A stretch of 64,000 bases of DNA, from the NCBI RefSeq assembly GCF_058153355.1, contig NZ_CM177019.1; one strand, written 5' to 3'. Numbering within the stretch: position 1 is the first letter of the stretch; each line of letters begins with the position of its first letter. The translations under genes were made by a program, and so were the position numbers. Under the pieces are notes generated by a model, which worked only from the letters and a program-made list of their open reading frames with translations, did not search any database and had not been told where the DNA came from. Of the stretch, positions 1-64,000 are shown one piece after another.

Positions 1-318
1 ATCCGCCCATTTTGCGTTATCGCGCAGGGTAAAAGTCCAGATACGGTTGTCATTACTTTTCCACTGAGTCGCAACGCCGGGGACAATCTCCCCTTTCTCG
101 TTCTGATTCACCAGTCCTTCAAACAGATCGCGAATGACCTGAATCTCCGGCAGGCCCACGGCTTTAGCGGGATCCAGCGACGCAGGCTCATCTTTAATGT
201 GGCGCACCAGCTCCTGCTTCTCTGCCAGTACTGTGCCGCTCGGAACTTCTGCAGCATACGAAAGAGAAATGCTGCTGACCAACAGCGCACAACACGTGAC
301 TGAAACAGAGTGCTTCAT
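1..318 (-). CDS. mppA: Periplasmic murein tripeptide-binding protein MppA, N-terminal part only (gene runs off the window start)
   Basis: Minus-strand translation from ATG at 316-318 reads MKHSVSVTCCALLVSSISLSYAAEVPSGTVLAEKQELVRHIKDEPASLDPAKA... (signal peptide plus OppA/MppA-type N-terminus) with no stop before position 1; absent from the ORF track because it is truncated. Confidence 0.8.
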   Translation of the reverse strand, partial: MKHSVSVTCCALLVSSISLSYAAEVPSGTVLAEKQELVRHIKDEPASLDPAKAVGLPEIQVIRDLFEGLVNQNEKGEIVPGVATQWKSNDNRIWTFTLRDNAKWAD

Positions 319-375
319 AAGTTTCCCTCTAACCGACATTAAAATTGATGCGTAATTATTTGTTTCGCCTTAAAG

Positions 376-410
376 AAATGCAAACAACTTCCATCAAAAA
401 AGTGACAAAG
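376..410. repeat. Copy A of an imperfect ~35-bp direct repeat (aaatgcaaacaacttccatcaaaaaagtgacaaag), in the mppA upstream region
   Basis: Aligns with 4372-4408 (aaatacaaacaacttccggcaaaaaagtgatacaag) with about 30 of 35 positions identical, same orientation. Confidence 0.6.
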
Positions 411-654
411 GAAGCATCAAATGTTTTAAGTATCAATATATCAAATCAGATTTAGTGTAAATAATAGTCTCCAAAATGCGGTAAAGCACATAGAACTCCG
501 AACACTACGTTCGGGCTTCGCACGTTCAAACCCGTTTTCGGTATCATAATCAGCATCTGTCGCCATTGTACGAAGAATAAAAAATAACCAAAACGTTGAA
601 AGGAACTGAGAATACGTTAAGAGAAGAATTAAATTAATGTATCAGCAAGTAGTG

Positions 655-1554
655 CTAAACAGCACCTTTATACTTCAGCCTATCTATAAATAATGAGAAT
701 GCCGAGCCAGCATGTCGACGGTGTGGATAGTACAGGTGATAACCGGGTAAATCTGGTGTGAATTTATCCAAAACACGTATCAGTTTTTTTTCTTTAATAG
801 CCCGCTCAACCTGATCATAAGGTAGATACGCCAATCCATGCCCATCAATTGCAGCATCAATGATCAGGTCTATCGTATTCAGTAAAAGCTGACCTTCCAT
901 GCGAACACGAACTTCACGTCCACCGCGTATTAATCTCCAGCGATTTGCTGTACCCGATGTGGGAAGATACAAATTAATTGCCTGATGATCTATTAATTGT
1001 GACACTGACGTTGGAGCACTTCGACGAGAAAAATAATCCGGTGAGCCAACAATAGCCATTGGTATATCTGGCCCGATTCGAATGGCGATCATATCTTTAT
1101 CCATCTCCCCACCCAGACGGACGCCTGCATCAAAACGTTCAGAAACGACATCGGTCAAACCATAATCAATGGTAAGCTGGATATCAATTTCAGGATGCGA
1201 TTTCAGGAATGTGCGCATAGCTGGTAACAATATCGTTTTTGCTGCATGTTCTACAGTAGTAATACGTATTGTCCCGGATGGGCGGTTCTGCAGATCGCTC
1301 AGGGATGTCAGGGCAGAATCTATGTCATGCAACATAGGGCCAAGAACAGACAAAAGATGCTCGCCCGCTTCAGTGGGTACAACGCTGCGCGTGGTTCGCG
1401 TCAGAAGCCGCAATCCCAATCGTTCTTCTATACGGCGCACTATCTGGCTTAAAGCTGACTGCGCCATGCTCAGGCGGGCTGCTGCGCGAGTGAAGCTACG
1501 CTCCTCTGCAACGACGACAAACGCCATCAGATCAGCGATTTCTTCACGCTTCAT
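655..1554 (-). CDS. ycjZ: LysR-family transcriptional regulator
   Basis: 299-aa ORF with N-terminal winged-HTH (MKREEIADLMAFVVVAEERSFTRAAARLSMAQSALSQ) and LysR substrate-binding-type C-terminus; divergent from the hydrolase genes as in E. coli ycjZ/ycjY. Confidence 0.9.
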   Translation of the reverse strand: MKREEIADLMAFVVVAEERSFTRAAARLSMAQSALSQIVRRIEERLGLRLLTRTTRSVVPTEAGEHLLSVLGPMLHDIDSALTSLSDLQNRPSGTIRITTVEHAAKTILLPAMRTFLKSHPEIDIQLTIDYGLTDVVSERFDAGVRLGGEMDKDMIAIRIGPDIPMAIVGSPDYFSRRSAPTSVSQLIDHQAINLYLPTSGTANRWRLIRGGREVRVRMEGQLLLNTIDLIIDAAIDGHGLAYLPYDQVERAIKEKKLIRVLDKFTPDLPGYHLYYPHRRHAGSAFSLFIDRLKYKGAV

Positions 1555-1679
1555 TCAGTATCTCCATACAATCTATTAATCATTTAAATGATAGGTCTAA
1601 TCATAATTTAGGGTCTAATCAACTTAATGATCAATATCTATAGTGATATCACCAACCGTCAAAACGAACCGACAACTCC

Positions 1680-2612
1680 ATGAGGAACGGAATGATGAAT
1701 AATAAAGTCAGCTTCACTAACAGCAATAATCCAACCATCTCTTTGTCTGCAGTGATCTATTTCCCTCCAAAATTTGATGAAACCCGTCAGTATCCGGCAA
1801 TTGTGGTATCTCACCCAGGTGGGGGCGTTAAAGAGCAAACGGCCGGAACCTATGCCGAAAAACTGGCGGAAAAGGGATTTGTCACTATTGCTTATGACGC
1901 ATCTTATCAAGGTGAAAGCGGCGGCGAGCCGCGTCAGTTAGAAAACCCATACATTCGTACTGAAGACGTCAGTGCCGTGATTGATTACCTGACAACGCTT
2001 TCTTATGTCGACAATACCCGAATTGGTGCGATGGGAATTTGTGCCGGTGCAGGATATACAGCCAATGCTGCAATTCAGGATCGCCGCATCAAGGCCATCG
2101 CTACCGTTAGTGCGGTCAATATTGGTTCGATGTTCCGTAATGGTTGGGAAAACAATGTGAAATCTATTGATGCCCTACCATACGTTGACGCGGGTTCAAA
2201 CGCCCGAACCAGCGATATTAGCAGCGGAGAATACGCCACTATGCCACTGGCACCAATGAAGGAGTCCGATGCGCCGAACGAAGAACTGCGTCAGGCCTGG
2301 GAGTATTACCACACCCCTCGCGCGCAGTATCCAACAGCACCGGGTTACGCTACTTTGCGCAGCCTTAACCAGATTATTACCTATGATGCTTACCATATGG
2401 CGGAAGTGTACCTGACTCAGCCGATACAGATTGTGGCGGGCAGCCAGGCAGGGAGCAAATGGATGAGTGACGACCTGTACGATCGAGCATCAAGCCAGGA
2501 TAAACGCTATCACATTGTTGAAGGCGCAAACCATATGGATCTTTATGACGGCAAAGTCTATGTGGCTGAATCAATTTCAGTATTAGCTCCGTTCTTTGAG
2601 GAAACTCTGTAA
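1680..2612 (+). CDS. Alpha/beta-hydrolase (dienelactone-hydrolase-like), ycjY-family, copy 1
   Basis: 310-aa ORF; paralogous to the next gene (shared FPPKFDE..QYPAI..AYDAS.QGESGGEPR..RIGxxGxCxGxGY blocks). True start may be one of the ATGs at 1692-1697 (AGGAA upstream). Stop TAA overlaps the next ATG (taATG at 2610-2614). Confidence 0.8.
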   Translation: MRNGMMNNKVSFTNSNNPTISLSAVIYFPPKFDETRQYPAIVVSHPGGGVKEQTAGTYAEKLAEKGFVTIAYDASYQGESGGEPRQLENPYIRTEDVSAVIDYLTTLSYVDNTRIGAMGICAGAGYTANAAIQDRRIKAIATVSAVNIGSMFRNGWENNVKSIDALPYVDAGSNARTSDISSGEYATMPLAPMKESDAPNEELRQAWEYYHTPRAQYPTAPGYATLRSLNQIITYDAYHMAEVYLTQPIQIVAGSQAGSKWMSDDLYDRASSQDKRYHIVEGANHMDLYDGKVYVAESISVLAPFFEETL

Positions 2613-3551
2613 TGAAACATATTCAAATCCGTAATAGTGATATGGCCTGGCATATTGCTGCCAATATTCAGTTTCCACCAAATTTTGATGAGTCAAAACA
2701 GTATCCGGCGATTATCAGCGTCCATCCTTTTGGCAGTTGTAAGGAGCAGACGTCTGGCAATATCTATGGCAAGGCATTGGCTGAAAAAGGCTATGTCGTT
2801 CTCGCTTATGACGCCAGTTTCCAGGGAGAATCTGGTGGGGAGCCTCGTTGGATAGAAGATCCGACACAGCGCGTAGAGGATATTAGCCGTGTTATCGATT
2901 ATGCAGTAACTCTGCCATATGTTGATGCTGAACGCATTGGCGTGCTGGGTGTGTGTGTGGGGGGGGGGGGGTGGCTATGCCATTAATGCCGCGCTGACAG
3001 AAAAACGAATTAAAGCTGTAGTGAGTATTACGGGTGTTAATATCGGGCGTCTTTTTCGGGAAGGTTTCAGCAATTACGATCCGATTGGCGCATTGAATGC
3101 AATGGCGTCGCAACGAACCAAAGAGGCTCGTGGTGGAGAATTACAGATCAACGAATTACTTCCCGCCAGCCTGGATGCAGCAAAAGCCCATGGACTGACC
3201 GAACGCGATGTTTATGAAGCAACTGACTACTATAAAACACCACGCGGGCAACAACCGGGAGGTGCGACAAAAATGTTGTTCTCACATGCACAGAAAACGC
3301 TGGCCTGGGATGCCTTCGCATTTACTGAAGTGTTACTGACTCAGCCGGTGATGGTAGTAGTTGGTGAAAAAGTCGGTGCCTTCGGTGCTTATCGTGATGG
3401 ACTGGAAGTCTATGGCCGGGCGATGGTTTCGCAGGATCGTCAGTTAGTTTCGTTACCCGATTTCTCACATTATGAACTGTATGACAAACCGGAAGCAGTT
3501 CAGGAGGCGCTGGAAAAAGTTATTCCTTTTTTCAACACCCATCTGGGATAA
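2612..3551 (+). pseudogene. Alpha/beta-hydrolase, ycjY-family, copy 2, interrupted by a +1 frameshift in a 13-G homopolymer (2959-2971)
   Basis: ORF track splits it into 2612..2986 (ends ...GVCVGGGGWLCH*) and 2919..3551 (reads ...WVCVWGGGGGYAINAAL...). Removing one G gives a continuous ~312-aa frame, GVCVGGGGGYAINAALTEKRIK, collinear with copy 1. Confidence 0.75.
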
Positions 3552-3556
3552 GTTTC

Positions 3557-4207
3557 ATGAGAAATATTATGAAAAAAGTACTCATTCTTGGTGCTGGCGG
3601 TCAGATAGCCCGCCATGTGATTAATCAACTGGCAGATAAACAAACCATTAAACAAACTTTATTTGCTCGTCAGCCAGCAAAAATACACAAACCCTATCCA
3701 ACTAATAGCCAGATTATTATGGGGGATGTACTGAATCATGCAGCACTGAAGCAGGCCATGCAGGGACAGGATATTGTGTATGCCAACCTTACGGGGGAAG
3801 ATTTAGATATTCAGGCAAATTCAGTGATCGCTGCGATGAAAGCCTGTGATGTTAAACGTCTGATCTTTGTTCTTTCCCTCGGCATTTATGATGAAGTTCC
3901 AGGAAAATTTGGCGAATGGAATAATGCAGTTATTGGTGAGCCCCTAAAACCATTCCGCAGGGCTGCGGATGCAATTGAGGCTTCTGGACTGGAATATACA
4001 ATTCTTCGCCCTGCCTGGCTGACTGATGAAGATATTATTGATTATGAGCTTACCTCACGCAATGAACCATTCAAAGGTACGATCGTATCACGTAAGAGTG
4101 TCGCAGCATTAATCACAGATATCATCGATAAACCTGAGAAACACATTGGTGAGAATATAGGCATCAATCAACCCGGGACTGATGGTGATAAGCCCTTCTT
4201 CATGTAA
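3557..4207 (+). CDS. NAD(P)-binding Rossmann-fold protein (NmrA/SDR-like); probably the intact form of the locus annotated ymjC in K-12
   Basis: 216-aa ORF with N-terminal KKVLILGAGGQIARHV glycine-rich dinucleotide-binding motif; position between ycjY and mpaA. Confidence 0.7.
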   Translation: MRNIMKKVLILGAGGQIARHVINQLADKQTIKQTLFARQPAKIHKPYPTNSQIIMGDVLNHAALKQAMQGQDIVYANLTGEDLDIQANSVIAAMKACDVKRLIFVLSLGIYDEVPGKFGEWNNAVIGEPLKPFRRAADAIEASGLEYTILRPAWLTDEDIIDYELTSRNEPFKGTIVSRKSVAALITDIIDKPEKHIGENIGINQPGTDGDKPFFM

Positions 4208-4225
4208 ATCAATTATATAGCTACC

Positions 4226-4257
4226 ATCGTACTGTACTATGTGCAGTACGATTTATT
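4226..4257 (+). terminator. Hairpin (atcgtactg / cagtacgat) followed by ttatt
   Basis: 9-bp inverted repeat with 9-nt loop starting 19 bp after the stop at 4207, followed by a T-rich run. Confidence 0.55.
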
Positions 4258-4371
4258 AAACTTATTAAGGTGAACTGATCAATCAGATGCGATTAACATG
4301 TGTAGAACCAGTAAGAATAAAATACGCCATGTATATAACATTACGACAATTCTAATATCTGCACATCAATG

Positions 4372-4408
4372 AAAATACAAACAACTTCCGGCAAAAAAGT
4401 GATACAAG
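4372..4408. repeat. Copy B of the imperfect ~35-bp direct repeat, upstream of mpaA
   Basis: See 376-410. Confidence 0.6.
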
Positions 4409-4497
4409 ATCGATAACATAGCGTTGAAGAAAAGGATTTGATAATCCGCAAAATTTGCACAACACTGCCTGTAATACTTCCTGAACCAGAGACGATT

Positions 4498-5226
4498 ATG
4501 ACCGTAACCCGCCCACGCGCCGAACGCGGCGCATTTCCGCCCGGAACAGAACATTACGGACGTTCATTATTGGGCGCGCCGTTAATCTGGTTTCCGGCCC
4601 CTGCAGCCAGTCGCGAAAGTGGTTTGATTCTGGCTGGCACTCACGGTGATGAAAACTCTTCGGTCGTCACGCTCTCCTGTGCTCTGCGGACTTTGACACC
4701 GTCTTTGCGCCGCCATCATGTAGTGCTGTGTGTGAATCCTGACGGCTGCCAGTTAGGGTTACGGGCCAATGCTAATGGTGTGGATTTAAACAGAAACTTT
4801 CCGGCGGCGAACTGGAAGGAGGGTGAAACGGTTTATCGCTGGAACAGCGCGGCTGAAGAACGTGATGTCGTATTACTGACAGGTGACAAACCTGGCTCCG
4901 AACCTGAAACCCAGGCGCTGTGCCAGCTTATACACCGCATTCAACCTGCCTGGGTGGTCTCATTCCACGATCCACTGGCCTGTATTGAAGATCCCAGACA
5001 CAGCGAATTAGGCGAATGGCTGGCCCAGGCGTTTGGATTGCCTCTGGTAACCAGCGTCGGTTATGAAACTCCTGGCTCTTTCGGCAGTTGGTGTGCGGAT
5101 CTCAACCTGCATTGCATCACCGCAGAGTTTCCACCTATCTCCTCCGACGAAGCCAGCGAAAAATACCTCTTTGCGATGGCTAACTTGCTGCGCTGGCATC
5201 CTAAAGATGCAATGCGCCCGTCGTGA
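4498..5226 (+). CDS. mpaA: Murein peptide amidase A (gamma-D-Glu-Dap amidase, zinc carboxypeptidase family)
   Basis: ORF 4438..5226; internal start MTVTRPRAERGAFPPGTEHYGRS... gives 242 aa matching E. coli MpaA; HGDE zinc-binding motif present. Confidence 0.9.
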   Translation: MTVTRPRAERGAFPPGTEHYGRSLLGAPLIWFPAPAASRESGLILAGTHGDENSSVVTLSCALRTLTPSLRRHHVVLCVNPDGCQLGLRANANGVDLNRNFPAANWKEGETVYRWNSAAEERDVVLLTGDKPGSEPETQALCQLIHRIQPAWVVSFHDPLACIEDPRHSELGEWLAQAFGLPLVTSVGYETPGSFGSWCADLNLHCITAEFPPISSDEASEKYLFAMANLLRWHPKDAMRPS

Positions 5227-6166
5227 ATTGAAGCGCTGGTTCCACATCTACCGCCAGCCAGGTCGGTCCGTCAAGATCAGCAAAACTGACCTGCGGCACC
5301 AGCGGTAAAGCGGCGCTAATGGCACGAGAGGTACACAACATGCAGCCCAGCATCAGACTGAAACCTTGTGCACGCGCTTCGGTCGCCAGCGCCAGCGCTT
5401 CCGTCAGGCCACCCGTTTTATCGAGCTTAATGTTAACCATCTCATAGCGCCCTTTCAGCGCCTTCAGATTGCTACGAGTATGACAACTTTCATCTGCACA
5501 AATCGGTAACGGATGAATAAAATTCTCCAGTGCCGCATCGTCCTGCGCAGGAAGCGGTTGTTCAAGCATCGCAACGCCTAAATCCGCCAATAGCTGGCAA
5601 CGCGCCGCCAACCCTTCTGCACGCCAGGATTCATTTGCATCAACGATTAGCGTCGCATCGGGTACAGCCGTGCGAATTGCTACCATCCGCTCACTGATAA
5701 GATGGTTATCCAGCTTCACTTTCAGTAATTTCGCGCCTGCCTGCCAGAGTGTTGATGCACTATTGGCCATCTGATCAGGCGTACCGATGACTACCGTCTG
5801 GGCAGTGGTGACTGTCTCGGGAAGCGTTATGCCGATCAAATCAGCCAGCGATTGCTGCTGTTTTCGCGCCGCCAGATCCCACAATGCACAATCCAGCGCA
5901 TTACGTGCTGCGCCGGCAGGGAGAATTTTTTGCAACTCCTCCCGTGTCAGCCCTTTCTCTAATTGCGGCACGACGCTCATAATTTGCGCCATTACCGAGG
6001 CATCACTTTCTCCATAACGCGGATACGGCGTGCATTCACCGGTGCCTTTAATACCTTCTTCTTCCAGTTCAACCACCACCACGCGCGCTTCACTACGACT
6101 TCCCCGAGCAATCACAAACGGGGTATGTAAGGGCCAGGCTTCCTCAAATACCTTAACGATTCTCAT
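5201..6166 (-). CDS. ycjG: L-Ala-D/L-Glu epimerase (enolase superfamily)
   Basis: ORF 5201..6208; start at MRIVKVFEEAWPLHTPFVIARGSR gives 321 aa; convergent with mpaA and overlapping its 3' end by 26 bp. Confidence 0.9.
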   Translation of the reverse strand: MRIVKVFEEAWPLHTPFVIARGSRSEARVVVVELEEEGIKGTGECTPYPRYGESDASVMAQIMSVVPQLEKGLTREELQKILPAGAARNALDCALWDLAARKQQQSLADLIGITLPETVTTAQTVVIGTPDQMANSASTLWQAGAKLLKVKLDNHLISERMVAIRTAVPDATLIVDANESWRAEGLAARCQLLADLGVAMLEQPLPAQDDAALENFIHPLPICADESCHTRSNLKALKGRYEMVNIKLDKTGGLTEALALATEARAQGFSLMLGCMLCTSRAISAALPLVPQVSFADLDGPTWLAVDVEPALQFTTGALHL

Positions 6167-6284
6167 CTTTACTCCTTGTTGTCGCGGTGGTCTGCGGATT
6201 AAGCGCAAATAGCGTTTGCTGTGTTATTGACAGTTAGCATAAACTAGGTGTGACGTTAACTATATGTAAACAGGAAAGATAATC

Positions 6285-6788
6285 ATGTCACAAACCGTTC
6301 ATTTCCAGGGCAACCCGGTTACAGTAGCCAATTCCATCCCGCTGGCGGGTAGCAAAGCGCAGACTTTTACTCTCGTGGCAAAAGATCTGTCTGACGTCAC
6401 CCTCGGTCAGTTTGCGGGTAAACGCAAAGTGCTGAACATTTTCCCGAGTATTGATACCGGTGTTTGCGCCGCATCAGTACGTAAGTTTAACCAACTGGCA
6501 ACTGAGATCGACAACACCGTTGTGCTGTGTATCTCTGCCGATCTGCCGTTCGCCCAGTCTCGTTTCTGCGGCGCAGAAGGTCTGAACAACGTTATCACCC
6601 TCTCCACTTTCCGTAACGCTGAATTCCTGCAAGCCTACGGTGTGGCAATTGCTGATGGCCCACTGAAAGGTCTGGCAGCGCGTGCCGTTGTGGTTATCGA
6701 TGAAAATGACAATGTGATTTTCAGCCAGCTGGTTGATGAAATCACCACCGAGCCGGATTACGAAGCAGCTCTTGCTGTACTGCGCTAA
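6285..6788 (+). CDS. tpx: Thiol peroxidase (atypical 2-Cys peroxiredoxin)
   Basis: 167-aa [38 protein letters not shown]...; recognised as E. coli Tpx. Confidence 0.95.
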
Positions 6789-6796
6789 ACAACTGT

Positions 6797-6835
6797 GCCG
6801 TTCACTGAATCACCACCGGTGAACGGCAGTTTTTG
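6797..6835 (+). terminator. Rho-independent terminator of tpx
   Basis: gccgttcac - 12-nt loop - gtgaacggc followed by agtttttga, 9 bp after the tpx stop. Confidence 0.75.
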
Positions 6836-6929
6836 ATCTACCAATCCCACTATTTTCCAGAGTTCCTGCCACTATTCCCCCTAACCGTTGTGCATTAAGA
6901 TTGTTCTTTGCCATTATTAGCCCAGCGGA

Positions 6930-8984
6930 GTGATGACTATTATGGATGATAAACAAATTACGGTCTGGCTTAAACACAATTGCTGTTCAACGGACATTCC
7001 TGCCATTGCCGAGGCACTAACGAACCATGCAGAATGGCTTTTAGAGCTAGCGCCAGATCCTATTGAACAAGGTAGTTCATGTTTACCGCCGACAGCTGCA
7101 GCCGGTATTTTTCTTGGCGCAGCGGCGATGGTTCACTGCGGCGAGGCTAGTGGTGCAGAAACCTGGCTCGAAGCAGCCATTACTGATTACCATTTCTTTA
7201 ATCCAAATGGATATAGTTCATGGAGAGGCAGTACGCCTGTTTTTACAGCATTATCGCGTTACCCGGCATTAAGAATGGTGTTATTTAACGCCGCTTGCGC
7301 AATGGAAGACTGGAATAAAGCATCCGCTGTTCTTGAATCGCTTTTCCATGCCGGCGATGTCCCGGAAGATAACCCTGTCGCCCCAAATTTTACCCCTTAT
7401 GCGCTGAAAGCGTTTATCGCGGATTACCACCCGTTAGGGCCTGCTTATTATGATGAAACCTGGTTGCTGGCAAAACAAGCGTGGTTAATTAATGCGGGCG
7501 TTCTGGATGAGCGAACCTGTAATACCTGGAAGCAATATACCCGCCACTTGCGCCATTTGATCCACAATACACAGTTTGCCGATGCGCTCTCTTTTGTACG
7601 CAGTAAAAAAGAACCGTTAAATCATATCCATACCTACTCAGACTTTTATCTGTATGCGATTGGTTTATTTTCTTATACTAGTCAGCTAAATGAAGCGCTG
7701 ACCTGGATAAAACAGTTAATCCACAACAATGATGGTCATTTCTGTGATCTTTTCGTTTCAACTGGCAAAGAGCGCCGAATAAAGCCTGAACTTAGTACCT
7801 TGCTGAATAATCTCTTGCACAGCGCAGAGTTTCAGGCGTTGCAGGATAAATATCTCACCGTCGGACATGATGTTGTGTATTCTGGTCCCTTCATGTCACT
7901 TTATGAAAAGGTTCTTGGCGGTAAGTCCCGAAAGCGCTGCGCGATTAGTCGAAAATTAATCTCGCCCGGCGAAGCGGTTTATGAATATCGTCAGCTGGAT
8001 AGTGTGGAATATATTGCAGCAAAAGCGGCCTTTCAGACATCTGAGCTAAATAATATCGCCCACCGGCATCATAATGATAGTTATCAGTGGCATGAATTTG
8101 CTGCCCAATGGCCTCGTCGGGGTTCACTTTCTCACCCAGATATTGCCCGTTATTTGTTTGAGCGCCAGGAAGGAAAATGCTTTGATGCCGCAGAGTTTAT
8201 ACAACTGATTGCGGAACCGTTTGTCTTTCCGATGCGTTTCATATGGGTTGCCGGGTTGTCCTTTGAATTACATCAGTATCCGGATGCCTATTTCGTAAAT
8301 GACAATATGGCGGGTGAATTTGTTAATCTCTGCTGGATGGCTATGAAATGCGGACATGCTGGAGACATTTTCAAACAACTGGCCCACGAGCCGCATGACG
8401 TTGCTGACCCTATTTACGCCATGCTCGCCACGTTTGACCGCGCTGATTGCCGTAGCGCCGCCGCCGCGCACTTTGGACAACCGGAACTACCGGAAATAAT
8501 GGCACTGGCTTTCAGTTCGAGGTTATCGCTGGACAGCGTCCTTACCATCGCTGAGTTTGGTAAAAATCAGCCGCGATTTTCACATGCGCTAGCAACGGCC
8601 CTCCTGCGTTACAACCTGCACATCTACTCAAACTATATGCCGCAGGTTAACTGGTTCCTTCAGGGGCTGGAACACTATGCTTTGGCAAAAGGCGGTCAAC
8701 TTTTAAATTTCTTTGTGCATATTCCAGAACAAATTCCCGTTCTGGCGACCATGCTGGAACATGGCGTATTAGTGCGTGGGATCGGTGAAGGTGCCTACGA
8801 TGGTTATGATAATTCAGCAAATTCATTTCATCATGCCGCCGTGATGCACTGCCTCACGCACGCGCCGGAAAAAGTCCGCTACTGGATGGAAACACCCTGG
8901 ATTCAGAACTATTTAGTGAATGCGCCGCTGCGTCAAACGGCGCGCCATGTGGAAGCCTGGCATAAAAAGTTTGGCATCAAATGA
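6930..8984 (+). CDS. Orphan 684-aa ORF of unknown function; predicted cytoplasmic, aromatic- and His-rich, no motif I can assign
   Basis: Uninterrupted 2055-nt ORF; GGAG at 6922-6925 just upstream of ATGs at 6930/6933/6942; no signal peptide or TM segment evident; no canonical Walker A (only a near-miss LGGKSRK); sits between tpx and tyrR where K-12 has only a short spacer. Confidence 0.75.
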   Translation: MMTIMDDKQITVWLKHNCCSTDIPAIAEALTNHAEWLLELAPDPIEQGSSCLPPTAAAGIFLGAAAMVHCGEASGAETWLEAAITDYHFFNPNGYSSWRGSTPVFTALSRYPALRMVLFNAACAMEDWNKASAVLESLFHAGDVPEDNPVAPNFTPYALKAFIADYHPLGPAYYDETWLLAKQAWLINAGVLDERTCNTWKQYTRHLRHLIHNTQFADALSFVRSKKEPLNHIHTYSDFYLYAIGLFSYTSQLNEALTWIKQLIHNNDGHFCDLFVSTGKERRIKPELSTLLNNLLHSAEFQALQDKYLTVGHDVVYSGPFMSLYEKVLGGKSRKRCAISRKLISPGEAVYEYRQLDSVEYIAAKAAFQTSELNNIAHRHHNDSYQWHEFAAQWPRRGSLSHPDIARYLFERQEGKCFDAAEFIQLIAEPFVFPMRFIWVAGLSFELHQYPDAYFVNDNMAGEFVNLCWMAMKCGHAGDIFKQLAHEPHDVADPIYAMLATFDRADCRSAAAAHFGQPELPEIMALAFSSRLSLDSVLTIAEFGKNQPRFSHALATALLRYNLHIYSNYMPQVNWFLQGLEHYALAKGGQLLNFFVHIPEQIPVLATMLEHGVLVRGIGEGAYDGYDNSANSFHHAAVMHCLTHAPEKVRYWMETPWIQNYLVNAPLRQTARHVEAWHKKFGIK

Positions 8985-8992
8985 ACGTTGCC

Positions 8993-9013
8993 GCTGCGCC
9001 TGAACGGCGCAGC
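8993..9013. terminator. Short GC hairpin (gctgcgcc-tgaac-ggcgcagc) between the convergent orphan ORF and tyrR
   Basis: 8-bp stem, 5-nt loop; no U-run on either strand, so at best a weak or bidirectional pause/terminator. Confidence 0.4.
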
Positions 9014-9021
9014 CAGCACAA

Positions 9022-10563
9022 TCACTCTTCGCTTTTCTTCTGGTTTAAGCCATATTCCCGCAACTTATTGGCAATCGCGGTATGCGAAACGCCGAGACGT
9101 TTTGCCAGTTTGCGCGTGCTGGGATAATTGCGATAAAGCTGAGTTAATACCGAGCGTTCAAAACGGCTGGTAATTTCGTCCAGCGAACCTTCCATCGCAT
9201 CTTCGCCCACGGCTACCGTTGCGGCGTCATAATCCGGCAACAAAATATCCTGAGGACGCAGCTCATAGCCGTCCAGTTGTGTCAGTGCGCGATAGATAGC
9301 GTTCTTTAACTGCCGCACATTTCCCGGCCACGCATAACGCGTAAGTACAGTATTCAGGTCAGCGGCCAGTTTCGGACGCGGCACGCCCTGCTCGTCGGCA
9401 AAGCGAGCGACGAACAGTTCAGTTAACGGCATGATGTCCTGCGGACAGTCACGTAACGGCGGCAGATTGAGCGTCAACACGTTCAGACGATAATAGAGAT
9501 CTTCACGGAACACGCCTTTTTGCACCAGTTCGACCAAATTCTTCTGCGTAGCGCAAATAACCCTTACATCGACATGCACTTCATGATCTTCACCAACTCG
9601 ACGGAAAGTACCATCATTAAGGAAACGCAGTAATTTCGCCTGCATCCTTGGCGACATCTCGCCTATCTCATCTAACAGCACCGAACCACCGTTCGCCTGC
9701 TCAAAGAACCCTTTTTTACCTTCCGGAGCATGACCAAACAGTTCACTCTCGACCGCATCTTCCGGTATAGACGCGCAGTTCAGCGCCAGGTAAGGTTTGC
9801 CCGCTCGTGGGCTTGCCTGATGGCAGGCGTAGGCAAAGAGATCTTTACCTGTACCGGTGTCACCCGTAATCAGCAACGGCGCGCTTAGCATCGCCAGTTT
9901 CTGCGCCTGTTCGACAACATGCTTCATTTTCGGGCTGACGGCGACAATTTGACTGAAGGCACTGACGTCCTGTGCAGCGACATTCTGCAACTGACGGCCC
10001 ATACGAATCGTCGAGCGCAACATCACCACCGCACCGGTCAGAACGTGTTGATCATTTTCATCCTGAAGATAAACAGGCGTAATCTCCATCAGGAAATTCT
10101 GCCCATTAATAACGACATGCTCGTTATGCGAGTCTTGCGGTTCGCTTTCCAGCCAGCGTAAAAAATTAAAGCCGTTAATTAATTGCGCGGCGGTATGGTT
10201 GCGCAGGCGATCCAATTTTTGCCCAAAAAGCTGACAGCTCGCCGGGTTCGCCATATCCACTTTGCTTTTCATATCAACAGAAAGCACAGGTTCAGGCAAC
10301 GCCTCCAGTAACGCGCTCAACGCCAGATGCTCACGTTCGGAAGGCATCCACGGGACAGTACGCACATCGGTAACACCTGCAATACGGCGTATTTCGGCCA
10401 TCAGACTGCTGAAGCTCTCAAACTCCAGTTCAGCAAAATTGAGGTAGATTCGCCCAATGGGGTCAATCTCAATACCGCGTAAATCAATGCCTCTCAGCAC
10501 CAGTAAATCGAGTAATTCGCGGGTCAGACCAAGTCGGTCTTCACAAAAGACTTCCAGACGCAT
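9022..10563 (-). CDS. tyrR: Transcriptional regulator TyrR (sigma-54-interaction-type AAA+ domain, C-terminal HTH)
   Basis: ORF 9022..10590; start at MRLEVFCEDRLGLTRELLDLL gives 513 aa; GDTGTGKD Walker A and C-terminal HTH present; recognised as E. coli TyrR. Confidence 0.95.
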   Translation of the reverse strand: MRLEVFCEDRLGLTRELLDLLVLRGIDLRGIEIDPIGRIYLNFAELEFESFSSLMAEIRRIAGVTDVRTVPWMPSEREHLALSALLEALPEPVLSVDMKSKVDMANPASCQLFGQKLDRLRNHTAAQLINGFNFLRWLESEPQDSHNEHVVINGQNFLMEITPVYLQDENDQHVLTGAVVMLRSTIRMGRQLQNVAAQDVSAFSQIVAVSPKMKHVVEQAQKLAMLSAPLLITGDTGTGKDLFAYACHQASPRAGKPYLALNCASIPEDAVESELFGHAPEGKKGFFEQANGGSVLLDEIGEMSPRMQAKLLRFLNDGTFRRVGEDHEVHVDVRVICATQKNLVELVQKGVFREDLYYRLNVLTLNLPPLRDCPQDIMPLTELFVARFADEQGVPRPKLAADLNTVLTRYAWPGNVRQLKNAIYRALTQLDGYELRPQDILLPDYDAATVAVGEDAMEGSLDEITSRFERSVLTQLYRNYPSTRKLAKRLGVSHTAIANKLREYGLNQKKSEE

Positions 10564-10633
10564 GGGAACCTTCACCTGAAAAAAGAACAATTAATATGAT
10601 GATATGACACTATTTGGATAGCAGGAAGGTTTC

Positions 10634-10651
10634 TGTCAACAATCATTGACA
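10634..10651. promoter_or_regulatory. Candidate TyrR box (TGTCAA-N6-TTGACA) in the tyrR promoter region
   Basis: Palindrome tgtcaacaatcattgaca about 70 bp upstream of the tyrR start; resembles the TyrR-box consensus TGTAAA-N6-TTTACA (tyrR is autoregulated). Confidence 0.5.
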
Positions 10652-10710
10652 CAAAGACGGAAAAACGGGCACTTCGGCGTAAAGATATCCGGTCAGCACC
10701 CGATATTGCA

Positions 10711-11772
10711 TTATTTTTCGCTGGGCGTTTTGCCTTTTTGCAGCGTCTCTTTCACCTGACCGATAAGCTGACGACGGAAATCCCCGAGGCGAGGTTTGTC
10801 ATCGTCAATCCACGGCAGCGGGCGGCAAAGCTCCATAGCTTTAATCCCCAGTCGCGCCGTCAGAAGTCCAGCACCAATCCCCTGAGCTGCGCGGGTAGAC
10901 AAACGCGCAGCGAGATCTTGCGACATCCAGTCCATCCCCACTTCGCGCACCAGTTCGCTGGCTCCGGCGAAAGCGATATTCAGCAATACCAGCTTAAACA
11001 GGCGCAAACGGCTGTAATATCCCAGTTCAATGCCATACAGCGTGGCGATGCGATTGATCAAACGCAGATTGCGCCAGGCGATAAATGCCATATCCACCAG
11101 CGCCAGCGGGCTAACGGCGATCATTAACGTTGATTCCGCCGCTGAGCGACTGATTTCGCGCCGCGCCTGAGCATCTAAAACCGGCTGGACCAGATGAGCA
11201 TACAGGCTGACCACTTCACGATCGTTCTGCGTTTCATGGATTGACGCATACCAGCGTTGCAGCGCCGGATGGGACTGATCAATACCCGCCTGCTGCGCCA
11301 GTTTTTCACAAAATGCGCGGCCTTTGCCCGTGCCGTGGCTGTGCAATAAATCACGCGCTTCGTCGCGTTCATGGGCGCGCTGTCGCAAGCGCCATAAGCG
11401 CCGCCACTCTGTTACCACAGAACCTACGCCAGCGCCGATAATCAATGCCCCAGCGGCACATCCACCCAGCGCTACCCAATCCTGAGTTTGCCAGGCATTC
11501 ATCGTCCACTGCACGCCCTGTCCGACAACGCTTGCACCAAACAGAGCCAACCCGCCCATCACCATTTTGCGCCACAGGCTGCGTTTCGGACGTAACGCCG
11601 CGTCCATCACCGCTTCAACTTGCCCCTCTTCTTCCTGCGCTTCGTCGAGCGTGGCCGGGGCAAAATTTTGCGCCTGATTTTCGTCAAAGGTCTGCTGCGC
11701 CCTGAATTTTGGATTCTGATCGACCTCCAGTGGACCGTCGAAATCAATACGTGGTTTTAACGGTTCGGTCAT
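10711..11772 (-). CDS. ycjF: Inner-membrane protein YcjF (UPF0283 family)
   Basis: 353-aa [26 protein letters not shown]...; hydrophobic segments; overlaps ycjX stop (operon ycjXF). Confidence 0.9.
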
Positions 11773-13166
11773 CGCAATTTATCTCCTATTAAAAATTCCA
11801 GCGCAGCATCAAGGCGAATATGCGGCAACGGTTTGTCGACATCCATCACCTGCGGGCGAAACGCCTCAAACTGGAAGCCTTGCTTATCCCAGAACGCCTG
11901 GCCAGGCAAACGTGCGGGAACTTCGCCAGGATACACAGTGAGCGGTGCGCCATCGCTGAGTCGATTACCGCGCAGCGCCGGGATTTTCTCACCGTTAACA
12001 TCAATAATGCCGCTGGTGGTCGCCTGAACTGACGCCAGCCCCAGGCAGTCCATGCTGATCCCTTCGAACGCCGCATTTTGCCAGGCATCCTGAATCAGTT
12101 GTTGCAGTAATGAAACCATATTGGCGTGCTGATCGATGGTCACATGATCCGCTTTAGTGGCAGCAAACAATAGCTTATCGATAACCGGCGAAAACAAGCG
12201 CCGGAACAAGGTACGCTGCCCGTAGTGGAAGCTTTGCATCAGCTGCGTCAGCGCCAGACGCATATCATTGAATGCTTGTGGTCCACTGTTGAGAGGTTGC
12301 AGGCAATCCACCAGCACAATCTGCCGATCAAAGCGCAGAAAATGATTTTTATAGAACCCCTTCACCACTTTCTCGCAGTAATAATTAAACCGTTCGCGCA
12401 GCATTCCGGCATTGGTGTGCTTGTCGGCCTGTGCAAGTTTTGATTCGCCCCAGGCATCGACATCTGGCCACGGGAAGAATTGCAGCGCGGGCGCACCTGC
12501 CATATCGCCCGGCAAGACAAAACGCCCAGGCTGAATAAAGTGCAGCCCCTGCTGTTTGCAGTGGTGGAGATAATCGGTCCATGCGGCAGCAATGTCTGCA
12601 AGACGGTTTTCGTCGGCAGGTGCTAGTGGGTCCAGCCCTTCGCACATCATTCGCCATTTTGCCGACCATTCGCCGCGCTGACCATTGAGTAAGCCTGTCA
12701 TCTGGCGCGACCAGCTTAAATAGTCCTGCGCCAACATCGGCAAGTCGAGTAACCATTCGCCAGGATAATCCACTATCTCCAGATACAACGTGGAAGTGTC
12801 TTTGAAGTGACGCAACAGCGAATCGTTCGATTTATAGCGTAGCGCCAGGCGAATCTCACTGACGCCGCGTGTTGGGGTCGGCCAGGCGGGAGGATCGCCA
12901 TATAACTGCGCCAGCCCTTCATCGTAGGTGAAGCGCGGAATGCCAAAGTCACGCTGGGGAATGCGTTTTACGCCCAGCAGGCGCTCTTCACGCACCGCAC
13001 TTAATAGCGGCAAGCGTGCTCCGGCATGAATATTGAGCAACTGATTGACCATCGCAGTGATAAACGCGGTTTTGCCGCTGCGGCTAAGTCCGGTTACAGC
13101 GAGGCGCAGATGTCTGTCGACACCCCGATTCACCAGCGCATTAAGTTCATTTTTAAGTCGCTTCAT
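11769..13166 (-). CDS. ycjX: Conserved P-loop NTPase YcjX
   Basis: ORF 11769..13253; start at [35 protein letters not shown] gives 465 aa with Walker A GLSRSGKT. Confidence 0.9.
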
Positions 13167-13310
13167 TGCTGTCCTGTGGACCAGAAAAAAATCATTCGTA
13201 AGGATATGAATGTGGGGGCCATGCCCTTGATTATCAACTGCCCGTGTTGTCATCTTGAGGCGAACTCCATAAGATGTGCAGCATTCACGTTCGGACGGAG
13301 TTCCTGACCT

Positions 13311-14309
13311 ATGTCCCCTACTATTTATGATATTGCCAGGGTTGCCGGCGTATCAAAATCCACCGTATCACGCGTGCTGAATAAGCAAACCAATATCTCC
13401 CCGGAAGCGCGCGAAAAAGTGTTACGGGCCATTGAAGAATTACAGTATCAGCCAAATAAACTGGCCCGCGCGCTGACCTCTTCGGGCTTTGATGCCATTA
13501 TGGTGATTTCTACCCGCTCGACCAAAACTACGGCGGGTAACCCGTTTTTCTCCGAAGTTTTGCATGCCATTACCGCCAAAGCGGAAGATGAGGGTTTCGA
13601 CGTGATATTGCAGACGTCGCACAACCCAGCTGAAGACTTACAAAAATGTGAAAGCAAAATTAAGCAGAAAATGATTAAAGGCATTATTATGCTAAGTTCG
13701 CCAGCAGATGAGTCTTTTTTCGCCCAACTCGATAAATACGATATTCCGGTGGTAGTAATTGGCAAAGTTGAAGGTGAATATGCCCATGTTTATTCTGTCG
13801 ATACCGATAATTTTGGCGACAGTATTGCGCTGACCGATGCGCTAATTGAAAGTGGACATAAAAATATTGCCTGCCTACATGCTCCGCTTGATGTCCATGT
13901 TTCGGTTGACCGCGTTAATGGTTATAAGCAAAGTCTGGAAGATCATAATATTGCAGTGCGCAATGAGTGGATCGTTGACGGTGGTTATACCCATGAGACA
14001 GCACTACAAGCCGCGCGGGAATTATTAAGCCAGTCACCGTTGCCTGAGGCAGTGTTTGCTACTGACAGCCTGAAATTAATGAGCATTTATCGTGCGGCGG
14101 CAGAGAAAAACATTGCTATTCCGCAGCAGTTAGCGGTGGTGGGTTATAGTAATGAAACGCTGTCGTTTATATTAACGCCTGCACCGGGCGGCATCGATGT
14201 TCCGACGCAGGAGTTAGGTCAACAAAGCTGCGAGTTATTATTCCGCTTAATTGCCGGAAAACCGTCACCACAAAATATTACCGTTGCCACGCATATGTCG
14301 TTGAAATAA
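13311..14309 (+). CDS. ycjW: LacI-family transcriptional repressor YcjW
   Basis: 332-aa ORF with N-terminal HTH ([22 protein letters not shown]) and periplasmic-binding-protein-like effector domain. Confidence 0.9.
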
Positions 14310-14323
14310 ATGCCAGCTACGTT

Positions 14324-14407
14324 GCCTGAATGCCGGATGCGATGCTGGCGCATCTTATCCGGCCTACATTTATAAACCGGATAAAGTACTCGCGCCGCAT
14401 CCGGCAA
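14324..14407. repeat. REP/BIME-type extragenic palindromes between ycjW and ompG
   Basis: Two REP-like units (gcctgaatgccggatgcg...cgcatcttatccggcctaca and ccggataaagtactcgcgccgcatccggcaa) in the convergent intergenic space. Confidence 0.65.
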
Positions 14408-14419
14408 TTTAGCACATTA

Positions 14420-15325
14420 TCAGAACGCGTAATTCACACCGACACCTGCATAATGGAATTTATCGCTATCGCCTTCGTCGTGATCCTGCCACTCAAACGC
14501 GTATTCCAGCGAAACGGAAAGACCATTCTGGAAATCATAACCGTAAAACAAACCAAGACGGTTAAAATCATGGCCCTCACGTTCGATATCATCCTGCCAG
14601 TCCCAGTTACTCCAGCGATCCAACCCAATGCGCGTATACGGTGTCACCGAGTGGTTGCCGAGCGTCAGCGGTAAATAGGCGCGAATTTCTTGCGTGGAGA
14701 ATTCACCGTTATTGCGGCTGTCGTCCATATTGAAGCCGCGCTCGAGATAATAGTTCACTCGCAAGGCAACCGTTTCGTTGAAGGTATATTGCAGACCCGT
14801 TTCCGTTTCGACACGGGTATCAGCATAACCGGTTGTATTCAGATCGTTGGCAAATTTATACATCGACAGCCAACCGTTGAAACGTAAATCGTCAGTCAGT
14901 TTCACGTCCCAGTCTGGCGCGATTTTCCAGCGCTGCATATTTGCCGTGTCTTTACCCGGTTCATCAACGTAGTGATAACCATAGTTACGGAAACCACCGG
15001 TCAGGCCGAAACTGAAATCATCGCTTTCGAGAAACTGATAATGCACTTCCAGTTCCGGGCGATCAAACCAGGTTCCACGTTTACCCGCGCTATAATCTAC
15101 TGGCCCTTCCTGATAATAAGCCAGCGATATTCTCCACGGCCCGTTGGCAGCATTAAAATAGACGGAAGGCTCCGCCAGCCCGTCCATATCTTCGCCATAA
15201 CCCTCAACGTTTTCTATTTCGTACATCGCGCCGATATTAAAGTGCCAGTCGTTTTTTTCCTCAGCCTGTGCGCAGGCCATTCCCGCACACATCACCAGTG
15301 CGGTACAGGGTAATAACTTTTTCAT
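14420..15325 (-). CDS. ompG: Outer membrane porin OmpG
   Basis: 301-aa ORF with signal peptide MKKLLPCTALVMCAGMACAQA and beta-barrel-type alternating pattern ending ...GVGVNYAF. Confidence 0.9.
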   Translation of the reverse strand: MKKLLPCTALVMCAGMACAQAEEKNDWHFNIGAMYEIENVEGYGEDMDGLAEPSVYFNAANGPWRISLAYYQEGPVDYSAGKRGTWFDRPELEVHYQFLESDDFSFGLTGGFRNYGYHYVDEPGKDTANMQRWKIAPDWDVKLTDDLRFNGWLSMYKFANDLNTTGYADTRVETETGLQYTFNETVALRVNYYLERGFNMDDSRNNGEFSTQEIRAYLPLTLGNHSVTPYTRIGLDRWSNWDWQDDIEREGHDFNRLGLFYGYDFQNGLSVSLEYAFEWQDHDEGDSDKFHYAGVGVNYAF

Positions 15326-15369
15326 TATTGTTCCTTGTATTATCCTGGGGGAATGCCTTCCCCCTGTAT

Positions 15370-16452
15370 TTAGCGAATTGCTATTTCCGTTTCTGCATCA
15401 AAGAAATGACATTTGGTCATATCGAAATGAATAGTGACGTTTTCTCCTGCATGATAATCATTTAACGCACCGGCACGGACCACCAGCTCGTGCCCCCCAA
15501 CCGTGGTGTAGAGCATAAATTCCGCACCGGTTAATTCCGCCACGCTAATTTTGGCGGAAATGTTATTTTCCTCTTGCGCATCCGGATGAATATCTTCCGG
15601 GCGTATTCCCATCACGATGGGCTTATGCAAACTTTCCTGCGTTTTTAGAACCGCTAATTTATCTTCGGGAATGGTTAATTTAAGCGTTTCCGTAACGAAT
15701 TTATCACCATCGATCGTGCCGCGAATAAAATTCATTGCTGGTGACCCAATAAATCCGGCAACAAACATATTCGCCGGTTGGTTATAGACCGTTTTCGGCG
15801 CACCGACCTGCTGAACAATCCCATCCTTCATAATGACAATCCGCGTCGCCATGGTCATCGCTTCGGTCTGATCGTGGGTCACGTAGATCATGGTGGTGTT
15901 CAGTTTCTGATGCAGCTTGCTGATTTCCGCGCGCATTTGTACGCGCAGCTTGGCATCCAGGTTAGAGAGCGGTTCATCCATCAAAAACACGCCCGCTTCG
16001 CGCACAATCGCCCGTCCGAGCGCCACACGCTGGCGTTGCCCGCCGGAAAGCGCACCCGGCTTGCGTTTCAGGTACTCACGCAGGCCAAGGATTTGCGCCG
16101 CCCAGTTAACCCGCTCATCAATCACCTCTTTGGCGATTTTTTGCATCTTCAGGCCAAACGCCATGTTGTCGTAGACCGTCATATGCGGATACAGCGCGTA
16201 GTTCTGGAAAACCATCGCGATATTGCGCGCTTTGGCCGGAACGTCGTTCATTCGTTTGCCGTCGATCAACAGATCGCCGCCGCTGATCTCCTCAAGCCCG
16301 GCAATCATACGCAGGGTGGTCGATTTACCGCAGCCCGACGGACCGACAAACACGATGAACTCTTTATCGGCAATCTCCAGGTTGAAGTCCTTCACCACAT
16401 GCACCTGGTTATCGTAGATCTTTTGAATATGTTGTAACGAAAGCTGTGCCAT
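15370..16452 (-). CDS. ycjV: ABC transporter ATP-binding subunit (MalK/UgpC-like), apparently intact
   Basis: 360-aa ORF with Walker A GPSGCGKST, signature LSGGQRQR, Walker B FLMDEPLSNLD and C-terminal TOBE-like domain. Confidence 0.85.
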   Translation of the reverse strand: MAQLSLQHIQKIYDNQVHVVKDFNLEIADKEFIVFVGPSGCGKSTTLRMIAGLEEISGGDLLIDGKRMNDVPAKARNIAMVFQNYALYPHMTVYDNMAFGLKMQKIAKEVIDERVNWAAQILGLREYLKRKPGALSGGQRQRVALGRAIVREAGVFLMDEPLSNLDAKLRVQMRAEISKLHQKLNTTMIYVTHDQTEAMTMATRIVIMKDGIVQQVGAPKTVYNQPANMFVAGFIGSPAMNFIRGTIDGDKFVTETLKLTIPEDKLAVLKTQESLHKPIVMGIRPEDIHPDAQEENNISAKISVAELTGAEFMLYTTVGGHELVVRAGALNDYHAGENVTIHFDMTKCHFFDAETEIAIR

Positions 16453-16465
16453 GTTGATTCCTTTG

Positions 16466-17125
16466 CTATACGTTTTGCCAGAAGGCCGATAACCGCGGCC
16501 AGGTCAGAGATTCCGTTGAGGGCAGCAACAGTTGCGCCCCGGTTAAGCTCGTGCCGATCCCCACCGAGCGCATACCGCTGGCGTTAATGGCGTCAATACC
16601 CGCCTGCGCATCTTCAATGCCGATACATGCCTGCGGCGGCACGCCCAGCCCGGCACAGGCGGCGAGAAAGATTTCCGGATCCGGTTTCGAGTGTTTAAGT
16701 TGGGAAGCGTCCGCGCAGAAGGTGAAAAACTCGCGCAGTTCCAGCGCCGCTAAAATTGTTGGGGCATTCAGAGAGACGGAGGCCAGCCCTACCGGGATGC
16801 CTTGCGCCCGAAGATCTGCCAGCAAAGGCCGAATTCCCGGCAGAACAGCGTTAACCGTCAGTTCGCGCAGTGAGTGGACGTAGAGCAGATTTTTGCGATA
16901 CGCCAGTTGCGCCCGCTCCTGTGGGTTAAAGTCGCCCTCTTTGCCCCCGTGTTGCAGAATGCGTCGCAGGGACTCATCGCGGCTGATCCCTTTTAACGTC
17001 TCGTTAAATTGCGCATCGATGCTGATGCCGATTTCGGCGGCAATCTGCTGCCATGCCTGGAAGTGCAGATGTGCGGTGTCGGTGATCACGCCATCCAGAT
17101 CGAAAATTACCCCTTGTAGTTTCAT
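16466..17125 (-). CDS. ycjU: Beta-phosphoglucomutase (HAD superfamily)
   Basis: 219-aa ORF with HAD motif [11 protein letters not shown]. Confidence 0.9.
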
Positions 17126-19389
17126 TCATCCTCCTGATGCGTGGTAGCGGTCCCATTGAAGGGCAAAATAAAATCACCCAAACAGAAAACAGATTCCTCA
17201 GCCACGGATATAAGCTGACCGTTCAAACGCATTGAAACGGGCGCAGAAGTTCGAATCGCAATACGCTGCGCGTCGAGAGTGACCTGTAATTCGCAGCCCT
17301 GCCAGAACAGAGGGAAAGATAACTGTTGCCACTGCTCAGGTAACGCTGGGTTCAGATGTAATTCGCCGTCGCGCACGCTGACTCCGGCAAAACCCTGAAT
17401 CGCCCCCAGCCAGATAGCGCCAGTTGCGGCGGCATGGATACCGTCATCGCAGCTATGCGGATCAGCACCAAGATCGATTTCACTCCCCTCGCGCCAGAAC
17501 GGGTAACTCTGCGCAAGCAAGCCACAACGCGCGGCAACAATGCCGTGGATCGCTTTACTCAATGACGAGTCGTGAATGGTGCGCGGTTCATAAAATTGCA
17601 GATTGGCGAGACAAGAGGCCGCTGAAAATTGTTCTGGTAGCATGTAATTGAGCATCACCACATCGGCCTGCTTGAGGATCTGCATCTCGTTCACTTCTGC
17701 GCGTGAATAATCCAGCAGAATGGTTTGTTTGCCTGCTGCCGCTTTGTATTTCGCCAGATCTATCGCCGGTTTCGCCATAAACGAATCATCCTGCGGCAAA
17801 ACGCCGTCGGGCTGAATTTCTGGCATCCACAGCTCTTTGAGGAACATGTCGGCACGATGAATAAACGCATCGTCGCTACAGCCAAACTGGCGAGCAATAT
17901 TCAGTGCCTGTTGGACGTTGTAGCAGGCCATATAACTTGTGTATGCGTTATTGTTAACGTGTTCGGTATATTCGTCTGGCCCAATAACATCATGAATTTC
18001 CAGACGATCGTTAACCCTTACCGCGCGGCTAATCCAGAACTTTGCGGTCTCCAGCAGTAGCGCCATGCCTTCGTGAGCAATGAAGCTTTCATCCCCCGTT
18101 ACCTGCCAGTATTGAATAACCGCCCAGGCGATATCGGCAACCAGATGATGTTCTGCCTGCGCTGAGGCCACTTTTTGCCGCAGCCCGGTACGAATGTTAA
18201 TGGCGGCAAATTCCGGCGTTTCTTCTTCGCCGCTACGTGCGCTCTCCCACGGAAACAGCGCGCCCTGCCAGCCATTGCGTCGCGCTTTCTCCTGCGCGCC
18301 AGGCAAGTTGTGCCAGCGATAGCGCAGTAAACTTCGGGCAATCGTCGGTTCGCTAAACAGATGGAACGGCAGCAGGAACACTTCCGTATCCCAGAAAACG
18401 TGGCCTTTGTAGCCTTCGCCGGTTAAGCCTTTCGCCGCAATGCTGCTACGCTCGTCGTGGGCGGGCGTCATAATACGTAAATGATAAAGCGCATAGTCTA
18501 ACGCCCGCTGATCGTGCGCATCGCAACTGTTTACCGTGACACGACGTTTCTGCCACCATTGCTGCCAGTTTTCTGTGGATGCTGCAAGAAGTTGGTCATA
18601 ACTCTGCTGCGCGCACATTTCGAGCTGGCGAAGCGACGCACTGCCCCACTCGTCTAAAGCAGCTTGTCGGTCGTCCCGCCAGGCAATCCACACCCGCTTT
18701 TGCAAGGTCAGTGTCTCACCTGTGCGAAGTTGCGCGCTGGTATGTTGCAGCAAACGGCGCTCTTTTGCGGTATAGCACTGCTGAACGTCACCACTCGCCT
18801 GACAGTGACAACTGATTGCCACATCACTGCGCCCATCCTGGGTGGTGTAGATCCCCTGCATCAGGTGCTGACCGAACACCCGCACCTGGGTTTCGTCAAG
18901 ATGCTGGCGACCGTGGTTGGTTTGCGTGGCGTTAATGCCTGTTGAGATCAGCACTGATGCCTCGGCGTCCAGCGGGGTAATACTGATTTCCAGCGCGATC
19001 AACGGCAGTTGATCTGTCGAAACAAAGCGACGACTTGCAAGGGTGAACCCTGCGCCGTCGCTGGTGCGCCAGATAACACTGCGGCGTAATTCTCCACTGG
19101 CAAAGTCAAGCTCACGCTGCCACGCTTCGCGGGATAACGAAAAAATCTCGCCGTTTAGGGTAATTTCCATTCCCACCACGTCTGGCAGATTCACCAGTTC
19201 GTTGATTTCACCTTTCCCGGCTCGATGATAAAGCCCTGCCAGATACATGCCGCGCGTCTGCCGCGTGTAATCTTCTTCATGGCTGGCACGAAGCCCAAGA
19301 TAGCCGTTTCCCTGCGCCATTAATGAGGCATATTTATTCAGGGTATGCTGGCTGAAATGGGGTTCCGTTAATGTTACTGGCCTGGTCAT
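17122..19389 (-). CDS. ycjT: Kojibiose phosphorylase (GH65 family)
   Basis: 755-aa ORF; position and size match E. coli ycjT; 4-bp overlap with ycjU. Confidence 0.9.
17140..17156. promoter_or_regulatory. 17-bp motif cgtggtagcggtcccat at the ycjT/ycjU junction; exact copy at 27066-27082
   Basis: Exact 17-mer match seen directly; candidate operator (possibly for YcjW). Confidence 0.4.
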
Positions 19390-20441
19390 AATTCCACACG
19401 CGTCCCTGTTTCTGCGGATTGATACAGCGCCGCCACCAGTTGCTGGATGATGTACCCTTGCTCGGCGTCGGCAATCATCACTGGCTTGCCCTGTACGTGA
19501 TTGATAAAGGCTTCCATGCTGCGCAAATGACGGTTGTCGTCGGCCAGTTCCCGTTGCATCAACGTCATTAATTCACCGTTGTTGTCGGTATAGATATGCG
19601 CCGGAAATAGCGTGGCTCCCGCTTTATCGCCGCAAAAGCTGACGTTCATAATCGACTGTTCGCGGATGTTGAGTGCAAATGATGTCTCCAGCCAAAGAAT
19701 GCCGCCGTTATGAAATTCAATGGTGCCAAACAGCGAATCTTCGACGCTGTAGGTTGCCGGGTCCCACTCGCCAAATTGACCACAGCTCTTTTGCGGGCCG
19801 ATCTTTTGAAAGCTATGCGCATTCACGCTTTTCACCGCCGGAAAGCCCAGCACATACATCGCGGCATCCAGCATATGAATGCCGATGTCGATCAGCGGGC
19901 CACCGCCCTGCAGTTCTTTATTGGTAAAGACACCCCAACCGGGAACGCCGCAGCGACGCAGGGCGCGAGCGGTCGTCACGTAAATCTCACCCAAAACGCC
20001 GTTGGTCACCTGTTCACGCAGTTGTTGCGTATCAAGGGCAAAACGATGGTGAAAGTCGTAGGCCAGCACCTTGCCCTGTTTGCGCGCGGTATCGCACATT
20101 TCCCGCGCCTGTTCTGGCGTCATGGCGGGCGGTTTCTCGCACATCACATGGCAGCCTGCCTCCAGCGCCATCAGGGTATGCTCGTAATGAAAACGGTTAG
20201 GTGAACAGACGCTTATCACGTCAGGTTTTACCGCCAGCAGCATGGCCTGCGGATCGTCCCACACGGATGCGTTCCCGTATTTCTCTGCCAGCGCCTGCGC
20301 CTGGGAAAGGCGGCTGTCACAGACAGCCACCAGTTCCAGATCGTTGCGGGTGCAGTAGTACGAAGCATGAACCTTATCCGCCACCTGGCCCGCGCCTATT
20401 ATCGCGACCCGCAGCGGAGAGCTTGTCATTGCACTTTTCAC
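19386..20441 (-). CDS. ycjS: Gfo/Idh/MocA-family NAD-dependent oxidoreductase (3-keto-D-glucoside reductase type)
   Basis: 351-aa ORF with N-terminal Rossmann motif RVAIIGAGQVADKVH. Confidence 0.85.
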   Translation of the reverse strand: MKSAMTSSPLRVAIIGAGQVADKVHASYYCTRNDLELVAVCDSRLSQAQALAEKYGNASVWDDPQAMLLAVKPDVISVCSPNRFHYEHTLMALEAGCHVMCEKPPAMTPEQAREMCDTARKQGKVLAYDFHHRFALDTQQLREQVTNGVLGEIYVTTARALRRCGVPGWGVFTNKELQGGGPLIDIGIHMLDAAMYVLGFPAVKSVNAHSFQKIGPQKSCGQFGEWDPATYSVEDSLFGTIEFHNGGILWLETSFALNIREQSIMNVSFCGDKAGATLFPAHIYTDNNGELMTLMQRELADDNRHLRSMEAFINHVQGKPVMIADAEQGYIIQQLVAALYQSAETGTRVEL

Positions 20442-20450
20442 AAAGACCTC

Positions 20451-21239
20451 TTAGCAGGTGCGCAACCAGGCCAAAGAATCACGGTACGCCTGAGCAGGAT
20501 CTTCTGCCCGGATACGCCCTTCATACACCACATAGCCCTGATAGTTATCGGCGCGCAACTGTTCAAACAGCGCGTGGAAATCGAGGGTGCCGCTGCCCGG
20601 CTGATAGCGATGATTATCGGCAATATGCACATGACCAAGCAGGTCACGGTTGTCATGCAGCGCCTGCGCCAGGTTATCCTCTTCGATGTTCATGTGATAG
20701 AAATCGCCGATAATCTGCACATGTTTAAGGTTGTTTTCGACGATGTAACGACGAGCATCGGCGAGCGTGTTGATCATGTGGTCCTGATAGCGGTTTAGCG
20801 GTTCGAGATACACCACCGTTCCGGTACGCGCGGCCACCTTTTCCAGGAAACGCAGGGAATCGCTCACCATTTGACGATCGCCGTCCAGGCTGCGCGGTGA
20901 GGTCATCGGCGGTAAGCGGAAGGTAAACATGCCCCACGCAGCCGGAACGACAATACCTTTGCCGCCCACTTCCGCCAGCGCCTCAAGAATGCGCTCGATC
21001 TGCTTTAAACCATTAAGACGACGTTCTTCGATAAAGTCGCCAATCCAGCCGTCATAGCCGCCGCAGGCAGTGGTCACCGGTAAACCGGTTTCTTTGATCG
21101 CTGCTTTGACTTCTTCGATATTGTTAACCAGCAGTTTGCCGTCAATCTCAAAACCATCAAAACCCATCTCTTTGATATAACGAAATTTCTCCAGAATATT
21201 TTCCGGGAAAAAGGCCTGATTCTGTGTACCGATTTTCAT
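20451..21239 (-). CDS. ycjR: Sugar phosphate isomerase/epimerase (TIM-barrel, xylose-isomerase-like)
   Basis: 262-aa ORF; operon position matches ycjR. Confidence 0.85.
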   Translation of the reverse strand: MKIGTQNQAFFPENILEKFRYIKEMGFDGFEIDGKLLVNNIEEVKAAIKETGLPVTTACGGYDGWIGDFIEERRLNGLKQIERILEALAEVGGKGIVVPAAWGMFTFRLPPMTSPRSLDGDRQMVSDSLRFLEKVAARTGTVVYLEPLNRYQDHMINTLADARRYIVENNLKHVQIIGDFYHMNIEEDNLAQALHDNRDLLGHVHIADNHRYQPGSGTLDFHALFEQLRADNYQGYVVYEGRIRAEDPAQAYRDSLAWLRTC

Positions 21240-21255
21240 TTTTCCGTTCTTAGAA

Positions 21256-22308
21256 TTAAAAAGTTACGCCCATTTTGATGCTCTGTTCCGGATGCTGGTC
21301 GACATACTGCATGTAGCTTTCCGGGCTGTTAGCAAAGGTCACCACCGGGTCGATTAAATCTTCACAATTGAGATAACCGTTCATCAGCAGTTCCCAGCAG
21401 GTTTCTTCAATACGCTTGCGACTCCAGCGCGGATAATCCGGGTTCGGTTCACTGCACGCACGAGAGAAGACAATTTTGGCGTTGTTGAAATGCGCTTCGC
21501 GTCCGAGGTTAAAACCTTCAGCAAACGGTTTGGCAAACGCAACATAGGAGATGGTGCCGCCATAAGCCAGGCCGCGCAGTGCCGATTGCAGCGCGTCGGC
21601 GTAGCCGCTGGTTTCGATAATCACATCGGCACCCTGCTTGCCGGTCAGCGTTTTAATCTCTTTGCCTACATCCGTGCCAATGGGGTTAAGGCAGAAATCC
21701 GCGCCGTGGCGACGGGCAATATCACAGCGATGAGCGATAGGATCGACACCAATCACCACCGACGCGCCAGCGCGTTTTGCCAGTTGAATGGCAATTTGAC
21801 CAATCGCGCCAAGCCCTACCACCACCACAAAATCGCCCACGCGCACGTTGGCATCGCGCACGCCGCTCATGGCAAACTGCGCCGGGTCGTAACAGACGGC
21901 GTTTTTCCACGAGCTACCTTGCGGCATTTTGCGCAGTTTGTAGTTATTCACCGCGTTAATGATGACCGTTTCGGAAAGCGGGCCGTAGCCGCATACGCTG
22001 TCGCCCACCGCGTAGTCGGTAACCTCGCTGCCGCACTCGATAATGTCGCCAACCACCATGTTGCCAAGCTGGAACTTGCCAAACTCAATGCCGCGCGGCG
22101 CATCTGCCGGACGCGGGGTGAACATCTGCCATTCGCCATTAAAGTCTTCATTAATAAACGGGCTGGCGGCGCGGAAATCGACCACTTCCGTCCCGTGTTT
22201 CGGCGCGCCGAACCGCACGCGGATCTTCACTTCATTGGCTGAAATCGCCCTGTCTTCATACTCCACCAACGCGGCAACGCGCGGTGCTGTGGCTACTAAC
22301 TTTTTCAT
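21256..22308 (-). CDS. ycjQ: Zn-dependent alcohol/sugar dehydrogenase (MDR family)
   Basis: 350-aa ORF with GLGAIGQIAIQLAK NAD-binding motif. Confidence 0.85.
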   Translation of the reverse strand: MKKLVATAPRVAALVEYEDRAISANEVKIRVRFGAPKHGTEVVDFRAASPFINEDFNGEWQMFTPRPADAPRGIEFGKFQLGNMVVGDIIECGSEVTDYAVGDSVCGYGPLSETVIINAVNNYKLRKMPQGSSWKNAVCYDPAQFAMSGVRDANVRVGDFVVVVGLGAIGQIAIQLAKRAGASVVIGVDPIAHRCDIARRHGADFCLNPIGTDVGKEIKTLTGKQGADVIIETSGYADALQSALRGLAYGGTISYVAFAKPFAEGFNLGREAHFNNAKIVFSRACSEPNPDYPRWSRKRIEETCWELLMNGYLNCEDLIDPVVTFANSPESYMQYVDQHPEQSIKMGVTF

Positions 22309-22338
22309 GTAAAACTCCTTGTCAAGAAACTGGCCGCT

Positions 22339-23181
22339 TTAGCCCTTCACGCCACCGGCGGTCAAACCACTCTTAATAAAACGTTCCGAAAGTGCATACA
22401 TAATCACCACCGGCAATGCGGTCACCAGCGAGGCCGCCATCATTCGGCCCCAGATGTAATCAGGGGTACTGAACAGCGCGTTCAGGCCTACCGGTAAAGT
22501 GAAATTGCTGGCGCTGGAGAGGAAAATCGAGGCAAACAGATAGTCGTTCCATGCCACCATAAAGCAGTAGACGAACACGGATATCAGCCCGGACATCGCC
22601 AGCGGTACCGTGATGCGGAAGATGATTTGCAACCGGTTGAGGCCATCCATCATCGCCGCTTCTTCGATTTCATCGGGGATGGTGTCGAAGTAGCTTTTCA
22701 GCATAAACACGGCGGTAGGCAGGGTTTGCGTCACCATGGTGATGATCAGCGCCATCTCGGTGTCGTAAATGCCAAGCGCAGTGATGATTTTGAACAGCGG
22801 CACCACCAGCAAAATGCCGGAGAACATGTACACCGTGTAGAAGCTGGCGTTGATGGTCATTCGCCCTTTAAAGCGCAGGCGGGAAAGCGCGTAAGCCCCG
22901 AGAATGCCGAGAAATACTGCTATCACGGATGAAACTACCGACACCACCAGGCTGTTACGGAAATAATCGACAAACGGGAAAATCACCGGGTTAAAAATGT
23001 CGACGTAATGCTCCAGCGTCCACTGCTGTGGCAGCAGCGTAGGATGCAGCGAGATCGCCTCTTTCGCGCTTTTGAACGAGGTCATCAGCATCACAAAAAA
23101 GGGAAACAGCGTGATGATGAGAAACAGCGCCAGCCCGCAGTAAAAACCGATGCGACTGAGTGTGCGTTTATTTGTTGCCAT
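22339..23181 (-). CDS. ycjP: ABC sugar transporter permease
   Basis: 280-aa hydrophobic ORF; MalG-like. Confidence 0.85.
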   Translation of the reverse strand: MATNKRTLSRIGFYCGLALFLIITLFPFFVMLMTSFKSAKEAISLHPTLLPQQWTLEHYVDIFNPVIFPFVDYFRNSLVVSVVSSVIAVFLGILGAYALSRLRFKGRMTINASFYTVYMFSGILLVVPLFKIITALGIYDTEMALIITMVTQTLPTAVFMLKSYFDTIPDEIEEAAMMDGLNRLQIIFRITVPLAMSGLISVFVYCFMVAWNDYLFASIFLSSASNFTLPVGLNALFSTPDYIWGRMMAASLVTALPVVIMYALSERFIKSGLTAGGVKG

Positions 23182-24049
23182 TGAGGTTCACCCGTTTTCT
23201 GGTCAGCAGAATGACAGCGAAAATAATGATGAAGAGCACCACTGAGATCGCCGCCGCTTTCCCTAAGTCATTAAAGGCAAAGGCGGTTTTGTAGAGATAG
23301 ACGCCGAGAATATCGACCTTGGTCGTCAGCAAATAAACGTCAGCGAACATGTAGAACATCCAGATGGTACGCAGAGTCACCACCGTCGCCAGGACCGGCA
23401 TAATCGCGGGCAGCGTGACGATGCGAAACCGTTGCCAGGCATTCGCGCCGTCCATCTCTGCCGCTTCGTACAACGATTTATCAATGGTCTGCAAAATCGC
23501 CAGAAACGAGATAAAGGCATACGGGAAGTAGCGCCAGATGGCGAACAGCACCACCAGCACAAAACTACTGCCCGGGTTATCGAACCACAGCGGCGCCTGC
23601 TCATAGAGATGCAGAAGATCGACGCCGAGGTAGTTCACAATGCCGTAGCCGTTGTTGAACATGTATTTCCAGGCGAACACCAGCGAAATGGATGGCGTTA
23701 CGTAGGAGAGGATCACCAACGAACGCGCGGTCTTGCGCAGGCGAAACTCGCGGTTGAAAAACATCGCCACTGCCAGCCCGAGCACGGTGCTGCCCGCCAC
23801 CACCAGCGCGGTATACCAGACCGTCATCCACAGCGAGTGCCAGAAGCCGGGATCGGAGAGAATACGCACATAGTTGCTCACCCCAACAAACGTTGCCTCG
23901 ATGTTGGGATTGAGCGGCAGACGTAAAAAACTGATTTCGATATTCGACACCATTGGCCACGCCACCAGACCGCCCAGCAGTAATAAGCTGGGCGCGAGAA
24001 GCAGCAGCGCAAAGGGCATATCGGAACGACCTGAAAAAAGCCTGTTCAT
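23168..24049 (-). CDS. ycjO: ABC sugar transporter permease
   Basis: 293-aa hydrophobic ORF; MalF-like; overlaps ycjP start. Confidence 0.85.
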   Translation of the reverse strand: MNRLFSGRSDMPFALLLLAPSLLLLGGLVAWPMVSNIEISFLRLPLNPNIEATFVGVSNYVRILSDPGFWHSLWMTVWYTALVVAGSTVLGLAVAMFFNREFRLRKTARSLVILSYVTPSISLVFAWKYMFNNGYGIVNYLGVDLLHLYEQAPLWFDNPGSSFVLVVLFAIWRYFPYAFISFLAILQTIDKSLYEAAEMDGANAWQRFRIVTLPAIMPVLATVVTLRTIWMFYMFADVYLLTTKVDILGVYLYKTAFAFNDLGKAAAISVVLFIIIFAVILLTRKRVNLNGNK

Positions 24050-24069
24050 TGCGGATTCCTGTCCTGGGA

Positions 24070-25362
24070 TTAGTGCTGTTCGATCAGTTCATCCAGCTTT
24101 TTCTGGCTCGCTTGCAGCGTGGTTGAGAGATCGGCTTTCCCCACGGTGACGTTATGCACCATTGAACTCACCACACCAGAGCCCGTGACATCGCCCATGC
24201 GGGTAAAGTTTTTGTCCCCTACCGCACCAAAAACCTGAATGTTTGGCAGTTCGCTAATCAACTGATTCGGCAAGTCTCCCAGCGCCTTAATCACATCGTT
24301 ATCTTTCCAGGTGGCAGTCGTCACAACCGCTTTGTTCACCGGCAGCGCCGCGCCTGGTGACATCATCACCCAGTCGGCAATGTTGTCTGCCTGCTCCATA
24401 AAGGTGACAAATTTTTCCGCCGCTTCCGTCTCTTCGCTGTTTTGCCCGGCGGTAATGGTCAGCGAGGTCAACATGCCGTAGACCGCCGAGTTTTTCTCGG
24501 TTGGCACCACGAAACCGACATTTTTCGGGTCACCTTCTTTAATCACAGCCGGAAGGATATAGGTGGAGTAAATCGCCATCGGCGCGGTGCCGTTCATAAA
24601 GGCGTCTTTCACTTCCATAATGTCGTTAGAACCCGGCATGGTGTTGGCAGCAAGGTCGCGGTAATAGGTCAGCGCCTGCATCATCTCCGGCGTATCAAGA
24701 GTGATTTTGCCTTCGGCGTTAAAAACGTTGGCCTGATTGGATAACGCAAACTGAGAGAACGATTGTTCCGTCAGTACGCTTTCTGCCGTCGGCAGTGCAA
24801 TACCGTATTTTTTATTCGCCGGATCGTTCAGTTTCTGTGCGACATCCAGCAACTGTTGCCAGTTTTTCGGCTCATCCAGCCCGGCTTTTGCCAGCACATC
24901 TTTGCGATACCAGATACCGCCAATCCATGCGCTGACAGGAACACCGGTCCAGGCGCTACCATCTTCGGTGCGCACAATCCGCAGAACGCCGTCATAAAAC
25001 GCGCCTTCACCGACATTACTGATGACCGTAGCAACCGCTTTGCGATCGATAAGCTGTTCTTTGTCCATCACTTTCGCGTAGTCATGGCTGGTTTCGATCA
25101 CTTCCGGCAGCGAGCCGCTACGGGAAAGGGTGATGACTTTGGTGTTATAGGCATCTTCTTCCACCGGCACTTGTTTAACAGTGATGCCTGGGTTTTCTTT
25201 TTCAAAACGCGCAATTAACTGACTTATAACCGCCTGGCGTTCCTGTTCCACCGAAGAATGCATAAACTCGATGGAGACATTCGTTTTATTTTCTTCTTTA
25301 CAACCTGAAATCAGGGCGCAGGAAACCAGTGCTGATAACAGCACGATTTTAGATTTAATCAT
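24070..25362 (-). CDS. ycjN: Periplasmic sugar-binding protein of ABC transporter
   Basis: 430-aa ORF with lipoprotein-type signal (MIKSKIVLLSALVSCALISGC). Confidence 0.85.
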   Translation of the reverse strand: MIKSKIVLLSALVSCALISGCKEENKTNVSIEFMHSSVEQERQAVISQLIARFEKENPGITVKQVPVEEDAYNTKVITLSRSGSLPEVIETSHDYAKVMDKEQLIDRKAVATVISNVGEGAFYDGVLRIVRTEDGSAWTGVPVSAWIGGIWYRKDVLAKAGLDEPKNWQQLLDVAQKLNDPANKKYGIALPTAESVLTEQSFSQFALSNQANVFNAEGKITLDTPEMMQALTYYRDLAANTMPGSNDIMEVKDAFMNGTAPMAIYSTYILPAVIKEGDPKNVGFVVPTEKNSAVYGMLTSLTITAGQNSEETEAAEKFVTFMEQADNIADWVMMSPGAALPVNKAVVTTATWKDNDVIKALGDLPNQLISELPNIQVFGAVGDKNFTRMGDVTGSGVVSSMVHNVTVGKADLSTTLQASQKKLDELIEQH

Positions 25363-25375
25363 GAGATGTTCCTTT

Positions 25376-27055
25376 TTATTTAATCCACATAACCTGCCAG
25401 GGGCGCAGCGTTATTTCATTACCCACTATATCAACTTCACTAATCAGATCCCGACCGTGCAGGTCAGTAATATTTATATGCTGAATATTTTCACTGACAT
25501 TAAACAAGCCCGTCAGACAATTACCATCCGCGTTGCTTCTTTGAATACGCATTACGGATGAATTAACCGTATCGATGGTAAAATCATTATCTGGATGAAA
25601 CTCGTTATGACTGCGACGAATTTTAATTAGTCGCGACAATTCATGATATACCGCGTGCCTTAACGTCGCTTTATTGTTCAGTTCGGTCGTGATCTCTTCG
25701 CTGGTGTATTTTTTACGGTTAATCGCACGGTTATATCCCAGTTTTTCGACACCTGCGTAATCATTACGCGAGCCCAGAATACTTTGAATATATATCGCGG
25801 GCACACCGGGGAAAATTAACAAAATCGCATGGGCAAGGATAAACCTGGCGCAACGTTCTTCATCGCTACTCTCGCGGCGGCTTAACGCATCCATATAAGT
25901 GACATTCATTTCATACGGGCTACGCGTACCGTCGGGATTATTTTTCCAGTTAACTAATGCCCCTTCCTGCTGTAATGCCTCGACCAGCGCTAATATTTCG
26001 CTTTCGGGTAGCAAGCCACGCAGTGGGTTAAGCCCGATGCCATCGTGAGAGGCGAGGAAGTTAAACCAGGTGGTGTTGCTGGAAGGTAGTGTCAGGTTTT
26101 GCGCCCACGCACAAAGCGCCTCAACGTTCTGTTTTTGCACCGCATGCAGCACCAGCGGCGGCAGCGAGAACTGGTACACCATATGCGCTTCGTCATCACC
26201 GTTGCCAAAGTAAGCAATGTTGTCTTTGTGCGGAACATTGGTCTCGGTAATGATCACTGTACCTGGTGCTACGTCATCAATAATCGACCGTAACAGCTTG
26301 ATAATCAGATGTGTTTTTTCCAGATGGATGCAGCTTGTTCCCGGCTCTTTCCACATAAAGCCAACGGCATCCAGGCGGACATACTCAGCACCTTTCTCAA
26401 GGTAACACAGTAAAACATCCACCATCGCCAGTAACACTTCAGGGCTACGGTAATTCAGGTCAATTTGATCGTCGCTAAAGGTGGTCCATAAATGGCGCGT
26501 TGAATGATCGCGCATCTGGAATGGCGTTAATAACGGTAACGCACGCGGGCGAGTGACGGCGCTGAGATCGGTTTGCGGGTCAACGGCAATAAAAAAATCT
26601 TCAAAGCCTGGCTGCTGCTGTAAATAGTTTTTAAACCATTCACTTTTTGCCGACATATGGTTGCAGACAAAATCAAACATTAAATGACTGCATTCACCGA
26701 GTTGCTGAATATCCTGCCACTCCCCCGCTTCACTGGCGACCTGATGATAATCAATTACCGAAAAGCCATCATCAGATGACCATGGATAAAACGGCAACAA
26801 ATGAACATGTGAAAAAATGCTTTGCAGCCAGTGATGGTAAAACTGATTAAATGTGGGTAGTGGTTTTAAATCATTACTGTGAAATTGATCGGCATAGGTA
26901 ATTAACACGACATCACTTTCATCCCAGTGTTTTTTACGTCGTTGTGTAATTAATCTTTTCGCACTCTCAAGACGCGTTACAAGTTTCTGTAAATGAGTCG
27001 CGGTAAATGTTCCACCGTAGATTTCGTCCAGGTAATCCGTAATTTTCTGTTTCAT
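25376..27055 (-). CDS. ycjM: Glucosylglycerate phosphorylase (GH13, sucrose-phosphorylase-like)
   Basis: ORF 25376..27082; start at MKQKITDYLDEIYGG gives 559 aa. Confidence 0.85.
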   Translation of the reverse strand: MKQKITDYLDEIYGGTFTATHLQKLVTRLESAKRLITQRRKKHWDESDVVLITYADQFHSNDLKPLPTFNQFYHHWLQSIFSHVHLLPFYPWSSDDGFSVIDYHQVASEAGEWQDIQQLGECSHLMFDFVCNHMSAKSEWFKNYLQQQPGFEDFFIAVDPQTDLSAVTRPRALPLLTPFQMRDHSTRHLWTTFSDDQIDLNYRSPEVLLAMVDVLLCYLEKGAEYVRLDAVGFMWKEPGTSCIHLEKTHLIIKLLRSIIDDVAPGTVIITETNVPHKDNIAYFGNGDDEAHMVYQFSLPPLVLHAVQKQNVEALCAWAQNLTLPSSNTTWFNFLASHDGIGLNPLRGLLPESEILALVEALQQEGALVNWKNNPDGTRSPYEMNVTYMDALSRRESSDEERCARFILAHAILLIFPGVPAIYIQSILGSRNDYAGVEKLGYNRAINRKKYTSEEITTELNNKATLRHAVYHELSRLIKIRRSHNEFHPDNDFTIDTVNSSVMRIQRSNADGNCLTGLFNVSENIQHINITDLHGRDLISEVDIVGNEITLRPWQVMWIK

Positions 27056-27065
27056 GTTGCCTTTC

Positions 27066-27082
27066 CGTGGTAGCGGTCCCAT
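27066..27082. promoter_or_regulatory. Second copy of the 17-bp motif cgtggtagcggtcccat, immediately upstream of the ycjM start codon
   Basis: Exact match to 17140-17156. Confidence 0.4.
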
Positions 27083-27221
27083 GAAACGAGAGACTACTCC
27101 GCAGAAAATAAACTGTCAATTGAGCACAAGGGTTTTAGTCACGCAGGAAATCATTTTTTACCAGGGAAAAAGCGTATTTGTGAGCTGACGCAAATAATCT
27201 ATGGGGATGTAAATAAGGTGT

Positions 27222-27255
27222 GACAGAAAAAGTAAACGGCGCATAAGCGCCGCTT
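27222..27255 (-). terminator. Rho-independent terminator downstream of pspE
   Basis: On the minus strand: cggcgc-ttat-gcgccg hairpin followed by tttacttttt. Confidence 0.55.
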
Positions 27256-27268
27256 AGGGTGGATTCTT

Positions 27269-27583
27269 TTAACCTTTGACCTTCGGCATTGCGATGTCTT
27301 TCAGGCCGCCAGCGTTCTCAACGTGGGTATATCCCATCTCGCTAAGGATCTCTTTTGCCTGCCCTGACTGGCGTCCGGCATTGCAATACACTTTCACGGT
27401 GTCGTTTTTATCCGGAACGGCGGTGGCAATGCGCTCTTTCACTTCCTTCAGGGGAATATTGATGGCTCCCTGAACGTGCTCTTGCTGATACTGCTCTGGA
27501 ACACGAACATCGATCCAGTGTTCAGCGGCGAAAACGGGCAGTGAAAACACCAGTGTCAGAGCAAGTAAGCCTTTTTTAAACAT
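27269..27583 (-). CDS. pspE: Thiosulfate sulfurtransferase (rhodanese) PspE
   Basis: 104-aa ORF with signal peptide and rhodanese active-site Cys (YCNAGRQS). Confidence 0.9.
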   Translation of the reverse strand: MFKKGLLALTLVFSLPVFAAEHWIDVRVPEQYQQEHVQGAINIPLKEVKERIATAVPDKNDTVKVYCNAGRQSGQAKEILSEMGYTHVENAGGLKDIAMPKVKG

Positions 27584-27657
27584 GTAAGCGTCCTTCTATG
27601 GATGAAAATTGCCATCCATAATACGCCTTAGCTTGAACAATTTTTGCGAAACTCCCC

Positions 27658-27879
27658 TCACCTTTTATAACGCTGCGCCAGTTTATTGGCAGCCCGACTT
27701 AACAGCGGTTCCAGCGCCACGGCCAACAACATTTTCAGCGGTCGGCGAGCAACTGATTTTATCGCCCAGCCAGCCACACCCGCCGGGCCATAGCGCAGTG
27801 CAGTAAGAAGTACCAGCTTGCCTGCTAATTTGAAACCAGGCTTCATCTTTTGCCCGGCATGTTGCCAGCGAGTATTCAT
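27658..27879 (-). CDS. pspD: Phage shock protein D
   Basis: ORF 27658..27891; start at [11 protein letters not shown] gives 73 aa. Confidence 0.85.
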
Positions 27880-27887
27880 ATCTTTCC

Positions 27888-28247
27888 TCACAGTTGACGG
27901 AAACGACTACGTAACGTGAAAGTATCGGAAGTGACATAACGTTCCATCTCGCGTAAACGCGTTTCACTTGCCGCCAGTTCACGGTCGACATCATCCAGCA
28001 ATTCGCTGCTGGAAGGTAGCTGCTCACCAAAGGCCATGTTGTCCGGCATTGGATCAAGCGCAAATGACAAAATGATGTAAGCAACCAGGGTAAACAGCGC
28101 CAGGCCGAAGAAAATCGACAGCACCACCAGGATACGTACCAGTTTTACCGGTACATCAAAATAGTTGGCAATCCCGGCGCAGACGCCGCGTACCATGCCC
28201 TGCTGTGGAATACGCCATAATTTTTTATTGAGATTAATACCCGCCAT
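27888..28247 (-). CDS. pspC: Phage shock protein C
   Basis: 119-aa [33 protein letters not shown]... (PspC domain). Confidence 0.9.
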
Positions 28248-28471
28248 TAGCGATCCCTCCAGTTCGGATGTTCTGCATCAAGAATGGATTCCAGTGCCTG
28301 AATACGTTCGCGCATCCGTTTTGCTTCATCAGCCAGTTGCGCTAATCGTTGCTGCTCACTTTGCGACAATTCACCGCGACCGGAACGATTGCTGTAATGC
28401 AGCCATAACCAGATCGGTAAAACAAACAGCACAAAAATGGTTAACGGAATAGCCAGAAATAGCGCGCTCAT
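28247..28471 (-). CDS. pspB: Phage shock protein B
   Basis: 74-aa ORF MSALFLAIPLTIFVLFVLPIWLWLHY... Confidence 0.9.
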   Translation of the reverse strand: MSALFLAIPLTIFVLFVLPIWLWLHYSNRSGRGELSQSEQQRLAQLADEAKRMRERIQALESILDAEHPNWRDR

Positions 28472-28524
28472 AAGTACTCCTTAGACGATGAGCGGCGGCG
28501 CGTTCAGACGCCGCCTGGATGTTA

Positions 28525-29265
<741 letters not shown>

Positions 29266-29359
29266 TTATCTTTTTGATTTATAAAGATCTGATTGAAGAA
29301 TCAACAGCAACATGCCAGGATGAGTTAGCGAATTACACTAACAAGTGGCGAATTTCATC

Positions 29360-30337
29360 ATGGCAGAATACAAAGATAATTTACTCGGTGAGGCGAACAG
29401 CTTTCTCGAAGTGCTGGAACAGGTTTCGCATCTCGCACCGCTGGACAAACCGGTGCTCATCATCGGCGAGCGCGGCACAGGTAAAGAGCTGATTGCCAGC
29501 CGTCTGCATTATCTCTCCTCCCGTTGGCAGGGGCCGTTTATTTCCCTTAACTGCGCGGCGTTAAATGAAAATCTGCTGGATTCCGAACTGTTTGGTCACG
29601 AAGCGGGCGCGTTTACCGGTGCGCAAAAACGTCATCCAGGGAGATTTGAACGTGCCGACGGTGGTACGCTATTTCTTGATGAACTCGCTACGGCACCGAT
29701 GATGGTACAGGAGAAATTATTGCGCGTGATTGAGTACGGTGAACTGGAGCGCGTTGGCGGCAGCCAGCCATTGCAGGTGAATGTGCGGTTGGTATGCGCG
29801 ACGAATGCCGATCTCCCGGCGATGGTCAATGAAGGTACTTTTCGCGCTGACCTGCTCGACCGGCTGGCTTTCGATGTAGTGCAACTGCCGCCCCTGCGCG
29901 AGCGCGAAAGCGACATTATGCTGATGGCAGAACACTTTGCCATTCAGATGTGTCGGGAAATCAAGCTGCCTCTGTTCCCGGGTTTTACGGAGCGCGCCAG
30001 AGAAACATTGCTGAATTATCGCTGGCCGGGAAATATTCGTGAATTGAAAAACGTGGTGGAACGTTCGGTGTATCGCCACGGCACCAGCGATTATCCGCTT
30101 GATGACATCATTATTGATCCTTTTAAACGGCGTCCGCCTGAAGACGCTATCGCCGTTTCAGAAACCACCTCGCTTCCAACGCTGCCGCTGGATTTACGTG
30201 AGTTTCAGATGCAGCAGGAAAAAGAGTTGCTGCAACTCAGTTTGCAACAAGGGAAATATAACCAGAAGCGCGCGGCTGAATTACTGGGGTTAACCTATCA
30301 TCAGTTCCGCGCGTTGTTGAAAAAGCACCAGATTTAG
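29360..30337 (+). CDS. pspF: Sigma-54-dependent activator PspF (AAA+ enhancer-binding protein)
   Basis: ORF 29345..30337; start at MAEYKDNLLGEAN gives 325 aa; Walker A GERGTGKE and GAFTGA motif present. Confidence 0.9.
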   Translation: MAEYKDNLLGEANSFLEVLEQVSHLAPLDKPVLIIGERGTGKELIASRLHYLSSRWQGPFISLNCAALNENLLDSELFGHEAGAFTGAQKRHPGRFERADGGTLFLDELATAPMMVQEKLLRVIEYGELERVGGSQPLQVNVRLVCATNADLPAMVNEGTFRADLLDRLAFDVVQLPPLRERESDIMLMAEHFAIQMCREIKLPLFPGFTERARETLLNYRWPGNIRELKNVVERSVYRHGTSDYPLDDIIIDPFKRRPPEDAIAVSETTSLPTLPLDLREFQMQQEKELLQLSLQQGKYNQKRAAELLGLTYHQFRALLKKHQI

Positions 30338-30356
30338 CGAAGTTGGGCAATACAAC

Positions 30357-30440
30357 TTGCCGGATGCGGCGTGAACGCCTTATCCGGCATACATAATCAA
30401 TACGTCGTTTGCAGGCCTGATAAGCGCAGCGCATCAGACA
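30357..30440. repeat. REP/BIME elements between pspF and puuE
   Basis: ttgccggatgcggcgtgaacgccttatccggcatac and gcaggcctgataagcgcagcgcatcagaca REP-like palindromic units. Confidence 0.65.
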
Positions 30441-30456
30441 TTATTGCGTTGGGCTA

Positions 30457-31722
30457 TTAATCGCTCAGCGCATCCTGCAATATTTTCATTGCCGCATCGA
30501 ATTGCGCATCCGGGATGGTCAGCGGATACAGGAAGCGAATCACGTTGCCGTATGCGCCACAGGTCAGCAGGAGCAGCCCCTGCGCCAGCGCGCGTTGCTG
30601 GATTTTCTGTGCAATCGCCGCTGACGGCTCGTCCGTTTGCGGATCGTTAAACTCTGCCGCAATCATCGACCCCAGACCACGTACCGCCGCGATGGCCGGA
30701 ACGCTTTCTTTGGCATCAATCAACGTATTTGTCAGACGCTGGCCCAGTTGATTAGCGCGTTCGCAAAGGGATTCTTTGTCAATAATGTTGAGCACCGCGT
30801 GCGCGGCAGCCACCGCCAGCGGGTTCCCGGCGTAGGTACCACCAAGCCCGCCCGGCGCGGGCGCGTCCATAATATTCGCGTTACCGACCACGCCCGAAAG
30901 CGGCATCCCGCCCGCGAGGCTTTTCGCCATCGTCATTAAGTCCGGCTTATCGGCGTAGTGATCCATGGCAAACAGTTTACCGGTACGCGCAAAGCCGCTT
31001 TGCACTTCATCGGCAATCATCACAATACCGTGCTCGTCGCACAGGCGGCGAATGGCGGCAACCAGCTCTTTTGGCGCAACGTTGAAACCGCCTTCGCCCT
31101 GCACCGGTTCGAAAATAATCGCCGCCACCTGCTTCGCTTCAATGTCCGATTTAAACAAGCGTTCGATGGCATCGAGGGAGTCCTGCGTTGAAACGCCATG
31201 TAAATCTGACGGATAAGGTACGTGATACACCGAACCGGGGAACGGGCCGAAGCCGATTTTGTACGGCGCGACCTTTCCGGTCAGCGCCATGGTCATATAT
31301 GTACGACCGTGGAAGCCGCCGCTAAACGCAATCACGCCAGGGCGTCCGGTATGGGCGCGGGCGATTTTCACCGCGTTCTCCACCGCTTCCGCACCGGTGG
31401 TGAAGAACGCAGTTTTAGCCTGCCCGCTCACCGGGGCAAGGGCGTTGATTTTCTCCGCCAGGGTGACGTAGCTTTCATACGGCACAATCTGATACGCCGT
31501 GTGGGTAAACTGTTGCAATTGCTGCTCCACCGCCGCGACCAGATCAGGGTGGCGATGCCCGGTATTCAGCACCGCAATGCCTGCGGCGAAATCGATATAT
31601 TCGTTGCCCTCTACATCCTTCAGCGTGGCGTTTTCTGCCGACTGGGCGAAGAAGTTACACATCACGCCAACCCCGCGTGGGGTAGCAGAAAGACGACGCT
31701 GATGGAATTCATTGTTGCTCAT
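30457..31722 (-). CDS. puuE: 4-aminobutyrate aminotransferase (PLP-dependent)
   Basis: 421-aa ORF MSNNEFHQRRLSATPRGVGVMCNFFA... Confidence 0.9.
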   Translation of the reverse strand: MSNNEFHQRRLSATPRGVGVMCNFFAQSAENATLKDVEGNEYIDFAAGIAVLNTGHRHPDLVAAVEQQLQQFTHTAYQIVPYESYVTLAEKINALAPVSGQAKTAFFTTGAEAVENAVKIARAHTGRPGVIAFSGGFHGRTYMTMALTGKVAPYKIGFGPFPGSVYHVPYPSDLHGVSTQDSLDAIERLFKSDIEAKQVAAIIFEPVQGEGGFNVAPKELVAAIRRLCDEHGIVMIADEVQSGFARTGKLFAMDHYADKPDLMTMAKSLAGGMPLSGVVGNANIMDAPAPGGLGGTYAGNPLAVAAAHAVLNIIDKESLCERANQLGQRLTNTLIDAKESVPAIAAVRGLGSMIAAEFNDPQTDEPSAAIAQKIQQRALAQGLLLLTCGAYGNVIRFLYPLTIPDAQFDAAMKILQDALSD

Positions 31723-31759
31723 GTTTCACACCTTTTGACTCTTCACTGTTAATCGGAAA

Positions 31760-33040
31760 TTAAACGCCCAGACGATCGCGCAGGCTGTAATAAGCCGCGC
31801 CCATCGCGGTAAATGGCACGCGCAGCGTGCGCCCGCCGGGGAACGGGTAATGCGGCAGATTGGCGAAGGCGTCGAAGCGTTCGGCGTCACCGCGCAGCAG
31901 TTCAGCAATCAAACGCCCGGCAAGATGGGTACAGGTGACGCCGTGGCCGCTGTAACCCTGCATGTAATAGATGTTGGTATCAAGGCGACCGAACTGCGGC
32001 ATGCGCGACAAGGTCAGCAGGAAGTTGCCCGTCCAGCGGTAATCAATTTTCACGCCCTTCAGCTGCGGAAAGGTTTTCAGCAGTTTCGGCACAACAAGAC
32101 GCTCAACGTCATCCGGGTCGCGCGCGCCGTAGACCACGCCGCCGCCGTACAGCAGGCGGTTATCGGCAGTCAGGCGGTAGTAATCAAGAAGATAGTTACA
32201 GTCTTCCACACAGTAGTTTTTCGGGATCAGCGAACGGGCTAAATCTTCCGACAGCCGCTCGGTGGTGATCACCTGCGTGCCGCACGGCATGCTGCGTTTC
32301 GCCAGTTCCGGCTCTACTTTATCGCCCAGATACGCGTTGCCTGCGACAATCACATACTTCGCCGTCACCTGACCATTGGCCGTGCGCACAACGGCGGGCG
32401 TGGTGTGCTGGATCTGCGTCACCGCAGAAAGTTCATACACGCGCCCGCCGTTCAGGCGGATGGCATCGGCTTCACCAATGGCGAGGTTTAGCGGATGAAT
32501 ATGCCCACCGCTGTGATCCAGCAGCGCACCAGTGTAGCGATCGCTGGCGACCTCGCGGCGAATAGCGTTGGCGTCCAGCAGCTCCAGCTGTTTATTGCCG
32601 TAGCGTTCCCAGTTCTCTTTCTGCTCTTCGAGTGTGGCGAGTTGTTTATCATTCATCGCCACAAACAGGCCGCCGGGGCGATAGTCGCAGTCAATCTGAT
32701 AACGTTTGATACGTTCGCGGATGATCTCGCCACCCTCGAACATCATGCTGCCGAGCATACGGGCGGTATCCATGCCGTAGCTTTTTTCGATAACGTCGAT
32801 GTCGCGGCTGTAGGAGTTCACAAGCTGCCCGCCGTTGCGTCCGCTTGCGCCGAAGCCGATGCGTGAGGCTTCAAGAACCACCACGTCAAAGCCCGCTTCC
32901 GCCAGATGCAGCGCGGAGGAAAGCCCGGTATAGCCGCCGCCGACCACGCAAACGTCGCAGGAAATCGACTCATTCAGCGTGTCGAATGGCGCGTATTTAT
33001 TCGCACTGGCGGCGTAATAACTGCTAGTATGTTCGGTCAT
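31760..33040 (-). CDS. puuB: Gamma-glutamylputrescine oxidase (FAD-dependent)
   Basis: 426-aa ORF with FAD-binding motif VCVVGGGYTGLSSA. Confidence 0.9.
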   Translation of the reverse strand: MTEHTSSYYAASANKYAPFDTLNESISCDVCVVGGGYTGLSSALHLAEAGFDVVVLEASRIGFGASGRNGGQLVNSYSRDIDVIEKSYGMDTARMLGSMMFEGGEIIRERIKRYQIDCDYRPGGLFVAMNDKQLATLEEQKENWERYGNKQLELLDANAIRREVASDRYTGALLDHSGGHIHPLNLAIGEADAIRLNGGRVYELSAVTQIQHTTPAVVRTANGQVTAKYVIVAGNAYLGDKVEPELAKRSMPCGTQVITTERLSEDLARSLIPKNYCVEDCNYLLDYYRLTADNRLLYGGGVVYGARDPDDVERLVVPKLLKTFPQLKGVKIDYRWTGNFLLTLSRMPQFGRLDTNIYYMQGYSGHGVTCTHLAGRLIAELLRGDAERFDAFANLPHYPFPGGRTLRVPFTAMGAAYYSLRDRLGV

Positions 33041-33041
33041 T

Positions 33042-34529
33042 TCAGGCCTCCAGGCTTATCCAGATGGTTTTCAGTTCGGTGAATTTTTCAAGGGCGTGCA
33101 GGGATTTGTCGCGACCGTTGCCGCTCTGCTTATAGCCGCCAAACGGCACGGTCATATCACCGTCGTTGTAGTTATTGACGAAGACGGAACCGGCTTTCAG
33201 GCGGCGACTCATGCGGTGCGCGCGGGAGAGGTCGCGTGTCCATACCGCCGCGCCAAGTCCGTACTGGCTGTCGTTGGCAAGCTGTAGCGCCTGCTCTTCT
33301 GCTGTGAAACGCGTGACCACCAGCACCGGGCCGAAAATCTCTTCGCGGCTTAAGGACGCATTCGGGTCTACATCCACAAAGATGGTCGGGCCGATGGCGG
33401 CAGCCAGCTCGGCATTACGACCATCCAGCAGCAGTTGCCCTGTGCTTTCGCCTTCCCGAATAAAGCTATGCACCGAGTCAGCGTGGGCGCAGTCGATTAA
33501 GGTGCCCATGGTGGTCGCGGGATCAAGCGGATGCCCCGGCTGCCAGTTTTGCGCCTGCTGTTTTAACAGGGCTAAGAACTCATCGGCGATGCTCTCTTCC
33601 AGCAACAAACGCGTTCCGGCGATGCACACCTGGCCCTGGTTGTAGAAGATACCTGCGGCTGTCGCGCTCGCGGCTTTTTGCAGATCCGGGCAGTCAGCGA
33701 AAACGATGTTGGCGCTTTTGCCGCCCGCTTCCAGCCAGACGCGTTTCATGTTGCTGTCGCCTGCATCTTTCAGCAGTTGTTTCCCGGTGCGGGTCGAGCC
33801 GGTAAAGGCGATAACGTCGATATCGTTATGACGCGACAGCGCCTGGCCCGCTTCATGACCAAAACCCGTCACCACGTTCAGCACACCATCCGGCAGACCG
33901 GCCTCTTTCGCCAGCCCGGCAAGACGAATCGCACTAAGCGGTGATTTTTCCGACGGCTTCAGGACGACGCTGTTCCCTGACGCCAGCGCCGGGCCGAGTT
34001 TCCAGCAAGTCAGCAGCAGCGGGAAGTTCCACGGCACGATGGCGGCAATCACGCCGACCGGTTCACGCACGATCATCGCCAGCTCATGGCTACTGGTGGT
34101 CGCCACTTCGCCATACACTTTGTCGATCGCTTCGGCGTACCAGCGAATGGCGCGCGCCGCGCCGGGAATATCATCACGCAGACTGTGACGAATCGGTTTG
34201 CCGGTGTCGAGAGTTTCCAGCAGTGCCAGCTCTTCGGCGTTGGCTTCCATTAAATCGGCGAGTTTATTCAGTACCGCTTTACGTTTTGCCGGAGAAGAGT
34301 GTGACCAGTCGCCGCGTTCAAATACGCCGCGTGCTGCGCTCACCGCACGGTCGATATCGACGCTCTTGCCGCGGGCAATTTTCGCCAGCGGTGCCTGGGT
34401 GGCCGGATCAACGGTTTCAAAAGTTTCATTTTCCGCCGCAGCAGTATATTCACCGTTAATAAATAAGCGGGTTTCAATGGCGAGACTTAACGCTTTATCC
34501 TGCCAGTAAGCCAGATGATGAAAATTCAT
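33042..34529 (-). CDS. puuC: Gamma-glutamyl-gamma-aminobutyraldehyde dehydrogenase (ALDH family)
   Basis: ORF 33042..34625; start at MNFHHLAYWQDKA gives 495 aa. Confidence 0.9.
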   Translation of the reverse strand: MNFHHLAYWQDKALSLAIETRLFINGEYTAAAENETFETVDPATQAPLAKIARGKSVDIDRAVSAARGVFERGDWSHSSPAKRKAVLNKLADLMEANAEELALLETLDTGKPIRHSLRDDIPGAARAIRWYAEAIDKVYGEVATTSSHELAMIVREPVGVIAAIVPWNFPLLLTCWKLGPALASGNSVVLKPSEKSPLSAIRLAGLAKEAGLPDGVLNVVTGFGHEAGQALSRHNDIDVIAFTGSTRTGKQLLKDAGDSNMKRVWLEAGGKSANIVFADCPDLQKAASATAAGIFYNQGQVCIAGTRLLLEESIADEFLALLKQQAQNWQPGHPLDPATTMGTLIDCAHADSVHSFIREGESTGQLLLDGRNAELAAAIGPTIFVDVDPNASLSREEIFGPVLVVTRFTAEEQALQLANDSQYGLGAAVWTRDLSRAHRMSRRLKAGSVFVNNYNDGDMTVPFGGYKQSGNGRDKSLHALEKFTELKTIWISLEA

Positions 34530-34678
34530 TATGACTCCTGTTTCACGTGTATCAGATATATGCAGTTTGTGAACGTCAGGGCGCAGAGATCCCCGGGCCG
34601 TATGCCCGTTTATTTCTGGCGACATTCTTTATGGATTGCCGGGCGCATTGCGCTTACCCGGCTTACAGAACAAAAAGA

Positions 34679-35236
34679 TTAAAACGTGGTGGGCGTATGG
34701 GCGCTGATAATTCGGCAAATACCTGCCGACGTATTACTGAAACTGTGCGGGATGCCGGTATTAATGGCATAACTTTGCCCCGCGACGAGGTGGTAATCCT
34801 GACCATTAATCGTCAGAACAATTTCACCTTCCAGTACAGTGCCTATTTCCTCACCCTGATGCTTAATTCTTTCCCCAGTGGTTGTGCCCGGCTGGTAAGT
34901 TTCAAAGATCATCGCCAGCGTGCGATTCGGGTTACCGTTATGAACCAGCTTCATTGACACACCCTGACTGCCCATCTCAATTAAGTCGTCCTGATTAATG
35001 ACGACCTGTGGCTCATCAGGTTTTTCCGGCTCGGAAAAGAATTCCGAGAGTGACAGACCATACACCTTCAGCAGCTTTTGCAGCGTACTGATGGCAGGGC
35101 TGACTTTATCTTGTTCTATCGTACTGATAGCACTGTGAGTCAGCCCGGAGAGTTCGGCGGCACGACGTTGTGAAAGCCCCTGCTGCTGGCGGATTTCCGA
35201 CAAGCGTTTTCCTGGCGCCAGTCCCTCATCACTCAT
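34679..35236 (-). CDS. puuR: Repressor of the puu regulon (XRE-HTH plus cupin)
   Basis: 185-aa ORF MSDEGLAPGKRLSEIRQQQGLSQRRAAELSGLTHSAISTIEQ... Confidence 0.9.
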   Translation of the reverse strand: MSDEGLAPGKRLSEIRQQQGLSQRRAAELSGLTHSAISTIEQDKVSPAISTLQKLLKVYGLSLSEFFSEPEKPDEPQVVINQDDLIEMGSQGVSMKLVHNGNPNRTLAMIFETYQPGTTTGERIKHQGEEIGTVLEGEIVLTINGQDYHLVAGQSYAINTGIPHSFSNTSAGICRIISAHTPTTF

Positions 35237-35262
35237 ATTTGCATTTCCTTAAACTGTAGTGG

Positions 35263-36027
35263 TCAGAGTCGCTGTTTTTCAGCGATATGGTGCTGACAAG
35301 CGGTGATAAAGCCCTCGAACAATATACGCGAAAGCGCGTATTCGCTACTGTTCCATTCCGGGTGCCACTGTACGCCCAGCGCAAAAGGATGATTGATGAC
35401 GCTAACCGCCTCAACTAAGCCATCCGGCGAGCGGGCTTCAACACGCAACCGTGAGCTAACGACCTTCGCCCCTTGTCCATGCAGAGAGTTTACCCAAAAG
35501 TTGCTACATTCAGGTAACAGTGCAGACAGCAATCCCCCCTCTTCAACCTGAACTTCATGCGACGGTGCATATTGCTGTTCCACCGGCAGTTCGGGATCTT
35601 CCCGATGTTCCAGCAATTCAGGCTGTTCGCACAGCTTGCGATGCAACGAACCACCGGTTGCCACCACCAGTTCCTGTAAACCCCGGCAGATGGCGAAAAT
35701 GGGGATGCGCCTTTCGAGTGCGGCATTAATTAACGCCATGCTCAGAAGATCACGCCCGGGATCGGCGTCAGGCTCATCGCCGTTTTCACCATATAGGTGC
35801 GGCTGCACATTGCTGGGACTACCAGGAAGATAAATACCATCGAGTTTCGGCAAAAGTTGTTCAAGTAATGACGGTTCCGCCAGCGCATGTGGCAGCGCAA
35901 TTGGCAAGCCGCCTGCGTGGATGATGGCATTCAGGTACTTTTCTTGCAGAGTCTGGGTCGCATGACCCTTAAGCCTGTTCCTGCACATTACGACACCGAT
36001 AACCGGATTGTTCATTATATTTTCCAT
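35263..36027 (-). CDS. puuD: Gamma-glutamyl-GABA hydrolase (class I glutamine amidotransferase-like)
   Basis: ORF 35263..36039; start at MENIMNNPVIGVVMC gives 254 aa. Confidence 0.9.
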   Translation of the reverse strand: MENIMNNPVIGVVMCRNRLKGHATQTLQEKYLNAIIHAGGLPIALPHALAEPSLLEQLLPKLDGIYLPGSPSNVQPHLYGENGDEPDADPGRDLLSMALINAALERRIPIFAICRGLQELVVATGGSLHRKLCEQPELLEHREDPELPVEQQYAPSHEVQVEEGGLLSALLPECSNFWVNSLHGQGAKVVSSRLRVEARSPDGLVEAVSVINHPFALGVQWHPEWNSSEYALSRILFEGFITACQHHIAEKQRL

Positions 36028-36238
36028 GCTCAATCTCACAAAGTGGACTAAATTATCGCCATTACTGCGCTTTAAATGACCTTTATGTTCAATATTTTTT
36101 CAATCTAGCAGCGGGTTTTCATTTTTGCAAACTTAATTTAACATTTGACAAACATTTAGTTTGCATACGGATTCGAATGGTGGTCATTATATTTTACGCT
36201 TTGATAACGAGCGGAAAACAAACCAAAGGCGAAGAATC

Positions 36239-37657
36239 ATGGAAACCAATATCGTTGAAGTAGAGAACTTTGTTCAGCAGTCAGAAGAGAGGCGGGGTAG
36301 CGCCTTTACGCAGGAAGTGAAACGCTACCTGGAGCGCTACCCGAATACGCAATATGTTGATGTTTTACTTACCGATTTGAATGGTTGTTTTCGTGGAAAA
36401 CGTATTCCTGTTTCAAGCCTGAAGAAGCTCGAGAAAGGGTGTTATTTCCCGGCCTCGGTGTTTGCAATGGATATTCTGGGCAACGTAGTAGAAGAAGCGG
36501 GTCTGGGTCAGGAAATGGGCGAGCCGGATCGTACCTGTGTTCCTGTTCTCGGTTCCTTAACCCCATCTGCCGCCGATCCAGAGTTTATCGGTCAGATGCT
36601 CCTGACCATGGTCGATGAAGATGGCGCTCCCTTTGACGTTGAGCCGCGGAACGTTCTTAACCGCCTGTGGCAGCAGCTGCGCCAGCGCGGATTGTTCCCG
36701 GTTGTAGCGGTAGAGCTGGAGTTCTATTTACTGGATCGCCAGCGCGACGCTGAAGGGTATCTGCAACCGCCCTGCGCGCCCGGCACCGATGACCGCAATA
36801 CACAAAGTCAGGTTTACTCCGTTGATAACCTCAACCACTTCGCCGACGTGCTCAATGATATTGATGAGCTGGCGCAGTTACAGCTGATTCCGGCAGATGG
36901 CGCGGTCGCCGAGGCCTCGCCAGGTCAGTTTGAAATCAATCTTTACCATACCGATAACGTGCTGGAAGCTTGCGATGATGCGCTGGCACTAAAACGCCTG
37001 GTGCGTCTGATGGCAGAAAAGCATAAGATGCACGCCACTTTTATGGCGAAGCCGTATGAAGAGCACGCGGGCAGCGGGATGCATATCCATATCAGTATGC
37101 AAAATAATCGTGGCGAGAACGTGCTTTCTGACGCGGAAGGCGAAGATTCGCCGCTGCTGAAAAAGATGCTCGCCGGGATGATTGACCTGATGCCGTCATC
37201 AATGGCGTTGCTGGCACCAAACGTGAACTCGTATCGCCGCTTCCAGCCGGGGATGTATGTACCGACGCAGGCGTCGTGGGGCCATAACAACCGCACCGTC
37301 GCCCTGCGTATTCCCTGCGGCGATCGCCATAATCACCGCGTGGAATATCGCGTGGCGGGTGCCGATGCCAACCCGTATTTGGTGATGGCAGCGATTTTTG
37401 CTGGTATTTTGCATGGCCTTGATAACGAACTGCCATTACAGGAAGAAGTCGAAGGCAACGGGCTGGAACAGGAAGGCTTACCCTTCCCGATTCGCCAGAG
37501 CGATGCCCTGGGTGAGTTTATCGAGAATGATCACCTGCGCCGCTATTTAGGCGAACGCTTCTGCCATGTCTATCACGCCTGTAAAAATGATGAGCTGTTG
37601 CAGTTTGAGCGCCTCATCACAGAAACAGAAATTGAGTGGATGTTGAAAAACGCGTAA
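36239..37657 (+). CDS. puuA: Glutamate-putrescine ligase (glutamine synthetase family)
   Basis: ORF 36161..37657; start at METNIVEVENFVQQ gives 472 aa. Confidence 0.9.
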   Translation: METNIVEVENFVQQSEERRGSAFTQEVKRYLERYPNTQYVDVLLTDLNGCFRGKRIPVSSLKKLEKGCYFPASVFAMDILGNVVEEAGLGQEMGEPDRTCVPVLGSLTPSAADPEFIGQMLLTMVDEDGAPFDVEPRNVLNRLWQQLRQRGLFPVVAVELEFYLLDRQRDAEGYLQPPCAPGTDDRNTQSQVYSVDNLNHFADVLNDIDELAQLQLIPADGAVAEASPGQFEINLYHTDNVLEACDDALALKRLVRLMAEKHKMHATFMAKPYEEHAGSGMHIHISMQNNRGENVLSDAEGEDSPLLKKMLAGMIDLMPSSMALLAPNVNSYRRFQPGMYVPTQASWGHNNRTVALRIPCGDRHNHRVEYRVAGADANPYLVMAAIFAGILHGLDNELPLQEEVEGNGLEQEGLPFPIRQSDALGEFIENDHLRRYLGERFCHVYHACKNDELLQFERLITETEIEWMLKNA

Positions 37658-37959
37658 TACCCCTTGCGGGGTTGTTTCAGCGGCCTGAGCGGAGCCAGGC
37701 CTGACATTTGCTGGTAATCCAGACATTTCCCGGATGTCGCGTTATGGAGCGCAGGCGGCAACGGGCTTCCGTTAACGATTAAGACTGTGACGAGGAAATG
37801 AGATGATGCCGATGATTAAATCCCCGCATGGCGAGGGAGGCTGCGTATGCGCCCCTCCTGCGACTGACTGGACTCCGCCCCCTTTGCTTCCCTTGCTAAA
37901 CAGGTTTGATTTCAGGTCGATACGACCGCAAACCTTATTACGCAGGGGAGGCAGCAATT

Positions 37960-39345
37960 ATGGCTATTAATTCACCACTGAATATTGCTGCGCAACCCGG
38001 CAAAACCCGTCTGCGAAAATCACTGAAATTGTGGCAGGTCGTCATGATGGGCCTCGCCTATCTCACGCCGATGACTGTGTTCGATACCTTTGGCATCGTT
38101 TCCGGCATCAGCGACGGCCACGTTCCGGCATCCTATTTGCTGGCGCTGGCGGGCGTGTTGTTTACCGCGATCAGCTACGGCAAACTGGTTCGCCAGTTTC
38201 CGGAGGCCGGTTCGGCCTATACCTACGCGCAAAAGTCGATTAACCCGCACGTCGGATTTATGGTCGGCTGGTCATCGCTGCTGGATTATCTCTTTTTGCC
38301 GATGATCAACGTTTTGTTGGCGAAAATCTATCTCTCCGCCCTCTTCCCGGAAGTGCCGCCGTGGGTGTGGGTGGTAACCTTCGTCGCCATTTTAACCGCC
38401 GCGAATCTGAAGAGCGTCAACCTGGTCGCTAACTTCAATACCTTGTTTGTACTGGTGCAAATCTCCATCATGGTGGTGTTTATCTTCCTAGTGGTTCAGG
38501 GACTACATAAAGGAGAAGGCGTTGGCACCGTCTGGTCACTTCAGCCGTTTATCAGCGAGAACGCGCACCTGATCCCGATTATTACCGGGGCGACGATTGT
38601 CTGTTTCTCGTTCCTCGGTTTCGATGCGGTGACCACGCTTTCGGAAGAGACGCCGGACGCCGCACGCGTGATCCCGAAAGCCATCTTCCTGACGGCGGTA
38701 TACGGCGGCATTATCTTTATCGCGGCGTCGTTCTTTATGCAGCTGTTCTTCCCGGATATCAGCCGCTTTAAAGATCCGGACGCCGCACTGCCGGAAATCG
38801 CACTGTACGTTGGCGGCAAGTTGTTCCAGTCGATTTTCCTCTGCACGACGTTTGTGAACACGTTAGCGTCTGGCCTGGCGTCACATGCCAGCGTGTCGCG
38901 TCTGCTGTATGTGATGGGGCGCGACAATGTGTTTCCGGAACGCGTGTTTGGCTATGTGCATCCGAAATGGCGGACTCCGGCACTGAATGTCATTATGGTC
39001 GGGGTTGTCGCGTTGTCAGCGCTGTTCTTTGATTTAGTCACCGCGACAGCATTGATTAACTTCGGTGCTCTGGTGGCGTTTACCTTCGTTAACCTGTCGG
39101 TGTTTAATCATTTCTGGCGGCGTAAAGGAATGAATAAAAGCTGGAAGGATCACTTCCACTATTTGCTGATGCCGCTGGTTGGCGCGCTGACGGTGGGTGT
39201 GCTGTGGGTTAACCTCGAGTCAACGTCACTGACACTCGGTCTGGTATGGGCTTCATTAGGCGGCGCATATTTGTGGTATCTGATCCGCCGCTATCGCAAA
39301 GTGCCGTTGTATGAGGGTGACAGAACGCCGGTGAGCGAAACGTAA
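37960..39345 (+). CDS. puuP: Putrescine importer (APC superfamily)
   Basis: ORF 37906..39345; start at [18 protein letters not shown] gives 461 aa; multi-TM. Confidence 0.9.
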
Positions 39346-39354
39346 TAGTCGGAT

Positions 39355-39393
39355 GCGCGGCGCATTATCCTGCCTGAGGGTAATGCGCCGCGC
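39355..39393. terminator. GC-rich inverted repeat downstream of puuP (terminator or REP-like)
   Basis: gcgcggcgcattatcc ... gggtaatgcgccgcgc imperfect palindrome immediately after the puuP stop; no clear U-run. Confidence 0.45.
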
Positions 39394-39478
39394 CATTAAC
39401 TATAAAAAGATGTATGACCCGGATCACGAGTGCTATCATCCGCCCTTATGCTTAGCACATTAACCCCAGGGGCAAATA

Positions 39479-39724
39479 ATGAACCACGATATCCCGCTTA
39501 AATATTTTGATATTGCCGATGAGTACGCGACCGAATGCGAAGAGCCTGTCGCAGACGTTGAACGCACACCGCTGGCCCACTACTTCCAGTTACTGCTCAC
39601 CCGTTTGATGAACAATGAAGAGATCAGCGAAGAAGCCCAACATGAAATGGCTGCTGAAGCGGGGATTAATCCCGTACGCATTGATGAGATCGCAGAGTTT
39701 TTGAATCAATGGGGTAATGAGTAA
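39479..39724 (+). CDS. ymjA: Small protein YmjA (DUF2543)
   Basis: 81-aa [39 protein letters not shown]... Confidence 0.8.
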
Positions 39725-39758
39725 TTATTTCATTGCAGACGCTCGGTCAGTATCGTTG

Positions 39759-39788
39759 CCCGGATAAAGCGTTCACGCCGCATCCGGC
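39759..39788. repeat. REP element downstream of ymjA
   Basis: gcccggataaagcgttcacgccgcatccggc palindromic unit. Confidence 0.55.
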
Positions 39789-40036
39789 TAAAAATGACAC
39801 GCACTGCAGCGTGCTTTAATGGGTTTCTCACGATCGTACCGCTCTGCTCCTCGCTAAGTTGTTCTGTGAGTTATAGTTATAGAGAAATCACGGGTACGAA
39901 TGTTGAACAGATGGCGACGTCACCTGTTCAACGACCAACCACACGGCCCTCATTACGACCCCTGAACACAAACGGTAATGGCAAATGTCATTAAATATTA
40001 GTAAGATAGCCTCTTTACATAAAATCCCTTAATATT

Positions 40037-41680
40037 ATGCGCCAGGTATTATCGTCTCTTTTGGTGATTGCTGGACTTGTGAGTGGTCAGGCAATCGCCG
40101 CGCCTGAATCCCCCCCGCATGCTGATATCCGCGACAGCGGTTTTGTCTATTGCGTCAGCGGGCAAGTCAACACCTTTAACCCATCCAAAGCGAGCAGTGG
40201 GTTAATTGTCGATACCCTTGCCGCCCAGTTTTATGATCGACTCCTGGATGTCGATCCCTATACCTATCGCCTGATGCCGGAACTTGCCGAAAGCTGGGAA
40301 GTGCTCGACAACGGCGCGACCTATCGCTTCCACCTGCGTCGCGATGTTCCGTTTCAAAAAACCGACTGGTTTACTCCCACTCGTAAAATGAATGCCGACG
40401 ATGTGGTGTTTACCTTCCAGCGAATTTTTGACCGTAACAACCCGTGGCATAACGTCAACGGCAGCAACTTTCCCTACTTCGACAGCCTGCAATTTGCCGA
40501 TAACGTGAAAAGCGTCCGCAAACTGGATAATCATACCGTTGAGTTCCGACTCGCCCAGCCAGATGCTTCTTTTTTGTGGCACCTGGCGACCCATTATGCA
40601 TCGGTCATGTCGGCAGAATATGCCCAGAAGTTAGAGAAAGAAGATCGCCAGGAACAACTCGACCGTCAGCCGGTCGGCACTGGACCGTATCAGTTATCGG
40701 AATACCGCGCCGGGCAATTTATTCGCCTACAACGTCATGATGACTTCTGGCGCGGCAAACCGTTAATGCCGCAGGTGGTGGTGGATTTAGGCTCCGGCGG
40801 CACCGGACGTCTTTCGAAACTTCTGACAGGTGAATGCGACGTTCTGGCCTGGCCTGCTGCCAGCCAGCTATCTATTTTGCGTGACGATCCGCGCTTGCGT
40901 TTAACGCTGCGTCCGGGGATGAATGTCGCCTATCTGGCATTTAACACCGCCAAACCGCCGCTTAATAATGCCGCCGTGCGCCATGCGCTGGCTCTGGCGA
41001 TCAATAACCAACGCCTGATGCAATCCATCTATTATGGTACGGCTGAAACGGCGGCCTCTATTTTACCGCGCGCCTCGTGGGCCTATGACAACGAGGCTAA
41101 AATTACTGAATACAATCCGGCGAAATCGCGCGAACAGTTGAAGGCGTTAGGGCTGGAAAACTTAACGCTGAAACTTTGGGTGCCCACACGTTCGCAGGCG
41201 TGGAACCCCAGTCCACTGAAAACCGCCGAACTGATTCAGGCGGATATGGCGCAGGTTGGCGTAAAAGTGGTGATTGTGCCGGTAGAAGGTCGTTTTCAGG
41301 AGGCGCGGTTGATGGATATGAGCCATGATCTGACGTTATCCGGTTGGGCGACAGACAGTAACGATCCGGACAGTTTCTTTCGTCCGCTACTGAGCTGCGC
41401 AGCAATACATTCCCAGACCAACCTCGCCCACTGGTGCGATCCGAAATTCGACAGCGTGTTGCGTAAGGCGCTCTCCTCGCAGCAGCTAGCGGCGCGTATT
41501 GAAGCCTATGACGAAGCGCAAAGTATTCTGGCGCAGGAATTGCCCATTTTGCCGCTGGCGTCGTCATTGCGCTTGCAAGCCTACCGTTACGATATCAAAG
41601 GGCTGGTTCTTAGCCCGTTTGGTAACGCCTCCTTTGCTGGTGTGTATCGCGAGAAACAGGATGAGGTGAAAAAACCATGA
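40037..41680 (+). CDS. sapA: Periplasmic solute-binding protein of the Sap ABC transporter
   Basis: 547-aa ORF with signal peptide [21 protein letters not shown]. Confidence 0.9.
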
Positions 41681-42642
41681 TTATCTTCACCTTACGCCGC
41701 ATTTTGTTATTGATTGTCACCTTGTTCCTGCTGACGTTCGTTGGCTTTAGCTTGAGCTATTTCACCCCACATGCGCCGTTACAAGGCGCTTCACTGTGGA
41801 ATGCCTGGGTGTTCTGGTTTAACGGCCTGATCCATTGGGATTTTGGTGTTTCCAGCATTAACGGTCAGCCGATTGCCGAACAGTTAAAAGAGGTCTTCCC
41901 GGCGACGATGGAACTGTGCATCCTCGCCTTCGGTTTTGCGCTGATTGTTGGCATCCCCGTAGGAATGATTGCCGGGATTACGCGCCATAAGTGGCAGGAT
42001 AACTTGATCAACGCCATCGCCTTACTGGGCTTTTCAATCCCGGTGTTCTGGCTGGCGCTTCTGTTGACGCTGTTTTGTTCACTCACGCTAGGTTGGTTGC
42101 CCGTTTCAGGGCGTTTCGATCTGCTCTACGAAGTGAAACCGATTACCGGTTTTGCGTTGATTGATGCCTGGCTTTCGGACTCACCGTGGCGGGATGAAAT
42201 GATCATTAGCGCAATCCGTCATATGGTATTGCCCGTGATCACCCTGTCGGTTGCGCCAACAACTGAAGTGATCCGACTAATGCGTATCAGCACTATCGAA
42301 GTGTATGACCAGAATTATGTAAAAGCGGCGGCGACCCGCGGTTTGTCACGCTTTACTATTTTGCGTCGCCACGTTCTGCATAACGCGTTACCTCCGGTTA
42401 TTCCTCGCCTGGGCTTACAATTTTCCACCATGCTGACGCTGGCAATGATCACCGAAATGGTCTTTAGCTGGCCGGGTTTAGGGCGCTGGTTAATTAACGC
42501 CATCCGCCAGCAAGATTACGCGGCCATTTCCGCCGGAGTGATGGTGTGTGGCTCACTGGTCATTATTGTTAACGTGATTTCTGATATTTTGGGTGCCATG
42601 GCTAACCCTCTGAAACATAAGGAATGGTATGCCTTACGATAG
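41677..42642 (+). CDS. sapB: Sap ABC transporter permease
   Basis: 321-aa hydrophobic ORF; 4-bp overlap with sapA. Confidence 0.9.
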
Positions 42643-43519
42643 CGTATACAGCGAAAAGCGCCCGCCGGGCACGCTGCGTACCGCCTGGCGCAAATTTTAT
42701 AGTGATGCCTCTGCGATGGTCGGTCTGTACGGCTGCGCGGGACTGGCTGTACTGTGTATTTTTGGCGGCTGGTTTGCGCCTTACGGAATCGATCAGCAAT
42801 TTCTCGGCTATCAATTATTGCCGCCTTCATGGTCACGCTATGGCGAAGTTTCTTTCTTCCTGGGGACTGACGACCTCGGACGCGATGTTTTAAGTCGTTT
42901 ACTGAGTGGAGCTGCACCAACCGTGGGGGGGGCATTTGTGGTGACGCTTGCAGCGACGATCTGTGGCCTGGTACTTGGCACCTTTGCCGGGTCGACGCAC
43001 GGTCTACGCTCAGCGGTGCTTAACCATATTCTGGATACCTTACTGGCGATCCCTTCCCTACTGCTGGCAATTATCGTTGTAGCGTTTGCCGGACCGAGTT
43101 TGTCGCACGCCATGTTTGCCGTCTGGCTGGCGCTGCTGCCTCGTATGGTACGTTCGATTTACAGCATGGTGCATGACGAACTGGAAAAAGAGTACGTTAT
43201 CGCCGCCCGTCTGGATGGCGCATCAACGCTGAATATTCTCTGGTTTGCTGTGATGCCAAACATCACCGCCGGGCTGGTCACCGAGATCACCCGCGCACTG
43301 TCGATGGCAATTCTCGATATCGCCGCGCTGGGCTTTCTCGATCTCGGCGCACAACTCCCCTCGCCTGAATGGGGAGCGATGCTCGGTGATGCGCTGGAAC
43401 TGATTTATGTCGCCCCGTGGACTGTCATGCTGCCAGGTGCGGCAATTATGATTAGCGTGCTGTTGGTTAACCTCCTTGGCGACGGTGTTCGTCGTGCAAT
43501 TATTGCGGGGGAGGAATAA
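42629..43519 (+). CDS. sapC: Sap ABC transporter permease
   Basis: 296-aa hydrophobic ORF. Confidence 0.9.
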
Positions 43520-44511
43520 TGCCATTACTCGATATTCGTAACCTGACCATTGAATTTAAAACCGGTGATGAGTGGGTTAAAGCCGTCGACCGCGTAAGTA
43601 TGACCTTAACCGAAGGTGAAATCCGCGGTCTTGTTGGCGAATCCGGTTCCGGCAAAAGTTTGATTGCAAAAGCAATTTGTGGGGTGAATAAAGATAACTG
43701 GCGTGTTACTGCTGACCGTATGCGTTTTGATGATATCGATTTGCTGCGTCTCTCCGCACGCGAACGGCGCAAGCTGGTTGGTCACAACGTGTCGATGATT
43801 TTCCAGGAACCGCAGTCGTGTCTTGACCCTTCAGAACGTGTGGGTCGCCAGTTGATGCAAAACATCCCAGCCTGGACCTATAAAGGCCGTTGGTGGCAGC
43901 GTTTTGGCTGGCGCAAACGCCGTGCCATTGAACTACTGCACCGTGTGGGGATTAAAGATCACAAAGATGCGATGCGCAGTTTTCCCTATGAGTTGACCGA
44001 AGGTGAATGTCAGAAAGTGATGATAGCCATTGCACTGGCGAATCAACCGCGTCTGCTGATTGCTGACGAACCGACAAACTCAATGGAGCCAACAACCCAG
44101 GCGCAAATTTTTCGCCTGTTGACGCGTCTCAACCAAAACAGCAATACCACTATTTTGCTTATCAGCCATGACTTACAAATGCTTAGCCAATGGGCGGATA
44201 AAATTAACGTGCTTTACTGCGGTCAAACGGTGGAAACCGCGCCAAGCAAGGAGTTGGTGACAATGCCACATCATCCTTATACCCAGGCGCTGATCCGCGC
44301 GATACCAGACTTCGGCAGCGCGATGCCGCATAAAAGTCGCCTCAATACGCTGCCCGGCGCTATCCCACTGCTGGAACAGTTACCGATTGGGTGTCGTCTG
44401 GGGCCGCGTTGCCCGTATGCACAACGAGAATGCATTGTGACGCCACGTTTGACGGGGGCGAAAAATCATCTCTATGCCTGTCATTTCCCGCTGAACATGG
44501 AGAAAGAGTGA
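43519..44511 (+). CDS. sapD: Sap ABC transporter ATP-binding protein
   Basis: 330-aa ORF with Walker A GESGSGKS. Confidence 0.9.
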
Positions 44512-44512
44512 G

Positions 44513-45319
44513 ATGATCGAAACGCTGCTTGAAGTGCGTAATTTAAGTAAAACGTTCCGCTACCGGACCGGCTGGTTTCGTCGTCAGACCGTAGAAGCGG
44601 TAAAACCCTTGAGCTTTACGCTACGTGAAGGCCAGACACTGGCGATCATTGGCGAGAATGGTTCTGGTAAATCCACGCTGGCAAAAATGCTGGCGGGAAT
44701 GATAGAACCTACCAGCGGCGAGTTATTGATTGACGATCATCCGCTGCATTTTGGCGATTATTCCTTCCGCAGTCAGCGTATTCGCATGATTTTTCAGGAT
44801 CCTTCGACCTCGTTAAATCCCCGTCAACGTATCTCGCAAATTCTGGATTTTCCACTGCGTCTGAACACCGATCTGGAACCTGAACAGCGTCGCAAACAGA
44901 TTATTGAAACGATGCGTATGGTTGGGCTGCTACCGGATCACGTCAGTTACTATCCGCATATGTTGGCACCCGGGCAAAAACAGCGTCTGGGGCTGGCGCG
45001 CGCGCTGATATTGCGCCCAAAAGTCATTATTGCCGATGAAGCCCTCGCCTCACTGGATATGTCGATGCGTTCGCAGTTGATTAATCTGATGCTGGAATTA
45101 CAGGAAAAACAGGGCATTTCGTATATTTATGTTACCCAGCATATCGGAATGATGAAGCACATTAGCGACCAGGTGCTGGTGATGCATCAGGGAGAGGTTG
45201 TCGAGCGAGGTAGTACTGCGGATGTGCTCGCCTCTCCGCTGCACGACCTCACTAAACGACTGATTGCCGGTCATTTTGGCGAGGCATTGACGGCGGATGC
45301 GTGGCGTAAGGACCGTTAG
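44513..45319 (+). CDS. sapF: Sap ABC transporter ATP-binding protein
   Basis: 268-aa ORF with Walker A GENGSGKST. Confidence 0.9.
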   Translation: MIETLLEVRNLSKTFRYRTGWFRRQTVEAVKPLSFTLREGQTLAIIGENGSGKSTLAKMLAGMIEPTSGELLIDDHPLHFGDYSFRSQRIRMIFQDPSTSLNPRQRISQILDFPLRLNTDLEPEQRRKQIIETMRMVGLLPDHVSYYPHMLAPGQKQRLGLARALILRPKVIIADEALASLDMSMRSQLINLMLELQEKQGISYIYVTQHIGMMKHISDQVLVMHQGEVVERGSTADVLASPLHDLTKRLIAGHFGEALTADAWRKDR

Positions 45320-45325
45320 TGTTTT

Positions 45326-45368
45326 GCACCTCATCCTGACAGGCCCCCCCCCTCAGGATGAGGTGTTC
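45326..45368. terminator. Bidirectional hairpin between the convergent sapF and MFS genes, with a C10 homopolymer in the loop
   Basis: cacctcatcctga - caggcccccccccc - tcaggatgaggtg; 13-bp perfect stem. Confidence 0.6.
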
Positions 45369-45369
45369 A

Positions 45370-46533
45370 TTACTTTTGATTGTCGATTCTGGTGAGAGCA
45401 ACCAGCAATGCCAGCGTATAACACACCGTAATTGCCAGACTCATTTTTAACAGTGTTTCTCCGCCAATTCCCGACAATGGCGCGGCTATACCGCCGAAGA
45501 CAAACATGCTCATCCCCATCAACGCAGACGCCGTTCCAGATTCCTGCGTCCCTACTGCACTCATAGCCTCTGCCCCGCCAACAGTGCCGATGCCGCTACA
45601 AAATGCGATGGTGAAAAATAATGCCACCAGTGCCGGAATGGGCAATTGTACCCATGCGCATAAGACCGTGAGCAATGCACACAAAATTGCCGCTATCAGG
45701 CCACCTCGCAACAATGTCATCGCGTTAATCCGTCGCGCCAGGCGCGAGAAGATCCATGAAGCAATGATAAGTCCGATGCCGTTAAGGCCAAACACCAGGC
45801 TAAATTGCATTGGACTAAAGCCAAATTCCTTCTGCAACACGAACGACGAAGAGCCGATATACGCAAACAAACCGGCCAGCATAAAACTTTGAATCAGGCA
45901 AAAGCGCATAAAAAGGCGGTTCTGCACCACGCTTCGTCCGGTTAATAGCAATGATGAGCCCCTTTTATTTTCTGGCAAGGTCTCATTAATAAATAACAGG
46001 CAGCCCAGCAACAGTACGGTGCTAATTTCAGCCATTACCCAGAATAAAGTGCGCCAGTCAAAAGTGCTAACAATGTACCCGCCCAGCACTGGCGACAACA
46101 CCGGTGCCAGGCCATTCACCGTCATTAACAGCGCAAAAAACTGGGTCAACGTTACTCCCTGATATTTGTCACGAGCAATAGAACGAGAGAGCACCGAACC
46201 ACCCGCCCCCGCGATCCCTTGAATAAAACGCCAGACCACCAGCCAGTAAATATTGTTCGTTGTCGCGCACAAAATGGAAGAAACAATAAACAATAGCAAC
46301 GACAAGATTAACGGACGTTTACGCCCTATTTTGTCGCTCAGAGGGCCAAATAACAGTTGTCCGACGCCAAGACCGATCAGTGATGCAGTCAGGGTTAATT
46401 GCGTTATGGTCGTGGTTGCCGCCAGTTGCTCAGACATCTCCGGCAAAGCCGGCAAATAAAGATCGGTACACATCGGGCCGATACCGGCTAAAAGACCAAG
46501 AATCAATGCCCATGAAAGAGAGACTCTAGCCAT
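45370..46533 (-). CDS. MFS transporter, 12-TM drug:H+ antiporter type (Bcr/CflA-like)
   Basis: 387-aa hydrophobic ORF with MFS signature region GPLSDKIGRKRP; last gene of a co-directional efflux cluster. Confidence 0.8.
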   Translation of the reverse strand: MARVSLSWALILGLLAGIGPMCTDLYLPALPEMSEQLAATTTITQLTLTASLIGLGVGQLLFGPLSDKIGRKRPLILSLLLFIVSSILCATTNNIYWLVVWRFIQGIAGAGGSVLSRSIARDKYQGVTLTQFFALLMTVNGLAPVLSPVLGGYIVSTFDWRTLFWVMAEISTVLLLGCLLFINETLPENKRGSSLLLTGRSVVQNRLFMRFCLIQSFMLAGLFAYIGSSSFVLQKEFGFSPMQFSLVFGLNGIGLIIASWIFSRLARRINAMTLLRGGLIAAILCALLTVLCAWVQLPIPALVALFFTIAFCSGIGTVGGAEAMSAVGTQESGTASALMGMSMFVFGGIAAPLSGIGGETLLKMSLAITVCYTLALLVALTRIDNQK

Positions 46534-46541
46534 ATTATTCC

Positions 46542-47915
46542 TTACTTGAGTGATGACATGCCGCCGCCCAGCGACTGCCAGAGCGTGATTCGGTTTGTAA
46601 AATCAGTCAGTTGCAGTGCCAGCAGCTCCTGCTGTGCGCTCCACAAGCTGCGCTGCGCCGTCAACACGGTCAGGTAATCACCAACACCCGCCTGATAGCG
46701 ACGCAAGCCAACATCGACCGTTTGTTGCTCAGCTTTAACATACTGGCGCTGTGCATCCAGTTGCTCTTCAAGCGTGGTCCGCCGCGCCAGTGCGTTAGCG
46801 ACATCTTTAAATGCGCTCTGAACGGTTTTTTCATAGGTGGCAATGAGCCCACGCTTTTGTGCTTCTGCGTAACGAAGCTGCGCCAGATTACTTCCGCCAG
46901 TGAACAGCGGTAATGTGACCGATGGTGCAAATGACCAGATCTGCATTCCGTGGCTGAACAACGACGACAATGCGTCACTGCCCACACCGGCACTGGCAGT
47001 CAGCGAAATCGTCGGGAAAAAGTTAGCCCGCGCCGCGCCAATATCTGCATTGGCGCTCTTCAAATTATGTTCCGCTTCCTGGATATCCGGGCGACGCAGC
47101 AGAACATCAGATGATACTCCCGCAGGAACCAGACTTATCATTTGTTCCGGCAGGCTTTCCAGTGTTCCCGGTAGCAGATTTTCCGCAAGCGTTGTACCTG
47201 CCAGTAAGTTCAGCGCATTTTTATCCTGCATCACTTGTGTCTGATAGCTGGCAACGCTGGCGCGCGCTTGCTGATAAACACTCATCGCCTCACTGACATC
47301 TGTCGCTGCCGCCGTGCCAACCTGTTGCTGGCGCTGGATAATTTTCAATGAGTTTTCTGCACTGGCCATCGTTTCTTTTGCCAGGGCCAGGTTGCTGTTA
47401 TCGGCCGCCAGTGTCAGCCAGGCGGTGCTGATTTCAGCAATCAGCGTTAAACGAGTGTTCTGGGCTGTAAATTCACTGGCAAGCCAGGTTTCCCGCGCCG
47501 CCCGAGATAAACTCTGATTACGACCAAACAGATCTAACGTATAACTGGACACCGTGCCGTCAGCCTCGGCAGTTGTTCCCGTACCATTCGCCAGCGAACG
47601 ACTGCGAGTCGAACTTAAGGCCGCATTCACCGTCGGAAATAACGACGCATTAGTTTGCCCATAGAGCGCCCGTGCTGAGTCAATATCAGCAATCGCTTTT
47701 TGCACATCGCGGTTACTGTTCAGTGCAATGGTTACTACCTGCTGCAATCGGGGATCGTGAATCACCTGCTGCCAGTCATGGCTGATTGCCTTCCCCTGGC
47801 CCTGTGCTCCCGGCAAGGTCGCCGGGATTGGGGATTCAGGCGTACTGTAGTGAGGATCGAGCGAGACACATCCCGCACTCAACAACACCAGAAAAATAAG
47901 AGAACGACGCAACAT
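46542..47915 (-). CDS. Outer-membrane efflux lipoprotein (NodT/OprM family)
   Basis: 457-aa ORF with lipobox (LLSAGCVSL) and OEP-type repeats. Confidence 0.85.
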   Translation of the reverse strand: MLRRSLIFLVLLSAGCVSLDPHYSTPESPIPATLPGAQGQGKAISHDWQQVIHDPRLQQVVTIALNSNRDVQKAIADIDSARALYGQTNASLFPTVNAALSSTRSRSLANGTGTTAEADGTVSSYTLDLFGRNQSLSRAARETWLASEFTAQNTRLTLIAEISTAWLTLAADNSNLALAKETMASAENSLKIIQRQQQVGTAAATDVSEAMSVYQQARASVASYQTQVMQDKNALNLLAGTTLAENLLPGTLESLPEQMISLVPAGVSSDVLLRRPDIQEAEHNLKSANADIGAARANFFPTISLTASAGVGSDALSSLFSHGMQIWSFAPSVTLPLFTGGSNLAQLRYAEAQKRGLIATYEKTVQSAFKDVANALARRTTLEEQLDAQRQYVKAEQQTVDVGLRRYQAGVGDYLTVLTAQRSLWSAQQELLALQLTDFTNRITLWQSLGGGMSSLK

Positions 47916-47918
47916 AAC

Positions 47919-50900
47919 TTACTCCTGACGGCGCGGTTTACCGGCAAACAAACGTTTCACCAGTACAAAAAACAGAGGAACGAAGAAAATGGCCAGTAAT
48001 GTAGCGGTCAGCGTGCCGCCAATAATGCCCGTACCAATGGCGATGCGGCTGTTCGCCCCTGCACCGGTTGCTATCGCCAGCGGCATTACCCCCGCAATAA
48101 ACGCCAGCGAGGTCATGATGATTGGGCGTAAACGAGTCTGCGCCGCGCGTAATGCCGCACGACTCAAGGAATAACCCTCTGCAACCGCCGCTTCAGCAAA
48201 TTCCACAATCAGAATGGCGTTTTTCGACGACAAGCCGATAGTAGTTAATAGCGCTACCTGGAAGTAAACGTCGTTGTTTAAATCACGCATCCAGGCCGCC
48301 AGCGCCGCGCCAAGAAGCCCCAGAGGGATCACCAGAATGACCGAGAACGGGACTGACCAGCTTTCGTACAGTGCTGCAAGGCAGAGGAAAACCACCAGAA
48401 TAGAAACTGCATACAGACTTAATGCCTGACCGCTCGCCAGTTTCTCCTGCAATGACAAACCACTCCAGGCCCAGGTTGTTCCCGCAGGAAGACTGTTTGC
48501 CAGTTCCTCCATTTTTGTCATTGCATCGCCGGAACTAAAGCCAGTCGCGTTTTCGCCCTGAATTTCATAGGCTGCCGAGCCGTTGTAGCGCACCAGTCTT
48601 TCCGGTCCATACTGCCAGCGGGTGGTCGCAAAAGCAGAGAATGGTGTCATGGCGTTATCGCTACCGCGCACAAACCATTTACCTAAGTCTGACGGCGCAG
48701 AACGAAATTCGCTGTCGCCCTGAATGTAGACTTTTTTCACACGACCACGGTCAATAAAGTCATTCACATAAGTACCGCCCCACGCACTGGACAGGGTGTC
48801 GGTGACATCATTCAAACTCAACCCTAATGACACCGCTTTATTGCTATCAATATCTACCTGCAATTGCGGCATTTGTGGCAAATCATTGGCGCGTACAGAA
48901 TGTAACTCCGGACTTTGATTCGCTTTTTCTATCAACTGATTACGCATTTGCAGCAGTGTTTCACGATCGGTTCCACCGTTAGCTAACAATTCAAACGTAA
49001 AACCATTGCTTTGGCCCAGCCCATCAACGGCTGGCGGCGTCATCGCAAATACCGTCGCATCACGAATTGTGCCCAGCTCTTTGGTAGCCCGTAGGGCGAT
49101 AGCCTGGGCGGTGTTTTCTGCCCCTTTACGTTGAGACCAGTTTTTCAACGAAACAAACGCCATCCCGGTGTTCTGTCCGCTGCCGCTAAAACTGAAACCA
49201 TCAACGGTAAAAATGACATCGGTATTTGCTTTCTCGTTAATCAGGAACCAGTCAACAATCTGGCGATTCACTTCTGCTGTACGGGCAGCGGTCGCCCCGG
49301 CCGGCAGCGTGTACTGCACCATGATTTCGCCCTGGTCTTCAGTGGGTAAGAAACTGCCCGGCAGTTTCCACATCATCAGGGCCATTCCACCACCCAGCAC
49401 GACATAAAGCCCCATCGTTCGGGCTGCACGGCGCAGGACATAAATTACGCCTCGCTGATATTTATCTTCAGTACGGCGGTAAAAGCGGTTAAATGCGCCG
49501 AAAAAGCCTTTTTTATGTGGCGGAACATGCTGGAGGACGGAACCGCACAGGGCGGGAGTCAAGGTCAATGCCACCACCACGGAAAGCAGCATTGCGGAGA
49601 TGATGGTGATGGAGAACTGACGATAAATTACGCCCGTAGATCCCCCAAAGAAGGCCATCGGCAGGAATACGGCTGACAACACCAGCGCAATGGCAACCAG
49701 TGCGCCAGAAATCTCGCCCATTGATTTTTCCGTGGCTTCACGCGCGGGCAACCCTTCGTCACGCATAATGCGTTCGACGTTCTCCACCACCACAATGGCA
49801 TCGTCCACCAGCAAGCCGATCGCCAGCACCATTGCAAACAACGTCAGGGTATTAATCGAATAGCCAAACAACGCAAGAACGCCGAATGTGCCCAGCCAAA
49901 CGACGGGGACAGCTAACGCCGGAATCAGTGTGGCACGCAGGTTTTGCAGGAATAAATACATCACGCAAACCACCAATACGATGGCTTCAAACAGCGTCTG
50001 AATTACGTCCTCTACGGAGATTTTAATAAATTCAGTGCTGTCTTTCGGGTATGCGATGTCGTATCCCTGCGGCATGTTCCGCTGGAATTCGGCAATCTTA
50101 TCCTTGACCAGCGTCGCCGTATTCAGCGCATTCGCACCGGGCGAAAGCATTACAGCAACCCCGGCAGACGGGTGACCGTTAAGTTTGCCGATAGCGGTAT
50201 AATCTTCACTGCCCATCTCAACGCGAGCCACATCTTTTATACGAACAACTGCGCCGTCTGACTGGCTTTTCACGATAATATTTTTGAACTGATCCACCGT
50301 CTGCAAGCGAGACTGCGCACGTACCGTTGCGGTCAGTTGCTGAGTATCCGGTGAAGGCAATGCCCCTATTTTCCCGGCAGTAACCTGCACGTTTTGCGCT
50401 TCAATAGCACTTTGCACGTCTGAAGGCATCAGCGAGTAAGACGCCAGTTTGGCCGGGTCGAGCCAGATGCGCATAGCGTATTCCGCGCCAAAGACTTGCA
50501 GACTCCCCACACCTTCAACACGCGCCAGGGGGTCCTGAACGTTACTGACCAGCCAGTCGGCGATATCCGAACTGGAGGCTTTGTCAGTGGTGTCATACAC
50601 GGCAGCAATCAGCAAAAAGTTGCTTTGTGATTTCTCCACCGTAACACCCGTTTGCTGCACTTCGCTGGGTAGGCGCGACTCCGCCTGCTGAATTTTATTC
50701 TGCACCTGAACCTGTGCAGTATCTGGATCGGTACCTTGTTCAAAGGTCACATTAATACTGACCGAACCATCAGAGCTACTGGTTGAGCTGAAATAGAGTA
50801 AATTATCAAGCCCAGTGAGTTGTTGCTCGATAACCTGAGTCACGCTGTTCTCCAGCGTTTCGGCAGAAGCACCAGTATAAGTGGCTGAAATTTTAATGGT

Positions 50901-51026
50901 CGGCGGTGCAACGTCAGGATATTGCGCGACGGGTAATGTGCGAATAGCCAGAATCCCCGCCAACATAATCAAAATGGCGATAACCCAGGCAAAGACCGGG
51001 CGGCGAACAAAAAAGCGCGAAAACAT
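47919..51026 (-). CDS. RND multidrug efflux permease (AcrB/HAE1 family)
   Basis: 1035-aa ORF MFSRFFVRRPVFAWVIAILIMLAGILAI...; size and N-terminus typical of AcrB-like pumps. Confidence 0.9.
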   Translation of the reverse strand: MFSRFFVRRPVFAWVIAILIMLAGILAIRTLPVAQYPDVAPPTIKISATYTGASAETLENSVTQVIEQQLTGLDNLLYFSSTSSSDGSVSINVTFEQGTDPDTAQVQVQNKIQQAESRLPSEVQQTGVTVEKSQSNFLLIAAVYDTTDKASSSDIADWLVSNVQDPLARVEGVGSLQVFGAEYAMRIWLDPAKLASYSLMPSDVQSAIEAQNVQVTAGKIGALPSPDTQQLTATVRAQSRLQTVDQFKNIIVKSQSDGAVVRIKDVARVEMGSEDYTAIGKLNGHPSAGVAVMLSPGANALNTATLVKDKIAEFQRNMPQGYDIAYPKDSTEFIKISVEDVIQTLFEAIVLVVCVMYLFLQNLRATLIPALAVPVVWLGTFGVLALFGYSINTLTLFAMVLAIGLLVDDAIVVVENVERIMRDEGLPAREATEKSMGEISGALVAIALVLSAVFLPMAFFGGSTGVIYRQFSITIISAMLLSVVVALTLTPALCGSVLQHVPPHKKGFFGAFNRFYRRTEDKYQRGVIYVLRRAARTMGLYVVLGGGMALMMWKLPGSFLPTEDQGEIMVQYTLPAGATAARTAEVNRQIVDWFLINEKANTDVIFTVDGFSFSGSGQNTGMAFVSLKNWSQRKGAENTAQAIALRATKELGTIRDATVFAMTPPAVDGLGQSNGFTFELLANGGTDRETLLQMRNQLIEKANQSPELHSVRANDLPQMPQLQVDIDSNKAVSLGLSLNDVTDTLSSAWGGTYVNDFIDRGRVKKVYIQGDSEFRSAPSDLGKWFVRGSDNAMTPFSAFATTRWQYGPERLVRYNGSAAYEIQGENATGFSSGDAMTKMEELANSLPAGTTWAWSGLSLQEKLASGQALSLYAVSILVVFLCLAALYESWSVPFSVILVIPLGLLGAALAAWMRDLNNDVYFQVALLTTIGLSSKNAILIVEFAEAAVAEGYSLSRAALRAAQTRLRPIIMTSLAFIAGVMPLAIATGAGANSRIAIGTGIIGGTLTATLLAIFFVPLFFVLVKRLFAGKPRRQE

Positions 51027-52147
51027 CAGGCATTGCCTCCATTAGCCTGAACTTCAACAGCCTTGACGGTCTGCCCTGAAGTGACTTTGGCAGAACCTTC
51101 AACAATCAGTCGGTCGCCGTTGTGCAGGCCGTTCAGCACCAGCCATTTATCACCATACGTTTCTCCCGTTTCGAGCGTTCGCTGCTCTACTTTATTGTCT
51201 TTATTCACCACCAGCGCAGTTGCATTGCCTTTAGCATCGCGCGTAACGCCCTGTTGAGGCGCGAGAATAGCGTTTTCCATCACGCCTTCATCGACACGAG
51301 CGCGAACAAACATTCCCGGTAATAACTGCTGTTGTGGATTGGGGAAAATTGCCCGTAATGTCACCGAACCGGTAGACTCATCCACCGCGACTTCGGTGAG
51401 TTCCAGACGCCCTTTTTCGCTGTAGGTTGTGCCATCTTCCAGAATAAGTGAGACGCTCATGGTGTCACTGTTGGTCGCCAGTGACTGTTTACGCAGACGT
51501 AATAAATCGACACTGGAGCGAGTGAGGTCGACATACATTGTATCCAGACCACGAATAGTCGTTAACGCTGTATCCTGCGACGCGGTCACCAGTGCGCCAG
51601 GGGTTACCGACGAAATACCAATACGCCCCGAAATCGGTGCGGTTACCGTGGTCCAGTCAAGATTAATGCGCGCAGTTTCCAGTGCGGCTTTTTTCGCCTC
51701 TACACTGGCTTTATCTTGTGCACAGGTAGACTGAGCATCATCAGCATCCTGTTGTGAAACACCATTCTCTTTCACCAGTCGGGCATAACGCTGCGCTTTC
51801 TGGCAATCGGCTTTTACCAGTGCCTGTGCTTGTTGTAATGCTGCCCGGGCTTCATTCCATGCAGCCTGATAACTGGCCGCATCAATCTGGTAGAGAGGCT
51901 GTCCAGCCTTGACCAGATCACCTTCCTTAAATAAGCGTTTCTGGATAATTCCCCCAACTTGCGGACGTACTTCAGCACTGAGCGCAGCACTGGTGCGTCC
52001 GGTTAATTCACTGACTACCGAAACCGGTTGAGATTTGAGCGTAACAACGCCGACTTCTGTTTCTGACGGGGATGAATTGTTACTTTGCGTATTATCACAA
52101 CCCGATAAGAGCAGCATTGCCACTACAGATGTTGCTATATACTTCAT
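51026..52147 (-). CDS. Periplasmic adaptor (membrane fusion protein, AcrA-like) of the RND pump
   Basis: ORF 51026..52180; preferred start MKYIATSVVAMLLLSGC (lipobox) at 52147, preceded by GGAG; stop overlaps the RND start. Confidence 0.85.
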   Translation of the reverse strand: MKYIATSVVAMLLLSGCDNTQSNNSSPSETEVGVVTLKSQPVSVVSELTGRTSAALSAEVRPQVGGIIQKRLFKEGDLVKAGQPLYQIDAASYQAAWNEARAALQQAQALVKADCQKAQRYARLVKENGVSQQDADDAQSTCAQDKASVEAKKAALETARINLDWTTVTAPISGRIGISSVTPGALVTASQDTALTTIRGLDTMYVDLTRSSVDLLRLRKQSLATNSDTMSVSLILEDGTTYSEKGRLELTEVAVDESTGSVTLRAIFPNPQQQLLPGMFVRARVDEGVMENAILAPQQGVTRDAKGNATALVVNKDNKVEQRTLETGETYGDKWLVLNGLHNGDRLIVEGSAKVTSGQTVKAVEVQANGGNA

Positions 52148-52174
52148 TATTTTCTCCAGGGTGAGAAATACCCT

Positions 52175-52275
52175 CCTCATTGAAATTAATGAGGATATGT
52201 CAGGGATATTCAGTTATAACGAACCCGCATCGCGAAATGAATTTCGCAATGAAATAAGGGGGATTAATATCCCCC
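52175..52275. promoter_or_regulatory. Cluster of three inverted repeats between the TetR gene and the MFP gene (candidate operators / pump promoter)
   Basis: tcctcatt-gaaatt-aatgagga (52174-52195), gcgaaat-ga-atttcgc (52232-52247), ggggga-ttaata-tccccc (52258-52275). Confidence 0.5.
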
Positions 52276-52295
52276 GCTATTGGTTAATTCTGTTC

Positions 52296-52862
52296 TTATT
52301 TATTTATCAACATACTAACAATATCCTGATATATTTCCTGCAGATGTTGTGGATCGCTTTTTTGCGGTGTTAAACGACGATAAACCGTACCTTCCATCAT
52401 GGTAGCAAACACTTCAACGCAGCAATGAATGTGATCGTCGCTAAGATGGGGATGCATTCTTTTCATATGTGCACAACCGTTAGCGAACATTCTGGCGTCA
52501 GCTTCTTCAAGCATTGCCATAACCCGCGGGTTGCGTGTGGCTTCTGCAGCCACTTCCAGCATCAGCGCGTCGTCGTCCTCATTTAAGGATTTACGCAAGG
52601 CAAGGACTTCCGGGAAGTGATCGGTACGCGCGTCAATGTCCATTTGGGCAATACGAAAGTCGATGATACGGCGAACCATCTCTTCAATAATGGCGTCTTT
52701 GTTGGCGAAGTAACGATATATCTGACCCACGCTAAGCTGAGCTTCGCTGGCAATTTGCGACATACTGGCGGCATGAAATCCGCAGCGACGAAAACACCGA
52801 CGGGCGGCGTTAATGATTTCATCCTGACGCTGTTTGTGGCGTATCTCCAGCTTGCTGGTCAT
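52296..52862 (-). CDS. TetR/AcrR-family transcriptional regulator
   Basis: ORF 52296..52961; preferred start MTSKLEIRHKQRQDEIINAARRCFRRCGFHAASMSQIASEAQLSVGQIYRYFANK (HTH near N-terminus), preceded by AGGAGA; co-directional with the pump genes. Confidence 0.75.
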   Translation of the reverse strand: MTSKLEIRHKQRQDEIINAARRCFRRCGFHAASMSQIASEAQLSVGQIYRYFANKDAIIEEMVRRIIDFRIAQMDIDARTDHFPEVLALRKSLNEDDDALMLEVAAEATRNPRVMAMLEEADARMFANGCAHMKRMHPHLSDDHIHCCVEVFATMMEGTVYRRLTPQKSDPQHLQEIYQDIVSMLINK

Positions 52863-52888
52863 TTCTGTCTCCTGGCCTATCACTTGGT

Positions 52889-52904
52889 GAGAATGATCAT
52901 TCTC
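52889..52904. promoter_or_regulatory. 16-bp perfect palindrome gagaatgatcattctc upstream of the TetR gene (candidate autoregulatory operator)
   Basis: Perfect dyad seen directly, 27 bp upstream of the preferred TetR start. Confidence 0.5.
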
Positions 52905-53339
52905 ATTTTTGCTAATTATACGTTTCTCCAAAGTAATGGAAAGTATTTTTATCTTATTCATGGTGCATATTCTGATAATGAAGAGATTGTGGAGATTCTG
53001 TGAAGATAGTTGACAATATTAAGTTGGGGTCAATTCATCAGAAAGGCAGCGACTTGTTGTCGCCAGTTCTGTTTTCATCATCAAACTTATCGGAGCTAAT
53101 ACGAATAGTTTCATAGTCAGATTCTATAAGATATTTCCCCAACCTACCCCTTGCAGGCGTCAAGAGTAGATAACGCAAAATGCTCTGTACCGCAGCTTCT
53201 CTCCGGTACAGAAAGCGCAACTATAGCCACCCACAGCCAGGTTGATTATAATAACCGTTTATCTGTTCGTACTGTTTACTAAAACGACGAATCGCCTGAT
53301 TTTCAGGCACAACAAGCATCAACAATAAGGATTAAAGCT

Positions 53340-54128
53340 ATGGGTTTTCTTTCCGGTAAGCGCATTCTGGTAACCGGTGTTGCCAGCAAACTGTCCATCG
53401 CCTACGGTATCGCTCAGGCGATGCACCGCGAAGGAGCTGAACTGGCATTCACCTACCAGAACGACAAACTGAAAGGCCGCGTAGAAGAATTTGCCGCTCA
53501 ATTGGGTTCTGACATCGTTCTGCAGTGCGATGTTGCAGAAGATGCCAGCATCGACACCATGTTCGCTGAACTGGGTAAAGTTTGGCCGAAATTTGACGGC
53601 TTTGTACATTCCATTGGTTTTGCACCGGGCGATCAGCTGGATGGTGACTATGTTAACGCCGTTACTCGTGAAGGCTTCAAAATTGCCCACGACATCAGCT
53701 CCTACAGCTTCGTTGCAATGGCAAAAGCTTGCCGCTCCATGCTGAATCCGGGCTCTGCCCTGCTGACCCTTTCCTACCTTGGCGCTGAGCGCGCTATCCC
53801 GAACTACAACGTTATGGGTCTGGCAAAAGCGTCTCTGGAAGCGAACGTGCGCTATATGGCGAACGCGATGGGTCCGGAAGGTGTGCGTGTTAACGCCATC
53901 TCTGCTGGTCCGATCCGTACTCTGGCGGCTTCCGGTATCAAAGACTTCCGCAAAATGCTGGCTCATTGCGAAGCCGTTACCCCGATTCGCCGTACCGTTA
54001 CTATTGAAGATGTGGGTAACTCTGCGGCATTCCTGTGCTCCGATCTCTCTGCCGGTATCTCCGGTGAAGTGGTCCACGTTGACGGCGGTTTCAGCATCGC
54101 TGCAATGAACGAACTCGAACTGAAATAA
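53340..54128 (+). CDS. fabI: Enoyl-ACP reductase (NADH), FabI
   Basis: 262-aa [43 protein letters not shown]...; recognised as E. coli FabI. Confidence 0.95.
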
Positions 54129-54180
54129 TTTGACGGCGGTTTCAGCATCGCTGCAATGAACGAACTCGAACTGAAATAAT
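54079..54180 (+). repeat. Perfect 51-bp tandem duplication covering the last 16 codons and stop of fabI plus 2 bp
   Basis: Unit ttgacggcggtttcagcatcgctgcaatgaacgaactcgaactgaaataat occurs at 54079-54129 and again at 54130-54180 with no mismatch. Confidence 0.9.
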
Positions 54181-54322
54181 CGTTCTGTTGGTCAAGATGG
54201 GCGGCGTTCTGCCGCCCATCATCTCTGTTATACCTTTCTGATATTTGTTATCGCCGATCCGTCTTTCTCCCCTTCCCGCCTTGCGTCAGGATAACGATTT
54301 CCTTTACGACCAAGGAGCGCCC

Positions 54323-55450
54323 ATGGAACAACGCCACATCACCGGCAAAAGCCACTGGTATCATGAAACACAATCCAGTACTGCGGAGAATGACGTTCTG
54401 CCTCTGGTCCCGGAAGCCGCAAAGGTTCGCGATCCCTTTCTGCTCGACGTGATCCTTGATGAAGAAACGCTGGCCCCCTTCCTTTCATGGATGGTCCCGG
54501 CGCGCATTCTTGCAGCGGAGTTGTTCCCTGACCAGCTTACTGTGACCCGTTCACAGACCTTCACCGCTTATGAACGCTTGTCGACGGCCCTGACGGTTGC
54601 TCAGGTTTGCGGCGTCCAGCGGTTATGTAACTACTATTCGGCGCGACTTACGCCGCTCCCCGGGCCTGATTCCTCCAGGGAAAGTAATCATCGGTTGGCA
54701 CAAATCACGCAATATGCCCGCCAACTGGCCAGCTCGCCTTCTATTATCGACAACCGATCGCGCCAACATCTGAATGACGTCGGTCTTACTGCCTGGGACT
54801 GTGTGATAATCAACCAAATAATTGGTTTTATTGGCTTTCAGGCGCGGACAATTGCCACATTTCAGGCTTATCTCGGGCATTCGGTACGCTGGTTACCCGG
54901 TCTGGAGATACAAAACTACGCCGACGCGTCACTGTTTGCTGATGAATCAATACGCTGGCGAAGCAGCTATGAGGTGGAAAAACTACCTGAAGAGCACACA
55001 AAAAGTTCTAATGCAGAACTTTGCCAACTGACCGAAACACTCTCTCTCCACCCTATTTCACTTTCCCTTCTCGAAAAGTTGTTAAACAGCACACGGGTCA
55101 ATACACAGCCGGATAATAAGCTTGCGGCGTTGTTATGCGCGCGTATTAATGGCAGTCCTGCTTGTTTTGCCGCCTGTATGAATTCATCAAATGAATATAA
55201 AAAAATCAGCCCCCTTCTGCGCAAGGGCGAAAATGAAATTAACCAATGGGCTGACCGTGATTCTGTTGAGCGCGCTACCGTTCAGGCGATACAATGGCTG
55301 ACCCGAGCACCCGATCGCTTTAGCGCCGCCCAGTTCAGCCCATTACTCGAACACGAAAAATCATCAACGCAGATTATTAATCTGCTGGTATGGAGCGGGC
55401 TGTGTGGCTGGATAAATCGCTTAAAAATCGCGTTGGGTGAGACATATTAA
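54323..55450 (+). CDS. yciW: YciW (AhpD/carboxymuconolactone-decarboxylase-like putative oxidoreductase)
   Basis: ORF 54245..55450; start at [17 protein letters not shown] gives 375 aa; position between fabI and rnb. Confidence 0.85.
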
Positions 55451-55517
55451 CCTTGCTGCGTCAGACAGATTCGCGTAAAACTGTCAGCCGCTCTAATGGC
55501 CACCAAAATAGACAATT

Positions 55518-57452
55518 ATGTTTCAGGACAACCCGCTGCTAGCGCAGCTTAAACAGCAACTGCATTCCCAGACGCCACGCGCTGAAGGGGTGGTAAAAGC
55601 CACAGAAAAAGGCTTTGGCTTCCTGGAAGTCGACGCGCAAAAAAGTTATTTCATTCCGCCGCCGCAGATGAAAAAAGTCATGCATGGCGACCGAATTATC
55701 GCAGTGATCCACAGTGAAAAAGATCGTGAATCCGCAGAGCCAGAAGAACTGGTTGAACCGTTTCTGACTCGTTTCGTGGGTAAAGTTCAGGGCAAAAATG
55801 ACCGTCTGGCCATCGTTCCTGATCATCCACTCTTAAAAGACGCCATTCCTTGCCGCGCAGCCCGTGGCCTGAACCACGAGTTTAAAGAAGGCGACTGGGC
55901 GGTTGCCGAAATGCGCCGTCATCCGCTGAAAGGCGATCGTTCTTTCTATGCTGAACTAACACAATACATCACTTTTGGTGACGACCACTTTGTACCGTGG
56001 TGGGTTACCCTGGCGCGCCATAACCTGGAAAAAGAAGCACCAGACGGCGTCGCTACCGAAATGCTCGATGAAGGTCTGGTTCGTGAAGATCTGACAGCGC
56101 TGGATTTTGTCACCATCGACAGTGCCAGCACAGAAGATATGGATGACGCCCTTTTCGCTAAGGCGTTGCCGGATGACAAACTTCAGCTGATTGTGGCGAT
56201 TGCCGATCCAACCGCGTGGATTGCTGAAGGCAGCAAGCTGGACAAAGCCGCGAAAATTCGCGCATTCACCAACTATCTGCCTGGCTTCAACATCCCTATG
56301 CTGCCTCGCGAGCTTTCTGACGATCTCTGCTCACTGCGCGCCAATGAAGTCCGCCCGGTACTGGCATGCCGCATGACGCTCTCCGCTGATGGCACCATTG
56401 AAGATAATATCGAATTCTTTGCCGCCACCATCGAATCCAAAGCGAAGCTGGTGTATGACCAGGTCTCTGACTGGCTGGAAAATACCGGTGACTGGCAGCC
56501 TGAAAGTGAAGCAATTGCCGAACAAGTCCGTTTGTTAGCGCAAATTTGCCAACGCCGTGGCGAGTGGCGTAATAACCACGCACTGGTATTTAAAGATCGC
56601 CCGGATTACCGCTTTATTCTCGGTGAAAAAGGTGAAGTGCTGGATATCGTCGCCGAGCCTCGTCGCATTGCCAATCGTATCGTCGAAGAAGCGATGATTG
56701 CCGCGAACATTTGTGCGGCCCGCGTACTGCGCGATAAGCTCGGTTTTGGCATCTATAACGTGCATATGGGCTTTGATCCGGCGAATGCCGACGCGCTGGC
56801 GGCGTTGCTGAAAACCCACGGTCTGCATGTCGATGCCGAAGAAGTGCTCACGCTTGACGGTTTCTGCAAACTGCGTCGTGAACTGGATGCGCAACCAACT
56901 GGTTTCCTCGACAGCCGCATTCGTCGCTTCCAGTCATTTGCTGAAATTAGCACTGAACCCGGTCCTCACTTTGGCCTCGGTCTGGAAGCATACGCCACCT
57001 GGACTTCGCCAATCCGTAAATATGGCGACATGATCAACCACCGTCTGCTGAAAGCGGTTATCAAAGGCGAAACTGCGACGCGTCCGCAGGATGAAATCAC
57101 TGTCCAAATGGCCGAGCGTCGCCGTCTCAACCGAATGGCAGAACGTGATGTTGGCGACTGGTTATACGCACGCTTCCTGAAAGACAAAGCCGGGACCGAC
57201 ACCCGTTTCGCGGCGGAAATTGTCGATATCAGCCGTGGCGGCATGCGTGTGCGTTTGGTTGATAACGGCGCTATCGCCTTTATTCCAGCACCTTTCTTAC
57301 ACGCTGTGCGCGATGAACTGGTTTGCAGCCAGGAAAACGGCACTGTACAAATTAAAGGTGAAACGGCTTACAAAGTGACCGACGTTATTGACGTCACCAT
57401 TGCCGAAGTCCGCATGGAAACCCGCAGCATTATTGCACGCCCGGTCGCGTAA
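55518..57452 (+). CDS. rnb: Exoribonuclease II (RNase II)
   Basis: 644-aa [44 protein letters not shown]...; RNB and S1 domains. Confidence 0.95.
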
Positions 57453-57462
57453 TCTCCTTTCA

Positions 57463-57495
57463 CGGCCCATTCCTCATGAATGGGCCGTTTATTTC
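57463..57495 (+). terminator. Rho-independent terminator of rnb
   Basis: cggcccatt-cctcatga-atgggccg hairpin followed by tttatttcc. Confidence 0.7.
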
Positions 57496-57686
57496 CCCGC
57501 TCCACCTTCGCCATATCCCGGCAGATTTTTAACTGACTTTCGTTTGAAAACTGGCGTTTTTCCAAAACTGGATTACAAATAAATAGATAAAAAAAACAAT
57601 GCGTTTAGCCGCCGTTAATTTCATGTAAGTCATGTTGTTCCTTTTATTTAACCGCGGACTCCGCTGTTAACCGGAGGATATGCATC

Positions 57687-59672
57687 ATGAAAACCGTTAG
57701 GGAGTCCACAACGTTGTACAACTTTCTCGGATCGCACAATCCATACTGGCGGTTGACGGAAAGCAGCGATGTTTTGCGCTTTTCTACCACCGAAACCACA
57801 GAACCTGAACGTACGTTGCAGTTATCTGCCGAACAGGCTGCTCGCATCAGGGAAATGACGGTCATCACTTCCAGCCTGATGATGAGTCTGACCGTCGATG
57901 AAAGCGATCTTTCTGTGCATCTGGTAGGACGAAAAATCAATAAACGGGAATGGGCTGGCAACGCGTCGGCATGGCATGACACACCGGCGGTTGCTCGTGA
58001 TTTATCACACGGGCTTTCCTTTGCTGAGCAGGTAGTTTCTGAAGCACATTCCGCAATAGTGATTCTCGACAGTCGGGGGAATATCCAACGCTTCAATCGG
58101 TTATGTGAAGATTACACAGGGTTGAAAGAACACGACGTCATTGGGCAAAGCGTGTTTAAACTGTTTATGAGCCGTCGTGAAGCTGCGGCATCCAGGCGCA
58201 ATAACCGTGTATTTTTTCGAAGCGGCAATGCATATGAAGTCGAACTGTGGATACCAACACGTAAAGGCCAGCGGCTGTTTCTGTTTCGCAATAAATTTGT
58301 CCACAGCGGCAGTGGCAAGAACGAGATTTTTTTAATCTGTTCCGGCACCGACATTACCGAAGAGCGCCGCGCTCAGGAGCGACTGCGTATTCTGGCAAAT
58401 ACCGACAGTATCACCGGACTGCCGAATCGTAACGCAATGCAGGAGTTAATCGATCACGCCATTAATCAGGCAGATAACAATAAAGTTGGGGTTGTGTATC
58501 TTGATTTGGATAATTTTAAAAAGGTCAACGACGCTTATGGGCATTTGTTTGGTGACCAGCTATTACGCGAAGTGTCATTGGCCATTTTAAGCTGTCTCGA
58601 ACATGATCAGGTGTTGGCGCGTCCAGGTGGCGATGAGTTTCTGGTACTGGCATCCAATACCTCACAAAGCGCGCTGGAAGCAATGGCATCACGAATTTTG
58701 ACCCGCTTACGACTCCCCTTCCGCATTGGTTTAATTGAAGTTTATACCAGCTGTTCAGTGGGTATTTCACTCTCTCCCGAACATGGTTCGGACAGCGCGG
58801 CTATTATTCGTCACGCCGACACAGCAATGTACACAGCGAAGGAAGGCGGACGAGGACAATTTTGCGTTTTTACCCCAGAAATGAATCAGCGGGTATTTGA
58901 ATATCTCTGGCTGGATACCAACTTGCGTAAAGCACTGGAAAACGATCAGTTGGTTATTCACTATCAACCGAAAATCACCTGGCGTGGCGAAGTACGCAGT
59001 CTGGAAGCTTTAGTACGTTGGCAGTCACCTGAACGTGGGTTGATTCCACCGTTGGACTTTATTTCCTACGCCGAAGAGTCAGGGCTAATTGTGCCTTTAG
59101 GCCGTTGGGTGATTCTCGATGTCGTACGCCAGGTGGCGAAGTGGCGGGATAAAGGCATTAACCTGCGAGTGGCGGTAAACATTTCTGCACGTCAGCTCGC
59201 CGATCAAACCATTTTCACCGCCCTGAAACAGGTTCTCCAGGAACTCAATTTTGAATACTGCCCTATTGATGTTGAACTGACGGAGAGCTGCCTGATTGAG
59301 AATGATGAACTGGCACTGTCTGTTATTCAACAATTTAGCCAACTAGGTGCGCAAGTGCATCTGGACGATTTTGGTACCGGCTACTCTTCACTTTCGCAAC
59401 TGGCGCGCTTTCCGATCGATGCGATTAAACTTGACCAAGTTTTTGTTCGAGATATTCACAAACAACCTGTATCGCAGTCGCTGGTCCGGGCGATCGTCGC
59501 TGTGGCCCAGGCATTGAATCTTCAGGTGATCGCTGAAGGAGTGGAGAGTAAAAAGGAAGATGCTTTTTTAACCAAGAACGGGATCAATGAGCGGCAAGGA
59601 TTTTTGTTTGCCAAACCGATGCCCGCCGTCGCCTTCGAACGTTGGTATAAACGCTATCTGAAGCGCGCATAA
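57687..59672 (+). CDS. pdeR: c-di-GMP phosphodiesterase PdeR (PAS-GGDEF-EAL; formerly gmr/yciR)
   Basis: 661-aa ORF; degenerate-looking GGDEF region (RPGGDEF) and EAL domain visible. Confidence 0.9.
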   Translation: MKTVRESTTLYNFLGSHNPYWRLTESSDVLRFSTTETTEPERTLQLSAEQAARIREMTVITSSLMMSLTVDESDLSVHLVGRKINKREWAGNASAWHDTPAVARDLSHGLSFAEQVVSEAHSAIVILDSRGNIQRFNRLCEDYTGLKEHDVIGQSVFKLFMSRREAAASRRNNRVFFRSGNAYEVELWIPTRKGQRLFLFRNKFVHSGSGKNEIFLICSGTDITEERRAQERLRILANTDSITGLPNRNAMQELIDHAINQADNNKVGVVYLDLDNFKKVNDAYGHLFGDQLLREVSLAILSCLEHDQVLARPGGDEFLVLASNTSQSALEAMASRILTRLRLPFRIGLIEVYTSCSVGISLSPEHGSDSAAIIRHADTAMYTAKEGGRGQFCVFTPEMNQRVFEYLWLDTNLRKALENDQLVIHYQPKITWRGEVRSLEALVRWQSPERGLIPPLDFISYAEESGLIVPLGRWVILDVVRQVAKWRDKGINLRVAVNISARQLADQTIFTALKQVLQELNFEYCPIDVELTESCLIENDELALSVIQQFSQLGAQVHLDDFGTGYSSLSQLARFPIDAIKLDQVFVRDIHKQPVSQSLVRAIVAVAQALNLQVIAEGVESKKEDAFLTKNGINERQGFLFAKPMPAVAFERWYKRYLKRA

Positions 59673-59819
59673 GTAGATGAATATATATACTTAGCGATAT
59701 ATTCTGTAATTATATATCGTATTCCCGGATGATAATTAACCGTTGCTGTTAAACACTTCTCTTTTAGCGGCAATTTTTGCATTATTCATTTTCTCCCTTT
59801 TGCTATAAGGATGTCCTTG

Positions 59820-59993
59820 ATGTCTGAATTTGATGCCCAGCGCGTTGCCGAACGTATTGATATTGTGTTAGATATCCTTGTGGCAGGCGATTACCACTCT
59901 GCGATCCATAATCTCGAGATACTTAAAGCAGAACTCTTGCGCCAGGTTGCTGAATCTACGCCAGACATCCCGAAGGCACCGTGGGAGATTTAA
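59820..59993 (+). CDS. yciZ: Small protein YciZ (UPF0509)
   Basis: ORF 59811..59993; start at [28 protein letters not shown] gives 57 aa. Confidence 0.8.
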
Positions 59994-60082
59994 CAATCGT
60001 GCCTTCAGGTTTTCCTATTTGAGGATGCCCGGCGCGTCAGTATTTTTTTATTAAGTATTATAACGTTATAAGAATTACAGCG

Positions 60083-60832
60083 ATGAATTCCCGACAACAA
60101 ACTATTCTACAGATGGTCATTGACCAGGGTCAGGTTAGCGTAACCGATCTGGCAAAAGCCACTGGAGTTTCTGAAGTTACCATTCGCCAGGATCTCAACA
60201 CCCTCGAAAAACTGAGTTACCTCCGCCGTGCACATGGCTTTGCAGTTTCGCTTGATAGTGATGACGTCGAAACCCGTATGATGAGCAACTATACACTGAA
60301 GCGTGAACTCGCCGAGTTTGCCGCGTCACTGGTTCAACCGGGCGAAACTATCTTTATCGAAAATGGCAGCAGCAATGCCCTGCTCGCCCGGACTCTGGGC
60401 GAGCAGAAGAAAAATGTCACTATCATCACGGTCAGCAGCTATATTGCACATTTGCTGAAAGACGCGCCTTGTGAAGTCATTTTACTCGGTGGCGTGTACC
60501 AGAAAAAAAGCGAAAGTATGGTTGGCCCTTTGACACGTCATTGCATCCAACAGGTGCATTTCAGCAAGGCATTTATTGGTATTGATGGCTGGCAGCCTGA
60601 AACTGGGTTTACCGGTCGCGATATGATGCGTACCGATGTGGTCAATGCCGTGCTGGAAAAAGAGTGCGAAGCGATAGTCCTGACTGACAGTTCGAAATTT
60701 GGTGCTGTACATTCATACTCCATCGGCCCCGTTGAGCGATTCAATCGCGTGATTACCGATTCGAAAATACGCGCCAGCGATCTGATGCATCTTGAGCACA
60801 GTAAACTCACCGTTCACGTCGTTGACATTTAA
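60083..60832 (+). CDS. yciT: DeoR-family transcriptional regulator
   Basis: 249-aa ORF with N-terminal HTH ([35 protein letters not shown]) and sugar-binding-type C-terminal domain. Confidence 0.85.
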
Positions 60833-60849
60833 CCATTTCCCTTCTCTAC

Positions 60850-60877
60850 GGATGATTTGCTGTTTTGCAAATCATCC
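60850..60877 (+). terminator. Hairpin downstream of yciT (ggatgatttgc-tgtttt-gcaaatcatcc)
   Basis: 11-bp perfect stem 18 bp after the yciT stop; no strong U-run. Confidence 0.45.
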
Positions 60878-61100
60878 GCTCTAAGATGATTCCTGGTTGA
60901 TAATTAAGACTATTTACCTGTTATTAACACTCTCAAGATATAAAATTATTATCAGCGATATAACAGGAAGTCATTATCACCTGCGTGATATAACCCTGCG
61001 CGCGAGCGGATTTCACGGAATAATTTCACCAGGCTTATTCTTAGCTATTATAGTTATAGAGAGCTTACTTCCGTGAATCATAAATTCAGGAGAGAGTATT

Positions 61101-61319
61101 ATGTTTGTAACGAGCAAAAAAATGACCGCGGCTGTTCTGGCAATTACCCTAGCAATGTCTCTGAGTGCCTGTTCTAACTGGTCTAAACGAGACCGTAACA
61201 CCGCAATTGGCGCGGGCGCAGGTGCATTAGGGGGTGCAGTACTGACCGATGGCAGTACGCTGGGTACATTAGGTGGTGCAGCCGTCGGTGGTGTTATTGG
61301 TCACCAGGTCGGTAAATAA
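61101..61319 (+). CDS. osmB: Osmotically inducible lipoprotein B
   Basis: 72-aa ORF with lipobox LSACS and Gly-rich repeats. Confidence 0.9.
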   Translation: MFVTSKKMTAAVLAITLAMSLSACSNWSKRDRNTAIGAGAGALGGAVLTDGSTLGTLGGAAVGGVIGHQVGK

Positions 61320-61414
61320 TCGTAAATAAATGTCGATTATCGACTCGCAATTATAATACGCTTGATTCTGTTCAGTACGAAATAACTGAATAATACACAC
61401 AGTAAAATATTCTG

Positions 61415-61443
61415 AAGCCACGGATATATCCGTGGCTTTTTAT
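61415..61443. terminator. Bidirectional rho-independent terminator between osmB and yciH
   Basis: aagccacggatatatccgtggctttttat: perfect hairpin flanked by A-run and T-run. Confidence 0.75.
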
Positions 61444-61444
61444 G

Positions 61445-61771
61445 TTAACCGCCGGCGAGTTTTACCTTCATCCCTTTCGCTTCAAGCAGTGATTTTAATA
61501 AATCGCGCTTATCCCCCTGGATTTCAATAATTCCATCTTTAACTGCCCCGCCGCAGCCGCATTTTTTCTTCAGTTCCGCTGCCAGTTTTGTCAGTTCGGC
61601 ATCATCGAGATCGACACCGGTAATCAAGCAAACGCCCTTACCTTTACGTCCACTGGTCTGACGCTGAATACGCACCACACCGTCGCCTTTAGGGCGTACA
61701 GGGGCCGCTTTTGGCTCATCAATACGTCCGGTTTCCGTTGAGTAGACCAGACGGCTGTTGGAATCACTCAT
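61445..61771 (-). CDS. yciH: SUI1/eIF1-family translation factor YciH
   Basis: ORF 61445..61774; about 108 aa. Confidence 0.85.
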   Translation of the reverse strand: MSDSNSRLVYSTETGRIDEPKAAPVRPKGDGVVRIQRQTSGRKGKGVCLITGVDLDDAELTKLAAELKKKCGCGGAVKDGIIEIQGDKRDLLKSLLEAKGMKVKLAGG

Positions 61772-62508
61772 CATGCACTCCGCTGTAAAGAGGCGTTGAT
61801 CGCTTTCAGCGTTTGCGCTGGATCTACCGATTGCGTTACCGGGCGACCAATCACCATATAATCAACACCAGCCGCCAACGCCTGTTCTGGCGTCATAATG
61901 CGGCGCTGGTCACCAGCTTCACTCCCCTGCGGACGAATGCCCGGCGTAACCAGTTTGAACTCCTGACCGAATACCTGTTTAAAGCGCACAGCTTCCTGAG
62001 CAGAACACACCACACCATCAAGGCCACATTTTTGCGTCAGTGCCGCCAGACGTTCTGCATAATCTGCAGGTGACAGCGTCACGCCAAGATCGGCCAGGTC
62101 GCTGGCTTCCATGCTGGTCAACACCGTCACAGCAATCAAAAGCGGTGCATCTTTGCCAAACGGGACGAGTGCCTCACGCGCTGCGGTCATCATACGCGCC
62201 CCACCGGAGGCGTGAACATTCACCATCCACACGCCTAAGTCAGCTGCAGCAGCGACAGCGTGCGCTGCAGTGTTGGGAATATCGTGAAATTTCAGGTCGA
62301 GGAAGATATCAAAACCACGCTGTTGAAGTTCGCGTACAAATTGAGGTCCAAACAGCGTAAACATCTCTTTGCCGACTTTCAGACGACAATCGCGTGGGTC
62401 GATCTTGTCGACAAAGGCCAGCGCGGCATCACGATTATGATAATCAAGGGCAACAACCACAGGAGAATTCGTAACAGCGCGGGAAGAAGATGAAGCAGTT
62501 AACGTCAT
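61771..62508 (-). CDS. pyrF: Orotidine-5'-phosphate decarboxylase
   Basis: ORF 61771..62568; start at [27 protein letters not shown] gives 245 aa; stop overlaps the yciH start. Confidence 0.9.
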
Positions 62509-62699
62509 GACCAGACCTTCTTGATGATGGGCACCGGAAGTGGCGCGAAACAGGTAAACGGCGAGCATTCTACCCGTGGAAATAAAAAATTAACAGTTGC
62601 GATTTCCCCCCTGGCAGGCTTTTCTGCGCCCGAGTTACCGAAGCACAATGGAACATCAATAATTAGTATGTTGTAACTAAAGTCGGATTTTTTTAAAAA

Positions 62700-63869
62700 T
62701 TACAGGCCATCAAGACCGCGAATCGGTTTAATGGTTGACCAGGCCCGACAAGATGGACAATGCCAGTAGAGGGTGTATGCGGTAAAACCACATTTCTGGC
62801 AGCGATAACGAGGCTTACTACGCACCTTCTCGCCAACCATGTCACGCAGCACCATCAGACTCTCTTTGGCACGCCCTTCTTCCGCTTCATTTAAGTGGTA
62901 ATCCATTAGCTTATGGAACACACGCATGGTCGGATGACGCTGAAGCTGACGGGTAATATAGACCTGTGCGGCCTCACTACCGTCGCGCGCTTCGATGATG
63001 TCCGCAAGCATTAGTTCAGCATCGGCACCGGTGTTCTCTTCCACCGCGCGCTGCAGGAACTCTGCCCATTCGGCAGTTTTACCCAACTGCTGGTAGCAGG
63101 TTTGCAGCATTTCCAGCGTTTCGCTGACCAGTTCTCTGTCCTGGGATATCACGCGTTGCAAACTTTCGACGGCTTTGGCGTATTCTCCTTTCGCCATAAA
63201 TACGCGTCCCATCATGATGGATATGCGGGCGCTGTTTTTATCTGCCGCCGCACCTTTTTTTAACAAGGCCATGGCACGATCGAGATCGTCGCTGGCCATA
63301 TGCTGTAGGGCTAACTCGCAGTAGAAATGAGCAATTTCGACGCGCTGCTTATCTTTACCCAGCTTCACCAGGCGTTCGGCAACATCAATTGCTTTCTGCC
63401 ACTCGCTGGTAGCCTGGTAGATTTGTAGCAACTGTTGCAGCGCGCCAATGCGGAAGTCAGTTTCATCGGTCAGTTGATTGAACATGTCTTCCGCGCGGTC
63501 GTATAACCCGGCGGCCATGTAATCACGCCCTAGTTGTTGAATCGCCAACAGACGCTGTTCATAGGTCAGCGAGGCGCTTTCCATTAGGGTCTGATGGATG
63601 CGAATAGCGCGATCAACTTCGCCACGCGAACGGAACAGGTTTCCGAGCGTAAGGTGGGCTTCAACGGTACCCGTATCCTCTTTAAGCATATCGAGAAACA
63701 GGTCTACCGCTTTATCCTGTTGATTACTAAGCAGAAAGTTAACCCCCGCTACGTAATCACGCGACAAGCGGTTGGCTTCATCTTGCTTGTTTTGTTGCGC
63801 ACTTCTGCGGCCCATATACCAGCCATAGGCAGCGGCTACAGGCAAAAGCAGAAACAACAACTCCAGCAT
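62700..63869 (-). CDS. lapB: LPS assembly protein LapB (YciM; TPR repeats plus C-terminal rubredoxin-like zinc finger)
   Basis: 389-aa ORF with N-terminal TM helix, TPR-like repeats and C-terminal CQKCGF...CPSC motif. Confidence 0.9.
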   Translation of the reverse strand: MLELLFLLLPVAAAYGWYMGRRSAQQNKQDEANRLSRDYVAGVNFLLSNQQDKAVDLFLDMLKEDTGTVEAHLTLGNLFRSRGEVDRAIRIHQTLMESASLTYEQRLLAIQQLGRDYMAAGLYDRAEDMFNQLTDETDFRIGALQQLLQIYQATSEWQKAIDVAERLVKLGKDKQRVEIAHFYCELALQHMASDDLDRAMALLKKGAAADKNSARISIMMGRVFMAKGEYAKAVESLQRVISQDRELVSETLEMLQTCYQQLGKTAEWAEFLQRAVEENTGADAELMLADIIEARDGSEAAQVYITRQLQRHPTMRVFHKLMDYHLNEAEEGRAKESLMVLRDMVGEKVRSKPRYRCQKCGFTAYTLYWHCPSCRAWSTIKPIRGLDGL

Positions 63870-63875
63870 AGAAAG

Positions 63876-64000
63876 TTATTCCTTCGCCGCTGACGAATGC
63901 GGCGCTACAGCCACGTCAGTCGCGGGTGAAAGCTGGTTTTCCAGTCGCTTTATTTTACGTTCAGCGCGCGCCAGGGAAACACGAACTCGCAGCCAGAACA
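63876..64000 (-). CDS. lapA: LPS assembly protein LapA (YciS), C-terminal part only (gene starts beyond the window end)
   Basis: Minus-strand frame reads ...ARAERKIKRLENQLSPATDVAVAPHSSAAKE* with stop at 63876-63878, 7 bp upstream of lapB; gene identity inferred from position. Confidence 0.65.
   Translation of the reverse strand, partial: FWLRVRVSLARAERKIKRLENQLSPATDVAVAPHSSAAKE

Follow-up and report, generated by a model that had tools for sequence, protein, structure and literature searches.

Three inverted repeats between eefR and eefA of the Escherichia coli eefRABCD efflux operon are probably conserved stem-loops of the intercistronic RNA rather than EefR operators

Introduction

The eefRABCD operon, which has recently been added as the "seventh" RND efflux operon of Escherichia coli, is restricted to the infection-linked phylogroups B2, D, E, F, and G. 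Drug resistance from eefRABCD is disputed between two groups, one of which blames the discrepancy partly on a requirement for the native sequence upstream of eefA. When eefAB, eefABC, and eefABCD were carried on plasmids, the phenotypes required the eefA upstream sequence, and the authors raised the possibility of native promoter elements in the eefA 5′ region or of unidentified regulators (PMC12482432). That region contains three inverted repeats (dyads) in the gap between eefA and eefR, the gene of a TetR-family repressor, and the question is what these repeats do. An original prediction, made from the DNA letters, took them for candidate operators of the regulator with a pump promoter near the first dyad, and allowed that the most GC-rich one could instead be the terminator of the regulator gene. 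Here, we weigh both proposals against the published work on the operon and against the orthologous gaps of related genera.

Results

The eef genes occupy the minus strand of the window, the whole 64-kb stretch of DNA analysed here (64,000 nucleotides of NZ_CM177019.1), where they are flanked by sapF and fabI in the order sapF / eefD-C-B-A-R / fabI. The repressor gene eefR (52296..52862) encodes 188 amino acids; a 221-aa open reading frame reaching up to 52961 was rejected as an over-extension, the 188-aa start being the one used in PMC12482432. Next on the same strand are eefA (51026..52147), encoding a 373-aa periplasmic adaptor with a lipoprotein signal, and eefB (47919..51026), encoding the RND permease, whose start overlaps the eefA stop (TGATG). 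The eefA start is the ATG at 52147 (lipoprotein-type MKYIATS...), the same as in RefSeq, and given this start, the gap of 148 bp (52148–52295) is as originally predicted. The eefA Shine-Dalgarno sequence GGAG (52154..52157, minus strand) is located within the conserved block UUCACCCUGGA(G/A)AAA. A promoter-like site for eefR, PeefR (52915..52942, minus strand; TTTCCA-16-TATAAT, 10 of 12 matches), adjoins the EefR operator on its upstream side and agrees with the −35/−10 elements predicted in Fig. 4A of PMC12482432. Published work, from which we take this point, indicates that the five eef genes are co-transcribed, with an RT-PCR product spanning the eefR-eefA junction, and that inactivation of eefR increases eefA expression 83-fold (PMC12482432). 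The gap is AT-rich.

All three inverted repeats are present in the gap where they had been predicted. Dyad 1 (52174–52195; TCCTCATT-N6-AATGAGGA) is a perfect 8-bp repeat positioned 27–48 nt ahead of the eefA ATG. Dyad 2 (52232–52247; GCGAAAT-N2-ATTTCGC) can be lengthened to arms of 11 nt if one G-U position is allowed (52228–52251), and dyad 3 (52258–52275; GGGGGAT-N4-ATCCCCC) has 7 bp, one pair more than originally given. When non-overlapping, perfect dyads with arms of at least 7 and spacers of at most 8 were counted, three or more occurred in none of 5000 dinucleotide shuffles of the gap (shuffle mean 0.14), and the gap was the sole 148-bp bin of the window with three such dyads. Both eefR and eefA are on the minus strand, so dyad 3 is transcribed first and dyad 1 last; the corresponding hairpins are called HP1 (dyad 3), HP2 (dyad 2, extended), and HP3 (dyad 1 with a lower stem). 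The minimum free energy (MFE) structure of the RNA from 52130–52300(−) includes all three, and its energy of −47.3 kcal/mol (z = −4.06) was equalled by none of 200 shuffles.

In Campylobacter jejuni, the TetR-family gene of CmeR lies upstream of, and co-oriented with, the RND pump operon cmeABC, and the operator repeat is intergenic. The eef locus is similar in having a TetR gene, an adaptor, and an RND pump on one strand, with intergenic inverted repeats of about operator size in the 148-bp gap, a likeness that favours the dyads as EefR operators governing a pump promoter in the gap. Nonetheless, we consider this arrangement extremely improbable. The EefR operator, defined by EMSA and mutagenesis, is TGAGAA-N6-TTCTCA (PMC12482432), and none of the three dyads matches it. 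The true operator is a perfect 18-bp palindrome upstream of eefR (52888..52905; TGAGAATGATCATTCTCA). Nearly all orthologues have it at about −40 to −48 of eefR with the sequence conserved (TGAGAA[C/T]GATC[A/G]TTCTCA), whereas the dyads are conserved in pairing only. A gel-shift assay with gap DNA, the check proposed with the original prediction, has a near equivalent in print: an unlabelled "non-specific" EMSA competitor (primers eefA-gel-F/eefA-gel-R) failed to displace EefR from its operator (PMC12482432), although it was apparently used at just 1–2 times the probe, a level at which weak binding could escape notice. These primers map to 52148–52293 of the window (146 bp), and the gap of the source strain is identical in sequence to that of the window. 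Our account of the lack of competition by gap DNA thus relies on the literature, as does the absence of a second EefR site from a MAST genome scan by the same authors (PMC12482432).

One site in the gap does resemble the operator. The sequence TGAGAA-ATACCC-TCCTCA (52162..52179), 15–32 bp upstream of the eefA ATG and overlapping one HP3 arm, differs from the operator motif by one mismatch; it and 52888–52905 are the only matches with at most one mismatch in the 64-kb window, and such a site is improbable by chance (expectation ~5e-4 per 148 bp). However, its single deviation is the substitution of the single-base mutant MT-1 (TGAGAA to TGAGGA), which abolished the EMSA shift (PMC12482432). Its central 6 bp are without the GATC core, it is inside the non-competing 146-bp fragment, and operator-like sites with at most two mismatches were absent from the gaps of orthologues other than the window, including E. 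albertii and E. whittamii. The binding-dead substitution, the missing GATC core, and the absence from every other orthologue led us to reject it as a second operator, and EefR probably does not bind there. The promoter predicted near the first dyad was not recovered either: our promoter consensus scans, which are crude, detected no sigma-70-like site on the eef strand of the gap in the window or in three orthologous loci (L012, L011, and L032, from Enterobacter, Lelliottia, and Kluyvera), and the orthologous gaps have no positionally conserved TAnnnT (−10). Unlike CmeR/cmeABC, the eef operon has its operator and promoter upstream of the repressor gene with all five genes co-transcribed (PMC12482432), and its intergenic repeats neither match the operator nor competed for the repressor.

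The dyads are conserved as base pairing across genera. In 26–30 orthologous eefR-eefA gaps from about eight genera, HP1, HP2, and HP3 occur at the same positions with differing stem sequences (Escherichia, Enterobacter, Lelliottia, Leclercia, Kluyvera, Phytobacter, Dryocola, and Kosakonia). In a covariance-model alignment, which is biased towards the structure fitted and leaves HP1 partly out of register (72.9% paired), 86.0% of cells are paired compared to 43–54% with the partners slid, and 19 of 25 pairs have compensatory changes on both sides; none of 500 shuffles reached the observed values. Even after realignment, HP1 and the Kluyvera HP3 were still partly out of register, which makes their pair counts too low. 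In the same alignment, 92.9% of HP2 cells and 87.8% of HP3 cells are paired, with double changes in 7 of 10 and 7 of 9 pairs, respectively. RNAalifold also returned HP2 when given a plain MAFFT alignment, and 6 of its 9 pairs there have compensatory changes. G-U cells outnumber A-C cells in HP2 (31 vs 6) and in HP3 (16 vs 6). Within E. coli, the SNP 52234 G>A turns a G-C pair of HP2 into G-U, which keeps the pairing on the sense strand only, and the O157:H7 SNP 52182 G>A sits in the HP3 loop. The MFE z-scores of 26 orthologous gaps range from −2.3 to −4.9. Since the pairing is kept while the sequence has diverged, and the G-U wobbles favour the eef-sense strand, the repeats are better understood as RNA hairpins than as protein-binding DNA palindromes.

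The same pattern bears on a different regulator, global or a second local one, that would use the dyads as DNA sites and act on an internal eefA promoter. The dependence of the plasmid phenotypes on the eefA upstream sequence (PMC12482432) would fit such a regulator, as would the AT-richness of the gap together with the H-NS silencing of eefABC in K. aerogenes, which is stated in a passage of PMC12817139 citing Masi et al. 2005. However, a protein-bound DNA palindrome should keep its sequence, as the EefR operator does, whereas these stems vary freely with the pairing kept and tolerate G-U on one strand only. The gap contains neither a sigma-70-like promoter nor a conserved −10, and the native ribosome-binding site and leader would account for the upstream-sequence requirement just as well. 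A different regulator acting through the dyads is therefore very improbable in our view.

The three-hairpin module is a single-copy feature without a described family. Rfam returned no family match; the best overlap with the gap was sraA on the opposite strand (21 bits vs a gathering score of 56, E = 2.6), and nothing else over the gap had E < 1. A REP/BIME, ERIC, or MITE repeat was rejected, as 2040 E. coli genomes have a median of one copy of the gap each (maximum 2), and the covariance model has a single match in the window. The hairpins are absent from the 42-nt gap of L036 (Klebsiella sp.), and in one Escherichia strain an ERIC element separates HP1 from the eefR stop, which suggests that the module is dispensable or tolerant in some backgrounds. 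A protein search with EefA for the eefA upstream regions of Klebsiella, which is without eefR, matched only near-identical E. coli proteins.

HP1 is most likely a leaky Rho-independent terminator of eefR, a candidate role that we assign from its sequence. It lies 20 nt past the eefR UAA stop (52258..52275, minus strand; GGGGGAU-AUUA-AUCCCCC), and its 7 pairs, 5 of them G-C, with an energy of −11.6 kcal/mol, place it among terminator-type stems (G+C-rich, at least 5 pairs, loop of 3–8 nt). The hairpin is followed by the U-rich tail UUAUUUCAUU (52248..52257, minus strand), which has 5 U among its first 8 nt, shares its final 4 nt with the foot of HP2, and has a TransTermHP-style tail score of −4.08 in the window. 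Tail scores are −2.5 to −5.4 in most lineages; the tail is U-rich in Lelliottia, Enterobacter, Kluyvera, Dryocola, and Leclercia and weak (~−1.9) in Phytobacter and E. asburiae. Other genera have hairpins with different stems at the HP1 position (CGGGAAA, GGGAAU, GGCGGUG, AACGAGA, and others), HP1 follows the eefR stop at a distance of ~17–21 nt in orthologues of all genera, and scans of the window and of L012, L011, and L032 flagged HP1 as terminator-like in the sense orientation. With a hairpin and then a U-rich tail in most lineages, the part of the original prediction that assigned the GC-rich dyad to termination of eefR gains support, and we infer that some transcripts end there. The RT-PCR product across the junction means that termination at HP1 is incomplete at most, and substantial read-through is expected because eefA is strongly derepressed from PeefR. 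The HP1 hairpin is kept in Phytobacter despite a U-poor tail, so termination is not its sole conserved role.

HP2 and HP3 are structured leader elements of the RNA ahead of eefA, and the roles proposed for them below are inferred. HP2 (52228..52251, minus strand; CAUUGCGAAA-UUCA-UUUCGCGAUG) has a stem of 10 bp, one of them U-G. HP3 (52171..52205, minus strand) has an upper stem at 52195–52174 (UCCUCAUU-AAUUUC-AAUGAGGA) and a lower stem in which CCC (52205–52203) pairs with GGG (52173–52171); from its end to the eefA AUG there are 23 nt in the window and 18–26 nt in all orthologues. The linker between HP2 and HP3 (52206..52227, minus strand) is A/U-rich, predicted to be single-stranded, and conserved. 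Two further structures were considered and rejected. Sequestration of the Shine-Dalgarno sequence by HP3 or by an E. coli-specific UUUCUC/GAGAAA pairing gave a predicted accessibility that is inconsistent among orthologues, and a fourth helix (GGG...CCC ahead of the Shine-Dalgarno sequence) had no consistent register across genera by alignment inspection.

The linker makes a module for processing and stability only, without termination, worth weighing. RNase E would cut the A/U-rich linker, HP1 and HP2 would protect the eefR 3′ end, HP3 would protect the eefABCD 5′ end, and the half-lives of the two parts would be uncoupled. The conservation of this A/U-rich stretch, which is predicted to stay unpaired between two stable hairpins, is consistent with such cleavage, as are the retention of HP1 in Phytobacter without a good U-tract and the qRT-PCR fold changes that vary along the operon (83, 28, 43, and 27-fold; PMC12482432). 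Against it, the HP1 tail is U-rich and terminator-typical in most lineages, and RT-PCR across the junction works. As a complete explanation it is unlikely; it overlaps the leaky-terminator explanation and does not exclude it.

Leader-peptide (ribosome-mediated) attenuators of resistance genes include those of ermC and cat and the PA5471 leader upstream of mexXY control, and drug-induced attenuation is common among resistance genes against ribosome-targeting drugs. The eef spacer is similar in having a terminator-like hairpin upstream of a resistance determinant, and the reported pump substrates are mostly ribosome-targeting (chloramphenicol, erythromycin, tetracycline, clindamycin, and fusidic acid; PMC12482432). 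The three hairpins could then act as a signal-responsive attenuator or riboregulator, in which a stalled ribosome, a small molecule, an sRNA, or an RNA-binding protein would switch the read-through from eefR into eefABCD. Three separately conserved hairpins exceed the needs of a simple terminator, HP1 is kept where the U-tract is weak, and its distance from the stop codon is similar in all genera. The attenuators named above differ from the eef spacer, in which a conserved leader ORF and antiterminator pairing were not found. The linker holds a 6-codon mini-ORF (AUG CGG GUU CGU UAU AAC UGA) with its AUG within the HP2 3′ arm, and in Kluyvera the AUG is replaced by ACG/GCG with a matching change in the nucleotides it pairs with, so the constraint on it is pairing and not coding; a leader peptide from this ORF, which is not conserved, was rejected. 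Riboswitch-like alternative pairing was also rejected, as a column-pair scan returned no conserved mutually exclusive helix, only trivial 4-bp alternatives. An Rfam match is lacking, the Shine-Dalgarno sequence is not consistently sequestered, and one strain tolerates an ERIC element inserted after the stop codon and ahead of HP1. We regard an attenuator as distinctly unlikely.

Discussion

The three dyads are probably conserved stem-loops in the eefRABCD intercistronic RNA and not operators, with HP1 as a leaky terminator and HP2 and HP3 as a leader; we hold this explanation with moderate confidence. Transcription would begin at PeefR, be repressed by EefR at the operator (52888–52905), and continue through eefR into the 148-nt gap. 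HP1 and its U-rich tract would then cause leaky Rho-independent termination of a fraction of transcripts after eefR, and the HP1 hairpin would protect the resulting eefR 3′ end. The predicted outcome is an excess of regulator message over pump message and a low basal level of pump expression. Read-through transcripts would carry HP2 and HP3 as a structured leader that ends ~10 nt ahead of the eefA Shine-Dalgarno sequence. The likeliest roles of HP2 and HP3 may be mRNA stabilisation or processing, or the shielding of the eefA ribosome-binding site from long-range pairing.

The regulator gene is also the first cistron of the efflux operon in emrRAB of E. coli and vexRAB of V. cholerae, and eefRABCD is like them in placing an autoregulated regulator first and the pump genes downstream on the same transcript. 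Internal terminators are known to set the stoichiometry of ABC transporters within operons (PMC9045158), and "clusters of hairpins" downstream of stop codons have been proposed as terminators (PMC8355165). The eef spacer resembles such intra-operon terminators in having a hairpin and U-tract after the stop codon of the first cistron, with further hairpins behind and the downstream genes still co-transcribed. In contrast to them, the first cistron here is the operon's own repressor and not a highly expressed structural subunit, and each of the three hairpins, predicted here from sequence, is conserved by covariation across genera.

If the spacer did act as an attenuator, it would gate read-through from a repressor gene into a cryptic multidrug pump across Enterobacteriaceae, forming a second, EefR-independent layer of efflux control in pathogenic-lineage E. 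coli. The trigger of such a layer could be drugs that inhibit translation, an sRNA, or an RNA-binding protein, and the layer could explain the dependence of the pump phenotypes on the native eefA upstream sequence. As stem-loops with a leaky terminator, the three hairpins are a modest new cis-RNA candidate inside an already characterised operon, and they introduce no new principle, as intra-operon terminators and intercistronic hairpins are well known. The analysis removes a tempting but wrong model, a second EefR operator ahead of the pump, and leaves the only operator upstream of eefR. The spacer is a covariation-supported RNA motif without an Rfam entry and offers a concrete mutation target for the yield of pump per eefR transcript.

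Results

The three dyads lie within the eefRABCD operon. ORF calling in the window placed every ORF near the gap on the minus strand: a TetR-family gene (long ORF, 52961-52296), an RND periplasmic adaptor gene (52147-51026) and an RND permease gene (51026-47919), with fabI, yciW, rnb and pdeR as neighbours on the other side. The segment is single-copy per genome and present in 2043 of 5426 complete E. coli genomes (megablast); in the O157:H7 copy, RefSeq annotation gives the order sapF, MFS, OMF, RND, adaptor, TetR, fabI, with a TetR gene of 188 aa. The operon has been described from phylogroups B2, D, E, F and G, invariably between sapF and fabI (PMC12817139), and its function was treated in PMC12482432. 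The regulator and adaptor genes at issue are therefore eefR (52862-52296, minus strand) and eefA, and the 148-bp gap between them was confirmed as 52148-52295. The mechanically called 221-aa TetR ORF is 33 codons too long (52863-52961); because the EefR operator and the -10/-35 elements of PeefR, the promoter-like site upstream of eefR, fall within this extension, the 188-aa start at 52862 chosen by RefSeq and PMC12482432 is the real one. The eefA stop and eefB start share one base (TGATG, 51024-51028), which suggests that adaptor and pump may be translationally coupled. In E. coli O157:H7 Wll001 (L001), the annotation lists eefB (5025-8127) as a frameshifted pseudogene; eefR, eefA, eefC and eefD are intact. 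Numerous relatives of EefR at 59-70% identity (Kosakonia, Kluyvera georgiana, Erwinia, Pantoea) have a similar operator upstream and yet lack eefA within 3 kb downstream (L007, L009, L010, L015, L022, L023, L026, L028, L030, L031, L034, L037, L040, L041 and others); the regulator family is therefore attached to other neighbours too.

All three dyads named in the original prediction are present in the window: a perfect 8-bp dyad at 52174-52195, a second that extends to 52228-52251, and a perfect 7-bp dyad at 52258-52275. Three non-overlapping perfect dyads (arm ≥7, spacer ≤8) arose in none of 5000 dinucleotide shuffles of the gap (shuffle mean 0.14), and the gap is the only 148-bp bin in the 64-kb window that contains three. 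The eef-sense RNA of the region has a minimum free energy (MFE) of -47.3 kcal/mol (z = -4.06; 0/200 shuffles), and its MFE structure contains three hairpins, HP1 (52275-52258), HP2 (52251-52228) and HP3 (52195-52174), in transcript order on the minus strand. HP3 carries an extra CCC/GGG lower stem (52205-52203 with 52173-52171).

The proposal that the dyads are EefR operators is very probably wrong. EefR represses its own promoter and binds a single palindrome, TGAGAACGATCATTCTCA, between fabI and eefR, as established by EMSA, deletion and point mutagenesis (PMC12482432). In the window this operator is TGAGAATGATCATTCTCA, a perfect 18-bp palindrome at 52888-52905, directly downstream of the promoter-like TTTCCA-16-TATAAT. 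Across 48 loci with EefR relatives, TGAGAA[C/T]GATC[A/G]TTCTCA is conserved in Escherichia, Enterobacter, Lelliottia, Leclercia, Kluyvera, Phytobacter, Kosakonia, Dryocola and a Klebsiella sp., at ~40-48 bp before the start of eefR, and no operator-like site with ≤2 mismatches occurs in the eefR-eefA gap of any orthologue apart from the window. The EefR-binding check proposed for the gap had in effect been run as a published control: the EMSA "non-specific probe (a 148 bp fragment downstream of eefR)", was amplified with eefA-gel-F and eefA-gel-R (PMC12482432), primers that map to the window at 52293-52274 and 52148-52168; it includes all three dyads and, the ATCC 35218 gap (Table S5 of that paper) being identical to ours, has the same sequence. 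This fragment failed to displace the operator probe (PMC12482432), although the competitor was apparently only at 1-2x probe, so weak binding is possible. The published EMSA and the comparison of 48 loci together led us to reject EefR operators as the identity of the dyads. A GATC (Dam methylation) site at 52895-52898 forms the exact centre of the EefR operator, and this core is present in almost all orthologous operators.

One near-operator in the gap that the original prediction did not list, TGAGAA-ATACCC-TCCTCA (52162-52179), is worth recording, since its chance expectation is about 5e-4 per 148 bp. It has the correct spacing and one mismatch to the EefR motif, overlaps one HP3 arm and occupies positions 15-32 bp ahead of the eefA ATG. 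Its sole deviation (TGAGAA to TGAGGA, other strand) is exactly that of MT-1, the one-base operator mutant that gave no EMSA shift (PMC12482432); it lacks the conserved GATC core and sits inside the non-competing EMSA fragment. The TTCTCA half reads TGTTCA, TATTCA or CGTTCA in all other orthologues, including E. albertii, E. whittamii and a divergent E. coli, making the site specific to the window's E. coli allele. On these grounds it was rejected as a second operator and is treated as a lineage-specific coincidence; even weak function is highly improbable.

The dyads are very probably RNA structures under selection. Among the eefR-stop to eefA-ATG gaps of 27 loci with eefA after eefR, primary sequence is only ~62% identical per column, yet hairpins occupy all three positions in every genus, with stems that differ; examples are GGGGGAU, CGGGAAA, GGGAAU, GGAAAU, GGCGGUG, GGCGAUGU, AACGAGA and AGAGG for HP1; CAUUGCGAAA, CAUUUCCGGC, CAUUUCUGGC and CGUUUCCGG for HP2; and UCCUCAUU, CCCUGUUAA, UCUCGUUAA, UCCUCGC and GCCUGUU for HP3. 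RNAalifold recovered HP2 from a plain MAFFT alignment, with compensatory changes in 6 of 9 pairs. After covariance-model realignment, standard pairs filled 86.0% of cells, against 43-54% in a control whose 3' partners were displaced by 1-3 columns; changes on both sides were seen in 19 of 25 pairs, and no column shuffle (0/500) reached the observed values. By helix, the paired fraction reached 92.9% in HP2 and 87.8% in HP3; in HP1, whose register is still partly off, it was 72.9%. MFE z-scores ran from -2.3 to -4.9 across all 26 gaps. Read on the eef-sense strand, HP2 has 31 G-U cells to 6 A-C cells and HP3 has 16 to 6, and one invariant HP2 position holds a U-G pair in 20 sequences; both results favour this strand. 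Of 2040 E. coli genomes, 1865 carry a gap of ≥99% identity, and the variants examined are consistent with RNA pairing: 52182 G>A changes a base of the HP3 loop, and 52234 G>A turns an HP2 G-C pair into G-U on the sense strand only. Kept pairing with free sequence and one-strand wobbles is the hallmark of RNA structure, a conservation pattern opposite to that of the EefR operator.

Discussion

HP1 is probably a leaky terminator. It begins 20 nt past the eefR stop (17-21 nt in other genera) and is directly followed by UUAUUUCAUU. A simple scan found it terminator-like in the window and in three loci from Enterobacter, Lelliottia and Kluyvera, and its TransTermHP-style tail score is -4.08 in the window and -2.5 to -5.4 in most lineages. 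These results favour an alternative raised in the original prediction, that the GC-rich dyad at 52258-52275 terminates the regulator gene. The pump promoter expected near 52174-52195 found no such backing: scans of the window and the same three loci gave no sigma-70-like promoter in the gap, and no -10 was conserved there across orthologues. The five eef genes are co-transcribed, as indicated by RT-PCR across every junction; eefR inactivation raises eefA 83-fold, and the pump genes are then strongly expressed from PeefR (PMC12482432). Because PeefR drives strong pump expression once EefR is inactivated, and the gap shows no sigma-70-like promoter, HP1 can be at most a partial terminator. An autoregulated repressor cistron would thus be followed by a leaky terminator and then the pump genes, an order that may keep repressor message above pump message and basal pump level low. 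Internal terminators set expression ratios in other operons (e.g. PMC9045158), and a terminator role has been proposed for clusters of hairpins that follow stop codons (PMC8355165). Enterobacter-group loci (Enterobacter/Leclercia; L012, L016, L017, L019-L021, L042, L044) have an extra small hairpin, UGCGA-AGUAA-UCGCA, around the eefR stop codon that is absent in Escherichia. A further terminator-like hairpin (GCGACTTGTTGTCGC core, 53047-53065), flagged on both strands, lies upstream of PeefR in the fabI-eefR divergent region; it terminates neither flanking gene, because both point away.

Specific roles for HP2 and HP3 can be offered only tentatively. HP2 adjoins the HP1 U-tract, the A/U-rich HP2-HP3 linker is predicted to be unpaired, and HP3 stops 18-26 nt short of the AUG, with the Shine-Dalgarno just downstream of it in a conserved UUCACCCUGGA(G/A)AAA block. 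Both hairpins may be leader elements that act in mRNA stability or processing, or in insulation of the ribosome-binding site. A conditional attenuator is unsupported and improbable, because every test of it was negative: the gap matched no Rfam family, the orthologous gaps contained neither a conserved leader ORF nor a conserved alternative helix, and Shine-Dalgarno occlusion was not consistent across orthologues. The AUG in HP2 changes together with its pairing partner.

Several exceptions argue for caution. Phytobacter keeps HP1 with a U-poor tail, and in Kosakonia oryzendophytica and Enterobacter sp. EA-1 an unrelated 8-bp hairpin stands where HP2 would be. Klebsiella sp. BIGb0407 (L036, 3562-3603) lacks all three hairpins in a gap of only 42 nt but retains the TTCAC...CTGAGAAAAA block ahead of the ATG, and so amounts to a naturally occurring "deletion mutant" for the module. 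In Escherichia sp. MOD1-EC7003 (L006, ~3585-3710), an insertion of ~124 bp separates the eefR stop from HP1, with all three hairpins intact downstream; it contains both ERIC primer motifs (GTAAGCTCCAGGGGATTCAC and CACCCCAGTCACTTACT) and is therefore an ERIC/IRU element. IS1 has struck the eefR-eefA region more than once: in E. coli razor3 (L051, ~1590-2350) it lies in the gap beside HP2, with the target duplication CCCGCATCG, and splits the pump genes from PeefR, and in E. coli 23CRST031 (L002) it has taken the place of eefR, eefA and the 5' part of eefB.

The eefRABCD operon, its repressor and the EefR operator have already been published (PMC12817139, PMC12482432), but the literature searched contained no paper pairing eefR with a terminator, stem-loop, hairpin or attenuator; the spacer is therefore new, as a covariation-supported case of a familiar kind of element. 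Its main value is twofold. It corrects the operator hypothesis, and it provides a concrete handle on the reported need of pump phenotypes for the native sequence upstream of eefA, which the authors left unexplained (PMC12482432).

Follow-up and report, generated by a model that had tools for sequence, protein, structure and literature searches.

The eefR-fabI interval of Escherichia coli is a known control region and contains no ycjD remnant

We studied the gap between the eefR and fabI genes in a 64,000-nt stretch of Escherichia coli DNA (contig NZ_CM177019.1 of assembly GCF_058153355.1), referred to below as the window. According to the sequence and the list of its open reading frames, this gap is 477 bp long (52863-53339) and lies between the start codon of eefR (52860-52862, minus strand) and the ATG of fabI (53340). 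The genes around it follow in the order sapD and sapF (plus strand), then the genes for an MFS protein, an outer-membrane factor, an RND pump, an adaptor and a TetR regulator (minus strand), and then fabI, yciW and rnb (plus strand). The gap is bounded on the left by the following gene:

52296-52862, minus strand: eefR, encoding a TetR-family repressor, the first gene of eefRABCD (188-aa ORF; TetR/AcrR family regulator according to PGAP)

Together, the five genes on the minus strand make up eefRABCD, an operon already described in the literature. Primers eefR-F2 and pET-eefR-F (PMC12482432) begin with ATGACCAGCAAGCTGG, which is the start of eefR in the window, and eefR is co-directional with the MFP, RND, OMP and MFS genes. 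The window's eefB (RND pump) is an intact ORF of 1035 aa (47919-51026); in the genome of E. coli O157:H7 strain LSU61 the annotation gives the same gene as a pseudogene with a frameshift (L001 4056-7164). In all seven eef-type E. coli records inspected, the gap is free of PGAP annotations. The G+C content of the region is 39% vs 51% for the window, with a minimum of 34.5% at 52900-53099.

A sequence-only reading of the window had described this place as an unassigned 477-bp gap between a TetR gene and fabI, with a 60-codon minus-strand ORF (ORF60 below) inside it. The gap and the ORF are indeed present, while the label "unassigned" could not be maintained. The locus, the eefRABCD/ycjD dimorphism and the eefR promoter with its operator are already known and were published in 2025-2026. 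In E. coli of phylogroups B2, D, E, F and G the eefRABCD operon is always located between sapF and fabI (PMC12817139, Microb Genom 2026). Phylogroups A, B1 and C, together with ST69 and ST182, contain a 354-nt ycjD ORF instead, and the operon was probably lost from these lineages (PMC12817139). The region described in E. coli ATCC 35218 and ATCC 25922 (PMC12482432, PMC12817139) is the same locus with the gene order sapF, eefD-C-B-A-R, fabI; its primers map to the window with 0-1 mismatch and the palindrome described below is in the same place. The ATCC 35218 sequence differs by a few strain-level SNPs, the structure being the same. In general, the gap DNA is 98-99% identical to that of other eef-type E. 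coli. The published primers map to 52863-52881, 52972-52991 and 53158-53178 (1 mismatch) and delimit two fragments used in PMC12482432 as the eefR promoter and as an EMSA probe:

52863-53178, minus strand: equivalent of the published 316-bp PeefR reporter fragment (primers PeefR-F/R, PMC12482432 Table S2)
52863-52991, minus strand: equivalent of the 129-bp EMSA probe P1 (primers eefR-gel-F/R, PMC12482432 Table S2)

Since these primers map onto 52863-53178, most of the supposedly unassigned DNA is already in use as a promoter fragment.

The part of the gap adjacent to eefR contains the expression signals of this gene:

52863-52887, minus strand: eefR 5' leader with the Shine-Dalgarno sequence GGAG (complement of 52869-52872), read from the sequence
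52888-52905, no strand: putative EefR operator, a perfect 18-bp palindrome TGAGAATGATCATTCTCA (inverted repeat I4; match to TGAGAANNNNNNTTCTCA)
52915-52942, minus strand: predicted sigma-70 eefR promoter, -35 TTTCCA at 52942-52937, 16-nt spacer, -10 TATAAT at 52920-52915 (consensus scan, 10/12)

Thus, the promoter of the TetR gene is located within the gap, as had been supposed. Toward eefR, the -10 element (52920-52915) is followed by the operator (52905-52888) and the ATG (52862). The operator begins 9 nt downstream of the -10 and therefore covers the predicted start site. The motif TGAGAAN6TTCTCA has a single exact match in the 64-kb window, at 52888-52905. EefR was shown to shift a 129-bp probe from strain ATCC 35218 carrying TGAGAACGATCATTCTCA, and binding was lost in EMSA after deletion or point mutation of the palindrome (PMC12482432, Virulence 2025). 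In the same work, about 316 bp upstream of eefR directed gfp expression approximately 10-fold over background, and this expression was repressed by EefR (PMC12482432). The operator of the window differs from the tested ATCC 35218 sequence at one central base (T here, C there), which falls within the N6 of the published motif; both forms were seen among orthologues. By analogy with this near-identical DNA, from which both EefR binding and promoter activity are taken, 52888-52905 would be the EefR operator of an autoregulated promoter.

To describe the distribution of these elements, we used 48 retrieved loci encoding EefR relatives. An exact or near-exact copy of the palindrome was revealed upstream of eefR in nearly all related loci, which belong to some ten genera. 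Among 16 loci scanned for it (from Escherichia, Enterobacter, Kluyvera, Lelliottia, Kosakonia, Phytobacter and Klebsiella), the palindrome was exact in 15 and contained one mismatch in the remaining one. The loci of Pantoea and Erwinia contain variant forms, and within 110 nt upstream of eefR no palindrome was visible in two Lonsdalea loci. In most loci with a recognisable -10, the palindrome directly follows a TATAAT-like hexamer. The sequences CGTATAAT and CTTTCCA are kept in most orthologous loci; GGAGAC(A/G)GA(A/G)ATG is recurrent in the Escherichia loci, and similar GGAG/GAGG motifs were found in the others. One more operator-like sequence, TGAGAAATACCCTCCTCA, with one mismatch to TGAGAAN6TTCTCA, is located at the eefA start (52162-52179). 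It was considered as a second EefR operator and rejected: none of the 16 orthologous loci checked contains it, and it is therefore probably a chance match.

Between these elements and the fabI side of the gap, two regions could be distinguished when the window was compared with E. albertii, E. whittamii and two other Escherichia lineages:

52951-53030, no strand: upstream block conserved among eef-carrying Escherichia species (region-wise identity vs synonymous sites)
53031-53183, no strand: apparently unconstrained, indel-rich spacer including the hairpin 53047-53065 (alignment to other Escherichia species)

The eefR promoter together with the upstream block (52863-53030) is 90-98% identical in three of the four other Escherichia loci. 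The block itself is 91-98% identical to E. albertii, E. whittamii and Escherichia sp. MOD1; the third codon positions of the flanking genes in those loci are less conserved (75-90%). Since the block is more conserved than synonymous sites, the description "promoter plus junk" is incomplete, and the block is possibly an UP element, an activator site or a site for a nucleoid protein. It was not found upstream of eefR in other genera, where BLASTN gave weak matches alone (E 0.06-0.7). A MarA/SoxS/Rob box in the block was rejected, as its GCAC core is not kept in E. albertii and E. whittamii (alignment by eye).

The spacer is organized in a different way. It has 28-62% identical columns and 63-179 gap columns against the other Escherichia species, which places it below synonymous sites in conservation, and about 48 bp present in three of these loci (L004-L006) are missing from the window. 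In Escherichia sp. MOD1-EC7003 the eefR-fabI spacer contains an ERIC (IRU) element of about 127 bp (L006 about 9560-9690); the standard primers ERIC2 and ERIC1R match this locus exactly at 9613-9634 and 9635-9656. This insertion implies that the spacer tolerates insertions, and it is probably neutral. We also considered that the spacer might be what is left of a gene found beside eefR in other genera. This was rejected after BLASTN and TBLASTX comparisons with 44 other loci, in which similarity beyond the core promoter was confined to Escherichia.

The right part of the gap belongs to fabI and contains the edge of the variable segment:

53184-53216, no strand: probable vestige of ancestral fabI-upstream DNA, 33 bp, forming a hairpin in this allele and adjoining the junction (similarity to the K-12 allele)
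53217-53339, plus strand: fabI promoter and leader, with the right junction of the eef/ycjD dimorphism at its left end (conservation; promoter scan, 10/12)
Within the latter, plus strand: predicted fabI -35 TAGCCA at 53224-53229, 17 nt, -10 TATAAT at 53247-53252, and Shine-Dalgarno sequence AAGGA at 53327-53331

The sequence 53217-53339 was matched in 5420 of 5426 E. coli genomes, whichever allele they carry. It is 98-99% identical across Escherichia species vs 81-89% at the third codon positions of fabI. Conservation across Escherichia, Salmonella and Klebsiella is limited to the -10 hexamer and about 30 bp preceding the fabI ATG; the -10 is invariant in the three genera and the ribosome-binding site is also kept. 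It should be mentioned that the constraint on 53217-53339 is much stronger than a promoter alone needs. A structured fabI leader was rejected as a candidate, its fold being no better than that of shuffled sequences (z = -1.1).

When the sapF-fabI interval of a K-12-like genome was compared with the window by BLASTN, the K-12-like DNA was 98.5% identical from exactly 53217 onward. Of the complete E. coli genomes (5426 in total), 2034 match the whole 477 bp with an identity level of 97.9-99.4% (eef-type), and 3386 match only 53217-53339; the ycjD segment was found in 3377 of the 5426 (at least 80% coverage), in agreement with the distribution given in PMC12817139. The right edge of the eef/ycjD swap is therefore located at 53216/53217, and the earlier suggestion that the gap marks one junction of a variable segment was borne out. 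The 33 bp to the left of this point (53184-53216) have the pattern CTG.CCGCAGC....CTCCGGT in common with the K-12 allele and a weaker likeness to Salmonella and Klebsiella, and hence appear to be diverged ancestral fabI-upstream DNA rather than cargo. The left junction of the segment lies just after sapF:

45327-45365, no strand: left junction, sapF terminator hairpin common to both alleles (window vs L002 2363-2405)

The hairpin is formed by CACCTCATCCTGA...TCAGGATGAGGTG in the window and by CACCTCATTCTGACAA...TTGTCAGAATGAGGTG in the K-12-like genome (L002 2363-2405). The two substitutions, T>C and A>G, are on opposite arms and compensate each other, so that pairing is kept; the loops are unrelated, and the allele-specific DNA begins right beyond the hairpin. 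The GTG annotated as start codon of ycjD in K-12 overlaps with the 3' arm of this hairpin.

Outside the eef-type E. coli, four more Escherichia lineages, E. albertii and E. whittamii among them, were also found to have eefRABCD between sapF and fabI. Among the loci retrieved, it adjoins fabI in Escherichia only and is located elsewhere in Enterobacter, Kluyvera, Lelliottia, Kosakonia and other genera. Since E. albertii and E. whittamii share the eef arrangement, it looks ancestral, and within Escherichia the ycjD arrangement is probably derived, in agreement with PMC12817139. The sequence-only reading had proposed that the efflux cluster was gained, or ycjD lost, here; with the cluster at exactly this site in the other Escherichia lineages, the direction of change was probably the reverse.

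The ST69-like ycjD allele (L063 2304-3000, encoding a 121-aa product) coincides with the K-12 allele (L002 2336-3123) at its left and right junctions; it does not contain the internal duplication of the ycjD 3' end, of about 103 bp, that was found in the latter. The common junctions argue for one origin of the ycjD segment and its spread by recombination. This suggests a history different from the independent losses of eef proposed in PMC12817139, and the argument for a single origin is an addition to the literature. A further addition concerns the other genera. In Salmonella (L066 1-2518; the fetched stretch excludes sapF) an EAL-domain gene, steC and two hypothetical ORFs are located upstream of fabI, and in Klebsiella pneumoniae (L067 1-2526) a cytosine permease gene and hutD lie between sapF and fabI. 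Thus, the DNA upstream of fabI appears to be a hotspot in which the cargo varies by genus while the fabI -10 and ribosome-binding site are fixed.

Taken together, it is highly likely that the gap is the control region between the divergent eefRABCD operon (leftward) and the essential fabI gene (rightward) and consists of four parts. The first one (52863-52950) would comprise the sigma-70 eefR promoter with the 18-bp palindromic operator just downstream of its -10; an EefR dimer bound to the operator would repress eefR itself and the co-transcribed pump genes, and loss of EefR binding would derepress the otherwise cryptic pump. The second part would be the moderately conserved upstream block (52951-53030) and the third a neutral, indel-accumulating spacer (53031-53216), in which ORF60 and two hairpins would be by-products and not genes. 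The fourth (53217-53339) would be the fabI core promoter and leader common to all E. coli. The boundary between the third and fourth parts would correspond to the right edge of a two-allele polymorphism, 7.9 kb of eefRABCD vs about 0.6-0.7 kb of ycjD, with the sapF terminator hairpin as the left boundary of both alleles.

Other explanations of the spacer had to be weighed against this one, beginning with the ORF within it:

53038-53220, minus strand: ORF60, 60 codons, chance ORF (TTG start; fails gene tests)

ORF60 could encode a genuine small protein found in eef-carrying E. coli only, being open for all 60 codons in the window and only four codons shorter in O157:H7 and two other strains, but we regard this as extremely improbable. 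No convincing ribosome-binding site precedes its TTG start, a Pfam scan allowing E<=10 gave no match, and the ORF is absent from the PGAP records inspected and from the gene caller output of one more locus (L061). In three of seven E. coli strains sampled, including ST131, codon 5 is TAG, and in E. albertii, E. whittamii and another Escherichia lineage the frame is destroyed by indels (2, 13 and about 48 bp, besides the ERIC insertion). TBLASTN identity of ORF60 is 54-80% vs 96-100% for the neighbouring proteins. As many as 17 ORFs of at least 20 aa overlap the 477 bp, so a 60-codon ORF in non-coding DNA with 39% G+C is no more than expected by chance. The two other longest small ORFs were likewise rejected as genes: no Pfam family was found in the three longest ORFs of the gap, and they are broken in other strains or species.

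The same data bear on the idea that 53031-53216, including ORF60, is a decayed ycjD disrupted when the efflux cluster arrived, as the sequence-only reading had supposed for the ORF. The idea takes its appeal from the presence of ycjD at the equivalent position in K-12-type genomes, where ycjD indeed lies upstream of fabI as the reading had stated (order sapF, ycjD, fabI), and from the pseudogene-like evolution of the spacer without constraint. However, BLASTN of the K-12 sapF-fabI interval against the window, even with a word size of 7, matched the two flanks alone (the sapF 3' end and 53217 onward), and the best E values in TBLASTN with YcjD (DUF559, PF04480) were 1.5 against the window and 0.59 against the gap alone. 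The K-12 interval has in common with the window the fabI promoter and leader, the sapF hairpin and the vestige at 53184-53216; it differs in carrying ycjD (a DUF559 gene), G+C-rich repeats and a second, partial copy of the ycjD 3' end, all of them without counterparts in the window. Moreover, ycjD reads toward fabI and ORF60 is on the opposite strand, and the eef arrangement, being present in E. albertii and E. whittamii, is older than the ycjD arrangement (see also PMC12817139). Alignment and TBLASTN were the checks that the reading itself had named, and an absence of ycjD-derived sequence was what it held to speak against decay; since no such sequence was found at the DNA or protein level with the sensitivity of these searches, the idea fails on its own terms and can be given almost no credence. 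The gap is the known eefR-fabI control region, an ordinary finding; a ycjD remnant is absent from it, and the 60-codon ORF is there by chance.

It is also very unlikely that the spacer is functional non-coding DNA, that is, a small RNA, a minus-strand terminator or insulator at 53184-53212, or an H-NS nucleation site. The hairpin 53184-53212 corresponds to inverted repeat I3 with 12-nt arms (92% complementary); on the minus strand its energy is -20.2 kcal/mol (z = -3.2 vs shuffles), and it is followed by CAUUUUGCGUU, a short U-rich stretch, as would be expected for a terminator. As an insulator, it could prevent transcription coming out of the fabI promoter region from reaching the eef promoter in its repressed state. 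Both this hairpin and that at 53047-53065 fold better than shuffled sequences (z = -2.3 to -3.2). Further points in favour of a non-coding function are the low G+C content of the region, the cryptic state of the operon in E. coli (PMC12482432) and the silencing of eefABC by H-NS in K. aerogenes (Masi et al. 2005, as cited in PMC12817139). However, the stems are not conserved: the stem of 53184-53212 contains the uncompensated substitution G53206C in three of seven E. coli and is imperfect in E. albertii, and the hairpin 53047-53065 is lost in one of the other Escherichia lineages (L006). The spacer is conserved less than synonymous sites, and the terminator scan gave no call at 53184-53212. 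In the Rfam 15 scan of the gap (E<=10) the sole match was the archaeal C/D-box snoRNA sR5 (RF01304), with 12.3 bits vs a threshold of 40 (E = 4.3); it is meaningless, and a known RNA family was therefore rejected. As to silencing, EefR alone explains the repression in the reporter assay (PMC12482432), and the authors of PMC12817139 regard H-NS silencing as unlikely so near the essential fabI promoter.

With the spacer taken as neutral, the position of the junction relative to fabI still deserves attention. The breakpoint of the swap is about 7 bp upstream of the fabI -35 hexamer, so that the DNA preceding the essential fabI promoter differs between the two alleles from about -42 outward. We compared both alleles with a 13-position FadR consensus. 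Just left of the junction, the K-12 allele alone contains the FadR-like core CTCCGGTCGGACCTGGC (L002 2986-3002; 9/13), and the eef allele has a hairpin and AT-rich DNA at this position. Another FadR-like sequence, ATCTGTTCGTACTGTTT (53261-53277; 10/13), is present in both alleles just after the fabI -10. Scores of 9-10/13 occur about once per kb. The assignment of a FadR site was rejected at this frequency of matches, the coordinate in PMC8115981 having given no unambiguous placement of the RegulonDB site. We consider it unlikely that fabI regulation differs systematically between the eef-type and ycjD-type alleles or, separately, that 52951-53030 is an activator site waking the cryptic pump. 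If this were true, FadR activation of fabI, and with it triclosan tolerance, could differ between phylogroups B2/D/E/F/G and A/B1/C.

The eefR control region can be compared with several known systems. Like the classical acrR-acrAB and tetR-tetA systems, it has a palindromic operator over the promoter, with autorepression and derepression leading to pump expression. Unlike in these systems, eefR is co-directional with the pump genes, being the first gene of their operon and not divergent from them; a single operator serves the whole eef operon, and the divergent neighbour is an unrelated essential gene. The eefABC operon of Klebsiella (Enterobacter) aerogenes, which is silenced by H-NS (Masi et al. 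2005, as cited in PMC12817139), encodes an orthologous pump, is cryptic under laboratory conditions and has AT-rich upstream DNA. It differs in having no eefR (PMC12817139) and in not being located beside fabI.

As a discovery, these data are of small importance, but they are of use to annotators. An appropriate label for the gap is eefR-fabI regulatory region, with 52888-52905 entered as the EefR operator and ORF60 left out of the gene list. On its right side the variable segment can be taken to end at 53216/53217, with vestigial ancestral sequence back to about 53184.

Two minor observations should be added. Twelve "plasmid" records of PLSDB (H33-H44) with fabI-like DNA were all typed as non-mobilizable, and several of them are 4.8-5.4 Mb in size. 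The presence of fabI on plasmids was therefore rejected, as these records look like chromosomes or chromosome fragments filed as plasmids and not like mobilised fabI. In a record of E. coli SCPM-O-B-8794 (L003 9842-10000), the region upstream of eefR is just 62-74% identical to the window, and the genes on its two sides are 95% (eefR) and 94% (fabI) identical at the nucleotide level. Recombination may have exchanged the promoter region of this strain, in which the operator and the -10 are intact despite the divergence.

Follow-up and report, generated by a model that had tools for sequence, protein, structure and literature searches.

An 18-bp palindrome upstream of eefR in Escherichia coli is very probably the operator of the TetR-family repressor EefR

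Results and Discussion

Organization of the eefRABCD operon

The window, i.e., the whole stretch of 64,000 nucleotides that was analyzed, contains the five genes eefRABCD on its minus strand, flanked by fabI and sapF; eefR heads the co-directional run, which ends at sapF. eefR (52296..52862) codes for a TetR-family repressor of 188 residues, identified by a Pfam TetR_N match (E = 1.1e-15), the PGAP annotation, the lengths and N termini of homologs, and published work (PMC12482432); V45 and R50 lie in its recognition helix. eefA (51026..52147) codes for a periplasmic adaptor of 373 residues with Pfam HlyD-type domains, counted from the PGAP start at ATG 52147, and this ATG and the preceding GGAGAAAA are conserved. 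Next come eefB (47919..51026), for the RND inner-membrane transporter (ORF; PGAP annotation of a 99.6%-identical locus), eefC (46542..47915), for the outer-membrane channel (ORF; PGAP), and, as the last gene of the operon, eefD (45370..46533), for an MFS exporter (ORF; Pfam MFS_1, E = 7e-50; PGAP). The eefRABCD operon of E. coli has been described by Pugh et al. (PMC12817139) and by Shen et al. (2025, Virulence; PMC12482432).

Of 5426 complete E. coli genomes, 2037 have the 1.24-kb region around the palindromic site studied here, with no less than 99% identity. The remaining complete genomes have only the final 124 bp before fabI in common with the window, which indicates that the eef region is an accessory island.

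The start codon of eefR

Loci for comparison were obtained by scanning one genome per species with an EefR alignment, which returned 55 loci. The peptide SVGQIYRY was the seed of this search, so that its conservation in the set is partly by construction.

A preliminary description of the window, made from the sequence alone, had favored a start of eefR at 52862 over the longer ORF beginning at 52961. This choice was borne out by the PGAP annotation, homologs, stop codons in orthologous loci, and the published clone. PGAP calls the 188-aa protein with its start at 52862; EefR homologs are mostly 186 to 194 aa long, and their alignment begins at the short start (MTSKLE). In-frame stops 2 to 21 codons upstream of the short ATG close the long ORF in 10/10 orthologous loci (L002-L011), and thus the start at 52862 stands. 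Across these loci the palindromic site is read in three frames (NENDHSH, *ERSFS, and MRTIVL). The published numbering of V45 and R50 is compatible only with the short form, and the active, purified EefR was cloned from ATGACCAGCAAGCTGGAG, that is, from ATG 52862 (PMC12482432). The Shine-Dalgarno sequence AGGAGA (52868..52873, minus strand) precedes this ATG, with a GGAG-like motif at the equivalent place in most orthologs.

If the ORF from 52961 were the real gene, the palindromic site would be coding sequence for NENDHSH. The frame is indeed open in the window, and one metagenomic long-form call, P0013, also has KNENDHSH. However, the likeness to P0013 is limited to the stretch where the -10 element and the palindrome are conserved as DNA, and KNENDHSH therefore reflects DNA-level conservation. 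There is no Shine-Dalgarno sequence ahead of 52961, nearly all homologs have the short form, and the comparison with homologs and orthologs revealed no conservation of the N-terminal 33 residues of the long ORF. Both in vitro and in vivo, the 188-aa form has activity (PMC12482432). With stops in all 10 orthologous loci and a site read in three frames, a coding role of the palindrome is extremely unlikely.

An 18-bp perfect palindrome between the eefR promoter and its ribosome-binding site

Direct reading of the window confirmed that a perfect 16-bp palindrome, GAGAATGATCATTCTC, occupies 52889-52904, as had been claimed. There is one further symmetric base on each side, and the full dyad is thus an 18-bp perfect palindrome, TGAGAATGATCATTCTCA, at 52888-52905 (9+9), with GATC at its center. 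The distance from the end of the 16-mer to the A of ATG 52862 is 27 bp, in agreement with the preliminary description, and AGGAGA is found 5 nt ahead of the ATG. On the minus strand, the order of elements is TTTCCA (52942-52937), 16 nt, TATAAT (52920-52915), 9 nt, and the dyad, followed by 14 nt, AGGAGA (52873-52868), 5 nt, and the ATG.

Such sites are rare. According to first-order Markov simulations of the window, 0.33 perfect palindrome with arms of at least 9 is expected per 64 kb, and 2 were observed. For the pattern TGAGAA-N6-TTCTCA with at most one mismatch, 0.07 occurrence is expected per window versus 2 found, both within eef regulatory DNA; the dyad at 52888-52905 is the sole perfect match in the 64 kb. 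This scarcity puts the probability of a chance occurrence in a given promoter region of about 100 bp below 1e-3, and chance is independently excluded by conservation of the dyad across genera, as detailed below. The other palindrome with arms of at least 9, and the only longer one in the window, is AAGCCACGGATATATCCGTGGCTT at 61415-61438, followed by a T-run (TTTT/TTTTT) between the convergent genes osmB and yciH; it looks like an ordinary bidirectional intrinsic terminator.

Conservation of the dyad and promoter across genera

TATAAT (52915..52920, minus strand) and TTTCCA (52937..52942, minus strand) are the predicted -10 and -35 elements of eefR, identified by a consensus scan and matching the consensus at 10 of their 12 positions taken together. 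TAT of the -10 is invariant or nearly so across genera, and CTTTCCA is kept in most orthologous promoters. A sigma-70 scan of the region yielded no enrichment over shuffles (5 found, 3.3 expected), and hence the promoter assignment rests on conservation.

A dyad with at most one mismatch in the outer hexamers is found 20 to 26 bp upstream of the eefR start in every enterobacterial eefR-eefA-eefB locus (L002-L007 and L009-L011), and a site of the same class, with 0-1 mismatch, lies at the same distance upstream of the eefR-like gene of L008. The relatives that carry it comprise E. albertii, Pseudocitrobacter, Enterobacter, Cedecea, Kluyvera, a Klebsiella sp., and two MAGs. We aligned 11 promoter sequences from about eight genera. 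The best 18-column stretch of this alignment is exactly 52905-52888, and its invariant columns belong to the arms of the dyad, to the -10, and to the start codon. Mean column identity is 94% over all 18 columns of the dyad, 98% in its outer hexamers, which carry most of the conservation, and 86% in its central six positions, with 85% for the -10, 82% for the -35, and 58% for the rest of the promoter alignment. Most of the variation within the dyad affects the symmetric pairs 6/13, 7/12, and 9/10, often without a matching change in the other half. As judged from the aligned sequences, this pattern fits base-specific recognition of the outer arms by a protein rather than a nucleic-acid structure.

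The dyad center (52895-52898) is a Dam site, GATC, that is kept in 8/11 of the aligned enterobacterial promoters and replaced elsewhere by GACC, GTTC, or AACGTT. In Enterobacter cloacae (L006, 1519-1536) and a related MAG (L007, 2463-2480), 11 bp between the -10 and the dyad (window 52906-52914) are missing, so that the first T of the operator doubles as the final T of TATAAT. Within the family, the placement of the operator with respect to the promoter is thus flexible.

Published binding of EefR and operator alleles

This feature is already known: the operator was characterized experimentally and published in 2025 (PMC12482432). Purified EefR shifts a 129-bp fabI-eefR intergenic probe in EMSA, and the cold specific probe competes (PMC12482432). 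Deletion of the palindrome TGAGAACGATCATTCTCA eliminates the shift, and so does a change of a single arm base (TGAGAA to TGAGGA, MT-1; PMC12482432). Mutations of the EefR recognition helix abolish binding and derepress the operon, and PeefR-gfp is repressed by wild-type EefR and not by V45E or R50S (PMC12482432). [quoted passage not shown] Shen et al. also reported that the EefR motif is unlike any characterized TetR site and that the pump phenotypes require the eefA upstream sequence (PMC12482432). All four of their probe primers, and the cloning primers as well, are found without mismatch in the window; the probe corresponds to 52863-52991, with the dyad inside. The motif is spelled TGAGAAN5TTCTCA in the Discussion of PMC12482432 and TGAGAANNNNNNTTCTCA (N6) in its Results; N6 is the spacing found in the DNA and hence the correct one.

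The EefR operator of E. coli ATCC 35218 shares with that of the window its locus, position, flanks, 18-bp length, and TGAGAA-N6-TTCTCA arms, and the strain has the same 188-aa EefR with V45 and R50. The two sites differ by one base: TGAGAACGATCATTCTCA of ATCC 35218 has C at eefR-sense position 7 and is symmetric at 17/18 positions, whereas the window has T (plus-strand A at 52899), and its operator copy is therefore perfectly symmetric. Alleles were counted with allele-specific 40-nt megablast queries and a 28-nt exact word, under which a central mismatch gives no match. Of the 5426 complete E. coli genomes, 705 gave the window's T-7 allele and 1289 the published C-7 allele, the latter including O157:H7 and 2 plasmid copies. 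The window thus has the minor allele. T at position 7 also occurs in E. albertii and in the TipR-type operator described below. The G-12 allele of E. coli SCPM-O-B-8794 (L002) was not found, with its own flanks, in any complete E. coli genome.

Function of the dyad

The dyad very probably serves as operator for the TetR-family repressor EefR, whose gene lies directly downstream; binding of EefR has been published for the one-base variant TGAGAACGATCATTCTCA. The preliminary description had suggested an autoregulatory operator. This suggestion proved sound, as the adjoining TetR gene is eefR itself and the published EMSA, palindrome mutants, and PeefR-gfp fusion bear on the C-7 variant of the same site (PMC12482432). 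It had also offered a binding site for a second regulator, for which we found no support.

Among candidate second regulators, Fur was considered because its 19-bp box is loosely alike, and a Dam-methylation-sensitive factor because of the central GATC. The best fit to the Fur consensus GATAATGATAATCATTATC is 13/19, and GATC is present in 8/11 of the aligned enterobacterial promoters. A score of 13/19 is nevertheless reached by 24 19-mers of the window, so that the dyad does not qualify as a Fur box, and no more than 12 positions agree in the commoner E. coli allele and 11 in the Kluyvera-type one. The invariant bases are TGAGAA/TTCTCA and not GATAAT, while the center becomes GACC, GTTC, or AACGTT in relatives. 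Deletion of eefR alone derepresses the operon 27- to 83-fold (PMC12482432). That the dyad serves mainly another regulator is therefore very unlikely.

We give an equally low probability to a role of the dyad mainly as RNA, namely, as a hairpin (7-bp stem, GAUC loop) with which the eefR leader would begin and which would make the mRNA more stable or modulate translation. The dyad would be transcribed if the start lies near 52908, and the predicted fold of the leader includes the hairpin. However, the leader is no more stable than shuffled sequences (z = -0.73; 40/200 shuffles as good), and the pairs 6/13, 7/12, and 9/10 are broken in orthologs with no compensating change; the outer arms do not covary but keep one sequence. 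In Enterobacter the dyad overlaps the -10 and would thus be only partly transcribed, and the protein binds the site directly (PMC12482432). An Rfam scan of 52050-53340 gave no match at E values up to 1.

An EefR operator would work as follows. A dimer of EefR would bind the two TGAGAA arms and repress the eefR promoter, and hence the co-transcribed eefRABCD genes, as shown for the one-base variant. Transcription is predicted to start near 52908, and bound EefR would span about +3 to +20. As the dyad lies 9 bp downstream of the conserved TATAAT, bound EefR would cover the predicted transcription start region, and it may prevent RNA polymerase from binding, from forming the open complex, or from escaping the promoter. 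Since the operon starts with eefR, such repression would form a negative autoregulatory loop in which EefABC and EefD are silenced by the same event. The pump would remain cryptic until a ligand or a mutation frees EefR. Among solved structures there is no close relative of EefR and no DNA complex that informs stoichiometry; the nearest by sequence is UidR (E = 1e-12).

This arrangement has classical counterparts. In TetR/tetO, AcrR/acrAB, and QacR/IR1, a homodimeric helix-turn-helix repressor is encoded beside its efflux target, a palindrome overlaps the promoter or transcription start, and regulation is negatively autoregulatory. A regulator-first, co-directional operon is less common than the divergent layout. 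EefR shares the arrangement of these pump repressors, but its operator sequence is unrelated to tetO, the AcrR site, and IR1.

Relationship with the operators of TipR-like repressors

TipR, the repressor of AcrAB-NodT in Caulobacter crescentus, acts via an 11-bp inverted repeat, 5′-TGAGAATGAAC-3′, as established with operator mutants and EMSA (PMC10754441; PLoS Biol 2023). Its consensus from ChIP-seq is WTGaGWMtGAWC (PMC10754441). The TipR half-site equals that of the window: ATGAGAATGATC (A-TGAGAATGATC) fits this consensus at 12/12 positions. TipR and EefR are both repressors of RND pumps, and EefA and EefB are about 58 to 60% identical to the Caulobacter pump proteins. EefR is 33% identical end to end (E = 2e-30) to the TetR protein encoded beside the identical inverted repeat in C. 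vibrioides T5M6, with LSVGQIYRYF identical in both; we infer that the latter gene is tipR from the organism, the synteny, and the inverted repeat.

The two operators differ in spacing. The TipR-type site consists of two abutting 11-bp arms, TGAGAATGAAC followed by GTTCATTCTCA, and measures 22 bp, whereas the site of the window is 18 bp long and its arms overlap in GATC. The 18-mer of the window corresponds to the TipR-type 22-mer minus the central ACGT, which brings the arms 4 bp nearer. The gene layouts differ as well: tipR is divergent from its pump genes, whereas in the window and in L002-L011, eefR and eefAB point the same way.

One and the same perfect palindrome of 22 bp, TGAGAATGAACGTTCATTCTCA, which corresponds to the published inverted repeat of TipR, separates EefR/TipR-like genes from divergently oriented EefAB-like genes in gamma- and alphaproteobacteria, among them the high-GC Caulobacter. 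The loci with TGAGAATGAACGTTCATTCTCA include those of Brenneria, Pectobacterium, Dickeya, several Caulobacter, Phenylobacterium, and Marinomonas spartinae, and their regulators have 33 to 48% identity to EefR. In our set, the 22-bp palindrome was located at 2351-2376 (L017), 2371-2396 (L023), 2377-2402 (L024), 2336-2357 (L027), 2343-2366 (L029), 2371-2394 (L031), 2345-2366 (L033/L035), 2364-2385 (L036), and 2398-2419 (L044). The divergent layout of regulator and pump genes occurs only in 22-bp loci. The Serratia and Rahnella sites read TGAGAA-N6-TTC[G/A]CA. It is tempting to speculate that N6 is the elementary spacing and that the 22-mer could accommodate two such sites, overlapping and shifted by 4 bp relative to each other.

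We tentatively propose that the EefR operator of E. coli derives, by a 4-bp contraction, from an ancient, near-invariant TGAGAATGAACGTTCATTCTCA that serves TipR-like repressors of pumps of the EefAB/AcrAB-NodT type in alpha-, beta-, and gammaproteobacteria, and that the contraction accompanied the move of the regulator from a divergent to an operon-first position; we hold this scenario to be somewhat less probable than its opposite. If it is true, the binding geometry would be altered, possibly with a single dimer on TGAGAA-N6-TTCTCA in Enterobacteriaceae, and possibly with a pair of dimers, staggered by 4 bp, on the 22-mer, where each would contact one TGAGAA and one inner ATGAA arm at the same N6 spacing. 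The inducers of TipR, nalidixic acid and cationic dyes, would then be candidate ligands of EefR.

Neither of the two EefR papers mentions TipR or Caulobacter (PMC12817139, PMC12482432). In the literature text, substrings of the 22-mer were found only in the EefR paper and in an unrelated one; the TipR paper prints just the 11-nt arm. Relative to the literature searched, the connection with TipR and the spacing difference are the sole parts that are new.

The EefR operator is the single known switch that silences a seventh, normally quiet RND multidrug pump, EefABC, together with the MFS exporter EefD in E. coli of phylogroups B2, D, E, F, and G, which are the lineages most strongly linked to infection. 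Mutations that disrupt the contact between EefR and its operator have been reported to cause multidrug resistance when AcrB is absent or inhibited. As this role in resistance is already published, the palindrome finding itself adds only annotation. The additions made here are modest, i.e., a minor, perfectly symmetric allele, conservation over many genera, and an operator family in common with Caulobacter TipR. The latter leads to concrete hypotheses on the inducers of EefR and on its tolerance of a 4-bp change in half-site spacing.

Other elements in eef regulatory DNA and related operons

A second candidate EefR operator, TGAGAAATACCCTCCTCA, is present at 52162-52179, just upstream of the eefA ribosome-binding site. 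It matches 11/12 outer-hexamer positions, with 0.07 such site expected per window. It is not conserved in E. coli SCPM or in E. albertii, its central bases misfit the TipR consensus, and its sense-strand mismatch, TGAGGA, is the MT-1 change that abolishes binding in the published EMSA. It lies within the published "nonspecific" probe (52148-52293), which did not compete at a 1- to 2-fold excess, so that weak binding is possible. This site is probably a chance match.

The spacer between eefR and eefA (52148-52295, 148 nt) contains three hairpins, at 52258-52275, 52228-52251, and 52174-52195, that recur in other genera; no Rfam match was obtained for them. The hairpin at 52258-52275 directly follows the eefR stop codon and resembles a terminator; in Pseudocitrobacter, Enterobacter, and Kluyvera it has a clear run of T. 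The hairpin at 52228-52251 has compensatory double changes in 6/9 pairs across 9 sequences, and in that at 52174-52195, CCTC pairs with GAGG just ahead of the eefA start region. Judging from these sequence features, the hairpins may serve as an attenuator or processing element by which the ratio of eefR to eefABCD is set.

Serratia and Erwinia each have an EefR-like gene with, upstream of it, a -10-like hexamer that abuts a dyad of the 18-bp type (L015, 2402-2419; L012, 2384-2401). No RND genes were found within 2.5 kb of these loci. The EefR-like gene is followed there directly by a gene for an MFS transporter with 48% identity to EefD (ORFs 2426-3055 and 3062-4252 in L015; 2471-3052 and 3049-4242 in L012). 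The eefRABCD operon may thus have arisen from a regulator-MFS pair by insertion of eefABC between its two members, or, conversely, the pair may result from a deletion.

Follow-up and report, generated by a model that had tools for sequence, protein, structure and literature searches.

The window analyzed here, a stretch of 64,000 nucleotides of E. coli DNA, contains a perfect 51-bp tandem duplication at the 3' end of fabI, the gene for enoyl-ACP reductase. This is very probably a real mutation of recent and single origin, inherited clonally, that arose without microhomology and is most likely neutral.

Structure of the duplication

The two units of 51 bp, 54079–54129 and 54130–54180, are identical and lie head to tail when the sequence is read directly. 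Tandem Repeats Finder (TRF) reported the same interval (54079–54180), with a period of 51, 2.0 copies, 100% match and no indels, and this array was the only tandem repeat that TRF found in the whole 64-kb window. By both TRF and direct reading the units adjoin with no intervening sequence. A perfect adjacent 51-mer would arise by chance in 64 kb with a probability of about 64000 x 4^-51, which is negligible. The duplication is present in the sequence and its exact structure is established, which confirms the initial annotation of a perfect, mismatch-free 51-bp tandem duplication across the fabI stop codon. The features of the region are as follows, all on the + strand:

53340–54128, +: fabI, enoyl-ACP reductase, 262 aa, intact, with its TAA at 54126–54128 (from the ORF list; fabI / WP_000506490.1 in collinear relatives)
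54079–54129, +: duplication copy 1, made up of the final 50 nt of fabI with its TAA and 1 further nt (from TRF, the sequence and a 51-bp alignment gap)
54105–54154, +: novel junction at 54129/54130, the diagnostic 50 nt of the duplication, present only in contigs AAXEGZ010000010.1 (L012) and DAXYJU010000008.1 (L026)
54130–54180, +: duplication copy 2, the same as copy 1, non-coding, in the fabI 3' UTR (TRF 100% match, in-frame translation)
54196–54230, +: predicted intrinsic fabI terminator, with an 11-bp stem, 8 G-C pairs and a T-rich tail (from a terminator scan)
54323–55450, +: yciW, 375 aa (from translation and the gene tables of relatives)

Each unit consists of the last 50 nt of fabI – two nucleotides of the Val247 codon, 15 sense codons and the TAA – and one downstream nucleotide. 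The division into 49 bp of fabI and 2 bp beyond it that had been proposed was slightly off, since fabI extends from 53340 to 54128. With a length of 17 codons (51 nt), copy 2 is in frame behind the fabI TAA, and in translation a hypothetical readthrough of that TAA would add 16 further residues from copy 2 and then reach a stop.

fabI, yciW and the spacer between them

The assignments of fabI and yciW that were made from the sequence agree with the RefSeq annotation of collinear relatives, in which the gene order is fabI, then yciW and rnb. The translation of FabI is identical to that of the single-copy strains N96 and 2020CK-00188. FabI still ends at residue 262 because its stop codon lies within the duplicated segment, and the earlier reading that copy 1 terminates the gene normally and copy 2 is non-coding was borne out. 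So was the lengthening of the spacer: the distance from the fabI stop to yciW is 194 nt in the window and 143 nt in the relatives.

Position 54098, within the unit, is the site of a common synonymous C/T polymorphism (Ile253, ATC/ATT) that divides E. coli roughly in half. The T is carried by O157:H7, which has the normal single copy, and by many other genomes. Hundreds of contigs from k-mer graphs of mixed samples break at 54097 because of this polymorphism.

Distribution of the duplication

The relatives of the window have a single copy at the orthologous site. The alignment to strain N96, the closest relative at the locus, has a clean 51-bp gap and near-identity elsewhere, and O157:H7 and a metagenomic E. 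coli contig have the same 51-bp gap relative to the window. Full-length related loci were gathered via exact matches to neighboring proteins; the single copy is found in 40 of them and the duplication in two. The nearest single-copy relatives are about 0.3–0.8% diverged from the window.

A 50-nt probe of the novel junction had no matches in 5,426 complete E. coli genomes. The probe was centered on 54129/54130 and reached 25 nt to either side, too short a flank for a single-copy genome to seed a match. A 50-nt control probe of the ordinary single-copy junction between the end of fabI and the downstream sequence matched 4,057 genomes. A 701-nt probe (53800–54500) matched 5,422 genomes, and among the matches listed all span about 648–650 bp in two pieces, the single-copy length. 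Beyond the complete E. coli genomes, the exact 40-nt junction had no matches in 100,044 species-representative genomes and JGI metagenome contigs, nor did a gapped pattern for this core with periods of 36–66 in the same two collections.

Seven of the matches of the 701-nt probe were on plasmid-labelled records, and one complete genome had two places that matched. The plasmid labels may be mistaken, the records being pieces of chromosome, or the records may be large secondary replicons with a fabI gene.

The duplication is derived and rare. It is confined to datasets with the rare allele of an RND permease that marks this clone, and we infer a single origin in one E. coli lineage. The initial annotation had held that a mismatch-free duplication must be either recent or an assembly artefact. 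Recent origin is supported by the absence of the duplication from the 5,426 complete genomes and the 40 related loci and by its presence only in the clone with the rare permease allele. The same absence excludes the suggestion that the duplication could be an old feature present in all E. coli, and a widespread or ancient element was rejected more generally, as the junction and the gapped pattern are missing from the complete E. coli genomes, the species representatives and the metagenomes. A VNTR or minisatellite was also rejected: the only copy numbers seen are one, in nearly all strains, and two, in this clone, and the gapped pattern found no other arrays. From the sequences, the age of the duplication would be bounded only loosely, by the identity of the copies, the confinement to one clone, and the 0.3–0.8% divergence of the nearest relatives.

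Evidence from independent assemblies and reads

The duplication is found in two further assemblies. In L012 (GCA_015332025.1), contig AAXEGZ010000010.1 of 109,835 bp is 100.000% identical to the window over 52518–60452, with the duplication included. By coordinate arithmetic the window corresponds to positions of about 2,525–66,524 of this contig, and the duplication lies approximately 56.6 kb inside what is a primary draft contig. In L026 (GCA_043012465.1), contig DAXYJU010000008.1 of 104,314 bp, in the opposite orientation, contains both units and the junction about 53 kb inside it. Over 13 kb, the sole difference between L026 and the window is a poly-C tract of C8 rather than C9.

A third line of evidence comes from Logan contigs, which are k=31 assemblies of raw reads. 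The RND-permease allele of the window is rare – found in only three contigs in the contig collection, among them that of L026 and Logan contig SRR8656992_151. Logan contig SRR8656992_151, which occurs identically in two samples, has no mismatches to the window and ends at window position 54108, base 30 of the unit. This is where the duplication predicts an end: a k=31 unitig would have to stop at unit base 30 if two different bases precede the first 31-mer of the unit, the G of the left flank and the T at the end of the unit. Six downstream proteins were tried as a route to the right-hand Logan contig, and each was too common, occurring in 170 to more than 1000 contigs.

The weight of this break depends on how often contigs end at the same place for other reasons. 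A lookup of the truncated product FabI(1–256) found 34 blocks, mostly in contigs of less than 2 kb, from mixed samples and other haplotypes. Control truncations at 255 aa and 252 aa gave 48 and 388 blocks, respectively, the latter because of the common C/T SNP at 54098. The background of contigs ending at a given fabI codon is therefore about 30–50 blocks in the whole collection, and contigs of unrelated haplotypes also break at 54108/54109, with the frequency of this background. The break in SRR8656992 is nonetheless meaningful, in that it coincides with the predicted base in the one sample that has the rare haplotype of the clone; it is supportive of the duplication rather than proof of it.

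An extra copy could also have come from the assembler, from a k-mer overlap between contigs, from imperfect trimming at circularization or from a polishing error, and be absent from the cells. False duplications from untrimmed contig overlaps or circularization joins are like this one in their perfect identity, in forming without microhomology, and in being about as long as common k-mers, and none of the complete genomes has the junction. The two NCBI assemblies may moreover share overlapping read sets or an assembler. Such an artefact is nevertheless very unlikely here. Unlike untrimmed overlaps, the site is interior to both primary contigs and not at a contig end, a scaffold join or a circularization point. 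The two assemblies that carry it were deposited separately and differ at the poly-C tract. A different assembler (Logan, k=31) working from raw reads broke exactly at the base where a true repeat would break it. There are no other perfect duplications of equal length in the 64-kb window, and the assembly is otherwise clean – over about 35 kb it differs from the closest complete genome by only four small indels, with no homopolymer noise. The artefact half of the initial alternative is thus largely excluded by the position within contigs, the second assembly, and the read-derived break at the predicted base.

Origin of the duplication

The periodicity extends over exactly 102 nt, which leaves no microhomology between the endpoints. 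The bases that flank the units differ at both comparisons (G54078/T54129 and T54130/C54181). The nearest shared motifs, two copies of CGTT, are 53 bp apart instead of 51, and would give a 53-bp unit with another junction. Slippage between short direct repeats, mediated by microhomology, is not supported, as there is no direct repeat at the endpoints and the periodic stretch is exactly two units. An origin by a hairpin-assisted template switch has no support either; folded as DNA, the ancestral interval gains no stability over shuffled sequence (z=-0.04). A scar of engineering with recombineering arms of about 50 nt was also considered and rejected, since this is a wild-type lineage that is 0.3–0.8% from every complete genome and there is no cassette or scar sequence.

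We infer that the mutational mechanism was a duplication during replication or repair. The proposed history is that a one-time error of replication or repair, illegitimate in that it used no microhomology, duplicated 51 bp in one E. coli lineage. The first copy would have gone on terminating FabI at residue 262, since the duplicated segment carries the stop, and the second would have ended up untranslated, inserted after the stop codon and before an unchanged intrinsic terminator. The duplication would be tolerated because it spans the stop codon, and would stay in the clone as an inherited marker of the strain, to be lost in time through slippage or decay. RecA-independent slippage removes perfect tandem repeats of this length at appreciable rates, so the duplication should be evolutionarily unstable.

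Spontaneous short tandem duplications, formed by slippage or illegitimate recombination, are catalogued in lacI mutation spectra and in studies of RecA-independent rearrangement of tandem repeats. The fabI duplication is a new instance of this well-known kind of mutation. It is like the spontaneous short duplications of E. coli in being head to tail without a spacer, perfectly identical, tens of bp long, private to a lineage and collapsible by slippage. Short tandem duplications in E. coli usually have microhomology at their ends, many of them using a direct repeat of a few bp, and the absence of microhomology makes the fabI event less typical. It also differs in spanning a stop codon, so that an essential gene is unaltered.

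The ends of genes are also duplicated where prophages and genomic islands integrate, as at icd with e14 or phage 21. The fabI duplication could on this basis be the footprint of a lost site-specific element that integrated at the 3' end of the gene and carried a replacement tail. The likeness lies in the C-terminal codons and stop of a housekeeping gene occurring twice in direct orientation, much as in the attL/attR arrangement at icd. In contrast to such sites, the fabI copies are strictly adjacent with no element between them, both match the host allele at every base, and there is no integrase nearby. The neighbors are fabI and yciW only, and no insert was found between these genes in the 40 full-length related loci that were read directly. 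Site-specific excision would in any case leave one copy, not two. The probability of an integrative footprint is accordingly close to nil, and a spontaneous tandem duplication is the reading preferred here.

One contig of another haplotype ends at the same base. L045 (Logan contig ERR10936298_192, 22,751 bp), from an assembly that resembles that of an isolate, is 98.5% identical to the window, has T at 54098, and ends at the equivalent of window position 54108, unit base 30. This is likely due to chance, given the background of 30–50 blocks per codon, though it could mark a second, independent duplication whose left endpoint is the same. That the duplication recurs in other lineages is unsupported: the contig ends at 54108/9 match background fragmentation, and the ATT allele that they share is simply common.

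Predicted consequences for the fabI transcript

The stem of the predicted terminator is at 54196–54220, and the distance from the stop codon to this stem has increased from 16 nt ancestrally to 67 nt. The terminator hairpin is the same in RNA folds of the one-copy and two-copy sequences, in both minimum-free-energy and centroid structures. The two-copy fold is predicted to have one extra instance of a local hairpin that is already present in the coding copy. The initial suggestion that the duplication could alter the structure of the fabI mRNA 3' end is not supported by these folds, which predict an unchanged terminator and one added local hairpin. The region upstream of yciW is unchanged because the duplication sits upstream of the terminator.

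Scans for new functional sequence were negative. No promoter-like site was found in the new sequence, and no Rfam family scored at or above its gathering score in the fabI-yciW spacer. The only new ORFs created by the junction are spurious – a 7-codon ORF (MNELELK) with no Shine-Dalgarno sequence, and an antisense ORF of 61 aa. A literature search found no paper that describes a duplication at the 3' end of fabI or a regulatory element between fabI and yciW, and the literature on overlap artefacts yielded nothing specific to this case.

A match to PrrB/RsmZ (PrrB_RsmZ) in Rfam is located at 54194–54311 on the - strand, overlapping the terminator and the spacer. Its score of 17 bits is below the gathering score of 44 (E=0.44), and it was judged to be due to chance.

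The duplication is most likely selectively neutral, judging from the sequence and the predicted folds, because it leaves FabI, the terminator and the promoter region of yciW as they were. It could instead be real and consequential, with the shift of the terminator and the untranslated stem-loop altering the stability or termination of the fabI mRNA 3' end and hence the dosage of FabI, and it could then have been under selection, for example by triclosan or another FabI inhibitor. The extra hairpin in the two-copy fold, which would never be unwound by ribosomes, is consistent with this, as are the altered spacing between stop and terminator and the inheritance of the duplication in at least two datasets of the clone. 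The terminator hairpin itself, however, is predicted to be unchanged, and the spacer has no known RNA element. The duplication is limited to one small clone with no recurrence in 5,426 genomes, while a beneficial change so easily reached might be expected to recur. The negative literature search also argues against an effect, as do the mechanisms of triclosan resistance known to us: FabI substitutions, promoter-up mutations and gene amplification. An effect on FabI dosage is on balance quite improbable. A broader proposal – that the 3' end of fabI is prone to duplication and the insert is not neutral, with a longer, more structured 3' UTR raising mRNA stability and FabI dosage and so giving a small selectable advantage such as tolerance of FabI inhibitors – is highly improbable; its sole hint is the contig of ERR10936298 that ends at the same base. 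Neutrality remains the preferred reading.

Other features of the window

The poly-C tract that differs between the assemblies is at 45344–45352 (within 45330–45363). The sapF and MFS efflux genes converge here, and the tract forms the loop of the inverted repeat that lies between them, CCTCATCCTGA...TCAGGATGAGG; the inverted repeat at 45330–45363 is probably a bidirectional terminator. The length of the tract varies: it is C9 in the window, C8 in both other datasets of the same clone (L026 and L027) and C7 in strain 2020CK-00188.

Between sapF and fabI is an efflux island of about 7.6 kb (45370–52961), with all of its genes on the - strand: an MFS transporter, an outer-membrane factor, an RND permease, a periplasmic adaptor and a TetR regulator. 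The RND permease is a 1035-aa allele. Other E. coli lineages have a DUF559 gene in place of this island.

Two segments of the puu region are found in the window and missing from the closest complete genome, 2020CK-00188: a 3.4-kb segment at 30594–33968 and a 13-bp stretch in puuD (35650). In 2020CK-00188, the annotation gives puuD as frameshifted and the adjoining genes as incomplete, and it is the window that appears to have the region intact.

Significance

The duplication itself carries little biological weight. If the insert did alter the expression of fabI, it would be relevant to triclosan susceptibility; nothing that was found points there. As to method, the point where a k=31 de Bruijn contig breaks off can be used at the level of reads to support or discount a suspected short tandem duplication, as long as the background rate of breaks is controlled. 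The unique 50-nt junction is usable as a PCR or k-mer marker for the clone. The duplication also illustrates that a structural mutation in an essential gene can be tolerated if the segment that is duplicated brings its own stop codon.
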